DNA from: Laetmonice hystrix | Lineage: Eukaryota | NCBI GenBank assembly: GCA_965235115.1 | Contig: OZ249442.1 | Span: 13,888,001 to 13,952,000 of the forward strand | Length of the DNA: 64,000 nucleotides | Direction: 5' to 3' | Shown here: piece after piece, positions 1-64,000 of the stretch | How positions within the stretch are numbered: position 1 is the stretch's first letter | How the letters are laid out: each line of letters begins with the position of its first letter | Notes under the pieces: generated by a model | The model's database searches: none | The model's input: only the letters and a program-made list of their open reading frames with translations | Told to the model about the DNA's origin: nothing | Translations under genes and position numbers: made by a program

Positions 1-533
1 CGCCTTTTGTTTATACAGGGCAGGTTCTTGGAGCTCGGTTAGCAGCGCCGATTTTACGGGGGGGCTCCTGAAATAGGCGGACGGTCGTGTCGCTGTCAGG
101 TCATCGGGCAAGATGAGCTGGAGAACTGACGAGTTGGCCACCGTGTAGACAGGCCGTGGGCCTCGCCATCTTGTTTGGACTTTGTCACAGAACTGACAGC
201 GACAGGCGGTGGTCTGTGATCGGTCTGCAGGCTGGCTGGTTGGCCGGCTGGTCGGCCGGCTGGTCGGTGGGGGATCACCCTCCTTCTCCCGTCTCCCCTT
301 ACTTACCCCACTGCCCACCATTCACCCCCACGCCCACACCCACACCCACACCCCACGGCAACCCTACACACCCTCACACTTGTTCAATGCCACTCTCGCC
401 CTGTTTTCTCTGCTCGGTAAAATGTTGATTTAACAGTTAGAACGTGTAACAAGATTCACGGTCTGGTGGTGATGGTCAAAGCAAACCTCACACCTGGCCG
501 GCGGAAAACTTTCTCATCGCAGCGCAGTCTGTG

Positions 534-950
534 CATAGAGTCTATGTTCAATATAGACTCTATGGTCTGTGGGCGAGGGTGCGAGTACGCACGAGTACAT
601 TGCGATCACTACTCGCGACAAAATCCCGCGAGTAGCCGCGAGTAGGTGTGATCTGCGATAAATTGATCCCACACTTTGCGATCGGTCGCGAGTATCCAGT
701 ACGAGTTTAGAGATTCCACACTGAAAGGTCAAGGACTCTCAAGAACTCTCTAGCAACTCGAGACTCGCAGGGTTTGCGAGCACCTCGAATGTACTTCGCG
801 ATGGCTGTTGCGAGTGCTTGCGAGCGCTTGGTACCACTTGCGGTAATCGCACGGATTTTGAACATGTTGAAAACTTAGCAATCACTAGCGAGACCCAGAT
901 CGCAAGCTTGTCCTCGAGCGCGTCCTCGCAAACTAGGCGAGTGCTCGCAG
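534..950. mobile_element. Possible non-autonomous DNA transposon fragment (CpG/TCGCGA-rich)
   Basis: Perfect 12-bp hairpin catagagtctat/atagactctatg (534-564), then about 380 bp dense in gcga/tcgc motifs, ending where the minisatellite begins. No TIR pair or TSD found. Confidence 0.3.
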
Positions 951-952
951 CT

Positions 953-2563
953 CTCCCCTGCCCAGACCCCATAGGTTGCTTACACAGAGTGTGCCCATCT
1001 CCCTTGCCCAGACCCCATACCCTCAGGTTGCTTACACAGAGTGTGCCCATCTGCCCAGACCCCATACCCTCAGGTTGCTTACACAGAGTGTACCCATCTC
1101 CCCAGACCCCATACCCTCAGGTTGCTTACACAGAGTGTGCCCATCTGCCCAGACCCCACCCTCAGGTTGCTTACACAGAGTGTGCCCATCTGCCCAGACC
1201 CCACCCTCAGGTTGCTTACACAGAGTGTGCCCATCTGCCCAGACCCCATACCCTCAGGTTGCTTACACAGAGTGTGCCCATCTGCGCAGACCCCACCCTC
1301 AGGTTGCCTACACAGAGTGTGCCCATCTGCCCAGACCCCATACCCTCAGGTTGCTTACACAGAGTGTGCCCATCTGCCCAGACCCCATACCCTCAGGTTG
1401 CTTACACAGAGTGTGCCCATCTCCCCTGCCCAGACCCCATACTCTCAGGTTGCTTACACAGAGTGTGCCCATCTGCCCAGACCCCACCCTCAGGTTGCTT
1501 ACACAGAGTGTGCCCATCTGCCCAGACCCCATACCCTCAGGTTGCTTACACAGAGTGTGCCCATCTGCCCAGACCCCATACCCTCAGGTTGCTTACACAG
1601 AGTGTGCCCATCTCCCCTGCCCAGACCCCATACCCTCAGGTTGCTTACACAGAGTGTGCCCATCTGCCCAGACCCCATACCCTCAGGTTGCTTACACAGA
1701 GTGTGCCCATCTGCCCAGACCCCACCCTCAGGTTGCTTACACAGAGTGTGCCCATCTCCCTTGCCCAGACGCCATACCCTCAGGTTGCTTAGACAGAGTG
1801 TGCCCATCTGCCCAGACCCCATACCCTCAGGTTGCTTACACAGAGTGTGCCCATCTCCCTTGCCCAGACCCCATACCCTCAGGTTGCTTACACAGAGTGT
1901 GCCCATCTGCCCAGACCCCACCCTCAGGTTGTTTACACAGAGTGTGCCCATCTGCCCAGACCCCATACCCTCAGGTTGCTTACACAGAGTGTGCCCATCT
2001 GCCCAGACCCCATACCCTCAGGTTGCTTACACAGAGTGTGCCCATCTGCCCAGACCCCATACCCTCAGGTTGCTTACACAGAGTGTGCCCATCTGCCCAG
2101 ACCCCATACCCTCAGGTTGCTTACACAGAGTGTGCCCATCTCCCCTGCCCAGACCCCATACTCTCAGGTTGCTTACACAGAGTGTGCCCATCTCCCCTGC
2201 CCAGACCCCATACCCTCAGGTTGCTTACACAGAGTGTGCCCATCTCCCCTGCCCAGACCCCATACCCTCAGGTTGCTTACACAGAGTGTGCCCATCTGCC
2301 CAGACCCCACCCTCAGGTTGCTTACACAGAGTGTGCCCATCTGCCCAGACCCCATACCCTCAGGTTGCTTACACAGAGTGTGCCCATCTGCCCAGACCCC
2401 ATACCCTCAGGTTGCTTACACAGAGTGTGCCCATCTGCCCAGACCCCATACCCTCAGGTTGCTTACACAGAGTGTGCCCATCTGACCAGACCCCACCCTC
2501 AGGTTGCTTACACAGAGTGTGCCCATCTGCCCAGACCCCATACCCTCAGGTTGCTTACACAGA
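953..2563. repeat. Minisatellite, about 47-bp unit (44-53 bp variants), about 34 copies
   Basis: Unit gcccagaccccataccctcaggttgcttacacagagtgtgcccatct. Confidence 0.97.
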
Positions 2564-4365
2564 TTACCAATGACCTCCACAGACTTCTATAAACTATTGA
2601 GACCACATACTTGTGGCGACGTCTAGTGACGGGCACAGACTTTGGCCGGGAACACATAATGTTCCCGACATGGCAGTCGACGTAATAACATGGGTGAAGG
2701 ATGAGGAGGGGTGCGCAGTCCGAGGACGACAGACGGGCCGGAGGGGGGGGGGGGGGGTATGGGGTCGGGGGTGGAAGTCGATGGGGGGTAGATTCCATGG
2801 TTGCATAAGATATATGAGAAAAGGGGACTGATTTCAACATTTCTATTCTGAGAATCCGAAATTTTCAAAATTTATATAAAAAGAATATGTAATGAAAGCG
2901 CGTAAGTTTACATTGTGAATAGAGTTTAAATACATAACAGTGACAATGTTTATATAATCAATGAGGCATGATGAAACTGACGATGATATAGATTGAGAGA
3001 TAGTTCTTGTAGTATACACGTATATGCCTACATACCCTTGCACATTTACTTATGTATATTGGAACCTATAATATAGCAGTAGCACGTTATCCATATCGTC
3101 CGCCACACCGTATCCGTTCAAACCATTACTGAAGCGTTCACGAGACGATGTTCCAGACGAGAATCCCAACAAATTAAAACTCTGAAAAGAGCAAAAACAA
3201 ACGGGCGTGCATGGTACAGGCAGGTTCCACTTTCAAAGCCTTCTTTACATTTTTTTACATACAAAAAAGTCGCGAACATGTGCCATAACTTATCAGCACG
3301 ACTTGTTTCGAAATCGCACATGATTCTCTTTCGCCTTGGTTGGTGGGATGACGAGGGCGGAGTCGGACATATGGCTTACCTGCTGCGCTCTGCAGCCTTC
3401 TCATGTTCGTATTGCATACATCGGCATGCATTCTCGTGCCTTGCACGTGCATCTGCATGAGTGCAGCGTGGTTTGATCAGAATCCGGTAGTAATACGTCA
3501 TAATTACCTCAGTCATGTGAGCAGGTTACACGTGCGCCCTCTATAGGCTGATTATAGAACCACACAGGCACCTCCGCCATGAGCCGGCAGATGCCATTTC
3601 CATTATTCGGGCGTATAGAATACATTGATTACAGTAGTGTAGAGACCTATACTGAGCTGCAGAATTAGTACAAATAATTTGTTCATTTGATGTGGAAGAT
3701 GGCTGCGGTTTAGGATAAATCTGTACTTGACATTATACATTTATTTCGTCCAATAAACTGAAGTCAATAACATAAAGGACCTATATCGTCAGTGATATTT
3801 TGCCCACGTTCGTAAAAACAATTTAAGGGAGATTTCATCGGGCATCATCCATATGCCATACCGTATTCTAACGTTTAGAAGTTATTCCCCTGTATTTAGT
3901 GAGCATATTATTAGGGTGCACGGTGTGGGCTTATGGTCGTGTTGTGATATATATATAATTTCTGTTCCTTTCCTGAAGAACCATTCAGAGGTAGTTTTAC
4001 AAAGTGCAACTCATTTTGTATGACCTTACATTACCTCTTTTACCTAATACCCATGACGTATATCAAGGGTAAACCTAAATACCCGACCAGCGGTGAGAGT
4101 ATACGGGTATAAGCTACCCCATTAACCTGCTCACCCCGGCTCCCGTGTCTCGGTAATGTCCCACCCAGTAATGTTTATAGACTGCGCGCCTGTTCCTAGA
4201 CCCGCTCCTGTAAACAGGTGATGGAAGCCAGATCGCCGTTACCATGGCAACCAACAGGTGAAGGTGTCGTCTTGACGAGCTTGGAGACATTTGCTGCAAG
4301 ATTCTTGAGGCCAATCTGGCATAAGGATCCGCGCTTAATACTTGTTAGTATTTTAGCAACACCTG

Positions 4366-4542
4366 GGCCCGTTTGTTAGTTTGTCATTTTACCAATCTTA
4401 AGACTGGAATTTTAAGACTGACTTGTGTTATGGTCTCTCATTGGTTGACTTCATTTGAAGGACCAATCAGAAGCTCAGAAACAAAAGTTCAGTCTTAAGA
4501 TTTGAATCTTAAGACTTGGTTTGCAAACTAAAAACCAGGGCC
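4366..4542. mobile_element. MITE-like element with imperfect terminal inverted repeats
   Basis: Left ggcccgtttgttagtttg versus reverse complement of right end ggccctggtttttagtttg; subterminal tcttaaga/ttttaaga motifs on both arms; TSD unclear. Confidence 0.4.
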
Positions 4543-5463
4543 TGGGCACTGTTATAAAGGGTTAACACGTATCATATTTAATATTCGGTACTGCTCGTGC
4601 ACCAAGAATAACAGAAGTTACTTTGCTGTAGTCAAAGTGTTATGTTCAATGTGGTGTAGGCCTACATGTACATGTATATGTTTTGATTGTTTCTCGACCA
4701 ACATGTAAGTATTAATACGGTTCTTGTCCTGTATATTGTGAGAGACAGGATTTGTGTTGTCATGGTTTGGAAGGTATTTTAATCTCATTAAAAGGTCAAC
4801 ATTCCGTCGATGCGAGCGGCCAAGTCCAGATCACTGGCGCTATCGTTGACGTTCCGTAGCTGGTGTTCGTCCGTCTGTTTACTGTAGCAATTAGTGGAGG
4901 TGATGGACGAACGGTCAGTCGACGGGGAAGACGTTCTGGTGGGACAACGGTCTCCGTCCATTTCTCACGCAGTCTCGCTCAAAGTGCGCCACCCGCCAAC
5001 GTCCGATCGTCTGCTTTTAGCGACCTGCTGACACCACGTGACTGGTCCCATTTTCACGAACACGCCGCGGCGGCTTGTAGCCGTCGATTCGATCTGTCAC
5101 CAGCCCGATTTCCACCTGAAACAGGGGGTTAAAACGTCCGCCCCATCTTCAGTTGTCATTATACGACATGAAACGCAGCGCGAACGCGTCATTCTCGCCT
5201 GGGAACGAGACTCCGCGGGATTCTCAGCGCCCCCTACCGACAAACTAAACTGCGACAAATTGGCGCGGCAATTCGGGAGGACGTAGGTGGAGGTTATTCG
5301 AAACCAGTTGGTTCCATGTTCAGGTCATCCTGTCAGCCGCTGGGGTGCTGCAGTTCAGTGATGCTCACTGCCGGAATTCAAACTGCTTTCTAACATCGTC
5401 TTTAATACTCAATACACGTGAATAAATCACATCTCGATGACGGCTTCCTGTTCAGGGTCGGCC

Positions 5464-5908
5464 GTCAGGGTGTAGGCACTGGTTGTCAGGGTGTAGGCAC
5501 TGGTTGTCAGGGTGTAGGCACGGGTTGTCAGGGTGTAGGCACGGGTGTCAGGGTGTAGGCACTGGTTGTCAGGGTGTAGGCACGGGTTGTCAGGGTGTAG
5601 GCACGGGTGTCAGGGTGTAGGCACTGGTTGTCAGGGTGTAGGCACGGGTTGTCAGGGTGTAGGCACGGGTTGTCAGGGTGTAGGCACGGGTTGTCAGGGT
5701 GTAGGCACTGGTTGTCAGGGTGTAGGCACGGGTGTCAGGGTGTAGGCACGGGTTGTTAGGGTGTAGGCACGGGTTGTCAGGGTGTAGACACGGGTGTCAG
5801 GGTGTAGGCACGAGTGTCAGAGTGTAGGCACGGGTTGTTAGGGTGTAGGCACGTGTTTCCAGGGTGTAGGCACGGGGTGTCAGGGTGTAGGCATGGGTTG
5901 TCAGGGTA
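5464..5908. repeat. Minisatellite, 20-21-bp unit, about 21 copies
   Basis: Unit gtcagggtgtaggcac(t/g)ggtt. Confidence 0.96.
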
Positions 5909-6971
5909 GGCTATTTGTGTCAAGAAGGTATAGAGATCCGATGTTTAAAAAGAATACCAACCCTTTACTATACAGAGAAGCTCATTTGGTTTTTTTTGTT
6001 GGAGAAAAGGCGGCGATGTCTCTGGACTGCATAAAGGTCCTAGGCCTAGTAAGAATTGCTGGGGAGGTGGAGGGATGCTCAAAAGTTGCAAAGCAAGTGT
6101 AGATGCAAGAAAGTACCTTCAGAGTGTAGATCAAATGTCCATGTTATTGCGGGAATATAGACAGTTTCCTCCCATCCCTCATACAGAACCCCACAAGTGA
6201 ATCACGACGTTATAGGTCCACATTACGACCCCCACATGCCCAGCCTGTATCCATCTTTTCTGGACACCTTGTTTATGTTTATGTCATCCAGCCCATTTTA
6301 CCCTTCCCGCTCCTCGGCCCAGACGACCCCTTCCTACCACATGTTGGCGCCCTGCCCCACAGCCTAATGACAGCCACCAATATAAATGATCGGCTTATGT
6401 TCGATCGCTCCATCGAGTCGGCTCGAGGCAGTCGTGTGTCTCACTTGGCCACATGTGTCCGCCCCGCCAGATCACCATTCATTTGTTTGTCGATGCACTT
6501 GTATATTTTGAAGGAACGATCTTCAAGCTATTCTGGTTCCGTGCTGGAAGTGTTAATTACTGATAGGATGGCGACAGGCTGCCGTAGCCACTCGTGTGGA
6601 TGGATACATGGCTATAGCATATACAAACAGGCGGCCAATTTGAATGAGCTACCACGTGTTTTTCTCCTGAATGCACTGAACCGCCTCAGCATCACCATAT
6701 GGCAAGAATGATGTACAACTTTACGACAGTCACTATGTTGCTTCCTTGCTTGGACAGTGAAGCGTGAATCGACAAGCAAGACTGCAACGAACTACACTCT
6801 CCTAATTTTAGGTGTCACGTACGTTCTTCTGACGACCCCGAAAACCGTGCATTAATTTTGTTTTGCTGGGAATCATAAACTCTACGCGATCAGACCATTT
6901 GTATGCACCTTATCATCCAAAGGATCCCATGGCATATAGTATTATAAGTCCTAAAGTTGATAAGCAAGCGG

Positions 6972-7176
6972 CACGTGACATATCGCAAAGATCAGATCTC
7001 CATCCGCTGGCCCACGTGACATATCACAAAGACCAGATCTCCATCCTCTGGCCCACGTGACATATCACAAAGACCAGATCTCCATCCTCTGGTCCACGTG
7101 ACATATCACAAAGACCAGATCTCCATCCTATGGTCCACGTGACATATCACAAAGACCAGATCTCCACCCTCTGGTC
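6972..7176. repeat. Minisatellite, 41-bp unit, 5 copies
   Basis: Unit cacgtgacatatcacaaagaccagatctccatcctctggcc, starting at 6972, 7013, 7054, 7095, 7136. Confidence 0.95.
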
Positions 7177-7280
7177 CCTAGATCAGTATCAGCTATAGAT
7201 CTACGAGCTCGCTCTGAGGACAGAACAACACCTACAACACGTGGCCGTGTATACCTATTAACGAGGACCACTCTTACTTA

Positions 7281-7343
7281 ACTTCACTTATCTAATTAAG
7301 GCACTCAGTAGACTTCACTTATCTAATTAAGGACACTCAGTAG
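7281..7343. repeat. Short direct duplication (31-32 bp x2)
   Basis: acttcacttatctaattaagg(a)cactcagtag twice. Confidence 0.85.
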
Positions 7344-8250
7344 CGGGGCGAGAACCTGCACGTGGGGGTGGAGGGCATGGGAGGGGGGGGGGGCTTTTTG
7401 CTTGGGACCTCCTACCAGCTAAATTACAACTATGTTTACTTAGCATACAACATTTTACATTTTTCGTGCATGCAAACTTGTGCCTTCTATTTTTCCTTTC
7501 CAACATTAATATGACAACATTTTCCTTCTTGAATCGGCAAACCCTTTCTATTCTGATGATAAAACGTGAAGAATAGGCCTACTCCATTAGGCTTTTGTGG
7601 ACTTTTTTCTATAGGCCTAGACCAGGCGCACAGGAGTGCTATAGGCCTACTTATTTCTATTTTAACATTCTTGATAAACACTTTTCGCTGACATTCTCAG
7701 GTAGAGTCCGTCAACATGGGCCCACTATTCTAGAGGTCTATTCATAGATTTGTAAGTTTGGTGTCGTCTGCTCGCCCCATGGCCGCCAAGCGTCTCCGTG
7801 TCTTGAGTTCCCATTGGCTGCCTTGTTACGACAACCCTGCCATCCATTAATCACGGTATCTCAGAAATAATTACCACAGGTTTAACCATTAACCGACGAG
7901 AACGTCTGGTACACGTTCAAGGATCGACACGTGCGAATGAAACCCTCCGTGACCGTACGCAGTCAGCCGTATCATTGGGCGGAAAACGAACGCCCAGTCA
8001 CAACACACGGAACGCATCTGAAGAAGTTTAAAAGGATCCGTTGCTTTCATTGTAATTAATGACCTCCTCTGCGGTGATGATTAGGGTCGACTTGTGAAGA
8101 CGCCGCCCATAGCGGGACCGCTTGAGGCATTACAAATATTTGGCGTGATGACGAGAGCACATGTACTGATGACGTCATAATGAGAGCCTTTCGGCCGGTG
8201 TCTCAGGGATAAACATCGCCGACACAGCGAACGTCATTATGACCTGGTGG

Positions 8251-8264
8251 CCGGTAGAGGGCGC
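8251..8264 (+). promoter_or_regulatory. CTCF-like motif
   Basis: ccggtagagggcgc, 13/14 to CCASYAGRKGGCRS. Confidence 0.45.
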
Positions 8265-8670
8265 TGTCCCACGCCGCCAGCGCCATCACACGGCCATCAC
8301 GGGTCCTGTGGGACAGCAGCGCCACGTGGCGGCGAGAAATCAATGTTATCAGTGGTAATAGAATGATAAACAGATGGAGAATGATTCGGGATGATCCAAT
8401 CGAAGAGTTTACCACATTAACTTACGTCTGCAGGGTGCGCTTGATGTGTGGAACCTATAGGCATAGGCCTATTATAGCCTAATAGGGTGTGTGTGTGTGG
8501 GGGGGGGGGGGGGGTTAGGTAATGGACACTGATAGAGGTTCAGCTAATTACATTGTATAGCGAATCACTGCTTCCTGTACTTACAGGACATCATAGGGAT
8601 TTGTGACAAATGGTTTCTATGCATTGTTACCTTTTAATATGGGGATGGCATGAACCGTGAGCCTACTAGG

Positions 8671-8731
8671 ATGAATGAATGAATGAATGAATGAATGAAT
8701 GAATGAATGAATGAATGAATGAATGAATGAA
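8671..8731. repeat. (ATGA)n microsatellite
   Basis: About 15 perfect units. Confidence 0.97.
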
Positions 8732-9353
8732 CGTAGGCCCTGTACCGCGTGCATGTTATGTATACTTGCTATACTAGAAAGTTTTAGGTAGCTACTCTAC
8801 TGGTCAGTCTGGTTATTCCTATGATTATCATAGACACTGCAGAAACATCGAATGCCTACACATGTAGGCCTATATCTGTCTTCAGTTGAACTTGATGAGC
8901 CTTCCTCTTGTAACGGCGGTCAAAGGCTAATTCTATGGTAGCTGATGAGACTGCCGTGTGACGACATTCGGATTAGGGACTATCTAAGATGGATGTCATC
9001 CGGCCCATTGTTATGGTTTCATTGTGATGACTTCATTGCTTATGTTCGTGTATATTGCGAGATACCTGCTATTGTTACATATATTCTGACATATATCACG
9101 GTACATTCAATCATAAGTAGCACACGCCTACTGAAGTCATAATATGCCACTATACCGATACACGAGGTTTGGGTAAAGGAAGGTTTCATGAATGTACAGT
9201 GTTTGAGAGTGCATTATAATTATATACACCCTCTTTATAATAGTATGTTATTAGTGCCACTCGGGCGTGTATTATGGTCAGGTATAACGACACGAACGTC
9301 CACTCATGAGTGGCTCGTGTCCTGCTCCCGTTAATTATCAAACTGATACTGGA

Positions 9354-9450
9354 CACACAAACGGTACACAGGGTCGGCAAATCTGGTCACACAAACGGTA
9401 CACAGGGTCTGCAAATCTGGTCACACAAACGGTACACAGGGTCTGCAAAT
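9354..9450. repeat. 34-bp tandem repeat, about 3 copies
   Basis: cacacaaacggtacacagggtc(g/t)gcaaatctggt at 9354, 9388, 9422. Confidence 0.92.
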
Positions 9451-9489
9451 ATTAGCAGCAAGCAGAGAGGAAGAACGGCAAAAAGAAAG

Positions 9490-9536
9490 GCAGAAAGAAA
9501 GAAAGGCGGAAAAAAGAAGATACAAAGAAACAAGGA

Positions 9537-9596
<60 letters not shown>

Positions 9597-9620
9597 AAAG
9601 GAAAAAAAGAAAGAAAAAAA
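9490..9620. repeat. (GAAA)n microsatellite / purine tract
   Basis: Near-pure GAAA run about 9536-9597. Confidence 0.95.
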
Positions 9621-11280
9621 TTAAAGCAGGTATGATTTTAAACTTCCTGATAAGAACTATAATGATAGACATCGAGGGGAATGAGAATGATAACGTTGGA
9701 AGGTTGAAAGATGTCTTTATAGTCGCCAACATTCCTCTTGAGAAGTTTCCAGATCTGTAGACATACACCGGCCCTTCCATACAGTTCCAAACAGTCGAGC
9801 GCATCTTTCTGCTCGTTGAGACTCAGAGGTGCACTGGATGCTAGGATTGGCTGACACGCCAGCGGGCATGGCATGGCGAACTGCATGTCATTGTTCACCC
9901 CTCGCCTCCCGAGAGGTCAAAGGTCGAGAAACCGGAAACGTTTCATTTTTAACTTTCGGGGCTAAAATTACCCGGCCGCTGGTGTATCGCGCCGCCCGCC
10001 CGGCCAACCCGGCCCGGCCCGCCGCCAGCCCGGAGGTAATGGCACGGGAGGCCCGGCAGATCTGATCGTCTCTACACCTGTGCAGGGTGCAAGGCTTCAC
10101 ACTTGCCACTCATGTCCCGTTAGTTTTGCGACCCATCCTGGCCCAGGGCCTTATCCTGCTAACCTATACCCCCCTCAACCCTCCGCCCCTCACCTGCGCA
10201 TACTCACAACATAGTATTCTAACAAACGTAGCCCTTGGCGCTATACTAACCACAACCACGCGTTTCTTTATCCTTGAATCATTCTCTCAGCCCAGGCAGT
10301 ATACGGGCGGCAAGTCTTGACTTATCATTAATTTAAACGGTCGGCCAGAGGTGCTCGCCCAGTTTCCTCTTATAGCCGTCTCTCTGGACGTATATCGGCC
10401 TATATGGGAAACGTATAGGAGGAGATATTTGACCGCACATGTCCCGAATGAGTTTTTTTTTATTAATGAATTATAAATTCATAATATATATATTTTATGT
10501 AGATCCCTTCTATATGTTTACTCTGAGGTATGAGATGATGACTTCAGCAGCCCCCTCCCCCCCCCACACACACACTTTTGAGATTGGGTCTGCATCCCCC
10601 CTGTCCCTGCATCGCGGTTCCTACACCTATGTCACGCCTTTATAGTATAGGCCTATACTACCATACCTGTCGGAGAATTCAGCAAGGATGCTATGGCGAC
10701 TTCGGCGATTATGACGACACATTTCACAGGGGCAGTTCGGGGGGGGGGGGGGGGGCTGGTGGTGCAATACATAGAGACCTTTACTCTATAATAACCTTAA
10801 CTTAACAAATACTTAACTTTATGTATAAATCAGTGATACCATCCATGACCCCCCCCCCCCCTCCTCTCCGTCTTCAAAAAGTTTTTTTTTAACTCTCATT
10901 ACGCATGCGTGACATGTAAATCGGCGGTGGCCGTAAAACTCGCCGCACACTTCGCTCCGCACGCGCCACATCTTGTACCGGGGCGGACCGCCCCTCCTCC
11001 CCTGCTGGTAGTACCCCCTCCCCTTCCCAACCCCCATACCCCTTCATGACATGCCCCCTGCATACCCCCCTCAGGACAGCCATGTATAGACCCAGCGTAT
11101 AGACAGAGCCCCACCGTTGTCCGTCTCTACGACCGTCATATACAGGGTGACTGTCATGTTAACCTCGTGCCTCTCCCCGGGCCCCGATAAGATGGCGACC
11201 CCCGGCCGTGAGGGCGCATGGCCGCCGCGGGCTGCAGGCTATCGCCGGGGGGCGCGCACTGGTGTCGGGCGGGAGCGGGG

Positions 11281-12425
11281 GCGGGGTGTGCGGGAGGTGG
11301 GTCCGGGCGGGCTGGTCGTCGGGGGGTGTCCGGGCGGGCTGGTCGTGGCGGGGTGTGCGGGAGGAGGGTCCGGGCAGGCTGGTCGGGGCGGGGTGTGCGG
11401 GAGGAGGGTCCGGGCGGGCTGGTCCGGGCGGGGTGTGCGGGAGGAGGGTCCGGGCGGGCTGGTCGTGGCGGGGTGTGCGGGAGGTGGGTCCGGGCGGGCT
11501 GGTCGTGGCGGGGTGTGCGGGAGGTGGGTCCGGGCGGGCTGGTCGTGGCGGGGTGTCCGGGAGGAGGGTCCGGGTGGGCTGGTCCGGGCGGGGTGTGCGG
11601 GAGGTGGGTCCGGGCGGGCTGGTCGTGGCGGGGTGTGCGGGGGGAGGGTCCGGGCGGGCTGGTCGTGGCGGGGTGTGCGGGAGGAGGGTCCGGGTGGGCT
11701 GGTCGTGGCGGGGTGTGCGGGAGGTGGGTCCGGGCGGGCTGGTCGTGGCGGGGTGTGCGGGAGGAGGGTCCGGGCGGGCTGGTCGTGGCGGGGTGTGCGG
11801 GAGGAGGGTCCGGGCGGGCTGGTCGTGGCGGGGTGTGCGGGAGGTGGGTCCGGGCGGGCTGGTCGTGGCGGGGTGTGTGGGAGGAGGGTCCGGGTGGGCT
11901 GGTCATGGCGGGGTGTGTGGGAGGAGGGTCCGAGTGGGCTGGTCGTGGCGGGGTGTGTGGGAGGAGGGTCCGGGTGGGCTGGTCGTGGCGGGGTGTGCGG
12001 AAGGAGGGTCCGGGCGGGCTGGTCGTGGCGGGGTGTGCGGGAGGTGGGTCCGGGCGGGCTGGTCATGGCGGGGTGTGTGGGAGGAGGGTCCGGGCGGGCT
12101 GGTCATGGCGGGGTGTGCGGGAGGAGGGTCCGGGCTGGTCGTGGCGGGGTGTGCGGGAGGGGGGTCCGGGCGGGCTGGTCATGGCGGGGTGTGCGGGAGG
12201 AGGGTCCGGGCGCGCTGGTCGTGGCGGGGTGCGCGGGAGGAGGGTCCGGGTGGGCTGGTCGTGGCGGGGTGTGCGGGAAGTGGGCCCGGGCGGGCTGGTC
12301 GTGGCGGGGTGTGCGGGAGGAGGGTCCGGGCGCGCTGGTCGTGGCGGGGTGTGCGGGAGGAGGGTCCGGGTGGGCTGGTCGGGGCGGGATGTGCGGGAGG
12401 AGGGTCCGGGCGGGCTGGTCGGGGC
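11281..12425. repeat. G-rich minisatellite, 40-bp unit, about 28 copies
   Basis: Unit gggcgggctggtcgtggcggggtgtgcgggaggagggtcc. Confidence 0.97.
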
Positions 12426-13859
12426 ACACGCTTCCTGTGACCGTCATTTCCTGGCACCTGTCCGGGAAGATAAGATCACATACTCTGACGACACGGAGAA
12501 CATCCAGGTATATAATGTCACCAGCTCCTGCCAGGGGCAGGTGAATGCAGGCAGATTGTACCTGAATACATTATCGGCCCAACTCCATGGATAGCCAAGG
12601 AGGACCCTCCAGCCTTCCCGAGAAATAGAAAAATATATATAATCATCACTGCCATATAATACACTGGTTGTCATTAAAGCATCTCATTTTGATTCCAGCT
12701 GACTATATTTAGTGGATAAAGCACTGTCAGAGCCAGTCGAGACGTTGTTATGGCGAAATAATGCACGAGCCGAAGGCGAGTGCATTATATCGCCAGAACA
12801 ACGTCGAGACTGGCTCTGGCAGTGCTTTATTTACTTTAGCACACAACCTATAACTATAAACAATTCAAACAGTGCCAAAACTACACCCAGTTGAGCTTTT
12901 ACCGGCGATTTCATTCAGCAACTGTGGCCACCACATCTTGTTTACATTCTGAGGTCGGGGGGACTCCCACAATGACCTTTGAACCGGCCGATTTGTACCA
13001 CGCTTCACTATTGGTCAATCGTTATCACGTGACTTTCATTGACTATAAAAGGAGCTTTCTGATTGGACGGAACATTAAGGCCATGCATTCAGCAATAGCG
13101 CCATCCCCTCTACTAGGCAAATGGACTCGGCGCGTCATTTAAACGATGTAAACAGAGTTCGCTGTGGGCATATCGAATCGAAACGACCCAACTGAACTAT
13201 ACAGACGGGTTTCTTCTCGTAATTCTATAACAACTGCGAAGTCTCAGCCATTAACACTCCATTAGTTGCTAGTTCTACCTATTGACAACCTTGAAGCGAG
13301 GACAGGCAAACACAATGAATTCGAATGAGCACCCTCTCCGATTGGTCAATTCATGACGCGTCATACCCGTGAATTATGGCTCTAATAATTTCACGGTTTT
13401 GGGCCTATAACACACGCTGGGAGCAGCCAGGCGTGTGCTAAAAGCGTATAACTCCCTTCCCAAAAGAAAACTTGTAAGTTATTTCATATTTTTATTTCTA
13501 ATATTTATTTACAGTGCCACGCCATGCACATGTATACATAGTCCAACTACATGCCTCATACATCCCTGTCCCCCACCAATGAAATTGTTTGCTCTTTTTT
13601 TTCTTTTCTTCGTCCTTTTCTTCTTCTGTTCTTCTTTTTTTCTCTCTCTTTTTCCTATTATTTTCTCCTTTTTTTCTCTTCCTTCTTGTTCTCGTGTCAC
13701 CTCCGAGAGCACCTTCGAAGTACCTATATAGGCCTATATCTGATTTTTTAAAATCTACTAAATAACTTTTTAGAATGAAGACTCAACCTTTTGAGTGATA
13801 TAGAGGTCGGTCGGAAAAGTTTAGATTTGAAGTTTACCAGACTCCTCCCCCCCCCCTTA

Positions 13860-13890
<31 letters not shown>

Positions 13891-16684
13891 ACACACACCC
13901 ACACCCCTATGGGCCTCCATTCGCGTACATCTCCCACACCTCGTTGCCTGGTGTCCCGCACACATCACACGTGCCCAGATACATGCATGCCTCGCCGCCC
14001 GTCAGGAGAAGAAACCAGACAACATACACTTGTACTTCCCGTCATCCCAGAACGCGCGCTGCCGACCGCAGTGAACACTTGGTAACAGATGGGACAGACG
14101 AGGCACACATCAAAGTACCGCCGCACGCACTTGCCGGGACTTAATCACCCGTGGTAGCCGGGATTAACCGACGCTTAACCTCGCTTTAACTTTGACCGCG
14201 CGTCCCGCGGCGGGGCGCTGTTGTGCTTCTGCTGAACACGTTATATGAACGAGCCAGAATCATGTGACGATCATCCTGAAGGAAGGTTTGCGTCATCTTG
14301 TGATTAAACTATGGTAGATAACTTAGAGAGAGAGATACATGCGACAGGAAGGAAGTCTGTAGAGTTTGACATCGACCTGTAGGCAGATGACCAGTTAAAA
14401 TGGCGCGCAGACAGACCTATTATGATTAATTTGAATAATTTCTACGATATGATTAATAAATGTCTCATGATCCTTATATGATAATCATGGATATAATAAG
14501 CCTATAGATAGGAAAAATCTTTGACAAACCGACATTTAAGTTTTTCTCAAAATACCAGCATATCTGTTTCCCTTTAAGTATTTATTTTGGGGAGAGATCG
14601 CGTAACATCTTGATGTTCCTTGGGGCGACATACAGATGGCCGTCTAAAGTAAACAGCTCATTTGAAGTTTGGCTCGTGCCTTGAACACGCGCGCCTCCCA
14701 AATACCAAAACTTGCTCGAGGATCAATTCCATGAGAACAAGTAGGATGAAGGATGAAAGGTTCCTTCAGAACTCGTGCCAAACCTTCACCGAATAAGTAT
14801 ACACACTGTTTTTACAAATGGCGCGGGGTGTGGGGCTATATTTCGCCGCCCTCACCCCGTTCCTCACCCCCACCACCCGGCCCCAGGGACGTGGTCTCCC
14901 TGAGTGGGGGGCCGCTGGACCCTCCATGCACCGCCCGGCCTCCATGGACTTGGCGCCGGGCCGAGGCGGCCTTGGCACCCGGGTTTGCCACTTACAGCCC
15001 TCGTAATTAGATCGGCCACAACCGCAACAGGTGCGCGGTACTGGAGGCCGCCCTGGAGCCGCTCGGTGCTACCGGCTGTCTCTCCAGGGCTTGAACGAAA
15101 ACAAGCAACTTCATGGTATAGCGTTATACTCAAGGGGAGGGTGAGGCCTCGTGTATACCTACACGCTTTTTTCTTTAAGATTATTCACCTGCTTCTGCTA
15201 CAGAAACAAAGTATGTGTATAGGAAGAGAACTCCTAAAATCAAAACAAAAGTAACTTGGGGATGACTTAGTCATGATTTACGCTCTAGTTGTAACATTAT
15301 AATATTATCTTTCGATTGAAGAGCTATATATCAAGTTTTCTTTGAATCCTGTGTGGTGATAACCGCATTATAGAGTATACGGTTCTGCGGCTATATAAGG
15401 ATATGCTTCCATCATTGTTCAAAATATGAACAGAGGTCCTTTTGTCAAAGAATAAATTGCATGAATATGTTGTTTATATTCAAGGTTGAATGAGATATAT
15501 TTGTTTTTACGGAGTTCAAGAAAGAAGCAATATATGCATTTATTAAATCATGTTCCGCAATTTCACATTTATCATATTCACCAGATACGGCATATTATGG
15601 ACACGCTTTATTAACCTACTATATGAACATAATTTGCTGTTCTCCCGCATGATTGTTTACATGTATGTGCATGCACAACTCCATGAAATTTAATGAATAT
15701 AGCAGTTTCATTTAAGTTATACATATCCAAACGATAATGTACAGTTAGCTCTACGCTCCGATTAACATTATATTTCAATCATTTTACTTTTCGTCAAACG
15801 TAAACCTCATAATTGGCAGTAAATGACATGTTATGTTTGGAACCCCATCAGGAAATCGCTTCAGATATAGGAAGTCTATGTTTGTTTTCCTTGGACTTAC
15901 TTCACGTTTTCTGTAGGCAGCTGAACAATCTAACGGAATAGTTGAGCGTGAAATTTCTCACATGAAAGCGAGTCCCTAACGCTGCTGAAAAAATGACCAA
16001 AACAAAAGACCAATCGGAATTTCTTTTCTTTGTAATTCCTTTAATCTCCTGCGTTTTCTTTTCCCCCTTTGAGAATAATTACCTGAAGTTGTATGTAAGG
16101 CTCGGCGGGAGATTCTGACGACACACCAGAAACCTGTACCGACGTTTGTATATACACAAGCTTTGATCTCTGTTCGACCTGAACGATGGTGATCCTGGGG
16201 CATGTCTTGGGTTGAAAAGTTCATCAAATTTCTGTTTTATCTGTCCCTGCGGTCGGGTATTCTATAGTTTGTTTCAACATGGTACTTGCACAAGGAAATG
16301 GCGGGTGGGACGCAATCAAAGACGTCAGCCCGCGTACTGTTGGCGGGTGTTCCCTTTGCCGCTCAACCAATCGGAAAACGTATTTACCCGCTAAGAATCG
16401 CAATTCAATTACAGTTGTAAGTTAAATCGCTTTCAACATTTCACGCCTTGAACTCCTTTACTGGGACACCTGTTGGGACACACAGGCTTCAGAGAGAACA
16501 CCTTGCGCTTTTGATTTTGCGGCGAGGTTCTTTCTGTATACTATATGTTCTGGGGTCGGTTTGCGGTTCTTGCAGCTCGCCAAAGATAAATACACTACAA
16601 GTGGTTTGCACTCAGATAGGCGGGCCTCACAGTGGCACTTGTGAGAGATTAGCGGATAAAGGTTGACAATAGGCATGTAAGAAA

Positions 16685-16690
16685 TTTAAT
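16685..16690 (-). terminator. Candidate polyadenylation signal of snail-a (ATTAAA)
   Basis: First poly(A)-type hexamer I found on the minus strand after the stop (about 600 nt); no transcript evidence. Confidence 0.3.
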
Positions 16691-17284
16691 ACCTCTAATA
16701 CGTTATATTCTGGTAGTAAGCTTTGACATGAGTGTTTTTTATGTAGACACTTGTAGATGACGAAAAGGTATACGTTATGGGAGTAGTCAAGTGAAACACT
16801 TTGTGGCAAGGGGATAATACTCATTTAACCTCTGCCACGAACACACTTCAAGTACCATTCTCCAGTCAGACTTAACACCGACAGTGTATAGATCAGATTA
16901 ATTTATCACATTTTCCCATGGGAAACATATTCGGAAGACAAGCGAGCCCTGTTTTTGGCAGGAGGTTCAGAAAATGGACATCATGATCAATCAGCAGCCT
17001 GCTTCCCCATTCAGAAACTGAGCAAGCGTATATTTCACGCATATATATTCTCCATTCATGCCAGCCCCGGTAAATGCCAGAAATATTTTTAAAAACATGT
17101 ACATTAAATAATACTGAATTATGGCTGATATATATAAGAAATGATTTGACGACAAGTTCATAGTCAGACTAAACAGCACACGATTTGGCAAGACATTGCA
17201 TAGCATCAATATAAGGAAATATAATAGCAATATTCCGCAGATAATAAAATATATAAGGAAAAACTACTTAATTATTTTGCGTTC

Positions 17285-18687
17285 TTATGCTATGCTGCCT
17301 GAGCAACCGCCATCCTGATGCTTCAGCAGTAGGGACATTCTTGAAAAAGTTTTCGTGCAAGCTCTGCAATTATATTTCTTAATGTCTGTGTGTGTCTGAA
17401 GGTGAGCGCGCAGGTTGGAGCGGTCAGCAAACGATCGTCCACAGTGAGCGCACTGGAAAGGTTTCTCTCCTGTGTGCGTACGTATGTGACCTTGGAGTAA
17501 CCAAGGTCGCGAGAAGGCCTTGCCGCACAACTGACATTTACACGGCAACGTGTGCGTGCGGATGTGCATCTTGAGCGCGCCCAGGCTCACGTACGTCTTT
17601 TCGCAGTATTTACAACTGAACTGTTTCTTGACTTGCGACACGCAGTGAAATTGCTTGTGCTTGGAGAGCCCGCTGAAGGTGGCGTAACTCTTGTTACACG
17701 CCTCACACTGATACCTGGGAGGGTTCATTGTTCTCCTACTGGGTGCTTCCCTCGCCAGGTCCATGTTTAGGATCCTCATGGCCGTGTCGGCGCTGTTACC
17801 AACATTCCATGGTAAACTCGACCTCTTCTCCGGCCTCGTCTTCTCAAGCGACGCGTCGCTTTGATGTAACGCCGCCTTTTTAATACCAAGATCTAGCGGG
17901 ATTGGGTGATCAGGAAATACCGCGAACTTCGCCGGAGCGAATGGTCGTTCAATAGACGCGATCTTTCGCCTCGCGATCGATGCCGAAGAGTTGGCGCCGC
18001 CGCCATGGAGGGCGTCCGTCGTACGGGGGCGTCTCATGGGGGTGAGGGACTGGAGGAAACGGGGCGTGTGTGGGGACACGGGAGGAGGAACATGAGGAGG
18101 AGGGGGAGGAGGGGAGCGCTGGGGGAGGTGGGAGACAGCTGGGACAAGTCCAGTGAAGGCACCAGCCCTGCCCGGTGCCGGTCTGTACACGTGCGGCCGG
18201 TGCGGGTAGGGGACGGCGCCGTGGTGCCCCACACCGCGGGTATCGGACTGGCCCGGGTAGAGATCCACTCGGCCGTGCATTGCACGTGTGAACGGGTGGT
18301 AGACGGCGGGCATGTGTCTGGTGGCGTGGTGTATGTGGGCCTGCTGGAGCTGGTGGAAGCTGAGCGCCAGGAAGGGATGAGGGGAACACATCGACTGGGG
18401 AGACAAGTCCCTTCTCTTGGCTACCTGTAGTCGTCTCTTCACCTCGGCTTGACCCCTCATGGCGTCCGCCCACAGCCTCGTCCCTTTCTGGGGTTTCATC
18501 AGCCCCGGGGTGTGTGTAGGGGGTAGTGAAGGGGCTGGTCGTGGCACCCTGATACCGACGGAGAGCTCACACGTCCCGGGAGTGGTAGGATTGACCGCCG
18601 GCGTGGCTCCGTTAGAAGGCGGGGTCGGCTCGCCCACACACCCGCCCCCTACACACGACACGCCCTCACTGACCACTGCCGTGGGAC
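17285..18687 (-). CDS. snail: Snail-family C2H2 zinc-finger transcription factor, paralog a, exon 2 (Pro/His-rich region plus 5 zinc fingers)
   Basis: ORF ends [25 protein letters not shown]...[64 protein letters not shown], the Snail (not Scratch) finger array with a terminal CCHC finger. Acceptor aatatatttccag|GT at 18688/18687 is in phase with exon 1. TAA stop at 17287-17285. Confidence 0.96.
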
Positions 18688-21535
18688 CTGGAAATATATT
18701 GCTGGAAATTATGTCATCATCAGCATTCTTCTGGTATGATTATTTATGATATAAAATAATGTCCATGATGCACATTTAATATTCAGGATCACATATAGTC
18801 ATGGCACTGAAGGAATCATGCTCTCATTATATTCGTGTGCCATTATCTCAATGATATTGTTAACATGCAGCTGTTTAAAAATTCACAAAAACAGAGGAAC
18901 CCCTCCAGGATGACCCGAACCCTGTAACTGTCAGTGCACCATCAGATACGATGACCCGAACCCGCAGTCATTGCACCCTATACGATAACCTGAACCCTAA
19001 CTGTCATTGCACCCTATACGATAACCTGAACCCTAACTGTCATTGCACCCTATACGGCAACCTGAACCCTACTGCCATTGCACCCTATACGATAACCTGA
19101 ACTCTAACTGTCATTGCACCCTATACGATAACCTTAACCCTACTGTCATTGCACCCTATACGATAACCTGAACCCTAACTGTCATTGCACCCTATACGGC
19201 AACCTGAACCCTACTGCCATTGCACCCTATACGATAACCTTAACCCTACTGTCATTGCACCCTATACGATAACCTGAACCCTAACTGTCATTGCACCCTA
19301 TACGGCAACCTGAACCCTACTGTCATTGCACCCTATACGATAACCTGAACCCTAACTGTCATTGCACCCTATACGGCAACCTGAACCCTACTGCCATTGC
19401 ACCCTATACGATAACCTGAACTCTAACTGTCATTGCACCCTATACGATAACCTTAACCCTACTGTCATTGCACCCTATACGATAACCTGAACTCTAACTG
19501 TCATTGCACCCTATACGATAACCTGAATACTAACTGTCATTGCACCCTATACGATAACCTGAACCCTAACTGTCATTGCACCCTATACGGCAACCTGAAC
19601 CCTAACTGTCATTGCACCCTATACGATAACCTTAACCCTACTGTCATTGCACCCTATACGGCAACCTGAATCCTAACTGTCATTGCACCCTATACGATAA
19701 CCTGAATCCTAACTGTCATTGCACCCTATACGGTAACCTGAACCCTAACTGTCATTGCACCCTATACGATAACCTGAACCCTACTGTCATTGCACCCTAT
19801 ACGATAACCTGAACCCTAACTGTCATTGCACCCTATACGATAACCTGAACCCTACTGTCATTGCACCCTATACGATAACCTGAATCCTAACTGTCATTGC
19901 ACCCTATACGATAACCTGAATCCTAACTGTCATTGCACCCTATACGATAACCTGAACCCTACTGTCATTGCACCCTATACGATAACCTGAACCCACAGTC
20001 ACCCTCTACGATAATCTGAACCCTACTGTCATTGCACCCTCTACGATAACCTGAACCCTACTGTCATTGCACCCTATACGATAACCTGAATCCTAACTGT
20101 CATTGCACCCTATACGATAACCTGAATCCTAACTGTCATTGCACCCTATACGATAACCTGAACCCACAGTCACCCTATACGATAACCTGAATCCTAACTG
20201 TCATTGCACCCTATACGATAACCTGAACCCTACTGTCATTGCACCCTATACGATAACCTGAACCCTACTGTCATTGCACCCTATACGATAACCTGAACCC
20301 TACTGTCATTGCACCCTATACGTCAACCTGAACCCTACTGTCATTGCACCCTATACGATAACCTGAACCCTAACTGTCATTGCACCCTATACGATAACCT
20401 GAACCCTACTGTCATTGCACCCTATACGATAACCTGAACCCTACTGTCATTGCACCCTATACGATAACCTGAATCCTAACTGTCATTGCACCCTATACGA
20501 TAACCTGAATCCTACTGTCATTGCACCCTATACGATAACCTGAACCCTAACTGTCATTGCACCCTATACGGCAACCTGAACCCTACTGCCATTGCACCCT
20601 ATACGATAACCCGAACCCTACTGTCATTGCACCCTATACGGCAACCTGAACCCTACTGTCATTGCACCCTATACGATAACCTGAACCCACAGTCACCCTC
20701 TACGATAATCTGAACCCTACTGTCATTGCACCCTATACGATAACCTGAACCCTACTGTCATTGCACCCTATACGATAACCTGAACCCTAACTGTCATTGC
20801 ACCCTATACGATAACCTTAACCCTACTGTCATTGCACCCTATACGATAACCTGAACCCTAACTGTCATTGCACCCTATACGATAACCTGAACCCTAACTG
20901 TCATTGCACCCTATACGATAACCTGAACCCTAACTGTCATTGCACCCTATACGATAACCTGAACCCTAACTGTCATTGCACCCTATACGGTAACCTGAAC
21001 CCTACTGTCATTGCACCCTATACGATAACCTGAACCCTACTGTCATTGCACCCTATACGATAACCTGAACCCTAACTGTCATTGCACCCTATACGATAAC
21101 CTGAACCCTAACTGTCATTGCACCCTATACGATAACCTGAACCCACAGTCATTGCACCCTCTACGATAATCTGAACCCTACTGTCATTGCACCCTATACG
21201 ATAACCTGAACCCTACTGTCATTGCACCCTATACGATAACCTGAACCCTACTGTCATTGCACCCTATACGATAACCTGAACCCTACTGTCATTGCACCCT
21301 ATACGATAACCTGAACCCTAACTGTCATTGCACCCTGTACGACAACCTGAACCCCACTGTCATTGCACCCTATACGATAACCTGAACCCACAGTCACCCT
21401 CTACGATAATCTGAACCCTACTGTCATTGCACCCTATACGATAACCTGAACCCTAACTGTCATTGCCGCCTCCAGGGAATACGATAACTCAAACCCGAAC
21501 TGTTAGTGAACCCTCCAGGTATAACACGAACCCAC
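18688..21535 (-). other. Phase-1 GT-AG intron of snail-a (2848 bp)
   Basis: Canonical donor and acceptor restore one continuous SNAG-to-zinc-finger frame. Confidence 0.88.
18955..21462. repeat. Intronic minisatellite, 35/36-bp unit, about 70 copies
   Basis: Unit cattgcaccctatacgataacctgaaccct(a)actgt. Confidence 0.97.
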
Positions 21536-21674
21536 CTGTGTCCTTTGTACCGGCCACGTCTTCCTCCTGTGTAACCGACTGGTCACCCGACCTGGAGTCA
21601 CCTACTGGAGGTGGAATCCTCCTGGTTGTGCTTCCACCCCGTCCCTTGTTTTTGATCAAGAACGCCCGCGGCAT
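21536..21674 (-). CDS. snail: Snail paralog a, exon 1 (SNAG domain)
   Basis: Starts MPRAFLIKNK (SNAG). Donor ACAG|gtgggt after 46 codons + 1 nt (phase 1) joins exon 2 in frame as G|GT, giving 513 aa. Confidence 0.93.
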
Positions 21675-22150
21675 CCTCTAATCGTTAATCCTGGATTGAA
21701 ATCGTTAATCCGCGTCCTCCTGTCCTCTAATCGCGCCACAGTTCCCCCCGGTCGCTCCGACTGGGACTGACTCCTCCACGGCTGCTGATGCTGCTCCTGC
21801 CGCCGTCTGACTCAGCCAGCCGCCGGACTCACCGCCTCCTGAGCATCCTCATCACCACCACCACCACCATGCAGCATCCTCTGCTCCTGCTGCTGTCAGA
21901 TCTGTCCATGGCCAACGATGTAGGCCAGGCGTTCGACCACCAACCCTTAATCTGGTCTATTGTATGCAGTGACTGTATATGATAGCAGTGTCGGTGCCGC
22001 CGGCAGGTAGAGAATTATGATCATACACAATGTGGGGGAGTCTGTGGGCAGGTTTGGTGGACCTCTAAGACCTCTGTGTGATTCCTATACGGTCCGGCTC
22101 AGTGTCTCATTCACAGCTGTCCATGTACACAGTGGGAGGTGGTGATATCG

Positions 22151-22158
22151 TATATATA
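22151..22158 (-). promoter_or_regulatory. Candidate TATA box of snail-a
   Basis: TATATATA about 480 bp upstream of the ATG, with an Inr-like CCACT about 25 nt downstream; inferred only. Confidence 0.3.
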
Positions 22159-22299
22159 CACCGCCACATATCCCGGATCAACGGCTCTCATGTATCACTG
22201 CAGCTAGATAGACAGGCGGGAGCCGTACCCACTCCAACAAGATGATATCCCTCAGGGGGTGTGGCTGTATACCTGAGATGTATACATCCACACCTATGT

Positions 22300-24430
22300 A
22301 TGCAACCCCTACCCACCACGTGCCAGGCGCAGGTGTATATGTTAATTAGATCCTTGGCGCGGACCAATGCGAGCGTGGGATCCGAACCCGATCCCGCCCT
22401 CTCTCTGTCGGCAAGGAGTGACGGAACGCCCGCTGGGAGCGTGGGGAGGATGGGGTGGGGGAGAGAGGGGGCTGGGGAGGCCGGGTGGATCCAACTCTCC
22501 ACACACCGGGTCTCATCGGCTCGAGTTACACAGTCCACTTTGAACTGCACCTCACATAACCCCTGCGAAAGCAGGTGCTTCAAAAGAGCGCAATATTTAC
22601 CCTTTCCAGGCGCGCGGCTCAGTCAATTACCCCTGTGAAGTGTAACCGGGTAATTACAACAGAGCATTTATTTCGGCCCCCGCCTGAGAATCGGCAATCA
22701 AAGCGGGAGAACGGGTGCAGACTGCGGGGCCGGGCGCTCGCTGTGAGAGACGGCAACATGTGTACAAACAGGCCTGGTGGGGCCATACCGACGGCTCGCT
22801 TTGAACGGGACGAGTAAAAAGGGTTGTGAGCTTCAACTAAAACATTTTAACGTGAGAAGAAACCCCATTCACTGCCCACATGGGTGTCCCACTTATAGAG
22901 ATATGCCACCCTGACGATCGCAAGGCTCAAAGTCGGCGTCGTAAAGTTGTAGAATTGTGTTTCCGTCGAGACTGCTCAACATCAACCGTTATTTTAGGTT
23001 GTCGTCTTATTTTTTTATCCCCATCAATTGATTCCAACAATGTTTTGAAACCGGAAACATTTACATTATATAATTTTTCTATCGTCATGACCTTTTGGAT
23101 GTGTCGAAAAAATTGACTTGCTTGAAAACAATGTTCAAATGAGTCGGAAATTGTGATTTGCTGTATCTTACAATCGAACTTCCTGTCCTGTTTTTAAGAT
23201 GGTCAGGCCTGTTTTTTTGCGGACACAACTTACATCATCGTACGTACTCAGAATAGGAATACGACATGTCTACCTGTTTTCAGGTACAGACTTTGAAAAA
23301 GGGTCTGCAAGGTGTTTTGCGAAGACTGATTCGGCAAGGCCTGGGGTGCTATCGAAGTGTGGTTATCGACAATTCGTTCATATAATGCCTGGAGGGTCGA
23401 TACATCTGCATGCTAAGATTGCGCTGATTGGACGCTTCCTGCAAGTGTCGAGCCAAGATAAGAAAACTGGAGCCCCCTCTGGTCGGGTCACGTGATGCGG
23501 TCGGTCGGGTCTGTCACGTGACCCCAGGCACTCTCTGCGCATGCCCGCAGGTGGGGCCCGTGCGTCATGAAGGGGGCCCTTCCACGATACACTCACATCA
23601 TAATGACAAGTATAGGTAGTATGGAATTCCAACACAGGCCGAGGGGGCGGTTCTATGTTGAAACATTAGAGCACCCCTACCCATATCCACAAGTCGAATG
23701 AAATGAATCCAACTTTGAAAGCACGGAAGCCATTAATTGATTATTAATTGGATTCAACGCCTTCGACGGACAGCTGAGACATCAAAGGGTGCCGACAGGT
23801 AGACCGTATGCAAATGAGGTTTGGATGAGAGAAAGGCGTGTATGAGTATCAAAGGTAAAACTGATCAGTTAGAAATGTGCAGGTGTTCAATGAAAGTAAA
23901 TTATTAAATCGCTAACGCGACGTAGAGATTTGTGATCACGTGCGGCCTGAGCAGACGACAATCGTCCTCATTTGCATATGACGCGACGTCATGAATACGT
24001 GATTATTCATTCGGTTTCCCCCAGCGTATCATAGGTGCGCTTGTCCGATATTGTGACTATGAAAGCTATACAGTAACTACCATATAATCGCTCAATTAGT
24101 TACAGCCAATAAACTTTGAAGGTTTTCTTTGAAGTGTGTGGGTTGTATCTGGATGTCGGCCCCAAAGTTCTCAGGTTGTTAAAACGATATTAACTTTCTA
24201 ACTACCCCGAAACGATCCACACTGCGCACGTAATGACTACTTCGCTCGGCGATAAACGCTTCAAACCGCTACAAAGCAAGAGAAGTATATAAGTGGAAAT
24301 CGGTGCTAATTGATAAGGGGGCTGTGAAGGTGTCCACACACCCCAAGCTGGCCCTGTTGTAAGGAGCGGTATACCTGCCTGTCATTACTAACACCACGTC
24401 GCCGAGCAGCGCCACCTAGCGCTCTCTATT
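22300..24430. promoter_or_regulatory. Candidate proximal enhancer region of snail-a
   Basis: 4 GCAGGTG, 9 CTTTG(A/T)(A/T), CGTGAGAA (22851), two octamers, CACGTG boxes and a CTCF-like motif within about 2 kb. Confidence 0.5.
24409..24422 (-). promoter_or_regulatory. CTCF-like motif
   Basis: gcgctaggtggcgc on minus strand, 12/14. Confidence 0.5.
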
Positions 24431-27400
24431 TACGTCTTTATTTATCATTGAATTATCCGCGCGATTGGCTTCCCATACATGACGTACCTTCTGTCATGGA
24501 CCGCTTGTCGGCGCCCGACCCAAACATAGAATCAAGTATATACAGAGTGCGGTATACAGCGACACGGCAGTCACCTTGACGCATCCTTTTTAAGCACACT
24601 CGCCACTCAGGTCTAACATATGTCCTGTGGCCGCCACATTGTGCGTGCGCAGCGGAGGGGGGTAAGACGGACGGGGGAGGGGCAATGGGTGAAAGACACT
24701 TAAAAAGACACACGCAGTAATCGGTGTTTTCCTATATTGATATATAGGTGTCAAATATACTCGGCAATGTGACATCTGCTCTGATACTAACCTTTCAAAG
24801 TCAACACTGCAGAAAAGAAGTTTTTAAAAGACTTACTGATATCACACGTGTGTGGTACGAACCGATACGCAGAGAGACACATTATAACCAGGTTTCCGTA
24901 CATAATACAGACATGATAGTTCAACCAATCTTTTCCTGGGGCTTAATTTTTAATCGTAATCTCGTTATGTGTCCATCTGCTGCCCCCTTTCCTCCTTTCC
25001 TCTGGAGATAGTTCCTTTCTTTTTTCTACTCTGCCCTTGTCGATCGTCTTTATGAGTACGCGTGGTTGTTCTCAACAATGCCCGGCCAACGTTTGGCTAG
25101 AAGGTTTTTTCAAAACCAAATACATCACAAGGAGAGAATTACCTTATGACATGCATTCAAAAATACTTCTTCCTTTATTCGTTTTAATTGTATACATCAG
25201 AAACGATTTCGTGCTATACTTGGCATGCCTCGACACACATATGGAACACAAATATTTGCATTGTGTTTTTTTGTTGAATATATGAATACAACCGTTTAAG
25301 CTAATTTCATGTTTTGAATATTTCTGGAGCTGCCACTGTTGAACTTTGATCGATTCTATAAGCCCCAACCCCCTTTCCCCGCGATGTGTTCTGCGTGGCG
25401 TATGAAAGAAGTTCCGACAGCCTAATCACCGTTCGTCATGTAGCATCACATCCACCAAACAATCGTACACATGTTCCGCTTTTCAAACAACATTTGGGCT
25501 GATTTAGACGGAGCATGGTCCCTCGACAGCATAGCTGAGATGAAAGTCTTTTCGATCGCGCTGCGCTGGGCCATGGAACAAGTGTCCCGGATGTTTACGT
25601 TGACCTCGTGTCAATAAACTTCCGCCGCCGGTCAGACCACGTGACCGTGCCAGTCAAAGTTCTCAAGGACTCTTTGAAGACGTGTTTAATGCGCTTTACG
25701 GTGCGTCTTCAAGCTTTTTATGGCGTTGTCCGCCAGGGCTACTTAATGCATGTAGCAGGGGTTGGTGGCATGGCCAGAGAATGCCCGCATTTCGGGGAAT
25801 TTCTGGGCCGAGTGGAGGCGCCTATAGTTACGAATGTTATGCAGAGACATAGCAAGAATTCTCACAGCAGCCATAGCTGTAGACAAATACATGTTTTTGT
25901 ATTCAGGAGGTTGGTAGATGGCGAGAACCAGGCTCCGGGTCCCAAAGGACTACGTTAAAAAAGGAAATCCTGCACTTGTATACGTGTGTCTGTGGTTTAG
26001 TTTAATCGATGGAATGACAACCGTTACCTATACTGTTATTTATTGTTAAACCATGCAATGGTGTTTCGACACGGGGCATAGTGGTGCAGCTCCTTCGAAT
26101 TGCGCTTTCAAGGGGGGGGCCTCAGGGGGTCCAAAAATTGTGCTTTCTGTGCTTTCATATAGCGTACCTTCATATCGCAGTAACTGTAGCCTACTATGGG
26201 TATATTAACGAATAGTTATATAAACGATCATTTAGAACATCTCTATAGAGGCTAGCTTACATGTATACGAATATTCAAACTCACATGTAACAGCATGCAA
26301 CTTTTTATTAAACGTTTATTACACGAGGTATATACTAGTCTTAGAACCTGATTTGTTTAACGTTTCCATAATTGTAGGTACATTTTGTGTTTCAGATCAA
26401 GTCAAGCTTGCAGCTTAAAAATAGGCACAATGATAATAAACAGGTTAAACTGTGTATTTATTATTATTACAAAGGTCAAGCTATAAACTCTCATGAGGCC
26501 GAATTGAGAATTTGCATCACAAATGTAACCTGTCTGTAATTCGTGTTTGGCCTCAAAATGCAAGCCACAATATTCAAGTCAATCTGGTAAATTACCTTTG
26601 CGTATGATGATAAAGCCCTAATTTGGAAAGGTCAGAGGGTCACTCAGAATATCATGCTGTACTACCGTGTTGTAATTAGGTTGATGATTCAAGTTTACAT
26701 GCAATATGTATGAACCTCAGAACCACAATATTGTTTCCCATGGTACATGTCTTCATTCCGCCTTTGATGGAGTTCATAATTGAAAATACCTCGACTATAA
26801 GTAGATTACTTTATCAGGAGTAATTAAGGAGTTAAATGCTAACCTGTCAGACCCACTGGTGCGCATCAGACCAGGGTAACATGCACATCCTTATATTACC
26901 TACGACACGCAACGCGCTCCTTTCAATATAAAGCGAAATGCTCAGAAAAGAAAAGCATGCCAAGAGACATACTTCAAAGACCCATCGACCATATGTGTAT
27001 ACTTCAGTTAAAAGAAGTTTATCGGTGCATTGCTTCATTATAAGAATACACTATCGCGGACTTTCAGGACAGTTGGGTGGAAATAGATGCTTTCAAAATA
27101 ATGAAAAAGAACACAAATTTCTTTTACAATATAAGCCCTATACAGAGGTTATGTGAACAATATGGGATGTGTATCTGATGTTTTTGATGTCATTCAATCT
27201 TTTCTTTGACGCCAAGATACAACCGAAATCAAACATATCGCTATAATCTTAAGGGGAAAGCTGCATTGTCCTATAGTTCTCAATATTCCGGGTCAGAATT
27301 AGGATGAGCCAGTGACAGGAAGAAATTCGACACTTATGAAATTATAGCACAGCCTCACGACATACGAAAATGATCCTTTTAGCTGTCAGATTTATATAAA

Positions 27401-28274
27401 AACTACTTCATTGCAGACTATGCAAGGCTTATAGCCGAGTCCCGATATACCAAACGGATTAGGTCACTATAAACGCAAGGGCATATTGGCTAGATTAGGT
27501 CGGATACACAGATATATGCATGCTGGGTTGTCCATCACCTTTCAACACCTTTATTATGGATGATCTCCAGTATTCTCGATGCCTTTGTGGATAATTTATG
27601 ACCCACACCGGATGTATCAATGGAATAATATAGTTGTAAGTTGGCTCTCGTGAGTCTCCACACAGGATGCGAGGGCGCCATTAGGGATGCAGATATATTC
27701 CGCTAGGGGCACTGGGGTCGGTGGACAGCAGGCGGATGTGCCATTGTCTTACTAATGTGGGTCACTGGTGTCTGATCACAAGCTGATCCTGGCTGTCAGA
27801 AGTCCACATCACAAGTTGAACATGCAGGGTGACACCGGATAGAGCTGGTGATTATGGCCCTTCATGGAACGCTCATAATCTATCATTTATAATGTTTGTT
27901 GGGTAGGCCTATAGTCCTATCATTAGTGTATAGGCCTATGTATAGATCTAGGCCCTATAGACTAGTGTCCCTTATTTTCCTTTGTGTGCGGGGAAGGGTG
28001 GTCCTCTAAATGTGGCCCATATCCCGTGCCTATATATGTATCTGGGGGAGTAGATCTAGTGCATTAATATGTGCGAAACCTATGCAGCCCCTCACTGGTA
28101 CATTATTTTGCTCTTTGGTTTGCTAAATTGAGGGTTAGAGAATGTAGATCTATATCTCATAACCCAAATATTTGCTCGGCCAGTAGTGCTGTAGCCTCCT
28201 CGATCTACACCGACATCTCGAATTCATAATATATAATTAAAGTTCGGTCTATAGTCCTAAGCATCATAGGCTAA

Positions 28275-28732
28275 AGCGGTGTTTCCATTAACGCGGCTGC
28301 GGTCCGGCTGCGGTCCGGGCACGGGTACGGCTGATATCGCACGTCGTTGTTTTTAATGTAAGTGTTTCCATTAATGCGATCTCCGTACGGGGCCCGTACG
28401 GGCGTCGCATGCGGCTGTTCCCGATCGCGTCATGGAGCGATTCGAGAACAGCCGCAGATGAGCCGCATGAGGGATCCCCTTGATCCTAGCTGGTCACGTG
28501 CATGTTGTTCACTCAAAAAATGGATGACACCATGCCTCACGTTGTCAGCAAGCAAGATATCCAAAAACTTAACGAAAAACTTATCGATTCGGCAGGTGTA
28601 TGGCCTATGACCTTATACCAACAACATTGAGACGCAGCCGGGACGCACCTTTAAAAACAACGACGTGTCTTATCAGCCGTACCCGTGCCCGCACCGCAGC
28701 CGGGCCGCAGCCGCGTTAATGGAAACACCGCT
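28275..28732. mobile_element. MITE (non-autonomous DNA transposon, PIF/Harbinger-like), 458 bp
   Basis: 82-bp terminal inverted repeats starting agcggtgtttccattaacgcggctgcgg with 5 mismatches; flanks TAA / TAC resemble a 3-bp TWA TSD with one change; no ORF. Superfamily is inference. Confidence 0.85.
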
Positions 28733-28971
28733 TACGTCCTACTGCATAGGGGTAATATCTAAACCCTAACTCCATCGGGAGCCCAAGGTTGCTGAACACA
28801 AAAAAATGCCAATTATCATTGGCTTCACCGTGCAAGGATGCATGGCCACCCGCCCGGAGGTCGACTCTCCAGGGCTGGAACCTCTCCATGCATCCTGGCA
28901 GACTCCAGGGTCGTGGTTCATCTGTGGCACCTGACCTGACGTGGTCGTCTGCGCTGGTCGGCCAAGACGTC

Positions 28972-28985
28972 ACGCCCTCTGGCGG
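28972..28985 (-). promoter_or_regulatory. CTCF-like motif
   Basis: ccgccagagggcgt on minus strand, 12/14. Confidence 0.45.
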
Positions 28986-30129
28986 CCATGGGGGACGGAC
29001 TTGCGCTTGATGCTGGGTCTACGCCCGTCTCGCCCTTCACCTCGCACCTTGCGAGACATACTGGCAACCATTGTTTTAGCATTTGGACAACCGTCAATGA
29101 CGCCTGTGGCTGCGGGGGTTCGGCCCAGGAGTATATATCCACTGCATAATGTACAGAAATTCCGGAGCCAGCGGCAGTTAGTATGGAATTAGGCCTATAA
29201 CAAACCGACTTGCTTGTCTCATTCATCGGTCTTTGTGTCGTCGTTTCGAATGTTCCCCAGCCTCCGATGTTACAAAGACACGTATTGGCCAACACAAAAC
29301 ACGACCTCACGCTGGTCTTGATGATCAGATCACACTTCAGGGGGCGCCCTAAGGCAACCGCCAAGGGATCAGACATGTCTCTCTTCCAATCAACGAGAAA
29401 TCAACTGTCCAATGCCCTGCCTTCAGCGTGAGGCCCATCATAATACCCTTTCCAAACTAAAGAAGCACCGGAACCTTTGATATGCCTATAGATTCTACAC
29501 GTTTACAGGCAGTATTCTATATAAGGAGGAAGATTTTGATCGTTATCGTTGTCCTTCAACGGTCATGACCACCCCACGCCAGTCGGTCATCTCATCCCCG
29601 CAGGACACGATGACAAACCGTTGTTTTTTGTCATGAAGGTTAAAACATTATGCCCTTGTATATAGCTAGTATGACTCATCAGTGGCAGCATGGTCAGTCG
29701 CTTCACCAATGCCCTGGGGTAGGCCTACATCAGTGGCGATATAAAACCACGTAAACCCATGGGTATATATTTTATTAGCAATTTATTATAAAGTAGGCTT
29801 AGATCTATAACCGGCAGCTCGATGGTGCATGATGAAATCTTGCAGCTCATATCCACAATCCGTGTCGATCGAAAGGTGGCGGTACCGTATACATAGAAGC
29901 CGATGTCGTAATTTTTTGTTCCCGATATGTCAAGAGCGTTTCAAATCTCCTTCTTTGTTTCACTTTCTCCTCTTTTCTCCTCTGCTCTATTTTTTCTTTA
30001 TTGTTATTTTTTCTCTATACCCTCCTGTTTTCCTCTTCCATTTGGTCCGTATTCCTATCCTATCAGTTTGGTCTCGGTTCGCTGTCGTTTCATCTTCATT
30101 TATATTTCTCTTATCTAATCCATCCTTTG

Positions 30130-30460
30130 TTTCTCTATATATCCCTGTCTCCTCGATCTCTATATCCCTATCTCCTCGATCTCTATATGTCTGTGTCTCA
30201 TCTCTATATATCCCTGTCTCCTCGATCTCTATATATCCCTGTCTCCTCGATCTCTATATATCCCTGTCTCCTCGATCTCTATATCCCTGGCTCCTCGATC
30301 TCATTATATCCCTGTCTCCTCGATCTCTATATCCCTGGCTCCTCGATCTCTATATATCCCTGTCTCCTCGATCTCAATATATCCCTGTCTCCTCGATCTC
30401 TATATATCCCTGGCTCCTCGATCTATATATATCCCTGTCTCCTCAATCTCGATCTATATA
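30130..30460. repeat. Minisatellite, 23-25-bp unit
   Basis: Unit ctctatatatccctgtctcctcgat, preceded by a pyrimidine-rich tract. Confidence 0.93.
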
Positions 30461-30689
30461 GGCCTATTTAATATAGTTTTCTCCATCTTAGTTTCTATAG
30501 CATATAAATTCATGAAGGCAAGTGTAATAATAATTTCTCTATACCGCTATCGCTATCTCCACGCAGTGCAGCCAGTTTTTTTCTCTATACTTCTCAACCT
30601 TTCCTCTTTCTCTATCCCTGGCCTCTCTATAGATATCCATCTCTATCTCGATCATAAGTATCACACTGAACGTACACACACCCTAGCTT

Positions 30690-30745
30690 CCTCCCCCTCC
30701 TCCCCTCCCTCCCTCCCTCCCTCCCTCCCTCCCTCCTCCCTCCCT
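30690..30745. repeat. (CCTC)n microsatellite
   Basis: Direct reading. Confidence 0.9.
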
Positions 30746-30889
30746 CCAGACCATCACAATGTGGTCGGTGATGACCGTATCACTGGCAGGATCTGCTCTT
30801 TCTGACACTGTCATGCCTGAGGGGATCCCTTCGTATACCTGAGATCATTCACTTCCCATTTTATGTCTTTACCCGTCTACATCAGCACA

Positions 30890-31061
30890 ATAGTTCTTTT
30901 ATAGGTTCAAAGTTTCCAAAAGTAAATGTTGAGCATTGTAAATTCTGTGTTTGAATGCGTACACCTATGGTATAGATAGTTCTTTTATAGGTTCAAAGTT
31001 TCCAGAAATAAATGTTGAGCATTGTAAATTCTGTGTTTGAATGCGTACAGCTATGGTATAG
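30890..31061. repeat. 86-bp tandem duplication
   Basis: atagttcttttataggttcaaagtttcca...ctatggtatag at 30890 and 30976, few mismatches. Confidence 0.92.
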
Positions 31062-33918
31062 ATGGACCTGGTGTCAGTCCATCTATTATACAGATAATGT
31101 GTGTCAAGGATATTATAGTGGTCTTTAGATGCATTTAGAAATACTCTATGTATACATGTATAGTAAGGCACTTGATAGTATACATGTATACATATACCCA
31201 TTGTATTCCTACTTAATTGTTTCCTATACCTGGTCGCTGCATGGTCTCACCCCCTCACCAGGTGCTGCCTATAATACGTCCGACATTATATGGCATATAT
31301 ACCTGACACGAGGTTAATGGTGACGTCTTCCTCCTCATCCCGCCAGCATCCTTATCTTGTCACTGCAGCTTGTGTGTGGGTACACGGCGGGCGGGTCTAC
31401 CACCACGTGCCTGTCTGCCCGTGTCCCCGCGGTGGTCCGGCACGTGCCATGGGTGGGTCCCGGCACGCCTGGCCCCCACCCCCGGCTTAAACGTACGACC
31501 GCCCCCAACCCCCCGCCCCAGGCATTCCCGCAGGGGGAAAGGACCTTCATAAACTAAACAGTAATGACCGTTAGAAAATAATCTGGACATATTAAGTTAG
31601 AATGCATTTTCCTGGCAGGTATACACATTTATTATACAGACATAGTCCTCTCTATAGGCCCTGTACAATTCGGCTTCGGCTACACATAATAATATAATAT
31701 GCCACTGTATAGCATTTTACCATTTTATTAAGTTAATCATTTATTTAAAAAAAAGACATCAATATCATCGCCTTTGAGATGTCAGACACATATAGCTTCA
31801 AACTATGACTGTAGCCCCCCCCCCCCCCCCCCATCACACCAACACCACCACCTCCCGTCCCTTCCAATGATTAAATGCTATTATAGAATTCCTATAGTGC
31901 GCATGGCGCTGGCCCAGGGCACTTGTTTCAGTACAACCGGTGAACATGTGAATTGCAGATGCCGCCCATTGCATAGCAGCAGGCGGTTGGGTGAGATGGC
32001 GGGTTAAGATGTGGGACAAAAACTGACTGCAGCTGGCGCACCCGCATCCCTCGATCACCCTGGGCACCCGCCTCTATACCTGCCTGTCACCCTGAGGCCG
32101 CGAGGACGCCTTCAGCGTTCTCAGGGAGTGTGTGTGTGTCTGTGTGTAGGGGCCGGAGGAAACACACCTTGCCTCCATAGGTACTGTGTCTTCGTCTTCC
32201 GTATCAACTTTATCATCAACATTATACGTGACAGCCGTTCAACCGTTCAAACCTGGCCATCTGGACAATAACTATTTAAATGTCTAACACTTTTATACCA
32301 GGTCTTTTTTGCAAGGTCATTTCATCAAAATCTCTAAAACTGTTCGTTCATTTTGGGGTCAAAAACTGGGAATGGCCCAGCCAGTTTCCATTTTCGGTGA
32401 TATTTTTCAATGTAGAAGTGGAGTTTATAAAACTGCTCCCTTTACGGACAAAGTCCATCATATTGATATCGATAAACTAAATAGGAATGATTGAATGTCT
32501 AATATATTGGAAAAAATTGATGGAAAATGCATGTGGACAGTTTGGTGAACTTTCATTCGTTTAAATGCATTGCCCTTTTCCTAATTTTATCTTGTATATA
32601 CTTTTACCTTATAAATGTCGTGAAGAGAGTAATGAATTGTGCAGACTGGAAGGGCTCGTTTCGCTTTATAGTAATTGAATGATCATACAATTGACTTGCA
32701 GACATAATTATGTGTCAGTCACATAATTCGACGCCCATTATCATTCACGTGATTAAGCCTACAGTATAGATAGACTGCAGTGAAGACTGGTATATTCACC
32801 TAACTTGACGCCTCGGAGCTACTACAATGTTCATGTTATAGTCACCACATAGATTGGGGTACAATGGTGATTCAGTGCTGCCTCTAGGGGGTACTACCCC
32901 CAGAGATCGCCTTGCGGCTCCCCACGCTGCGTTCCTTGCAGCCTCCTAGCGGTAGGTATCGTCAACCACTGGGCAGCTGTCTGCCCCTCCACCGTCCCCT
33001 GACACCAGTCGGTCAGCGTCCCGTCAACACAAGATGACCGATGCCCTTCTGACCACACGGGTCGTGGTCATCGTCAGCTGACCGGTGTCCACTCGACGCC
33101 AGCCCCCTTCCCACCCGCTGCCCCCAAAAGCCCTCCGGGGCAAGCCGTTGTCCGCCGTTCCCGGTGAGTGACCACCAAGGGTTGCGCCACGCGAGCGGCC
33201 ATTGTTAAGGGAAGTGCGTCACGTTGCGAGCAGACGAAATGCCGTCATTACGTTGCGTTGATGGCGAAGCAGAGCGCCCCTTGTCAGCAAACCCCGCTTT
33301 TCGCTTGTCAACACCACTTAGCGACCCCTAGCGGGTAGGTCCGGGGGATAGAAACCTGCCAATCTCCTTATACGGCGAGTAAAGACGCCGTCCCACGCCT
33401 AATCTTTGAATGGTGTCTTGACGATACCGTTTCAAATTGCCCTTTATCTACACAGTCATATATATGCCACACACGTTAGAAGAAAGTCTTTGAAGACGCC
33501 ATGGGTCGGGTTACCGGCATAAAGTGCCCGGTAAAAAGATGTCAATGCCCTGAGTGTATTTAGACGATACACAGATTACTGGTGGTCGATACGGTAAAAA
33601 TGCCAAGTCTGTTTGGAGTCCCACGATAAGTAGGGTATCACGTATAGAGGACTTATATTAGCATAGACTGTATACGTTGTCCAGGTAGCCATTCAACGTA
33701 GATCAAATCTCTTAGACCACAAAGGTGACTACTGTTTAGGGGTTCTCGCCCTTTATTTATTCCTTTTTTTATTCCTTTTCCCCCACAATTAGAAGTTTAC
33801 GGAGAATGACGTTTACATTAGGATGTTGAGTATAAAAAAACACGTCCCTCTAATTGAATGTATCCATGGCCCTTCAGTAACTTGTACAACTCAGTGGAGG
33901 GGCGTATATTCCTGTACG

Positions 33919-34092
33919 TCTGCTACCTTTGGTTAGAAGACGGTCTGCTTCCTTTGGTTAGAAGACGGCCTGCTTCCTTTGGTTAGAAGACGGTCTGCTT
34001 CCTTTGGTTAGGAGACGGTCTGCTTCCTTTGGTTAGGAGACGGTCTGCTTCCTTTAGTTAGAAGACGGTCTGCTTCCTTTGGTTAGAAGACG
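33919..34092. repeat. Minisatellite, 25-bp unit, about 7 copies
   Basis: Unit ctgcttcctttggttagaagacggt. Confidence 0.95.
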
Positions 34093-37000
34093 AAACATCT
34101 GAACTGAGAAGGGGTAAACATGTTTGAAAGTTTAGAATATTCATCACGATACAATGTAAAATTTATTAGCCAATAAATAAAGGTGCATGACGCTCAAGTA
34201 CACCGCATTTACGTATAGATCAGTATAAGAAAACTCGACGTGCCTATTTCTGAGTGGTTTTTGGTGTGCTTACATGTAGCCTACGTTCATGCAATATTCA
34301 TTTTACATAATAGTATATTGAAGAGAAATGTTCAGAAAGGTATCCTGTTCCGTCTTGCAAAGTTTTAGCATAGTTCAAAAGATAGAATGAAATGCCAGAC
34401 ATTTGGCACCGTTCGTGAACCGGGGCTTTTGTCCAAGGAAGCCTTTTGTGCTTTCCTTCGGGTTCGGGGTAAAGTAATTGAGCTACCATTCTTATATAAG
34501 GGCGGGTTTGTTTCAACAGGCTCGCCCTGGTACCTCCCCTCCCTGGCACCTATTGAAGCCGGCTGTCCCGACCACGTACAATACGCGCGTTGATCCATTG
34601 TGATCTTTTGTTGGCGAGGGTGCGTATGGCCGTGTGTAGTTACCCGTGGGGTGATGAGGAGAACGCTTGGTCCACCTGCATCAGCACCTCAGCATAGATC
34701 CTCCGCCAGATCGGCTTTCACCCGAACCCCACCGGGGGAGGGGGCGGAGAGGGGCCGGCAGCTGGGGTGTGGAGGGCGGGTCGACTACCCTTGAGACACT
34801 TGTTACGTACGGCGAGCAAACAAGTAAAATTAGGGGGTATTTATGTGCTTTGCACTTTGCTGGTGTCTGGAGCGGGATGCTTGCGGGGTGGATAATAGAC
34901 CTTGCTCCCCAAATAGGGGCGTGGGTATTGTTCCTGGTATCTGTGTCGCCGCCTTGCTGTCGGTTCTGGTAACATCACCCCTAGCGTCTGCTGAGAGACG
35001 CAGCCACGGAAGGAGAATATGTTGCATAAGCCGGATCTTCCATTGTTTACCGGGGAGGAACCCCCCTCTTGTCAAGCCGGGTTAAATTAGGGTGAAAATG
35101 GATTTCCTTCTTTGGGGGAGATCCACAGGAGGGAGTCCCCCATCAACCCATTAGGAATCCCCGGACTCCGGGAACAGTTGGGGGTGTTCAGACCGTTCAG
35201 ACAACTGAACAGTGGTGAACGGGGAAAGTTTAGATAATGGAGAGACAAGAATACAATTACGGCCGGTGGTTTATTGTATTCGTGCTCTTTAAATCTCGCG
35301 GGGGACGTTAGTATGTAAATTAGGAGCGAGTTTGTGTCGTCACGCATTGTAATACGAGACACGGAACGGTGGCTGAAATCACGCATCTCAGACCTCATAA
35401 TATAAGTGAGGGATTGTAGAGAAACAGCTATTGTCAAGTGTTCCCGGGTCAAACTTAATTTGACCCGGGAAATTCACAGGTGGTCATCGTGAAGGGAGGC
35501 AGTGTTGGTCAGTGAGTGATGGCGGGTATAGTCACCGGACTTAAGGTGAACTCGAGGCCGACAGGACCTTGGCCATGCCTCATTGGTCACTACATGAATA
35601 CTTCTGGCATGTTCACAGAAATTGAATTACCCCCAAACGCATTCCTTTTCATGTCGCGCTCATTTCGTCATTTCCTGACATGGTCAAGGAAAGCGTGGGG
35701 GCAGTGACCTCCATTGTCGCCCGGCCAACACTTGACTGACCATTGGTTTTGTGTGTCCGGTCTAACACATCATGATTATGAAATCGTAAGGGGAGCTCCA
35801 TATGGAACAGTACAACGTGAATGACGACTATTGCATGTTAACATTTACTGTCTGCCCAGCACGATCAGACTTTCTATAGTCGCGGCGACGCTGGCCTCAT
35901 GACCCTATTGTATTAAGCCTCCCCGCATGCTTGACCGGTGGTCGAACACCACGCCCACTGACCACGCTCGGTAGATATCATATATACGTCCGAGTGGTCA
36001 AGCGTAAAATCATATTTCTACCGACGCATGAGATATGAAACAACGCCTTATAATAACGAGCGGTGTTTTGAGCACTTTGAACTGGCCAGTGCTCAGTGAT
36101 CGGCACTGAGTAGACCGCTGGGCCTGCAGGGGCCAATACCTGCTTCAAAAAACTGCATTTCATTTCTTCCAACACATGTGTTTATTTATTATTATCATTA
36201 ACTATGGCCCCACCCCGTGCCCACGCCCCTCCGCGGACACGCATCATTCACACAGGTGCCTTTCCAAACAGCCCCGCCAATAGAAGAAAAATAGCCGACG
36301 CTATAGATCATAATCTATGTAATTACATAATTTGGACTCATGTACACAACATTATAAACGATATAATATAATCACATGTACCCTGGTGTGCACCCAGCAG
36401 CGCCTAGAAACATTAAACAAGTTTTACCCGCTGACGCCATGCTGCACTGGCCCTTTCATAGTCACCTAACATTTTGTGTGATTTAGAATTTACGCGTATG
36501 AGGGAGAAAAGTGCATCCTGTCCTAGAAACGGGACCTCGGGTGATTACAGATAACGAAAGCCTAGAGGCTGCGGGAGACCGAAGGGTCATTAGAGTGAAG
36601 TCTGCACTTATTCACCCCTTGGAAGCTTGTGCAATCCAAGAGCTTCGCGTCCCGACGTCTTTATTCTCCTGAAACCTTGAAATAGTGTTCCTTCGGTTTA
36701 CGAGCCTGAACTGGTGATATTTAACTCTACCGATGGTTGAAGGGTTTACTCAATAGCACATTGAGTTTATTGTTAGGAAATACTTTGTGAAATAAAGAGC
36801 TGATGTTCCTTAAAGGAAGTATGATACAGGTCCATCAGGGTCTTGTTCCATTACGTTTGTTTCCTAAGGAAAAGTATGTTGTGAAATTGGTATACATGAC
36901 CTTGTTATCGTCAACTTTTATTCTGAGAGTCGATCTATTTTAGTTGTGTCCTGGAAATAAAGTCCAGGAATTTGAGGACGGTTCCGAGGTCCTAAAGTGT

Positions 37001-37931
37001 CAAGCCGAGCAGTATCGACACGTTTCACCTGCCCTCCCCGTCATGGTTGGAGCCCCTCGAGTGTCAACCTCGTGTCATGCTCCGCTGCCCAGGGGGTAAA
37101 AGGGGTGGGTGGTGGGGGTTCATACCCCGTGTGCCCCCATTGAGGGGCACCTCCCAACCCCCCTCACAATACACTCGGCGGTATGGGGGCAGATGGTCTG
37201 CGCAGCAATGCGCTCACTGCGCTTGCGCAAGATAGTCCCGCACTCGAAACCACGGAGCAGTCCCGCACCTGCGTTTTGACCGAATGGTGTGTGGTTGTAA
37301 GGGAAGGTGAGGAAGCAGGTAGGGTTGTACGGAGAGCAGTCCCGCATGGGTAGGGTGCAGCAGCAGGTCGCTGGCCGTCACAGCCGTGTAGGCCCCTATA
37401 TCTACTCCTCAAGTATACCTATGGGCCCTATGATTATTTCATTCAGCGTAGCTGTTCCATGGCAACCTGTTGCATGTGGGATTCGCTGAAACCATCCGCT
37501 TAATTTGAACGAATGAAAATATTTGTATCCCGCTTAAACTCCGCCACACGTGCGACCAGTTTCTTGAAAAATCCAAATGATTTTATTTTCTAATAAGTCG
37601 TCAGTCGTCAGGATTGAGATGCTTGTACGACGTATAAATAATGCATGTAGCAATCAGCTTTATAATGGTATACATTGACCTATATACATATCAATTATGA
37701 CATCATCAATCTGAGGAACCCTCGTTGTAACTTTAAAATGTTGACCAATATAGAACGACGATAAAGACCTTTTTTCTTTCCCCCTTTTCCGCTTTTCCCT
37801 GCGTAACTCTTTAACTCTTTACCCCCCTCCATATATACCCTCATACCCGTGAGTGATATCATTGCATGTTTCATCACAGAAGCAATCAACGCGAACGTTA
37901 AATTTCCTTTTATGGCTAAAACAAAAAATCT

Positions 37932-38040
37932 ACAATCGTTCCAAGAACATTTCACACATTCGCTGACTAATTATAGCTGATAGATCACAATCGTTCCAAG
38001 AACATTTCACACATTCGCTGACTAATTATAGCTGATAGAT
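37932..38040. repeat. 54-bp perfect duplication
   Basis: acaatcgttccaagaac...gctgatagat at 37932 and 37987. Confidence 0.93.
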
Positions 38041-38725
38041 GCGTTTCTATTTTTCCTTATATATCCTCTTCAGAGGACGACATTTTTGTAAGGTCCCGGA
38101 TGTCATATGGCACCTTTGTGTCCGAATTAAACGCGGCCATTCTGATTACTAACCATTAGCCTCTTTGAAAGTGTTGCAAGACAAAGTCCTTAAAGAATCC
38201 TCAAAAGGATACAATCCCTAATATTACACCATAATTGACCTGGATAATCTCTGGTAATAACTACTGTATACAACAAGGAAGAAGGAGCAAGGTTTTCAAC
38301 TCGGACAAGTGGCCCTTTTTCACCGCGGAAAGCAGACGGTCAAATATGTACCTTAGCGTTTGTGTTCGCCACAGGTCGCCCGAGCACAAACAAGAGTAGA
38401 CAAGAGGCGAATCACACGCGACAAAAGGTCCAACCTGTGAAACGGATGCCGACAAACGGCGACCGCAGATCGTCCCATTGTTTCCGCGTTAAGGTTGCAC
38501 CCGTCGTTTGATGTGGCCCTTGCGTAACGTTGCTGCATCAGAACGTTACCGATTTCTTTGATTCCCTTTCTGAGCGGTCTCACTCTGGTAGCCTTCTCAT
38601 CAATCCCACACTTAGGGACGAGACTCGAAGTGAAGTAAATAGGTTGAAATTAGAGATTTGTGAAGAATACCGCCGTTTCTATTTACGGGTATCTTTCCTG
38701 GAAAACTTTGTGAAGTATTGAACTG

Positions 38726-38739
38726 TCACTAGGGGGCGT
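38726..38739 (+). promoter_or_regulatory. CTCF-like motif
   Basis: tcactagggggcgt, 12/14. Confidence 0.45.
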
Positions 38740-40029
38740 TGGTGGCAGACGCCAGTTGAAGTGTTCTATACGGGTTACTGATAACCAAAACTCCACAGTA
38801 TAAACATAACAACGGAGGCAGGGTTTGTGAAGGCTGCAGCAGGCGAATTCTGCCAGATGCCGCGAAGTTTCTTTGTCTATGAGCCCCACCCCTCACCCCC
38901 ACCCACACCCCCTACCCTCACCCCACCCCTCCCGGGGTTTCATGGAGATGTACCGTAATCCCGGGAAGCAAACAGAGCGTTCCTTCCCGGCAGACACCTG
39001 CCCCCGTTCCACACCTGTGCATATATTAGTTGACACTGGCAGCGGACCTGCCTGCTGCCAGCGTCCACAATGCGAGACGCGCTCATGTGGAACGTCACGT
39101 TTTCACGGAACCCTTTTTTTGAACCGTCGTCCCCAGAAATGCGCCAAGAACATAACGATATTCTCACAGTCTAGAAACGCCCAGAGTAGACAAAGAATTC
39201 CCACAATGGCACACTAACTCAAGTTAATATTTTCTGAATGAATAACCTGAATGCCTTTTATTAAGTTTCCGTATCCATACCTTGCCCGTATAATTTTACC
39301 ACTCGCGTTAAAAAAAATATTTCTGTTAAAAATACTTGACTAAAAGTTTTAAAAGAATATCTTCCTTTAAATATATCTTTGGTCAAGAGTAAATCCATAA
39401 GAACGTGGTCATGTAAAGTTGTATATAAATTGTATATGAAATAATTGGACCTTTTCAGGGGTGTGACTCATATTATGATTTATTGTATTATCATATATAT
39501 TTAAGTGTACCGCATCGTGACGCTGCACGTTTTGGTACGGTACAGATAAGGTATAGTGTGCTTTGATATGACTAGTAAACACTCAGTCTCACGGTTATCT
39601 TTGGTCTTATTTAACTCCAAACACAGATCTCCAAGAACAGAGATGGGGCCGACCTGCAGGCAAACCTGGGGAAACCTACACTATATTACAAGTGGCGTTT
39701 GCTTGCCCCCATTATTTGCTCTGCCCGGAACTGAAATCTTGGACAGGTGAGGAGCGAACACATTCAATATTAATTCACGCGCAGTGTGTGTATGTCTATA
39801 TGAGCGCGCGTGCATACATTTCGCCGGACGCCGGGGTAAATAGACAGGAATAACGATGGGGGTTATTGTCTCAGTAGTCGCCCCCACCACGCCCGCACCT
39901 GCCCTCGCCACCATAATTCTGGGTGAACCAGCCAACATTCAATGATAACCGCGGCCGACAATGGTAATCAACAATGCTCCATTGGATACGGAGCTGTCTG
40001 CCTAGAACACATGGTGTACTCTCCGTCTG

Positions 40030-40043
40030 CCGCCAGGTGGCAG
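40030..40043 (+). promoter_or_regulatory. CTCF-like motif
   Basis: ccgccaggtggcag, 13/14. Confidence 0.5.
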
Positions 40044-40468
40044 TCAGGTCGGTCCGAATCAACTTGTCGATGGAACCGGTCTTTAACAGGCTAATATTGC
40101 ATGTAACAAGGTTCCTACTCTCTAAACAGGTTATACAATACAATTCTCACAATAAAATAGTCTGTTATAGATATAATACGCCTGAATTCTTGGCTAAATA
40201 GTGAAGTACCCAACGCCTATATTTGTCATCCTAATGCCTGAGACTTGGATGATAAGTAGGAGGATAGAAAAGGGGGATATCAAGAAAAAAGTATTTTGTT
40301 CTAAATGTAAAAATTTTAAATAAACCATGTTTAACTAAATCCTAGGGCTATACTTTAACAATTTTATTTTCCATCTGCACTGTATTTTGATTGTTACATC
40401 TTGTTTGGCGCACTTTTGACTGATGAAATATTATGGGGGGAAATATCAGATAACATGAAGAAACAATT

Positions 40469-41176
40469 ATGGCAACCGAGTTGAAGTTTGCTCGGTATAT
40501 AAGACTACGATATCATAATAACCATGGGAATAGAGTTGAAGTTTGCTCGGTATACATGAATACGATGTCATAATAACCATGGGAACCGAGTTGGAGTTGC
40601 TCGGTACAGGAATACGATGTCATAATAACCATGGGGACCGAGTTAAAGTTTGCTCGGTATACATGAATACGATGTCATAAACGATGGGAACCGAGTTGAA
40701 GTTTGCTCGGTATACATGAATACGATGTCATAATAACCATGGGAACCGATTTGAAGTTTTCTCGGTATACATGAATACGATGTCATAATAACCATGGGAA
40801 CCGAGTTGGAGTTGCTCGGTACAGGAATACGATGTCATAATAACCATGGAGACCGAGTTGAAGTTTGCTCGGTATACATGAATACGATGTCATAATAACC
40901 ATGGGAACCGATTTGAAGTTTTCTCGGTATACATGAATACGATGTCATAATAACCATGGGAAGCGAGTTGAAGTTTTCTCGGTACAGGAATACGATGTCA
41001 TAATAACGATAGGAACCTAGTTGAAGTTTGCTCGGTATACATGAATACGATGTTATAATAACCATGGGAACCGAGTTAAAGTTTGCTCGGTATACATGAA
41101 TACGATGTCATAATAACCATGGGAAGCGAGTTAAAGTTTTCTCGGTATACATGAATACGATGTTATAATAACCATG
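40469..41176. repeat. Minisatellite, about 55-bp unit, about 13 copies
   Basis: Unit atgggaaccgagttgaagtttgctcggtatacatgaatacgatgtcataataacc. Confidence 0.96.
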
Positions 41177-42887
41177 TGAAAGCTTGCCGTGCCGAACCAT
41201 AGACATTCCCGCCAGGATTCCACCAGTGTTGCTGCATCCTCCCCGCCTCAGGTGGCCAGATTGAGGTGACTTTCTCTGATAATGACACCAGACGCGTGCG
41301 GCCAAGTGATGCTGTTTCTAGGAGATTGACATCGGTAAGGATGGAGGGCAGACTTGACACGGCGTCCAGTTTGATGACGCGGCAGGTGAAGACCGCAGCC
41401 TCGAAATGTCACGGAAATCCGAGAAGAACTGGCGGCCGGTGGGGGGTGTGGAGGTATGAGGGGAGGCAGATGAAACTGGCGAATGCAGGGGGGATGAGGC
41501 TGCTGGCCCGCCGGTCACGTCAGTACATCATCTGCCTCTCCCTCCCCACCCTCCGCCACGCACGAGCGGGCACGTGCGCGTCGCCGCCACGCGCGCCCGT
41601 CACAATGGGTACCGTCTCGCATGAGTAGCGCCATCCCGACACACAACAATGGCCATGCAGTGCTGCAAGTGGACAAATGGTGGGGGCGCATAGCTGGGGC
41701 GTCGCATGCTTTGACATGAAGGGAAGGAGGGGAGGGGCGTGGGGCTTCTAGGGGCATGCGATTCACGACCTTATCAACAGATGGCATTCCGGCCAGGTGC
41801 AATTGCTACCCCGCTCGGATGGCGGGCGGGGTGGGGTGGGGTGGGGTGGGGTGGCCGGCCGCTGTCTCATAAAGTCCCGTTGTTTCGCTTAATTCATGCC
41901 GTGTCAACTATCTACCGTTAGCCGGCATTGTCTCGCACCACCCCCATCCCGTCACGCATGGATGCCGGCCTTTCACCCTGCCCCACCCCAGCACCCCTCC
42001 AGGGTCATGATAGCTATACGATATATAATACCCCACGCTGACTCCTTGATTTTTCCTGGAAGATAATGTGCTTGTCTACACATTATAAGGGTGCATCCTC
42101 GCTGAATGTGGTCGCGTGGCTATAGTAGGGGTTAGACGTGGGGAGTCGGGAGGAGGAAGGGGCAGCTGAGGATAAAGAGATGCCACCCTACCCCAGGCCA
42201 GGGGAAAGGTTAGTAACCCTACTCCCTCCTCCCTCACTCAGCATCAGCCACCCGACACCTGAGACAAAAGATGCTGATGCTGATGTCAGGTGTGCTCATT
42301 GCCAGCCAGGTGGAATATTTAAGTGCCACGTGCCACCAGCCAACCCCTCCCCCTCCCTGTACCCCCGCCCCCTATTTCCCCCTACGGCCAATCTTCCCGT
42401 GTCAAACTATTTCCCTAAACAACCATAAATAACGCCACTCTGATGGACGCCTTCGCGTTTCAAGATAAAGTCGGTGATTATATGCGTTTACAAACCTATA
42501 ATGTAGAGTGGTACTTTCAAAGAACAGCGAGAGAGTATACACTGAACATTTACTGTTGCTGCTGCCAAACCCATACAGCCCGCAAAATGTAATGATTCTT
42601 TGCATGGATGAAGGATGGGGAAAAGTAAGGGATGGATGTGAAGACAATAATTATTGAAAAGTAAATGTTCAGAAAAAAGTTTGGGATAATGAAAGCTACA
42701 GGGTATTTAGGGAGGATAATGGGGGGGGGCGAAAGAAATTAATCACAATTAGGCATTTAGAGTCTATACCGCCAAACGTTCGACCTATATAGGGTGGGTT
42801 CTTGCCGTTTTGACGCTCTCTGCTAAACATTTATACAATATCATATAGCGAAGTGATGCAAATAGACGGAGTTCATATATTTGATCG

Positions 42888-42893
42888 TTTATT
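42888..42893 (-). terminator. Candidate polyadenylation signal of snail-b (AATAAA)
   Basis: First AATAAA I found on the minus strand after the stop (about 720 nt), in AT-rich context. Confidence 0.4.
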
Positions 42894-43377
42894 TTACATA
42901 TTAACATAAAACAAAGATGGTTTCTGTATTGTCCATATTGAGCGATAAGAGCCTAGTTTTATATATAAGTGTTTGCGACTGTGGGAGTGTTATGTATAAA
43001 TAATTTAAGTATTTGGGTGTGCGTGTTGCAGGTGTATGTATGTATTATGTACAGGTTTATGTTTGGTATTATGTTTAACAAATTTCTCAACATTACATAA
43101 TATGGACAATACTGGAAGGTTCACTTTGGTCCGTCTTCACGGGTGAATTAACACTTTCTCTATCTCTCTGGACTAATAATGTGTCCAAGGTCTATCTATG
43201 CTCTGATCATGACTAATTAACACTTAGAAATAAAGCACCGGGAACATGGCACGTTCTCCCCTATTCACCAATATCTAAGGATTAACAAGTCTTCTAACAT
43301 TATAAATAACACTAACATATTGGCAAAGGTACGTCACTATTCAGTCCACGCGATTACCATGGAAGTTCTCGAAGTCC

Positions 43378-43391
43378 GCGCTAGGTGGCGT
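43378..43391 (+). promoter_or_regulatory. CTCF-like motif in snail-b 3' UTR region
   Basis: gcgctaggtggcgt, 11/14 with intact core. Confidence 0.45.
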
Positions 43392-43615
43392 GGTGTAACC
43401 TTGCACAATGAAGAGATCACTGGTGACTGTGTAACGGGTCGCAGAATGACTTCTCAGTGTTCTGAAGTGTGCAACCGTATAACAGCTAACTACATATAGT
43501 TGCCATCACTATAGTACCATAAAGTTAATGAGATCATTTTAGATTATGAATATTTCCTCTGTTTACTTCACCTCCTTAATGGGGCCGAACAGTGTCTGCC
43601 TACGGCCATGGAAGT

Positions 43616-45015
43616 TCATAGACATGATCCACAACCTCCATCTTCGTGTTTCAGTAAGAGAGACATTCGAGAGAAAGACTTTGAACAGTTTCGACAATTA
43701 TATTTTTTAATGTCTGTGTGTGTCTGAAGGTGAGCGCGCAGGTTGGAGCGGTCAGCAAACGATCGTCCACAGTGAGCACACTGGAAAGGTTTCTCGCCTG
43801 TGTGCGTACGTATGTGACCTTGGAGTAACCAAGGTCGTGAGAAGGCCTTGCCGCACAATTGACATTTGCACGGCAACGTGTGCGTGCGGATGTGCATCTT
43901 GAGCGCGCCCAGGCTCACGTACGTCTTATCACAATACTTGCAGGTAAACTCCTTTTTGATGGTGGACGTGCAGTGAAACTGCTTGTGCTTGGAAAGTCCG
44001 CTGAAAGTCGCGTAGCTTTTACCACAAGCCTCGCATTGATATCTCGGAGGGTCGCTGTCGCGTCTTTTCTTTGGCATCACGTCCTTGAGGTCGTTCATGT
44101 CCAGCGGGACGTTTTCGATCCCCCAGGGGATCTTTGGTTTCACACGCTCCTCTGGGGCCGCATTGTCTTTCCACGGCTTCAGGTTTTGTTCTTTGATGGT
44201 CGTTATGTTGAGAGGCGCAGGCTGGATTCCCTGCATCTGCGAGTAGATGGAGTACTGGATGTCGGCTGCGCCGCGGGCGTAGTCGGCCTGTAGGGGGCGT
44301 TTTTCACTGAGAGCGACACCTGGCGTGCAGTTTTGCGCGGGATGTCTCTCGCTAAGCGACACTGGGAACCTTGACGGAGGCCCGGCGGGATAGCTCGATG
44401 ACGTCACGGATGACGTTGATGACGAGTCGGTAGACGCCAGGGGGAGTGACGTCAGGTGAGGAGGGAGCCTGGAGGGATGCTGAGGGAGGAGATCAAAGGA
44501 TGGGACGTGTCGGTGAGAGGAGGAGGGGGAGGAGGAGGACACCGCCGGTCGATCCCTTGACTTGGACTCGTAGTCGAGGACAGGTGGCGGTCTTGGCACC
44601 CTGTCGGATCCAGCGAGGCCGAGCCGGTGGTGGTAGGACGGTGGACTGGGCGGGAGGCGAGGGTAACACCGTGGGTATGGCTCGTCCCGGTGAGGGGCCC
44701 AGATCCTCGGAGTCTGGTAACTACACCGTCCCGGGCTGAGCCGGTCCCTGCAGGTATCAGCAACCACTGCCCGGCAAACCTCATCCAAGTGGCCGGTCGT
44801 GTAGAGGTGGTGGGCGGTGGGGAAGAGCCGGTGAGTGGGGCCAGCGGCCGCCGGGGAGCGGGCCACTAGGAGCCGGTCGGGCTCGCTCCCAGGGTCCGGT
44901 GATATCTGCCCCAAGGGATGCGCCTTTGTGAGCGGCCCGACGGGCACCGATCCTTGGGGCGGGGTCCTTTCGGCCAGGTAGGCGACGTACCGTTCCTTTG
45001 TCTCAAGTGGCACAC
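43616..45015 (-). CDS. snail: Snail-family C2H2 zinc-finger transcription factor, paralog b, exon 2
   Basis: ORF ends [25 protein letters not shown]...[15 protein letters not shown]. Acceptor cttttgttgtttccccag|GT at 45016/45015. TGA stop at 43618-43616. Confidence 0.96.
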
Positions 45016-47382
45016 CTGGGGAAACAACAAAAGAAAGACAATACAGGAGCGGTTAATCAAAGGACACTTGATGAAGGAGGCCACAACCACTGCAGTCTGT
45101 GTGACAACAACCTGTTGGGAAGTTTGGACATCAAAGGCCAATTATCTCCTTGCTTTTACGAGTATATACGTGGGAATATCTCAAGGTGCGTTTCTTAAGG
45201 CGAAAAATGATTAAAGTACACTGAAACGTTGCCGATGGATATGTGACCCCAAGTTCAATGTCAATATTCTTCTACTTTAATTGGGCTGTAAATAGTCCGA
45301 ATCTCAACCAAGCGACAGGTCACAGTGATAAAATATGGCGGGCCTCTCATTTAGACCTTCAATGAAAGTCAAACGGGTTAAATTAAATTTGTCAGGGAAG
45401 ACTGCGACACAAGATGTGTTGAATGTCGGTTTGGGGAAATATACCCGCGGTCAAAGCCTGGCATGTTTATCAAATAGCCACTTGATTGTGGTGATTTGAG
45501 GGCATGACGGGCAGGTATGAATAGCAACACGCTCGATGGTGAGCTAGGTTATTCATGGTCAGTTTATCAGGTATTATTGAGGGCGGGCGGTGTGGGTGCC
45601 CGCACCCGCCTGGCTGCCTGGCGTTGACAGGGTACTGTGGCCACCGCATGGTGACTGTCCACTGCCCAGTGAGGGATGAGTGTTATACCTGGCACACAGC
45701 AAGGCCAGGTGGGGGTCCCACTGCTGGACCCCTACCACCACCCGCCCCCACCCCGCCACAGCCTCTAACACCTGAATGCAAATTAAGGGCGCGACCGGAC
45801 CAAGGAAGTGGGGGTGGTAGAGAGATTGGGGGTGGGGTATAGGGGTTGAGGGGTTGAACCCCTTACAGACAGGCTCATCTATACACCCCCATTGATCATG
45901 TAGACCGACTCCAGCGCCCTCTCACGACCATACACAAGTCATCATCCACCACTGACTCCCTCTCTGCCCACAACCTCAGCCATGTCCTGTCGACTATTCT
46001 CCCAGCCAGCACAAAGGATTCATGGCGTCAAGTTCTGCATGACTATGTGGCTCTACAAGAACCGTGGCCATGAAGGGTCAGCTTCCCTCTCCTCCTATGT
46101 TAAACCTCCTCACTGGTTGACAAGGTGAGAGGTTACAAACACACACGTATTTCGTTTGGTAGTTTTCTGTGGCGAGTAATGACTTGTAGCTGTGATTAAT
46201 TGACTATGGTATCAGCCCTGATTGCTGCCAGCCTCAGGTGTCCGGACCCCTGCAGTGACAGAGTGGGGTAGGGTCGACCAGGGAACCCCCTCGCCAGCCA
46301 TCCGTGGAGACACGAGGAGGGTATTATGATAGGACAGTGACACTCCCTCACAATAAACTCCTCCGTTATATTCTCATGTTACTATAGGCCTGAATCAAAG
46401 CGAATGGGGATCTTATACAAGAGATATTTATACAGTATACGGGCCTACTGCATGCATGGCAGTGCCAGTGTTGTGGTATGGCATTAGGTCCATGTACTCA
46501 ATTAGGTCTTTTCAAGATAAAGAACACCGTGTCTGACCATCATATACCACTTGAAATTGACTGTTTATGTTTGCACAACCTATGCTGGTTTATCACGTTG
46601 AATTCTGACGTCAACCATAACAATCTGTAGGCCGAGAGCAGAGCCCAACTCTAGAGCACCTATAATGTTGATAAGTTACCTGACGAACGAGATAAATAGG
46701 GCCTAATCCTCGCTTGAACATTTTGTAGTTTATGATGGTGCCGTGACCGTGTTGAGGGCACGTATCCATCCAGGCCTGTATGCCCTCCGCCTATATACGT
46801 ATCATACGTCATACGTCGGTCACGCACCGTGAGAGGGCGCGACGCGAGTCGGGCGCACGCGGGTCACGTGAGTTGTCCAGAGGGCTGACCCCACTGAGAT
46901 CGAAGATGGCTGCCGCAGAGCGACACGGGCGGACGGTGGTCAGTGGCCCGGGGCACTCACACCATCAGGTTAGAACTCTGGGACGCTGCAGGGGTCACGC
47001 CAGCACGCGACCAACACTAGCTGTTATGTCTCATTCACAGATTTACATACGCCTACATAATCATTCTTTCATTCTTTCACCATGTCTGAAAGTTCACACT
47101 CCAGCCCATGTCAAGCAGGCCTACATGATGTAGACTATTCTGTATCTTTTCCTTGTCATGGACCTGTAGACTAGCTCAATTTACTATACCAACTGCCTTT
47201 CACTAGTACGAAATATAAGGCACACTGTCATGACCTTTATAATTATTTATATATAATATCATAATGAATATTAGATTATTATCAAGCTAATAAACATGCA
47301 GTGTCAAATATTGCACATTTTTCATAGACTATTTCGTCCGGTAGTCTTGGTGGAACGCAGGACCGTGCATGCGTCGGCGTCG

Positions 47383-47888
47383 ACCTTTGGGTCCCTGCCT
47401 TTCTATCCCTGTATTTCTGATACCTTTGGGTCCCTGCCTTTCTATCCCTGTATTTCTGATACCTTTGGGTCCCTGCCTTTCTATCCCTGTATCTCTGATA
47501 CCTTTGGGTCCCTGCCTTTCTATCCCTGTATTTCTGATACCTTTGGGTCCTTGCCTTTCTATCCCTGTATTTCTGATACCTTTGGGTCCTTGCCTTTCTA
47601 TCCCTGTATTTCTGATACCTTTGGGTCCTTGCCTTTCTATCCCTGTATTTCTGATACATTCGGGTCCTTGCCTTTCTATCCCTGTATTTCTGATACCTTC
47701 GGGTCCTTGCCTTTCTATCCCTGTATTTCTGATACCTTTGGGTCCTTGCCTTTCTATCCCTGTATTTCTGATACCTTTGGGTCCTTGCCTTTCTATCCCT
47801 GTATTTCTGATACCTTTGGGTCCTTGCCTTTCTATCCCTGTATTTCTGATACCTTTGGGTCCTTGCCTTTCTATCCCTGATTTCTGAT
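47383..47888. repeat. Intronic minisatellite, 39-bp unit, about 13 copies
   Basis: Unit acctttgggtc(c/t)tgcctttctatccctgtatttctgat. Confidence 0.97.
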
Positions 47889-48129
47889 ATTTATAATTGT
47901 ACGCCTGTTCATTGGAAGTAATTAAAGTTAAATGTTAAATTATTATATTAATGGTAAAGACCTAACTCGGCAGCTGCTTGAGACCATTACCTGTACGGGT
48001 CAGACGGGTGTGTGTGTACCTGAAGACATGTACACGTGAGCGCGATGTCAGACCTCAAAAGTTGAAAAGAAATGCGACTATTTTATCAATCTATATGTGC
48101 GTGTGCGCGTTATCCCAGTTTTCCAACCT

Positions 48130-48270
48130 GTATACGACTGGTGATGGCGGTGTCTGTCTCCGAAGGTCGAAACCACCTTCTTTCATATGAGAAGGTAATG
48201 AGAAGTATAGACCTGCTTTCCTCAGGTCAGTGGGGTTTTCCGGGGACACCGGTTTCCCCCCAACATTTGT
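48130..48270 (+). mobile_element. Degenerate SINE with V/Meta-like conserved core
   Basis: caggtcagtggggttttccggggacaccggtttcccccc resembles the GGTTTTCTCCGGGTACTCCGGTTTCCTCC core (recalled) of V/Meta-type SINEs; B-box-like ggtcgaaacc upstream. Confidence 0.4.
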
Positions 48271-48370
48271 CCAACTCGTCCATACAATTATTTTTATTTA
48301 TAATATCAAATTTTAACCTTTTGATCTGATTTTCACGTGTGGGCGTGTATAAAGGATTGTGTGAACCTAC

Positions 48371-48596
48371 CTGCTGATCGAGGCCGTCCGATGTCTGTGG
48401 TGGGACAGCAGCCTGCAGGGAGAGTCGGGTCGATGGCCGGTGATGGTGGGGACAATGAACGGGACTTACACGGCCCCACCTCCCCACACACCCCGGCGGC
48501 CACCCCCACACCGGGACCAGCGGCGGCGGCGGCCGGTGGCGGCGGCAGCATCCCACGCTTGGCACCACGTTTCTTCACTAAAAACGCACGAGGCAT
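48371..48596 (-). CDS. snail: Snail paralog b, exon 1 (SNAG domain)
   Basis: Starts MPRAFLVKKR. Donor GCAG|gtaggt after 75 codons + 1 nt (phase 1) joins exon 2 in frame, giving 541 aa. Confidence 0.93.
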
Positions 48597-49016
48597 CCTG
48601 GGTAGCCGATATATTTGAGTTCAGTGTTGAAAGTACATATAACTGATCCCGAGGTGTTGCGTGAAGCGGACTGTGTTGACCGGGCACGTATAGTATAATC
48701 TTTGCTAACACTCGAGTGATGGATCAGCTTGGATCAGGAGATACCCAGGAGATAGGATGATCCACACTGGTGGCCGACTGATCCTCCAACTGTACTGTCA
48801 CATCAGAGATCCTATAGTTGGGTCACCATGCAGTGGGTGGGGGAGGGGGCAGGGATGCTGGTCAGATGGCGGTCAGTCAGTCAGTTAGTCACTGGCCGCT
48901 AGAAGATGGGACCGTCCAGGTGGTGCTACCATTCGGCCCACCACCGAGTTCGTATACGGTCACAGGTTGTAGTATAGACCAGCATCCGGTCACATGTAAG
49001 CGCTCTCTCTGTCTAT

Positions 49017-49330
49017 GTCCAAGTACAATGTCTAGGTAGGAGGTGTGTGGGTGGGTGGTTGGTCCTGTGGATCCCAAACGTCCGAGTACAATGTCTAGGT
49101 AGGAGGTGTGTGGGTGGGTGGTTGGTCCTGTGGATCCCAAACGTCCGAGTACAATGTCTAGGTAGGAGGTGTGTGGGTGGGTGGTTGGTCCTGTGGATCC
49201 CAAACGTCCGAGTACAATGTCTAGGTAGGAGGTGTGTGGGTGGGTGGTCCTGTGGATCCCAAACGTCCGGGTACAATGTCTAGGTAGGAGGTGTGTGTGT
49301 GGGTGGTTGGTCCTGTGGATCCCAAACGTC
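49017..49330. repeat. Minisatellite, 63-bp unit, about 5 copies, just upstream of snail-b
   Basis: Unit gtccgagtacaatgtctaggtaggaggtgtgtgggtgggtggttggtcctgtggatcccaaac. Confidence 0.96.
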
Positions 49331-49678
49331 AACGCGGTGCCCTGTATATGTAACAGGTTTCACTTGATGTATGTACACCCACATGAACTCTCACCGTCTG
49401 CCCGCGTGTAGACTCCACTTTGATGTAACATGGAACCACCATTTACGGACATCTCACCATATCCCAGATCTGCGTAGTGTAACCCCGGCATGGATATACC
49501 TGTTGTGTATCCTGGATACAACTGGTGCCTCCTTTGTTAGAGTCCGGACTGCTGAAGGTGGACAGACCGGAGTGATGTGGTGATGTGTGGGATGTGATCC
49601 GGTCCGGAGTCTGCTGCAGTATCACCAACTCTCCCGGTCACCATACTGTCCCAACGCGGGCGTTATGTGACCACTCTG

Positions 49679-49692
49679 GCGCCACCTAGCGA
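49679..49692 (-). promoter_or_regulatory. CTCF-like motif upstream of snail-b
   Basis: tcgctaggtggcgc on minus strand, 12/14. Confidence 0.5.
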
Positions 49693-50224
49693 TCATGTAG
49701 TAAGGCCTGTCCAAAAATTACAACAGCCCCGAATCGTTCCGTGGTGTCGTTCGGTTCCGTGAAGTTGGCAAAGTCCGAGTGTTGAACTGATCCGATACAG
49801 AATATAAATACTGAAACAACGGGCTAGAAAGCTTGTCGAATTAACGTTATTCTGTATGACGTAATTTCTGCTCGTGTCAAATCCAGGTGTGTTTTTGGGG
49901 CCGTGTTTTCAGGTATGTGCAACAAGAACTATCTGCGTTGATTCAAACACAGTTGTGTCGTGGTAGCTACGACGTTGTTTTCAACACTGATTTTCCTCTG
50001 GCGATTTACCCATTCTTCACCAATACCGGGAACCGTTCATGCAATCTGGCGTTTCACCTCCTAGAAATGTCCCCAACCGACCAATCAGCGATCGCCTTAC
50101 AACCCTGTAATCGGCAGATGTTCACTCAAGCGTGCAGTCACCCCCGTTGTTGTGTGACACGCATTGTTTCGCGTCGCCGATTCGCAGATGGGGGATCGGC
50201 AAGCATCAGACTGCTGCAAGCTCC

Positions 50225-50285
50225 CCTCCACCCCCTCCCATACCCCCTCCCACCCCCACCCCCACCCCCACCCCCACCCCACTAC
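50225..50285. repeat. (CCCCCA)n tract
   Basis: Direct reading; G-runs on the minus strand. Confidence 0.85.
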
Positions 50286-50624
50286 CACCATCCGCACCAA
50301 ACAAATGACTGACACTTGCAAGAACAACGGAATCTAATAACATTTGATGCCCGGTCCGAACACTAGGGGGCAGGTGGAGGTTGACGAGTAGGCCCCTATA
50401 CTGTAGGTCCTACAGTCGACGCGCATTCCTAGAAACTTTGTGCACCTGGCGGCCGACAGCTTTTGTCTTTGGAAACGTTCAGCGGACGCTGCAAGTCTTG
50501 ACATGGGGGCCTGCATGCATGCAAGCCAATATTGGCTTACATTACAACACATTGATTTTGGGGATGGACTGCATAATAGATTAAATACATAAGACAATTC
50601 TTATCGGTGACAAAAACACTTTAG

Positions 50625-50772
50625 NNNNNNNNNNNNNNNNNNNNNNNNNNNNNNNNNNNNNNNNNNNNNNNNNNNNNNNNNNNNNNNNNNNNNNNNNNNN
50701 NNNNNNNNNNNNNNNNNNNNNNNNNNNNNNNNNNNNNNNNNNNNNNNNNNNNNNNNNNNNNNNNNNNNNNNN
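50625..50772. other. Assembly gap (148 N)
   Basis: Run of N. Confidence 1.
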
Positions 50773-53700
50773 ACAACTAACTATAATAGACACACCAACA
50801 ACAAATAAAGCCTCCCAATCCATAGACACGCATAAATACATAATGGAATGAGTTATTTTTGCAAATGAATTCATCGTTATTGTGTACCAGCCGGGTATGT
50901 TCTTTCACAGCGTCCCGGGGGAAACGCTATGTCAACCGTGCACGTGGGAACCGGCGGAAGAGGGAAGGGGGCATGGGGTATTTACCCACCATAACTTGAA
51001 TATTACATCCTCAGTACCGGACGAGACCGAAAATCTGTAAAGGTTGGGGGCGCTACTGAAGTTTGGAAGGGTACGTCTTAACTTTGAGGGCAACCTTTCC
51101 ACAAGTATACTGTCTACAGAGTGGATTAAGATGATCGAGAGACATCATGCAGTGATCGAAGGTGTTAACTGCCTCTAGGACAAACTTCCAACATGTTACA
51201 CCGAGTTGTTTTGGTAGAACCCACTGACAGCATTACATTTCCATTCCAAGGAGAGACTTCTCGACGACCGCGCGCCTGAAGTATGCGAGGTCCGTTCGGC
51301 CACTAGGTGGCGTGCGCTACGTTCTGACCAGAGACTGGTACGAGTAGTTGAACATCAGCCAGTTTGTGGTGGTTTCTCGTGTAACAATGCATGGATGTAT
51401 ACACCCATACTATCGTATTATACGTCCTAGATCTACAGATATGGGGGTTCTACAAAAGAGAGACAGAGTGTGATATATACAGCAGAATCAAAACGGTCAT
51501 GGGACTATTATAAGTAAACCCCTCGGTATCAGTTCGTGTCAGCTTACCAAGTTATGTCCCCCCACCCCCTCTGTCCCGAGTGCATTTAGGAAAACTTGCT
51601 ATACCTCCCGGTTCTCAATCCACAAAAATACAAACAGGGCAGAAATGTGCCAGTTTGGGAGCGAATCTTGCCGCAGTTCGATCGACTCTCACCAGGTGAC
51701 GCTCTTACAACGTTACAGCACCTTGCAAAGACGCGTTCGACGAGCGATCAATTTGACAATGATCGCCTCTGATCAGACTGCGAGTCGACCGCTGGATTCA
51801 GAAAGTGTCCTTGCTCCGCCTGGCTGCCTCTCAGACTGATTCTGCATTGACGTTGCCGAAAAGCCTTCCGAGCGACTTAACGCTTATGAAAACCTGACGA
51901 GATTCTGCCTAACTTTTTAACGTAATCAGTGTCTGAATGACGCGCACTAACGCAGACGACACCAGGCGAGGCATCCAAGCGTAACGTCAACGGAGAGAAA
52001 CTGAAAGCAGAGCTCCTTACTGGAGGTGATTTCTAGGAAGTCGAGGTCACGGGTCAGTCACGTGACCAGCAAACGCTACGTGAGGTGTACGGTTGTTGGG
52101 ATGTGCTGGATGCTGGGAATGTTGGCAAACCGAATTATAGCCAAGACGCGGTTCCTCCGGATAGAAGTGTGGGTGTTCTTTTCAAATCGTCCTTTTATTT
52201 GGAACCTCAGGCTAATTACCCGAGGACGCATGGCTGGCATATGGCATGTCGCAAGACCTCCAGGCCATAGGCGGAAGTCAGTGTAAGAAACTGCAGCTGG
52301 CTACACACACAGTACCACACATCTGCGTTCTTTTTCTTATCTTAGATAAGGCGCGTCCTTTACCAGTACGGTCACTCACGTCTTATCAAATTGAGTTGCC
52401 ATGATTTCATTGATTACATGTTGTCGTCACGTTGTCTGAAGTCACATTGTGGACAAGTATAACCGGTGCATGGTTGACGAAAAATAGATTTTTCAATTGT
52501 TTCTCTAGATATTACTTAAGTGCCATATAAATATAGTAAGTCAAATATAATGCAAGTATAAAATATATAAGCAACCCCTAGTCAATCAAGAAACGAGGAA
52601 ACATTGAACTGTAGGGAAAATAGTGTTTACCTATGAATTCATGCCCGCGTTATACCCTATAGTCTAAAGGAGGAAATTCATTTTCCTTGTCACTCTGCTT
52701 CCTTTCCTTCTTCTTCTCCTTTCCAGCCAAAAGAAGACAATAACTAAGATTGTATTTCTTTCTTTGATATTGAAAGATTGGCCGACGTAGCCGACCGACG
52801 CGCCACCTAGCGACTCACGATGCAGCACGTCACGGCACCCACTATACTGCCGTTTTTTTCTGCCTCATTATGTCGCGGACGTGATGACCAGTCTGAGGTC
52901 AGCGCTTGACCGCCACAAGTGGTCACCTTGTGTCCGGTGTCCGTGAGGCAAAAAGATCAGGGGATGGCATCGGAGTGGCTTTGATATCATTAATGTCACA
53001 TTATATACGATCATAATACAATGGGAAAACGTCGCTCTCCTGGAGCGGAGTACAGATAACAATATGGCAGACGATGCCAACAATAAACAGTAGCAAACCG
53101 TGCCCTATGACGTCATTGTATTAATGAATTAATCCACTGGCTAGGGTTGGTCTTAACGTGGCAGTCGGTCAGAGACAGGGAGGGGGCGGAGGCTGAATGT
53201 TGGTTAGTTTTGAGGTGTACATAATAAGCGATTCATGATAAAATTGTAAGAATTATTGAAGGCTGATATGATGTCATGTAATGTTTGCGTCAGACGTGCT
53301 CATGTCCGATGTGACCTGGGCACTTATTAATGGAACCTGTTCATGTTTCGGCCCACGCTGCGAGACCTGCAGCGCGGACAGAGATGGCGGAATTTTATAT
53401 GAAACGTATAGGCCTACTTCTTGACAGTGTTCACTTTTACCTCACTTTCAGCTCACATTTATGTAACTATATTGAAATACTGTTCATCAATCAAGTTGAA
53501 TGCTATAATATATGCTATTAATTTATCGGCATTACTTTCGCCAATCCTCTAAAATCATTGAGTTAGTCCACGTCGTATTTTCGTTGGGTGCCTCGAACTG
53601 ATGTTGAAATGATAAACTCGGCGCTACTGACTTTAAATAAAACAAAGTGTTATTCGTCAAATTCCTTTCATTCCCAATTTTAATTTACAGTGATTCTTAC

Positions 53701-56700
53701 TGCAACATCCGAGTCTCTACATCAAACAAAAGATGTTCCTTAAAAACTATGTATGTGGTTGGCATGAGTCAGTCACCTTAAGAAGATATACTCCCATGTA
53801 CCTCATTAGAAAGACAAGTGTATTGTTCTATGACTCTCTGACGCATAAATTTCCCATTTCATTGCTTCCGGAGGGTGCATATTTCAACTTTTGTATGAAG
53901 GTGTCGACGAAAGCCAGCCACCGGGCCTGACTCGACAAAGGCACCGCCTGCCTACAGCACAGCGCCCTCTAGCGCCGGTCGAACAGACTTGGTGCCATAG
54001 TCGGGTGGCACCTGTTCACGAAAAGATCTTTTTACTATGCAAAATATGTGCATACCCTTCCAGAAAATCAGAAAATACCTTCAATTAACAATTGTCGCCC
54101 GCGCACAGACAACAGGTTTTATTCTCGTGTAGATCGTTAGACAATACTCGAGTCGTGCATAGATATATGGTATATAGCATTTCTCCCACGGCCTCGGTGA
54201 CATTTTTGACGAGCCTATACCTGCTGTCACCTAGATCTCCCGCCTACGTTGTGAAAATCACTTGCAATCATGCAATTCACACAAGATGCATGTACGTTAG
54301 CATGTATGATGCTAAGTCTGGTATATATCAGACCATTATATGTCCTTATACAATGCTGCCCACGTGTGTTATTGGCTATTACGCTGTTAGGTTGTAGAGA
54401 ACAAATGATGCTAATTTATGGAACGCATTTAAAGGAAATGGCAACTTAGGTATAGAGTCATTTCAGTCGTACATACAGCACCAGAAGAGAAGGACAATTA
54501 GTCCAAGAAGTGTCATGGTATTTCCTCATGTACTGATTGGAACGTTCGTGTATACCTTTAATTATATCAGTCTGTTTTAATAAGTGATATGTCTGTCGTT
54601 TTCATGTGGACAAAATGGATTGTCTCATTGGTAAAAACAAAGGATAGAGAGAGACAGGGTGTTGCCATTGTATTGTCAACAAGTTGAGTACATGTCCATA
54701 GCTCACCTTCCTACTGGGACGCCAATAACATTGTCGTGTGGGTACATCACGCCTCGTGTGACCAGGCGTCCCAGAGAAGTAACCAGTCAGGTATTGTCTA
54801 CACGGGACAATGTCCTCGTGGTGTAGCTTTGCTTTGTTCTCTGTCAGTCCTTCGTTTAAAGATATTATGGATGACAGTTCAATTAAAGGGCCCGTACCGA
54901 TAGACCACGTAGGGGATGGCCGTCTGTGTGAAAGGCGACGTTGGCACAGACCTGCAGGTTGCTATACAAGTTACCTAACGCCATGCCTGACTACCTATCC
55001 TTCTCTTTGATGGCCACGGCTCCTTAAAATTTGGCCGCTGCCCGAATGTGGCGCTGCGGACGTTCGGCCTAACTCGGGAATGTTCGGTGAAGCGGCGTGA
55101 ACGCTTGAAACATCCAATTAGCGGTATCGATTGAAACTACGTCGGGACCTGACTGAGATGTGGGTCTATAATGTTTGCTCGTCTATATCAAACCGTCCAC
55201 AATTTTAAGATGTTTATCACCGTCTCTTCAAAGATTATGATTGAGTCCAGCGGCGAAACGTTCACCGAGAAATCGACAGCCGCAGGCTCCTGTATGGCCT
55301 TGATTTGACGAGTGTTTTTTTCCGGGGGCAAGTAACCCCTGGACTTTTTGTAAAGTACTTTACACGCCCTACGCTCATTTATCTACTCCTCAGTACCAGA
55401 AGTCGACCTTGCACTTCATTGGTCTCAAGCCAAGTAGCGAAATAAGTAAATTTTATCATGAAAGAGAGTTGCATACACACTGCTGGCACGGCGCCCGCTA
55501 GGTAAAGGTGATAAAGACAAGCCGACATTGTATCATTTCTCTACTGTATATCTGGGATAATATCTACACCAGCTGAACATATAGGCCTACGCCTGGGTGC
55601 CAGACAAGTTGGTCTCCTGCTTTTATCTTCCTGAGGCAAGGTGAGCGAACTTGAGAACGGCGTTTGGATGATAGAAGTGATTTTGAAACATTCCCAAAAC
55701 AAACAGAAGCGTTTCCAACCACATGGAATATGTGAAGAAAAGTCAACGTACAAAAAACAATTATATTTGTCCTTTCCTAGATGTTAGATATTATACATGT
55801 AGCGGGTATAATGAACCGCTCATAAGAGTTGTGTGACAAAAAAAACGGTGTGAAGTTCAAAGAAATTGTTCCTTTTTGGCCCGATCTTGGAACCTATCAT
55901 GTAGACATTAACCCAAACAAACACTTTAATATACAACATTTGGTGTAGAGTGACCGATTTCCAAATATTGGTCTCGCATGGCTTAATGCACACACCACTA
56001 TACTCTTTGGTCTAGACTTATACTCCGCAACATATGCCCTTACATGTTTTCATGTCGTTAACTTCACGTTCAACAAGTCCTCAAGAAATTATAGGCCCCC
56101 TCCCCAATGCTATAAAGATATAGTCCTATCTCATTCTGTTGCATAAAAGATGAAGCATTATTTCTATAAGCCCACATGCTCTCTGTTTGCGCGAATTTTA
56201 TCAGAACACTCAATATACATTTGCATGACTGCCTCTCAGCAATATTCTACCATATCGTACAAAAACAGGACGCCCCCTGGCGGGCGGCTGACGCGGGGCA
56301 CGAACATCCGAGCGGGGATTATTTGCCGCTACACGTGTTTCGACTCGGACAATGCCGCAGAGATGCCGACAGACACAAGCAGGCGTTCGTTTTCATTGGC
56401 CACCGAGTCATCTTGCTGGGCAAGCACAGACGGGACCACTTAGTCGGAAAATTGCACGCTTGCGTCCCGTTGCCTACACCTGTGTTAGTCCGAGGTTAAA
56501 AAGCCAGGCCCTCTTTGAAGCCGTAAGGAAGCCGCGCCGCGATTATTCTACATGAGAGCGTTTAGACGAAATCGCACGACAAACCACTCACGTTTAAATT
56601 CCCTGTTTCGTTATCTAAACCCTGTAGGTCTATCTATTCATGTCTTAATTTCACGGGGGGATCAATTTGCGCTGAGCGGAAAAGAGGGCGGTGTGTGGGT

Positions 56701-59700
56701 GAGGTGGTGTTGTTCAAGGCCGGGGGGGGGGGGGGTCTTAGTGATTTATGGAATATCGTGACTGTGTCGTATGGGCTTCGATCAGGGAAGGGTACCCAAA
56801 TGCTTCGTGACCAGTACAATACGTAAAAGACAATGTGCAGGTTTTGTGACGAGCGTTTGTGAACTTGATGCCGATTTGCCTCGAAGGCGGCACAATGGAA
56901 ACATGTGACTACCTTTCGCGACGCCGCGTCTAAGAGATGTTGAAGTCCGATAAGAGATCTGCACGTTATGTCGACGACATTCAGGTGCCGCGCTCCAATA
57001 TCTCCGACCGAAAGGAATATCAGTCCGGTCACTAAGCGTGTGACACCGCCCACAATGTCGGCACGCAGATTTCCCCCTCCAATAGTATCATTGTTCGCTT
57101 TCCAAAACGATTGCTGAGATCGTTTTCAGAATCGATTTTCACTGAAGTGGACGCCCGTCGAGCATCCTGCAGTTTAGTCGGCGATACTCTACAAAGACCA
57201 CGAACACACCGTAAAGAAAGGCATAAGACGGACCCGACGGGCGAATGGCCAAAAGGAACGTGTACTTTAAATACGTATTCATCAATTAGGCTCTGGGCGC
57301 TGCGCAATGGCAGACAGGTGCCTGGATCGTCGTCATCTGTTCCTTGCCGGCGTGCACGCTTCATTTAACTAATTTCCTTGAAATCCCTCCAGAATGGGAC
57401 ACTCCGCGACCAATTAGTGAATTCCGAGTGCTTGGCAGACGACTTTTTCCCTGTGAAGGAGCGGTCAATGGCGTCGCACAGGGTGCCACGAAAAGACGCC
57501 GTAACGCGGAGCCCTGGCAGTTCAAACAAGGACAGAAAAATGCGCCGAATTCAATGACTTCCCTAGGACGACTCCGTGAAGAACGGCCGTTTGAGACGAG
57601 TAAATATAAGTTTGAAAGGAGTGTGCGTTAGCATGCTGTGTATACGTGTATACAACAGGGAGATATAGGCAAATAATGCCATGGCGTCTTCAGCCTACAC
57701 ACGGGCACTGGCACTATGTACACTCACCCACTCTATCACAGGTGGTTTACCATCTCACACGTCAACACATTCAGGTGTTGGTAAATAGAAGCACGCACAT
57801 GCCTGCTCGCTAGGTTCAGGAGAAGGTTAAAGTCCTATACCTCCCTGCTGGACGTCTAGGGACCCATCCGAGACAAAAACTGCCACGTGGCATAATTCCC
57901 ATAATGTCCCTATAATTCACATAATCATTGAGGGTATATGTACGTTTAGCACGCACGTCACGCTTCACGCTCTGAAGTTCTGCACACGAGCGCGACACCA
58001 ACCGCTATATCTACCTTCATGATCGGTTCTATAGCTTACATGGGAGGCACATACATAGAACGGATCAAAGATCACAAACGGTTACCAAGAAAATATGACC
58101 TGAACGCATTCAAATTGCACATGATGATGTTAAATCAAGCGTTCACACCTTCCCCGACCAAACTCATTGCCATCTTCTACTGTAAGGAACATTAGTTTTA
58201 CCCATTTGCGTTCTGCACGTTTCTTTGTACCTCGTCATTTGGCTTAATGGTCAGCATCTAGAGGTCAGCCCCAGTCTCAGCGTCTCACTGGGCGTCTGAT
58301 CTGAGGTCATCCTGGGATTGAAGGGCGGGTTGTGTCCACCTTATGAAGAGGTCAATGGGGCTGGATTCCCAATGTTCCATGACATTGTGCACGATATGCC
58401 CACCGTCCCGCAATGCCTAGTCTCCACCTTCAGTCATTGTCCAACACCCAGTCAACCGTCCTCTTAGGTCCTTACCGATTCCGTCCAGTTGACCGGTCAG
58501 AGTGCCCCCCACCACTTGAAACGTACCACAATTAAGTGCCCTCAATTAGTTTCTCCGGAGTTCTTGGGATCCCTTCGCCGGCCCAAGATGCCTCTTACCT
58601 TTCTCGGGGTATAAGTATTCTCAATTCAAAGCACTTTTTATCAATAGGAAATCCCACCACAAGGCAATATTCTTCCTCTGTGGAGTTAATTCCCCTGAGT
58701 GTACCCTTGGGACTCCCACAGAGAGGGGGAATTCCATGGCGATTGATACGATTCAGGCAGACTTGGTATTGACACGTTTCCCCAGGATTGCTACATTCAG
58801 CTTTGCTAGCGCTTGGAGCGAGGAGGCAAACCGTGACAATACAACGGGTTGTCGTATGTGTACATTAGCCGGCTCATAGGGTCGGACTTTTGTCGTGTTA
58901 TGGAGGTCTGTGGGAGAGTATCCGTCTGCCTTGCCCCGCGGGGGTCCAGCGAGGGAGTTCCCGCTAGGGGTCCGTATACCACCCTGACATGGATTGTATA
59001 GAACCCGGACCGTCTGTCACGGGCCCCCCTGCCGACCTAAACGTTCGGGTCGCTCTCCGGCATCGCTCGGCGGACATCCCCGACTCTCGGTGTGCCAATC
59101 ATGTTGTTAGAGTTCCACAAGGAAGGACACGACATTGATGACAGTAATCGGCACCCAATAATGGAAGAGTTGTAGACGGCCAATTGACGGCCGGAGAAGA
59201 GTAGGTTATCTCTATTGAACACTACTGGCAGAGACAGAGGAACCCAAGAGATCAATACATTATTGCACTTCGCGTTCGCAGGGCCAAAGCCTTTCCATCA
59301 TCTAAGATTTTATTCTAGAAATGGCCAGGACTAAGGTATATGTCTATATATTATTACATCCTGGTATCTCTATGAACCGTATAAAAGGTCCTCTGTCTGT
59401 GATAACACATCACGGAGCGTGACGGAACTGTAAGCCCTACTCCAGTGTGTAACTTCTGTCACCATGACATGCCCTTTGACTAAACCTTGCCAATTATACT
59501 GTCAATAAAAGATAGGCTATATACAAAAGTATGAAGGGAGGGAAAAGGAACACGCGTGTGTTAATAGTCTAGTAAACACCCAGCTATATAGGCCTTGTAT
59601 AGCATATCAACTACTTGGATCTGATGGTCTAATAACATAATTGTCTAACCTTCAAATCTCCCTATATCCAAACGCCATCCAGGCGTATAGGCCTGTGTAG

Positions 59701-61696
59701 GACGTTGCTATGAATTCTGGAAATAAAAGTGCTAAATTGATTTATAAACCTAATTGCTTGATGATCCCCACGCTGAATTGCTTGTATTGGTAGAGATTTG
59801 GACGTCCATACTGATGATCCCCACGCTGAATGCGCACAGGTACTCGGCGTGTGGTCCAGCATCAGAATTCACCAACCTGCTGGTCATGGTGTTTAAAGTT
59901 TAAATCCCCGTGTTTGTTGGGTTCGTTTGCACCCTACCCTACACCCCACTGACCCAAGGGCCAAGGCTCGGGTCATGGACCCCGGGGTCAGCAGCTTTAG
60001 CTACCTGGATGACCCGAGCCACCCCTATGACGGCTGGGTCTATGCCCCACCCTCAGTCAGAGGCATGCATGGACACTAGTCGGCCAAGCATTGGTGAAGT
60101 AAATTTAAAAGCATTGTTAGGACCTACATTAACTGTATAGACTAACTCTAGTTTTATTCTTGCTATCCGTATACGTGCGCTGTCCGCCACTCGCATGACA
60201 CCAACATTTTTACAACCTCACCAAATCGTCCCTGAAATCTTTACACTCCGAAATCTTCCCCTAATGTTATCTCACTTTTTCCTGTTCATCTCTGCGGTTT
60301 AGTCTGACACGTGAACTCGCGCAGGGGCGTCGCACTTGCGTTCGAATTAATTGCGCCAAATCCTGCCGGCAGGTGTCGTGTCAGTTTCATTAATATCGTC
60401 TGCTCGCGTCAAGATATGACGGAGTCGCAGCGAAATGTGTTCCCCGCAGACGCCCTGTGTGACATGTTGTCTAATTAAGGGTCGCTGTGGCGTTCGATGT
60501 GGTCCGGGGTTTGGCTTCACTGGCAGTAAAAGACTAACAGCAACAGGTGGCCGTTTCGTGTCAATCACTTGTTACAGTTTCCGATTCGCGTGCCATTTTT
60601 TGATGGCCCTTAAAGTTTGGCCATTAGGTACTCGAGGTGGACCAGGCTAAAAATACCGTGGTCTGCCACAAACGTTCATCTACCATCGGCCCCGGTTATT
60701 ATCCCGAAAAGAACAACGTGGTATAACTGTAGGTCATTTCGTTGGATTCCATCCTCAACAAGGGTCTTTTTGTCTCAGCCTGAAGCTATATAGACGTCCC
60801 TATTATAAAGCAAATGACATTTTCACCTGAAATAGAGTCTAAGTAGCCTTGACATAGTTGGTAGGCTCATCAGTGTGTGGATTGCTTGAATTTTTATGTA
60901 GGCAGGTATGTTGCTGAGGTACCTTATGAAATTACCATTTGCACTGAGCGCGGCGTACCATAACATGCAAGGTCTGAAAAATGTTTTACAACAGGAATCC
61001 TTTTCTAAGTCTACCCGAATTACACATCATTAGAATTCCGATAATTCAGCAAGAAGTGCTTTTCAGTTGTGACTTTGGAGTGGTGCAGGTATTTAAGTGA
61101 AAAAAGCTCTGACTTATTCATAGTGCTCCGATGCATAGTTCACTAACTGGTACCGTTTCCTTAACATAAAAATGAAATTTATAATGCCAAGTTTTCTGAT
61201 TAAAATGTTCAGGACATTAAACAGTTTTGCATATTATCCATAAAACAAAGGAACATATTCAGGAAAATTAACGTGTATAGGGAATAAGGTGTTTGGAGAA
61301 TGTCACAGTCTGGGACTGGCCTTATGGTCGGAATGTGTGTACATTTTGTATATATAGGCAGAGCTACATCTATTGTTAGGTCTATCAGTGTTATACAGTA
61401 TGAGATACTGCATCTTGTCATCATTGGGTTCTAACGTGGAATGGTCGACCAAGAGATGTTAGAAGGTTTTAATTTGTTACTGACCAGATGTCACTGTATA
61501 ACTTGTAGAATAGTATGTGTATATAAATGTATATGAATGAACGATTACAGGAGTTTGAAGTGGTGACGTATATCAACATTATAACGGGACGGTTTCGCTC
61601 TCTGACAATTGAAACGAGGGGCGACCCCCGCCACCAGGGGACAAACAGGGAACCGGCGACAGGTGCAGGTCGAGACGTCGTCACCTCAACCAGAAC

Positions 61697-61757
61697 TCCA
61701 CCACCACCACCACCAACAACAACAACCACCACCACCACCACCACCAACATCAACCAA
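61697..61757. repeat. (CCA)n/(CAA)n compound trinucleotide microsatellite
   Basis: Direct reading. Confidence 0.9.
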
Positions 61758-64000
61758 CATGTGCACATGCTAACATTTAGATCTTCTTCACCCTTTGTTG
61801 GTAATGAACAACAGACCCCTACCCCCAAGACCGCCGCAGCACAGTCTATAGGAGCTCAAGCCAAGTACCCCCATTTTCCTTTTCTCATTAGTTTTATTTG
61901 GCCATTGTCCAGAAAACATCAGATCATCTTCAGTGAAGCGATTGGGGACACAATTCGCAACCTATGGTACCACACACTTCACTGACACTCAGCGGATTCT
62001 ATACCGAACGGTCCAACATAAACATATAGACAGCCTCATGACAAACTACTTTTGGGCTTTGTTATGAACATTCATAAGAGATAATTTCGCCCTGTTAGAC
62101 CAGCAGTAACTAAAATGACCAGGAAACTTTCTGCTTTGTTCAGAATTCCATTCAAGTTCGCTCTCCCAAAATAGCAATGGAAATCTATTTTTTAAACGCC
62201 CCCAGATCCTATCTCCTGACTCCTAACGAGACATGTCTTATGTTGTTTCATTTAGAAAATTATAATAATAAGGTGTAAAACTGGAGAGTGTAAACGTCAA
62301 GTCTAAATGTTGCTTCCGATAGCTGACAGCGGAAGCCACCGCCAGTCGTGTTTGAAGCGACACCTGGCGGTATTTTGTCGATCAATCACAAAAGGTCACT
62401 CCAACAGAGGTAACCATCTTGCTATCTAAATCCACCGTTCAACCTAATACATATACGTAGGTATAATATAACTGTTCATGTGTGGCCTACCTATAATTAC
62501 AGCTGTGGAATAGGAATCTCGGTTTAAAAGCCTGTTAAGCCTAGCCCCAAACATCCGACCACTCCAAGAGGTCCACCCAACCATGTAGTACACGTTGACA
62601 TTATCTTAATCCCCATACAGTTCATTCAACCTTCTCTACTGGCAAATTTTACGGTCTCTGACTGACTGACGACAATGTCTTGAATGGAATCTCGTACAGA
62701 TACCGTCACACGGGATACTGTGAGAACTCGCGAGATTTCGTGTCCGGCGTCCTCTAGCCGCGGGCTGTATACAATGGGGAGAATATTAGCTTCTCGGTAA
62801 CAATAGCAGCCTGCTGAACAACAAACAGATCTAACGGCAGATATCTATTGTTGTGGCCAGACCCTGACATATGATGCGGTTAGGGTTCTGTCAACAATCG
62901 AACACCTAGTTATAAATCGGCAGAAAATCCATTGAAAAGGACGTGTTCAATGTTCATGGGAGTATAAAGAGAAGGAAATTGGTAGTATACTGCTTGTCTT
63001 TGGTAGTACATGTACATGTATTCTCACACTCTCCGTTTTAACAGAAATATTACACCTTCCGATATTCCGCTTCAATATCTTTATACCTCCTCTTGTATAG
63101 ACAGGAAAAGTATAGTTTGCATAATTTACTTTAATAAGGCACTGAGCTATAGGCAACCTTGGGTTTGTCGATTGCAGATCAAAATAGACGGCCTTATGTA
63201 GTTTCACGACTTTCTCGATAGACACCCATTTCATGAATCGAGTTTCTAAATATGTGTTTATCTATTGTTGTAGCCAGAGCCTGACATATTTACTTCAATA
63301 AGTCGTGGCAACAAGTCGTCACAATATCAGGAACGCCACCAACTATATACCAGTAAATATACACCTCATGTTATGTTCAGAAGTGTCGACGATCCGAAGG
63401 GAAGTTTGGGTTAATTAAGCAGATACCCTCGGGTTGTAAGTCAGGGCTATTTTAACCCGAGATTATAGTTGTGCACATAAATAACACTGATTGTTCTGTA
63501 AGTGCTTAATTGCCCGATCTCCTCATGGTTAACAAGATTACCGGAGGCAAAAAGGAAACTAATGAAGATGCTTCTTTCCGGAACCTTGGCTGGACAGTAT
63601 GGCTATTGCGAAACTTGGAAAGAGTTCGTCCAAGCGCATGTGCAAAAAGCCAAGAAATACTACCTTGGTCCTCACTGATATCCATTGTCTACCGAGTGGT
63701 TTGAAATACGATGCCATGCAGTGGTCACACCTCAATATTATCATTAATAACGAAGGTTAACATATCATAGGAAGAGCATCTAAAAGATATACGAGTATCC
63801 TTACATGATACTGGACTTTGATTTATTGAGCTGACCATTCCCATGCCGTCAGGTTTAGAGTGATGACGAACACCAAAGCTCATAAACTATACTTCCGAAA
63901 CATTGAGAGGGTTGGTTAAAACACCTGCTGTTCCTTTGAATCCTAATCCCAAACTTGTAATTCGCATTGCGACAACCTGGTTTCTTTTTTTGAGAAGGGG

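What the first reader, a model, noticed from the sequence alone, without database searches (positions are those of the whole stretch)
17186..17204. Near-fully complementary miR-31 site in the snail-a 3' UTR (candidate slicing or target-directed miRNA decay site)
About 80-100 nt after the stop, the mRNA reads 5'-GCUAUGCAAUGUCUUGCCA-3'. Against the conserved invertebrate miR-31 (recalled: AGGCAAGAUGUUGGCAUAGCU) it gives an 8mer seed, G:U wobbles at positions 9-10, Watson-Crick pairs at 11-13 and 15-20, and one bulged G: 16 WC + 2 GU pairs. Such extended pairing is rare for animal targets and is the geometry associated with slicing or TDMD. A second miR-31 7mer-A1 site lies at 16804-16810. I found no miR-31 seed site in the snail-b UTR. 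From memory, miR-31 is reported to repress Snail in sea urchin embryos. The TDMD/slicing role is inference.
Basis: partly seen in the sequence, partly recalled or inferred. Interest (0 to 1): 0.72.

Follow-up and report, generated by a model that had tools for sequence, protein, structure and literature searches.

The report
Strong miR-31 site in snail-a tail
The untranslated tail of one of this worm's four Snail genes carries an unusually long match to the animal's own miR-31 microRNA; it is most likely an ordinary but strong repression site, and any role in cutting the message or destroying the microRNA is untested.

Summary
At 17186-17204 (- strand), 81-99 nt after the conserved stop codon of a Snail-family gene, the mRNA would read GCUAUGCAAUGUCUUGCCA. 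Pairing is an 8mer seed, G:U at positions 9-10, and 9 more Watson-Crick pairs around one bulged G (-27.9 kcal/mol; a perfect match gives -41.0).

- **In the mRNA?** No poly(A) hexamer lies between the stop and the site, so it is probably in every mRNA isoform. No RNA data could be found.
- **Chance:** only 0.25% of 8mers placed in random UTR context pair this well. Genome-wide, though, seed-plus-3'-anchor matches occur at chance frequency (11 against 10 for the control pattern).
- **Paralogs:** only snail-a of the four tandem paralogs has miR-31 seed matches.
- **Conservation:** Snail transcripts that group with scallop (Pecten) keep a miR-31 8mer in a conserved UTR block.
- **Precedent:** a review reports that miR-31 suppresses Snail in sea urchin.

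Best reading: a strong canonical miR-31 repression site. Slicing is unlikely because of the G:U pairs at 9-10 and the bulge. The geometry fits most published features of target-directed miRNA degradation (TDMD) sites, but that role is unsupported. The scan listed this stretch once before, with no follow-up.

The parts
17186..17204 (-). Extended miR-31-5p target site. Seed match at 17186-17193 (8mer UCUUGCCA), G:U pairs to miRNA nt 9-10, Watson-Crick pairs to nt 11-13 and 15-20 (or 14-20 with G13 bulged).
   Evidence: Duplex energy is -27.9 kcal/mol, the best miR-31 duplex on either strand of the 64-kb window.
16804..16810 (-). Second miR-31 site, a 7mer-A1 (CUUGCCA), about 475 nt after the stop.
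17285..17287 (-). Stop codon (TAA) of snail-a. The C-terminus ...[11 protein letters not shown] is conserved in the ortholog P0001 (...[11 protein letters not shown]).
17288..18687 (-). snail-a exon 2 coding sequence, including five C2H2 zinc fingers at 17303-17707. The acceptor AG is at 18689-18688 (inferred).
21536..21674 (-). snail-a exon 1 coding sequence with the SNAG motif MPRAFLIK. The donor CAG|GTGGGT is inferred; an alternative donor lies at 21551.
15539..17284 (-). Inferred 3' UTR. There is no AATAAA or ATTAAA between the stop and the site. The first ATTAAA is at 16690-16685, and AATAAA hexamers are at 15612-15607 and 15544-15539.
   Evidence: No RNA evidence: the three runs found are genomic DNA.

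Best explanation
This is a high-affinity canonical miR-31 target site in the 3' UTR of snail-a, one of four tandem Snail-family paralogs of a spiralian (probably annelid) genome. miR-31-loaded Argonaute would bind through the 8mer seed match. The long 3' pairing (nt 11-13 and 15-20, or 14-20) would add affinity and specificity, leading to deadenylation, decay and translational repression of snail-a wherever miR-31 is expressed. The weaker 7mer-A1 site about 390 nt further downstream would add to this. Shown here: the sequence, the cognate miRNA gene, the pairing and its energy, the position after a conserved stop codon and before any poly(A) hexamer, and the restriction to one paralog. Inferred: that the site is in the mature mRNA, that miR-31 and snail-a meet in the same cells, and that repression results.
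For: - The site and 8mer are present, and the 19-mer occurs once in the genome.
- There is one bona fide miR-31 hairpin, whose 5p arm pairs as described.
- The duplex energy is -27.9 kcal/mol against -41.0 for a perfect match. It is the best miR-31 duplex in the window, and only 0.25% of 8mers in random UTR context reach it.
- The site lies 81 nt after a stop codon shared with the ortholog P0001, and upstream of every AATAAA/ATTAAA.
- The local context is 67% A+U and shows no stable structure.
- It is neither a miRNA hairpin nor part of a repeat.
- miR-31 is reported to suppress Snail in sea urchin (PMC7854572).
- Snail mRNAs that group with Pecten, one of them polyadenylated, keep a miR-31 8mer in a conserved UTR block.
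- The miR-31 8mer occurs in 3 of 11 other snail 3' flanks within 3 kb, which only 1.2% of all 8mers match.
Against: - There is no RNA evidence that the UTR includes the site, or that miR-31 and snail-a are co-expressed. Runs X1-X3 are genomic DNA.
- Conservation in the only 1:1 ortholog could not be examined.
- The three other paralogs and the more distant homologs lack a site near the stop.
- Within 1.5 kb of the stop, the cross-species enrichment is not significant: 1 of 11 flanks.
- Seed-plus-3'-anchor matches occur at chance frequency genome-wide, and four of them pair as well or better.
- Predicted accessibility of the site is only average.
Confidence: 0.65

Rival explanations
1. The site is a TDMD trigger. 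In cells that transcribe snail-a strongly, seed pairing plus 3' pairing would pull the miR-31 3' end out of the Argonaute PAZ pocket and recruit a ZSWIM8-type ubiquitin ligase. That would destroy miR-31, so snail-a lowers its own repressor and de-represses other miR-31 targets.
For: It meets most of the site features listed in PMC10899785 section 11. It has an 8mer with an A/U-rich 3' flank. It has 7 contiguous 3' pairs (nt 14-20), where at least 6 are seen in 12 of 13 validated triggers. Its 3' pairing energy is -11.9 kcal/mol, inside the validated range of -9.6 to -17.1. Opening the two central G:U pairs costs only 4.8 kcal/mol, so a looped conformation is plausible. The site is in a non-coding part of the mRNA.
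Against: Positions 9-13 can pair (G:U, G:U, A:U, A:U, C:G), whereas validated triggers have 3-11 unpaired nucleotides there. The last two miRNA nucleotides are unpaired. Sites with the same anchors are at chance frequency in the genome, so the geometry alone predicts little. There are no conservation, miRNA-level or tailing/trimming data. ZSWIM8 was not looked for in this genome.
Confidence: 0.13
2. The site is a slicing site. miR-31-guided Argonaute would cut snail-a mRNA between the target bases opposite miRNA nt 10 and 11, as miR-196 does with HOXB8.
For: A continuous helix of 12 pairs from nt 2 to 13 is possible if both G:U wobbles form, with six further pairs beyond a one-base bulge.
Against: The two pairs on the seed side of the scissile bond (nt 9 and 10) are G:U wobbles, and a miRNA base is bulged at 13/14. 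The review notes that disrupting pairing at 9-10 prevents cleavage (PMC10899785). From general knowledge, central wobbles also slow slicing markedly. The slicer competence of this animal's miRNA Argonaute was not tested.
Confidence: 0.04
3. The match is a chance occurrence with no selected function.
For: Eleven comparable anchor matches exist genome-wide against 10 for the reversed control, and four of them pair as well or better. About 50 8mers this well paired would be expected in 1.25 Gb of two-strand sequence (0.0025 x about 19,000 8mers). A reader scanning many UTRs against many miRNAs will meet some. No conservation was shown.
Against: The chance of such a site falling in this particular UTR is about 7e-5. 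The pair miR-31/Snail was already reported as a target pair in another phylum. It recurs as a conserved 8mer in the scallop-related (Pecten-clade) snail UTRs. A second seed site lies in the same UTR.
Confidence: 0.18

Closest known systems
miR-31 repression of Snail in the sea urchin skeletogenic network (Stepicheva and Song 2015, as summarised in PMC7854572)
   Same: Same miRNA family (identical over the 21 nt I recall for the sea-urchin miRNA), same target gene family, and a site in the 3' UTR.
   Different: A different phylum, and one paralog out of four. The pairing here extends far beyond the seed. The sea-urchin link is reported from experiments (I recall reporter assays, but the original paper was not held here); this one is only predicted. 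The sea-urchin site sequences could not be read for the same reason.
Validated TDMD trigger sites (Cyrano/miR-7, NREP/miR-29b, HSUR1/miR-27, Drosophila ago1/miR-999), reviewed in PMC10899785
   Same: An 8mer seed, at least 6 contiguous 3' pairs, a 3' pairing energy within the validated range, and a location in a non-coding region.
   Different: The central region is pairable rather than looped. The 3' pairing stops two nucleotides short of the miRNA end. There is no conservation, no evidence of ZSWIM8 dependence and no miRNA-level evidence.
miR-196-directed slicing of HOXB8 mRNA (from general knowledge)
   Same: A near-complete match of a conserved miRNA to the 3' UTR of a developmental transcription factor.
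   Different: As I recall it, the HOXB8 site is fully paired apart from a single G:U outside the centre. Here two G:U pairs sit at positions 9-10 and there is a bulge at 13/14.
Seed sites with 3'-supplementary pairing (Bartel-type canonical sites)
   Same: Seed pairing plus added pairing that starts around nt 12-13 and raises affinity.
   Different: Supplementary pairing is usually 3-5 bp (PMC10899785). Here it is 9 bp with one bulge.

Membership tests
Canonical animal miRNA 8mer target site | Perfect match to miRNA nt 2-8 followed by an A opposite nt 1 | tested here: met
   UCUUGCCA at 17186-17193 (-) against seed GGCAAGA.
Canonical animal miRNA 8mer target site | The cognate miRNA is encoded by the same genome | tested here: met
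   A single RF00661 hit of 59.5 bits (cut-off 51) at G000:C2:9951361-9951443.
Canonical animal miRNA 8mer target site | The site lies within the 3' UTR of the mature mRNA | tested here: inconclusive
   It lies 81 nt after a conserved stop codon and upstream of all AATAAA/ATTAAA hexamers. No RNA runs were found.
Canonical animal miRNA 8mer target site | Preferential conservation of the site in orthologous UTRs | not testable with these tools
More distant homologs are not orthologs of snail-a.
Canonical animal miRNA 8mer target site | Seed-dependent repression when the miRNA is present | not testable with these tools
   Needs reporters or a perturbation of miR-31.
TDMD trigger site | Seed pairing, typically an 8mer with flanking A/U | tested here: met
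   8mer with AAAU on its 3' side and AAUG on its 5' side. Criterion from PMC10899785.
TDMD trigger site | At least 6 contiguous base pairs to the miRNA 3' region | tested here: met
   Seven contiguous Watson-Crick pairs at nt 14-20, or 6+3 around a one-base bulge.
TDMD trigger site | 3' pairing energy within about -9.6 to -17.1 kcal/mol | tested here: met
   -11.9 kcal/mol by ViennaRNA duplexfold for nt 11-22. The review used RNAstructure, so the numbers are only roughly comparable.
TDMD trigger site | An unpaired central loop (3-11 nt) that disrupts pairing at positions 9-10 | tested here: inconclusive
   Positions 9-10 are G:U wobbles and 11-13 can pair. Opening 9-10 costs 4.8 kcal/mol (-27.9 to -23.1). 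There is no forced loop.
TDMD trigger site | ZSWIM8-dependent fall in miRNA level caused by the site | not testable with these tools
   Needs small-RNA quantification after mutating the site or losing ZSWIM8. The ZSWIM8 ortholog was not searched for.
miRNA-directed slicing site | Uninterrupted Watson-Crick pairing around the scissile bond (nt 9-12) and beyond | tested here: not met
   U9:G and G10:U wobbles, and a bulged G at 13/14.
miRNA precursor (antisense miR-31-like gene) | A stable hairpin, or a match to the Rfam mir-31 model, at the locus | tested here: not met
   Fold z-scores are 0.1-0.8 on both strands, and mir-31 does not hit 15000-19000 even at E<=10.

The most novel reading that the evidence does not exclude
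snail-a mRNA doubles as a TDMD trigger. Where snail-a is switched on (for example in ingressing or mesodermal cells), its 3' UTR site would destroy miR-31. That would turn a one-way repression into a mutual-antagonism switch and release the other miR-31 targets. It would also be a first TDMD trigger proposed in a spiralian, lying in the mRNA of a core regulator of epithelial-mesenchymal transition.
Probability: 0.12. Interest if true: 0.75.

Novelty: new member of a known kind. Interest (0 to 1): 0.4.

Why it matters
If real, it extends the miR-31/Snail link beyond sea urchin to a spiralian worm. Together with the conserved 8mer in the scallop-related (Pecten-clade) snail UTRs, that would suggest either an old bilaterian regulatory link or one that arises repeatedly. 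It also shows how paralogs can diverge after duplication, since only one of four tandem Snail genes carries the site. The extended pairing makes it a concrete and cheap candidate for testing TDMD outside flies, worms and vertebrates. As it stands it is a well-founded prediction, not a demonstrated mechanism.

Tried and rejected
- **RNA evidence.** They proved to be genomic DNA: even depth of about 30-60x, continuous into intergenic DNA, and no splice joints. They say nothing about the UTR. The SNPs seen at 17068, 17089, 17091 and 17258 miss the site, but only about 0.15 would be expected within it.
- **Antisense miR-31-like gene.** The + strand reads UGGCAAGACAUUGCAUAGC, which resembles miR-31. 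I rejected this reading: neither strand forms a hairpin and there is no Rfam hit.
- **Repeat origin.** A dispersed repeat of more than 2.8 kb contains TGGCTAGCCATTGCATAGC, a 17/19 match. Its flanks do not match the UTR, so I rejected it.
- **A genome-wide class of extended miR-31 sites.** The count equals the control, and the other sites lie in nondescript DNA or inside a RING-finger ORF. Rejected.
- **Ortholog UTR.** P0001 is the true ortholog, but its sample's file is too large to serve DNA.
- **More distant homologs.** L021, L022, L024, L025, L027, L028 and L029 have no comparable site near the stop. The 8mers found 2.6-3.0 kb downstream in L025 and L021 lie beyond several poly(A) hexamers, so they may be outside the UTRs.
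- **Second strong duplex.** The duplex at about 54,930-54,960 (-26.9 kcal/mol) has no seed match and was dismissed.
- **Original sea-urchin paper.** It is not held in the library.
- **miR-31 in ZSWIM8 papers.** The hits I opened or could judge refer to the miR-310 family, not miR-31.

Full report
**What is at the coordinates.** The window carries two Snail-family genes on the - strand. Snail-a has its SNAG start (MPRAFLIK) at 21674 and five C2H2 fingers at 17303-17707. Snail-b has its start at 48596 and fingers at 43631-44035. The snail-a reading frame ends with TAA at 17287-17285. The C-terminal ...[11 protein letters not shown] is matched by ...[11 protein letters not shown] in the closest database protein, P0001 (60% identity over 463 aa), so the stop is genuine. 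My inferred gene model is exon 1 at 21674-21536 (phase 1), an acceptor AG at 18689-18688, and exon 2 from 18687. The 19-mer GCTATGCAATGTCTTGCCA lies at 17186-17204 (-), which is UTR positions +81 to +99. It occurs once in the window, and the genome holds no second exact copy.

**The miRNA.** A pattern search of the window's own assembly (627 Mb, 35 contigs) found one exact GGCAAGATGTTGGCATAGC, on contig 2. Rfam's mir-31 model matches that hairpin end to end at 59.5 bits against a cut-off of 51. A whole-genome scan with the model finds no other copy.

**The pairing.** I laid the pairs out explicitly.
- Positions 2-8 are Watson-Crick, with an A opposite position 1, which makes an 8mer.
- U9:G and G10:U are wobbles.
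- Positions 11-13 and 15-20 are Watson-Crick, with G14 bulged. The equivalent alternative is G13 bulged and 14-20 paired.
- Positions 21-22 are unpaired.
- That is 16 Watson-Crick pairs plus 2 G:U pairs, as claimed.

The duplex energy is -27.9 kcal/mol, against -41.0 for a perfect complement. It is the best miR-31 duplex on either strand of the window. A second duplex of -26.9 near 54,940 has no seed match. Opening the two wobbles leaves -23.1. The 3' part alone forms 7 contiguous pairs worth -11.9.

**Is it more than chance?**
- I placed the 8mer into 20,000 random UTR-like contexts from this window. It reached -27.9 or better in 49 cases, or 0.25%.
- About 0.027 8mers are expected in a 1.8-kb UTR, so the joint chance for this miRNA and this UTR is roughly 7e-5.
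- There is an important caveat. Genome-wide, the anchored pattern GCTATGC-N3-7-TCTTGCC has 11 hits besides the miR-31 gene itself, against 10 for the reversed control.
- Four of those hits pair as well or better (-29.1 to -31.2). They sit in nondescript DNA or inside a RING-finger ORF.
- So extended complementarity is not in itself enriched, and a scan of many UTRs against many miRNAs will turn up chance cases.
- What lifts this one is its place: the start of the 3' UTR of a gene family already reported as a miR-31 target in another phylum.

**Is it in the mRNA?** I could not show this directly. The only runs that hold the sequence are three runs from one sample. They have even 30-60x depth that continues into intergenic DNA, with no splice joints, so they are genomic reads. 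Indirectly, there is no AATAAA or ATTAAA between the stop and the site. The first ATTAAA is at +596 and the first AATAAA at +1674. Any normal 3' end would therefore include both the extended site and the 7mer-A1 at 16804-16810. The surroundings are 67% A+U. They show no structure beyond what shuffled sequence gives, and predicted accessibility is average.

**Rival origins, checked.** The + strand of the site looks like a miR-31 variant. Neither strand folds into a hairpin (z-scores 0.1-0.8), and mir-31 does not hit the region even at E<=10. A young dispersed repeat shares 17 of the 19 bases but not the flanks.

**Paralogs and relatives.**
- The assembly has four Snail paralogs within 112 kb of contig 7, plus three more distant relatives nearby.
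- Only snail-a has any miR-31 seed match in the 1.5 kb after its stop.
- In a maximum-likelihood tree, snail-a, snail-b and the paralog just outside the window each pair 1:1 with a protein of one other species (P0001, P0008, P0010, all on one ENA contig). The triplication therefore predates that split.
The decisive comparison, whether the 3'-pairing half is kept in the ortholog's UTR, could not be made.
- More distant homologs with DNA available have no comparable site near the stop. These are not orthologs of snail-a.
- Two of them have 8mers 2.6-3.0 kb downstream, beyond several poly(A) hexamers.
- One positive result came from two snail transcripts that group with Pecten in the tree. One of them ends in poly(A).
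- Both carry a miR-31 8mer about 750-780 nt after the stop, inside a block of about 500 nt that is far better conserved than the first 480 nt of the same UTRs.
- Across 11 non-discovery snail 3' flanks, the miR-31 8mer occurs in 3 within 3 kb. Only 1.2% of all 8mers do as well. Within 1.5 kb it occurs in just 1, which is not significant. I call this suggestive only.

**Taxon.** My own data show only spiralian affinities. The nearest named hits are nemertean, brachiopod, mollusc and Capitella proteins. Earlier notes of this scan call the genome a probable annelid.

**Literature.** A review states that sea-urchin miR-31 suppresses Pmar1, Alx1, Snail and VegfR7, citing Stepicheva and Song 2015 (PMC7854572). 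The original paper is not held.

The TDMD review PMC10899785 lists what validated triggers share:
- seed pairing, usually an 8mer with A/U flanks;
- at least 6 contiguous 3' pairs, in 12 of 13 triggers;
- a 3' pairing energy of -9.6 to -17.1 kcal/mol;
- a central loop of 3-11 unpaired nucleotides that disrupts pairing at 9-10 and so prevents slicing.

The review also notes that centrally paired targets sometimes trigger TDMD. I found no report that links miR-31 to ZSWIM8 or describes miR-31 targets in annelids.

**Mechanism.** The most likely reading (about 0.65) is a strong canonical repression site, with the 8mer providing recognition and the long 3' pairing adding affinity. Slicing (about 0.04) is disfavoured by wobbles at both positions on the seed side of the scissile bond and by the bulge. 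TDMD (about 0.13) fits three of the four structural criteria. It is ambiguous on the fourth, because the centre can pair but opens cheaply. It has no supporting data, and the chance-level genome-wide count warns that geometry alone predicts little. A chance match without function remains at about 0.18.

**Verdict.** This is a new member of a known kind, a predicted miR-31/Snail target pair in a further phylum with unusually extended pairing. It is of moderate interest and can be settled by one ortholog comparison and standard RNA experiments.

Noticed in passing
G000:C7:13.88-13.99 Mb (window 17285-21674 and 43631-48596, plus L016 and L017): Four Snail paralogs lie in tandem on one strand within about 112 kb. 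Three more distant Snail/Scratch-like zinc-finger genes sit at 13.71, 14.41 and 14.49 Mb. Three of the four tandem paralogs (snail-a, snail-b, L017) each have a 1:1 ortholog on a single contig of a related species, and the fourth (L016) pairs with P0067 from a different ENA sample, so the cluster predates those splits.
   Followed up: partly
window 12708-13442: A 733-bp stretch has word depth of about 11,000-21,000 against about 30-60 for its flanks. One contig in each of the three runs skips it exactly. It looks like a high-copy repeat inserted in one allele only (an insertion polymorphism).
   Followed up: no
L037-L041 (for example G000:C2:18173205-18176223): A dispersed repeat family of more than 2.8 kb has copies 97-99.7% identical to each other, and at least nine copies contain TGGCTAGCCATTGCATAGC or a one-base variant of it. 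It is probably a recently active mobile element and is unrelated to the snail-a UTR.
   Followed up: partly
L030:3800-4300 and L033:1950-2450: The snail mRNAs of two species that group with Pecten share a block of about 500 nt in the 3' UTR that is far better conserved than the diverged first 480 nt. The block contains a miR-31 8mer.
   Followed up: partly
L025:13814-13838: Two miR-31 8mers lie 17 nt apart, 2.6 kb downstream of the middle gene of a three-gene snail cluster in another spiralian genome (GCA_013332975.1). Whether they lie in a UTR is unknown.
   Followed up: partly
window 15281-15353 (+): A weak match to a C/D-box snoRNA model (RF00535, 26.6 bits against a cut-off of 49, E=0.2), opposite the distal snail-a UTR. 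It is probably chance.
   Followed up: no
L011 (G000:C10:24804692-24804710): A miR-31 8mer with 3' pairing (-29.5 kcal/mol) lies inside a 668-aa RING-finger (TRIM-like) open reading frame, so it is a coding-sequence site of unknown relevance.
   Followed up: no

Follow-up and report, generated by a model that had tools for sequence, protein, structure and literature searches.

Very likely recurrent interlocus gene conversion of zinc fingers 2-4 in an old tandem Snail gene cluster of Laetmonice hystrix

The window analysed here is a stretch of 64,000 nucleotides on contig C7 of the Laetmonice hystrix genome (S1), and two genes on its reverse strand, A and B, each encode five C-terminal C2H2 zinc fingers (Pfam zf-C2H2). 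Positions below are those of the window unless a contig or an alignment is named. The five-finger coding region of gene A, delimited by its open reading frame and a C2H2 pattern scan, occupies 17285-17722 (from the residues PPRY to the stop codon at 17285-17287), and that of gene B, delimited in the same way, occupies 43616-44050 (stop codon at 43616-43618). SNAG boxes lie about 4 kb upstream of the finger exons; a six-frame motif scan places MPRAFLIKN at the gene A start codon (21648-21674, reading from 21674), and in gene B the corresponding motif is MPRAFLVKK, reading from 48596. The putative last exon of A should span 17285-18687, as indicated by a continuous open reading frame, an acceptor motif (TTTCCAG) ending at 18688 and a phase (phase 1) like that of B, and the putative last exon of B should span 43616-45015, behind a phase 1 acceptor (TTTCCCCAG) that ends at 45016. 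Exon 1 of B is predicted at 48470-48596; it begins with the SNAG box and is followed by a GT donor at 48469 whose phase 1 matches the exon 2 acceptor. The two genes apparently have the same intron position and phase, with a phase 1 acceptor directly before a long last exon (18687 and 45015), and this fits one ancestral two-exon structure, though the introns cannot be aligned. About 2 kb upstream of gene B exon 1, positions 50625-50772 are 148 N (an assembly gap or a masked stretch). In the part of gene A that encodes its N-terminal region, a purine-rich GGAGG-type repeat at 18075-18121 encodes a proline run; its k-mer depth in sequencing-run contigs is about 100 times that of its flanks (2576-6897 versus 45-64) with many loose ends, and it is a genome-wide simple repeat.

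The best database matches come from nemerteans, molluscs, annelids and arthropods and are Snail, Escargot and SNAI proteins, the best named ones being SNAI1/2/3, escargot and Capitella Snail1. Two Scratch-like genes (L005 and L006) lie elsewhere on contig C7 and have only 71% DNA identity. Judged by sequence, the clustered genes belong to the Snail family (Snail/Slug/Escargot) and are distinct from Scratch. A DNA search of the whole assembly found four Snail finger regions, all on one strand of contig C7 and within about 112 kb; their finger regions start at contig positions 13881139 (gene C, 6.9 kb left of the window), 13905285 (A) and 13931632 (B), both within the window, and 13993390 (D, 41 kb right of the window).

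A tract of nearly identical DNA is shared by genes A and B. In A it begins where the finger 2 hairpin ends and reaches the start of finger 5 (K-T-Y-V-S-L-G ... K-K-Y-N; 17367-17599) and in B it occupies 43695-43927 (offset 26328), also on the reverse strand. An ungapped comparison finds 6 mismatches in 233 bp (at 17378, 17450, 17468, 17510, 17531 and 17540 on the A side), and all six are synonymous in 77 codons whose residues are all identical; this recount reproduces exactly the gap-free alignment and synonymous mismatches reported in an earlier note on this DNA. The codons are identical at 71 of the 77 positions, where codon usage predicts 34 ± 4. Among degenerate codons for the same residue, 6 of 75 differ in the tract versus 34 of 51 in the flanks (Fisher p = 5e-12), the latter comprising 20 of 34 on the 5' side (9 of 21 in finger 1 proper) and 14 of 17 on the 3' side (finger 5). 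The contrast with nearly saturated flanks that the note had described is thus sound, although its denominators differ slightly from these (12 of 26 for finger 1 and 14 of 18 for finger 5). By the Nei-Gojobori method in sliding windows, dS between A and B is 0.13 in the tract, and pS is at least 0.75, which is saturation, in both flanks. A blastn comparison of the two 14-kb loci aligned only 17304-17724 with 43632-44052 (85.5% identity) and gave no alignment of the N-terminal regions, introns or UTRs, as had been stated earlier. The codons ATA (17483) and TTA (17498), which the note had held to argue against codon bias, are indeed common to both tracts. One residue often has several codons within the tract (Leu five, Arg three, Thr two, Ile three and Gly three), and at each position the codon matches between the copies. 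Our own permutation version of the GENECONV test detects an A-B fragment at alignment nt 125-353 (global P = 0.0005), so that both the sliding dS and the GENECONV comparison agree with what had been expected of a converted tract.

The note spoke of two Snail paralogues; A and B do share the tract, but so do all four genes of the cluster. Whichever two of C, A, B and D are compared (six pairs), fingers 2-4 contain stretches of identical codons and the flanks are saturated. A core of 60 bases that encodes the finger 3/4 linker and finger 4 (17390-17449; alignment nt 273-332) is invariant among the four genes in the list of variable sites, and Logan unitig depth (below) also marks it. The variable-site table of the four genes shows D alone variant at alignment nt 125-152 and 333-341, C alone variant in a group of sites at nt 222-239, and C and B differing jointly from A and D at sites 212 and 254; this mosaic requires several overlapping events of unequal extent and age. 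Tract dS values, with the distances between copies, are 0.13 for A-B (26 kb), 0.29 for C-B (50 kb), 0.31 for C-A (24 kb), 0.33 for A-D (88 kb), 0.43 for B-D (62 kb) and 0.54 for C-D (112 kb). Tract divergence grows with distance between copies, a trend that is suggestive only, as the six pairs are not independent. With outgroups included, the GENECONV-style test is significant for all six pairs (global P 0.0005-0.014); with the four genes alone only A-B is significant, in a comparison whose power is low, since these genes hardly vary in the tract.

Snail genes of other species were taken from contigs of public assemblies, some of which are labelled as metagenomes. In S2 (GCA_013332975.1) one 52.6-kb contig carries P0032, P0008 and P0024 on one strand and P0019 inverted; in S3 (ERZ21781341) one contig carries P0051 and P0015, 7 kb apart, with P0026 inverted and about 46 kb away; S4 (GCA_022702875.1) contributes P0004, S6 (ERZ25767047) P0023, and S8 (ERZ25070786) P0052 and P0020, which are 6 kb apart. 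The closest relative of S1 is S5 (ENA ERZ26222911; P0001, P0005 and P0010), and S7 is ERZ26695794; the DNA comparisons cover S1-S4, S6 and S8. In the tract, the fraction of same-residue codons that differ is 0.08-0.26 within S1, 0.28-0.40 among the three same-strand S2 genes, 0.07-0.17 within S3 and 0.07 within S8, versus 0.48-0.79 between species for all pairs except S3-S8. Between S3 and S8, 0.37-0.40 of tract codons differ, and this is so for orthologues and paralogues alike. Orthologous pairs are no exception (0.65 for S1 gene D and S6 P0023; 0.53 for S2 P0032 and S3 P0051). In the flanks 0.33-0.89 of same-residue codons differ throughout, with no contrast within versus between species. 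The saturation of the tract between species means that its third positions are free to change and are alike only among copies in one genome. The low-divergence tract therefore recurs independently in at least three other species (S2, S3 and S8).

The inverted S2 gene P0019 (L011:10601-11023) has not been homogenised with the genes beside it (a difference at 0.55 of tract codons), and its orthologue in S3, the inverted P0026 (L013:10757-11179), is homogenised with genes about 46 kb away (0.14-0.17); orientation alone does not decide participation in homogenisation. A reverse-transcriptase open reading frame (RVT_1; L013:15611-16372) lies a few kb from the S3 Snail cluster, and the gene table of S7 has RNase H and integrase open reading frames at the same relative position. 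Mobile elements occur inside these Snail clusters.

Outside the tract the genes record a different history. BLASTP searches with the regions upstream of finger 1 paired the genes reciprocally, one to one, across species, and between paralogues of the same species they gave nothing or next to nothing. Gene A pairs with S5 P0001, B with S5 P0005, and D with S5 P0010 and S6 P0023; P0032 pairs with P0051, P0050 and P0052, P0008 with P0015, P0011 and P0020, and P0019 with P0026. A search of the protein database with the N-terminal region of B returned P0005 as its sole match, and so there is no closer relative in the database. In a maximum-likelihood protein tree from which the tract was removed, the orthologue groups have support of 93-100, and the D group joins P0019/P0026 with moderate support (84/89). 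AU tests on the non-tract protein reject species clades for S1 (p ~1e-136), S3 (5.5e-7) and S8 (1.7e-56). In the tract nucleotide tree, on the other hand, each multi-gene species is a clade (S1 99/100, S2 98/95, S8 91/83 and S3 81/65), the clades are arranged like the species tree, and AU tests on the tract data reject every orthologue clade (p 7e-6 to 9e-3). Nucleotide trees of the flanks alone (192 nt, saturated) did not reject species clades (AU p = 0.1-0.2), and the tree of the whole non-tract protein was used in their place. The conflict anticipated between a tract tree and a flank tree is thus present, species-wise in the tract and by orthology in the rest of the protein. The GENECONV-style permutation across species used 11 sequences from four species, leaving out the S8 genes, S3 P0026 and S6 P0023; S3 P0015/P0051 (P 0.0005) and two S2 pairs (0.0075-0.03) are significant, and no between-species pair in that set is.

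The assembly was compared over 16900-18300 with Logan contigs, which are built with short k-mers, of four public runs from one sample, probably the assembled one. In three runs, contigs of the flanks at depth 31-64 enter the tract by about 30 nt (the k-mer length) and then stop, and the tract interior is present only as short unitigs of 58-92 nt at 3-5 times flank depth. The unitig at 17390-17467, over the four-way invariant core, is the deepest at about five times the flanks (300 versus 56 in run X1). Other flanks are attached through loose ends at 17358 and 17367, of which the one read at 17367 equals the flank of copy B, and tract k-mers attach to at least three different flanks. An alternative unitig with 17530G, 17531A and 17534G has the letters of assembled copy D, and in run X4 a 230-nt contig carries the tract variants of A together with the 5' flank of that gene. 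The depth of the tract and its multiple flanks indicate that the raw data hold several tract copies on different flanks, as assembled. No single molecule in these data runs through an entire tract into both of its flanks. About 20 flank sites in 16900-18300 vary among the contigs of the three runs (e.g., 17068, 17089, 17745 and 17833), which points to a heterozygosity of about 1% in the flanks; the tract has almost none.

Four other explanations of these patterns deserve consideration. The identity could be false if reads of one paralogue had polished or collapsed another during assembly, and the tract is in fact a repeat longer than the short-read k-mers and every run found derives from one sample. 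However, the run contigs were built independently of the assembly and have the excess depth, the several flanks and the A- and D-specific variants just described; four other, independent assemblies show a like pattern in their own Snail clusters, and collapse would have erased the six A/B differences that are retained. The run data speak against the collapse or mis-polishing of which the note had warned, and an artefact of this kind is exceedingly unlikely. The species-wise clustering in the tract tree might alternatively be read as young, lineage-specific duplication with unusually fast divergence of the flanks, which is how published Snail trees have been read (PMC2688512). Against this reading, the synonymous sites of the flanks are saturated, a state that protein-level selection is unable to produce; S5 holds a one-to-one orthologue, with a distinct N-terminal region, of each of A, B and D (S6 has one of D as well); and the monophyly of the S1 genes is overwhelmingly rejected by the AU test on non-tract data (above). 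Recent duplication has next to no probability as the explanation.

The two remaining alternatives concern the third codon positions. Purifying selection at the nucleotide level on fingers 2-4, acting on an RNA structure, a signal for miRNA or splicing, or an antisense element, would account for the constant location of the tract in all paralogues and species examined, and an antisense open reading frame of 60 aa does lie at 17392-17574. A constrained element, however, should be kept between orthologues and not just among paralogues of one genome, and the same codons are saturated between species, including the orthologous pairs at 0.65 and 0.53; the tract tree, moreover, is the species tree. 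The equally low tract dS in orthologues that the note had named as the observation to fear was not found, and nucleotide constraint, although very improbable, is perhaps slightly less so than the other alternatives. A species-specific codon preference, finally, could make paralogues converge on the same codons, and tract GC3 does differ among species (about 0.6 in S1 and about 0.35 in S2 and S3). Yet several codons are used per residue and still match position by position (71 identical versus 34 ± 4 expected), and the flanks of the same genes, with the same codon usage, are saturated, so this explanation is hardly credible. The GC3 values were also inspected for a signature of GC-biased conversion, and none was seen (S1 tract 0.57-0.65 versus flanks 0.30-0.71; in S2 and S3 the tract is below the flanks). 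GC enrichment of converted sequence by biased conversion is frequent but not obligatory.

Very likely, then, the tract is the product of interlocus gene conversion that has recurred in an old tandem Snail cluster and is restricted to the fingers whose protein sequence is invariant. The short tracts, paralogue-specific flanks, linkage, mosaic, distance trend and conflicting trees all lead to this reading. The note had proposed that the duplicates are old and that their core fingers were recently converted ectopically, and dS, the GENECONV-style test, the trees and the run k-mers support this; the proposal was correct but incomplete, in that four genes take part, their tracts form a mosaic of different ages, and at least three other species show the same independently. 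About 175-235 bp encoding fingers 2-4 would have been overwritten repeatedly between copies by such interlocus (non-allelic) conversion, presumably when a break in one copy was repaired with a neighbouring copy as template and without exchange of flanks. Through this repeated overwriting the four genes would evolve as one lineage per species in fingers 2-4. Double crossover is a less economical route, which would also shuffle the flanking sequence.

The ends of the detected fragments are alike in three species (alignment nt 113-131 on the 5' side and, for the longest fragments, nt 308-359 on the 3' side), and the tract ends where the paralogous proteins start to differ, in finger 1, at the start of finger 2 and in finger 5. 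Flanks that are about 60-75% identical may be unable to support heteroduplex formation, and where a conversion replaces residues of fingers 1, 2 and 5 that are specific to one paralogue, selection probably eliminates it. Conversion within the tract should be nearly neutral and self-sustaining, because the proteins are identical there. It could nonetheless carry replacements: all sampled paralogues of S1, S5 and S6 have Ser in finger 4 (GRSF), those of S2, S3, S4, S7 and S8 have Ala (GRAF), and such a Ser may have been spread across the S1, S5 and S6 paralogues by conversion. The D-type gene has the Ser in its finger 4 despite grouping, with moderate support, with S2 and S3 genes outside the tract. 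N-terminal identity of orthologues is 55-56% between S3 and S8 and 45-62% between S1 and S5. With the S3/S8 tract difference (0.37-0.40) as calibration, the last conversion between A and B (0.08) very probably postdates the split of S1 and S5.

Interlocus gene conversion among tandem duplicates is a well-known process. Searches of the literature found no report of such conversion, or of concerted evolution, for Snail genes. The closest analogue is the concerted evolution of engrailed paralogues in hexapods, where the conserved DNA-binding region of linked engrailed-family paralogues has reportedly been homogenised within species, and engrailed trees are said thereby to suggest repeated independent duplication. 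Both cases involve linked paralogues of developmental transcription factors with a homogenised DNA-binding region and misleading trees, but engrailed is a homeobox system of two genes and the Snail case a C2H2 finger array in four; the Snail genes, furthermore, are in tandem on the same strand and their tract ends sharply within one exon. The hexapod case (Peel, Telford and Akam 2006, Proc Biol Sci 273:1733) is cited in a passage of PMC2631020 as conversion that gives spurious phylogenies of linked developmental genes. Passages of PMC2720389 describe mammalian gene pairs kept alike for >100 million years by interlocus conversion; as described there, paralogues are likewise closer than orthologues over long-maintained homogeneous stretches, but the organisms and genes are others, and the Snail case is one short tract recurring across the multi-gene cluster of a clade. 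For the Snail family itself, at least 10 independent duplications have been proposed (Kerner et al. 2009; PMC2688512). In that study the linked snail genes of Capitella, Drosophila and Lottia group by species, fingers 3 and 4 are the most conserved, and the species-wise grouping is taken as recent tandem duplication; the words "conversion" and "concerted" are absent from its text. The clade examined here has the same species-wise grouping, but from conversion among old paralogues, and for this clade the recent-duplication reading would be wrong.

Snail genes have a central regulatory role in the formation of mesoderm, in neurogenesis and in the epithelial-mesenchymal transition. To our knowledge, the zinc fingers have supplied nearly all the evidence on their history, since no other part can be aligned. 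In one animal clade at least, the most conserved part of the Snail fingers records the history of the species and not that of the genes, and paralogues older than the species appear as recent lineage-specific duplicates. The warning that the tract would mislead phylogenies is borne out, since the tract tree follows species and the non-tract tree orthology. This undermines inferences of "independent duplication" from finger-based Snail trees, bears on the arguments about subfunctionalisation that rest on them, and has consequences for assigning orthologues when new genomes are annotated. Any probe, primer, guide RNA or morpholino directed at fingers 2-4 would hit all four genes. The cluster also offers a clean natural example of interlocus conversion whose tracts end where the protein ceases to be invariant. 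The process is known and the example new; the Snail family is newly implicated, and the tract is part of a larger phenomenon than first noted.

More tentatively, and with rather less than even confidence, concerted evolution of fingers 2-4 may be old and general in linked Snail genes. If that were true, a cluster of three or four Snail paralogues would predate the divergence of the sampled lineages, and a sizeable part of the "independent duplications" deduced from finger-based trees, for instance those of linked snail genes in Capitella, Lottia and Drosophila, would be conversion artefacts. Through conversion, changes of DNA-binding finger residues would then also reach all paralogues at once, as may have happened with the Ala-to-Ser change in finger 4 of S1, S5 and S6.
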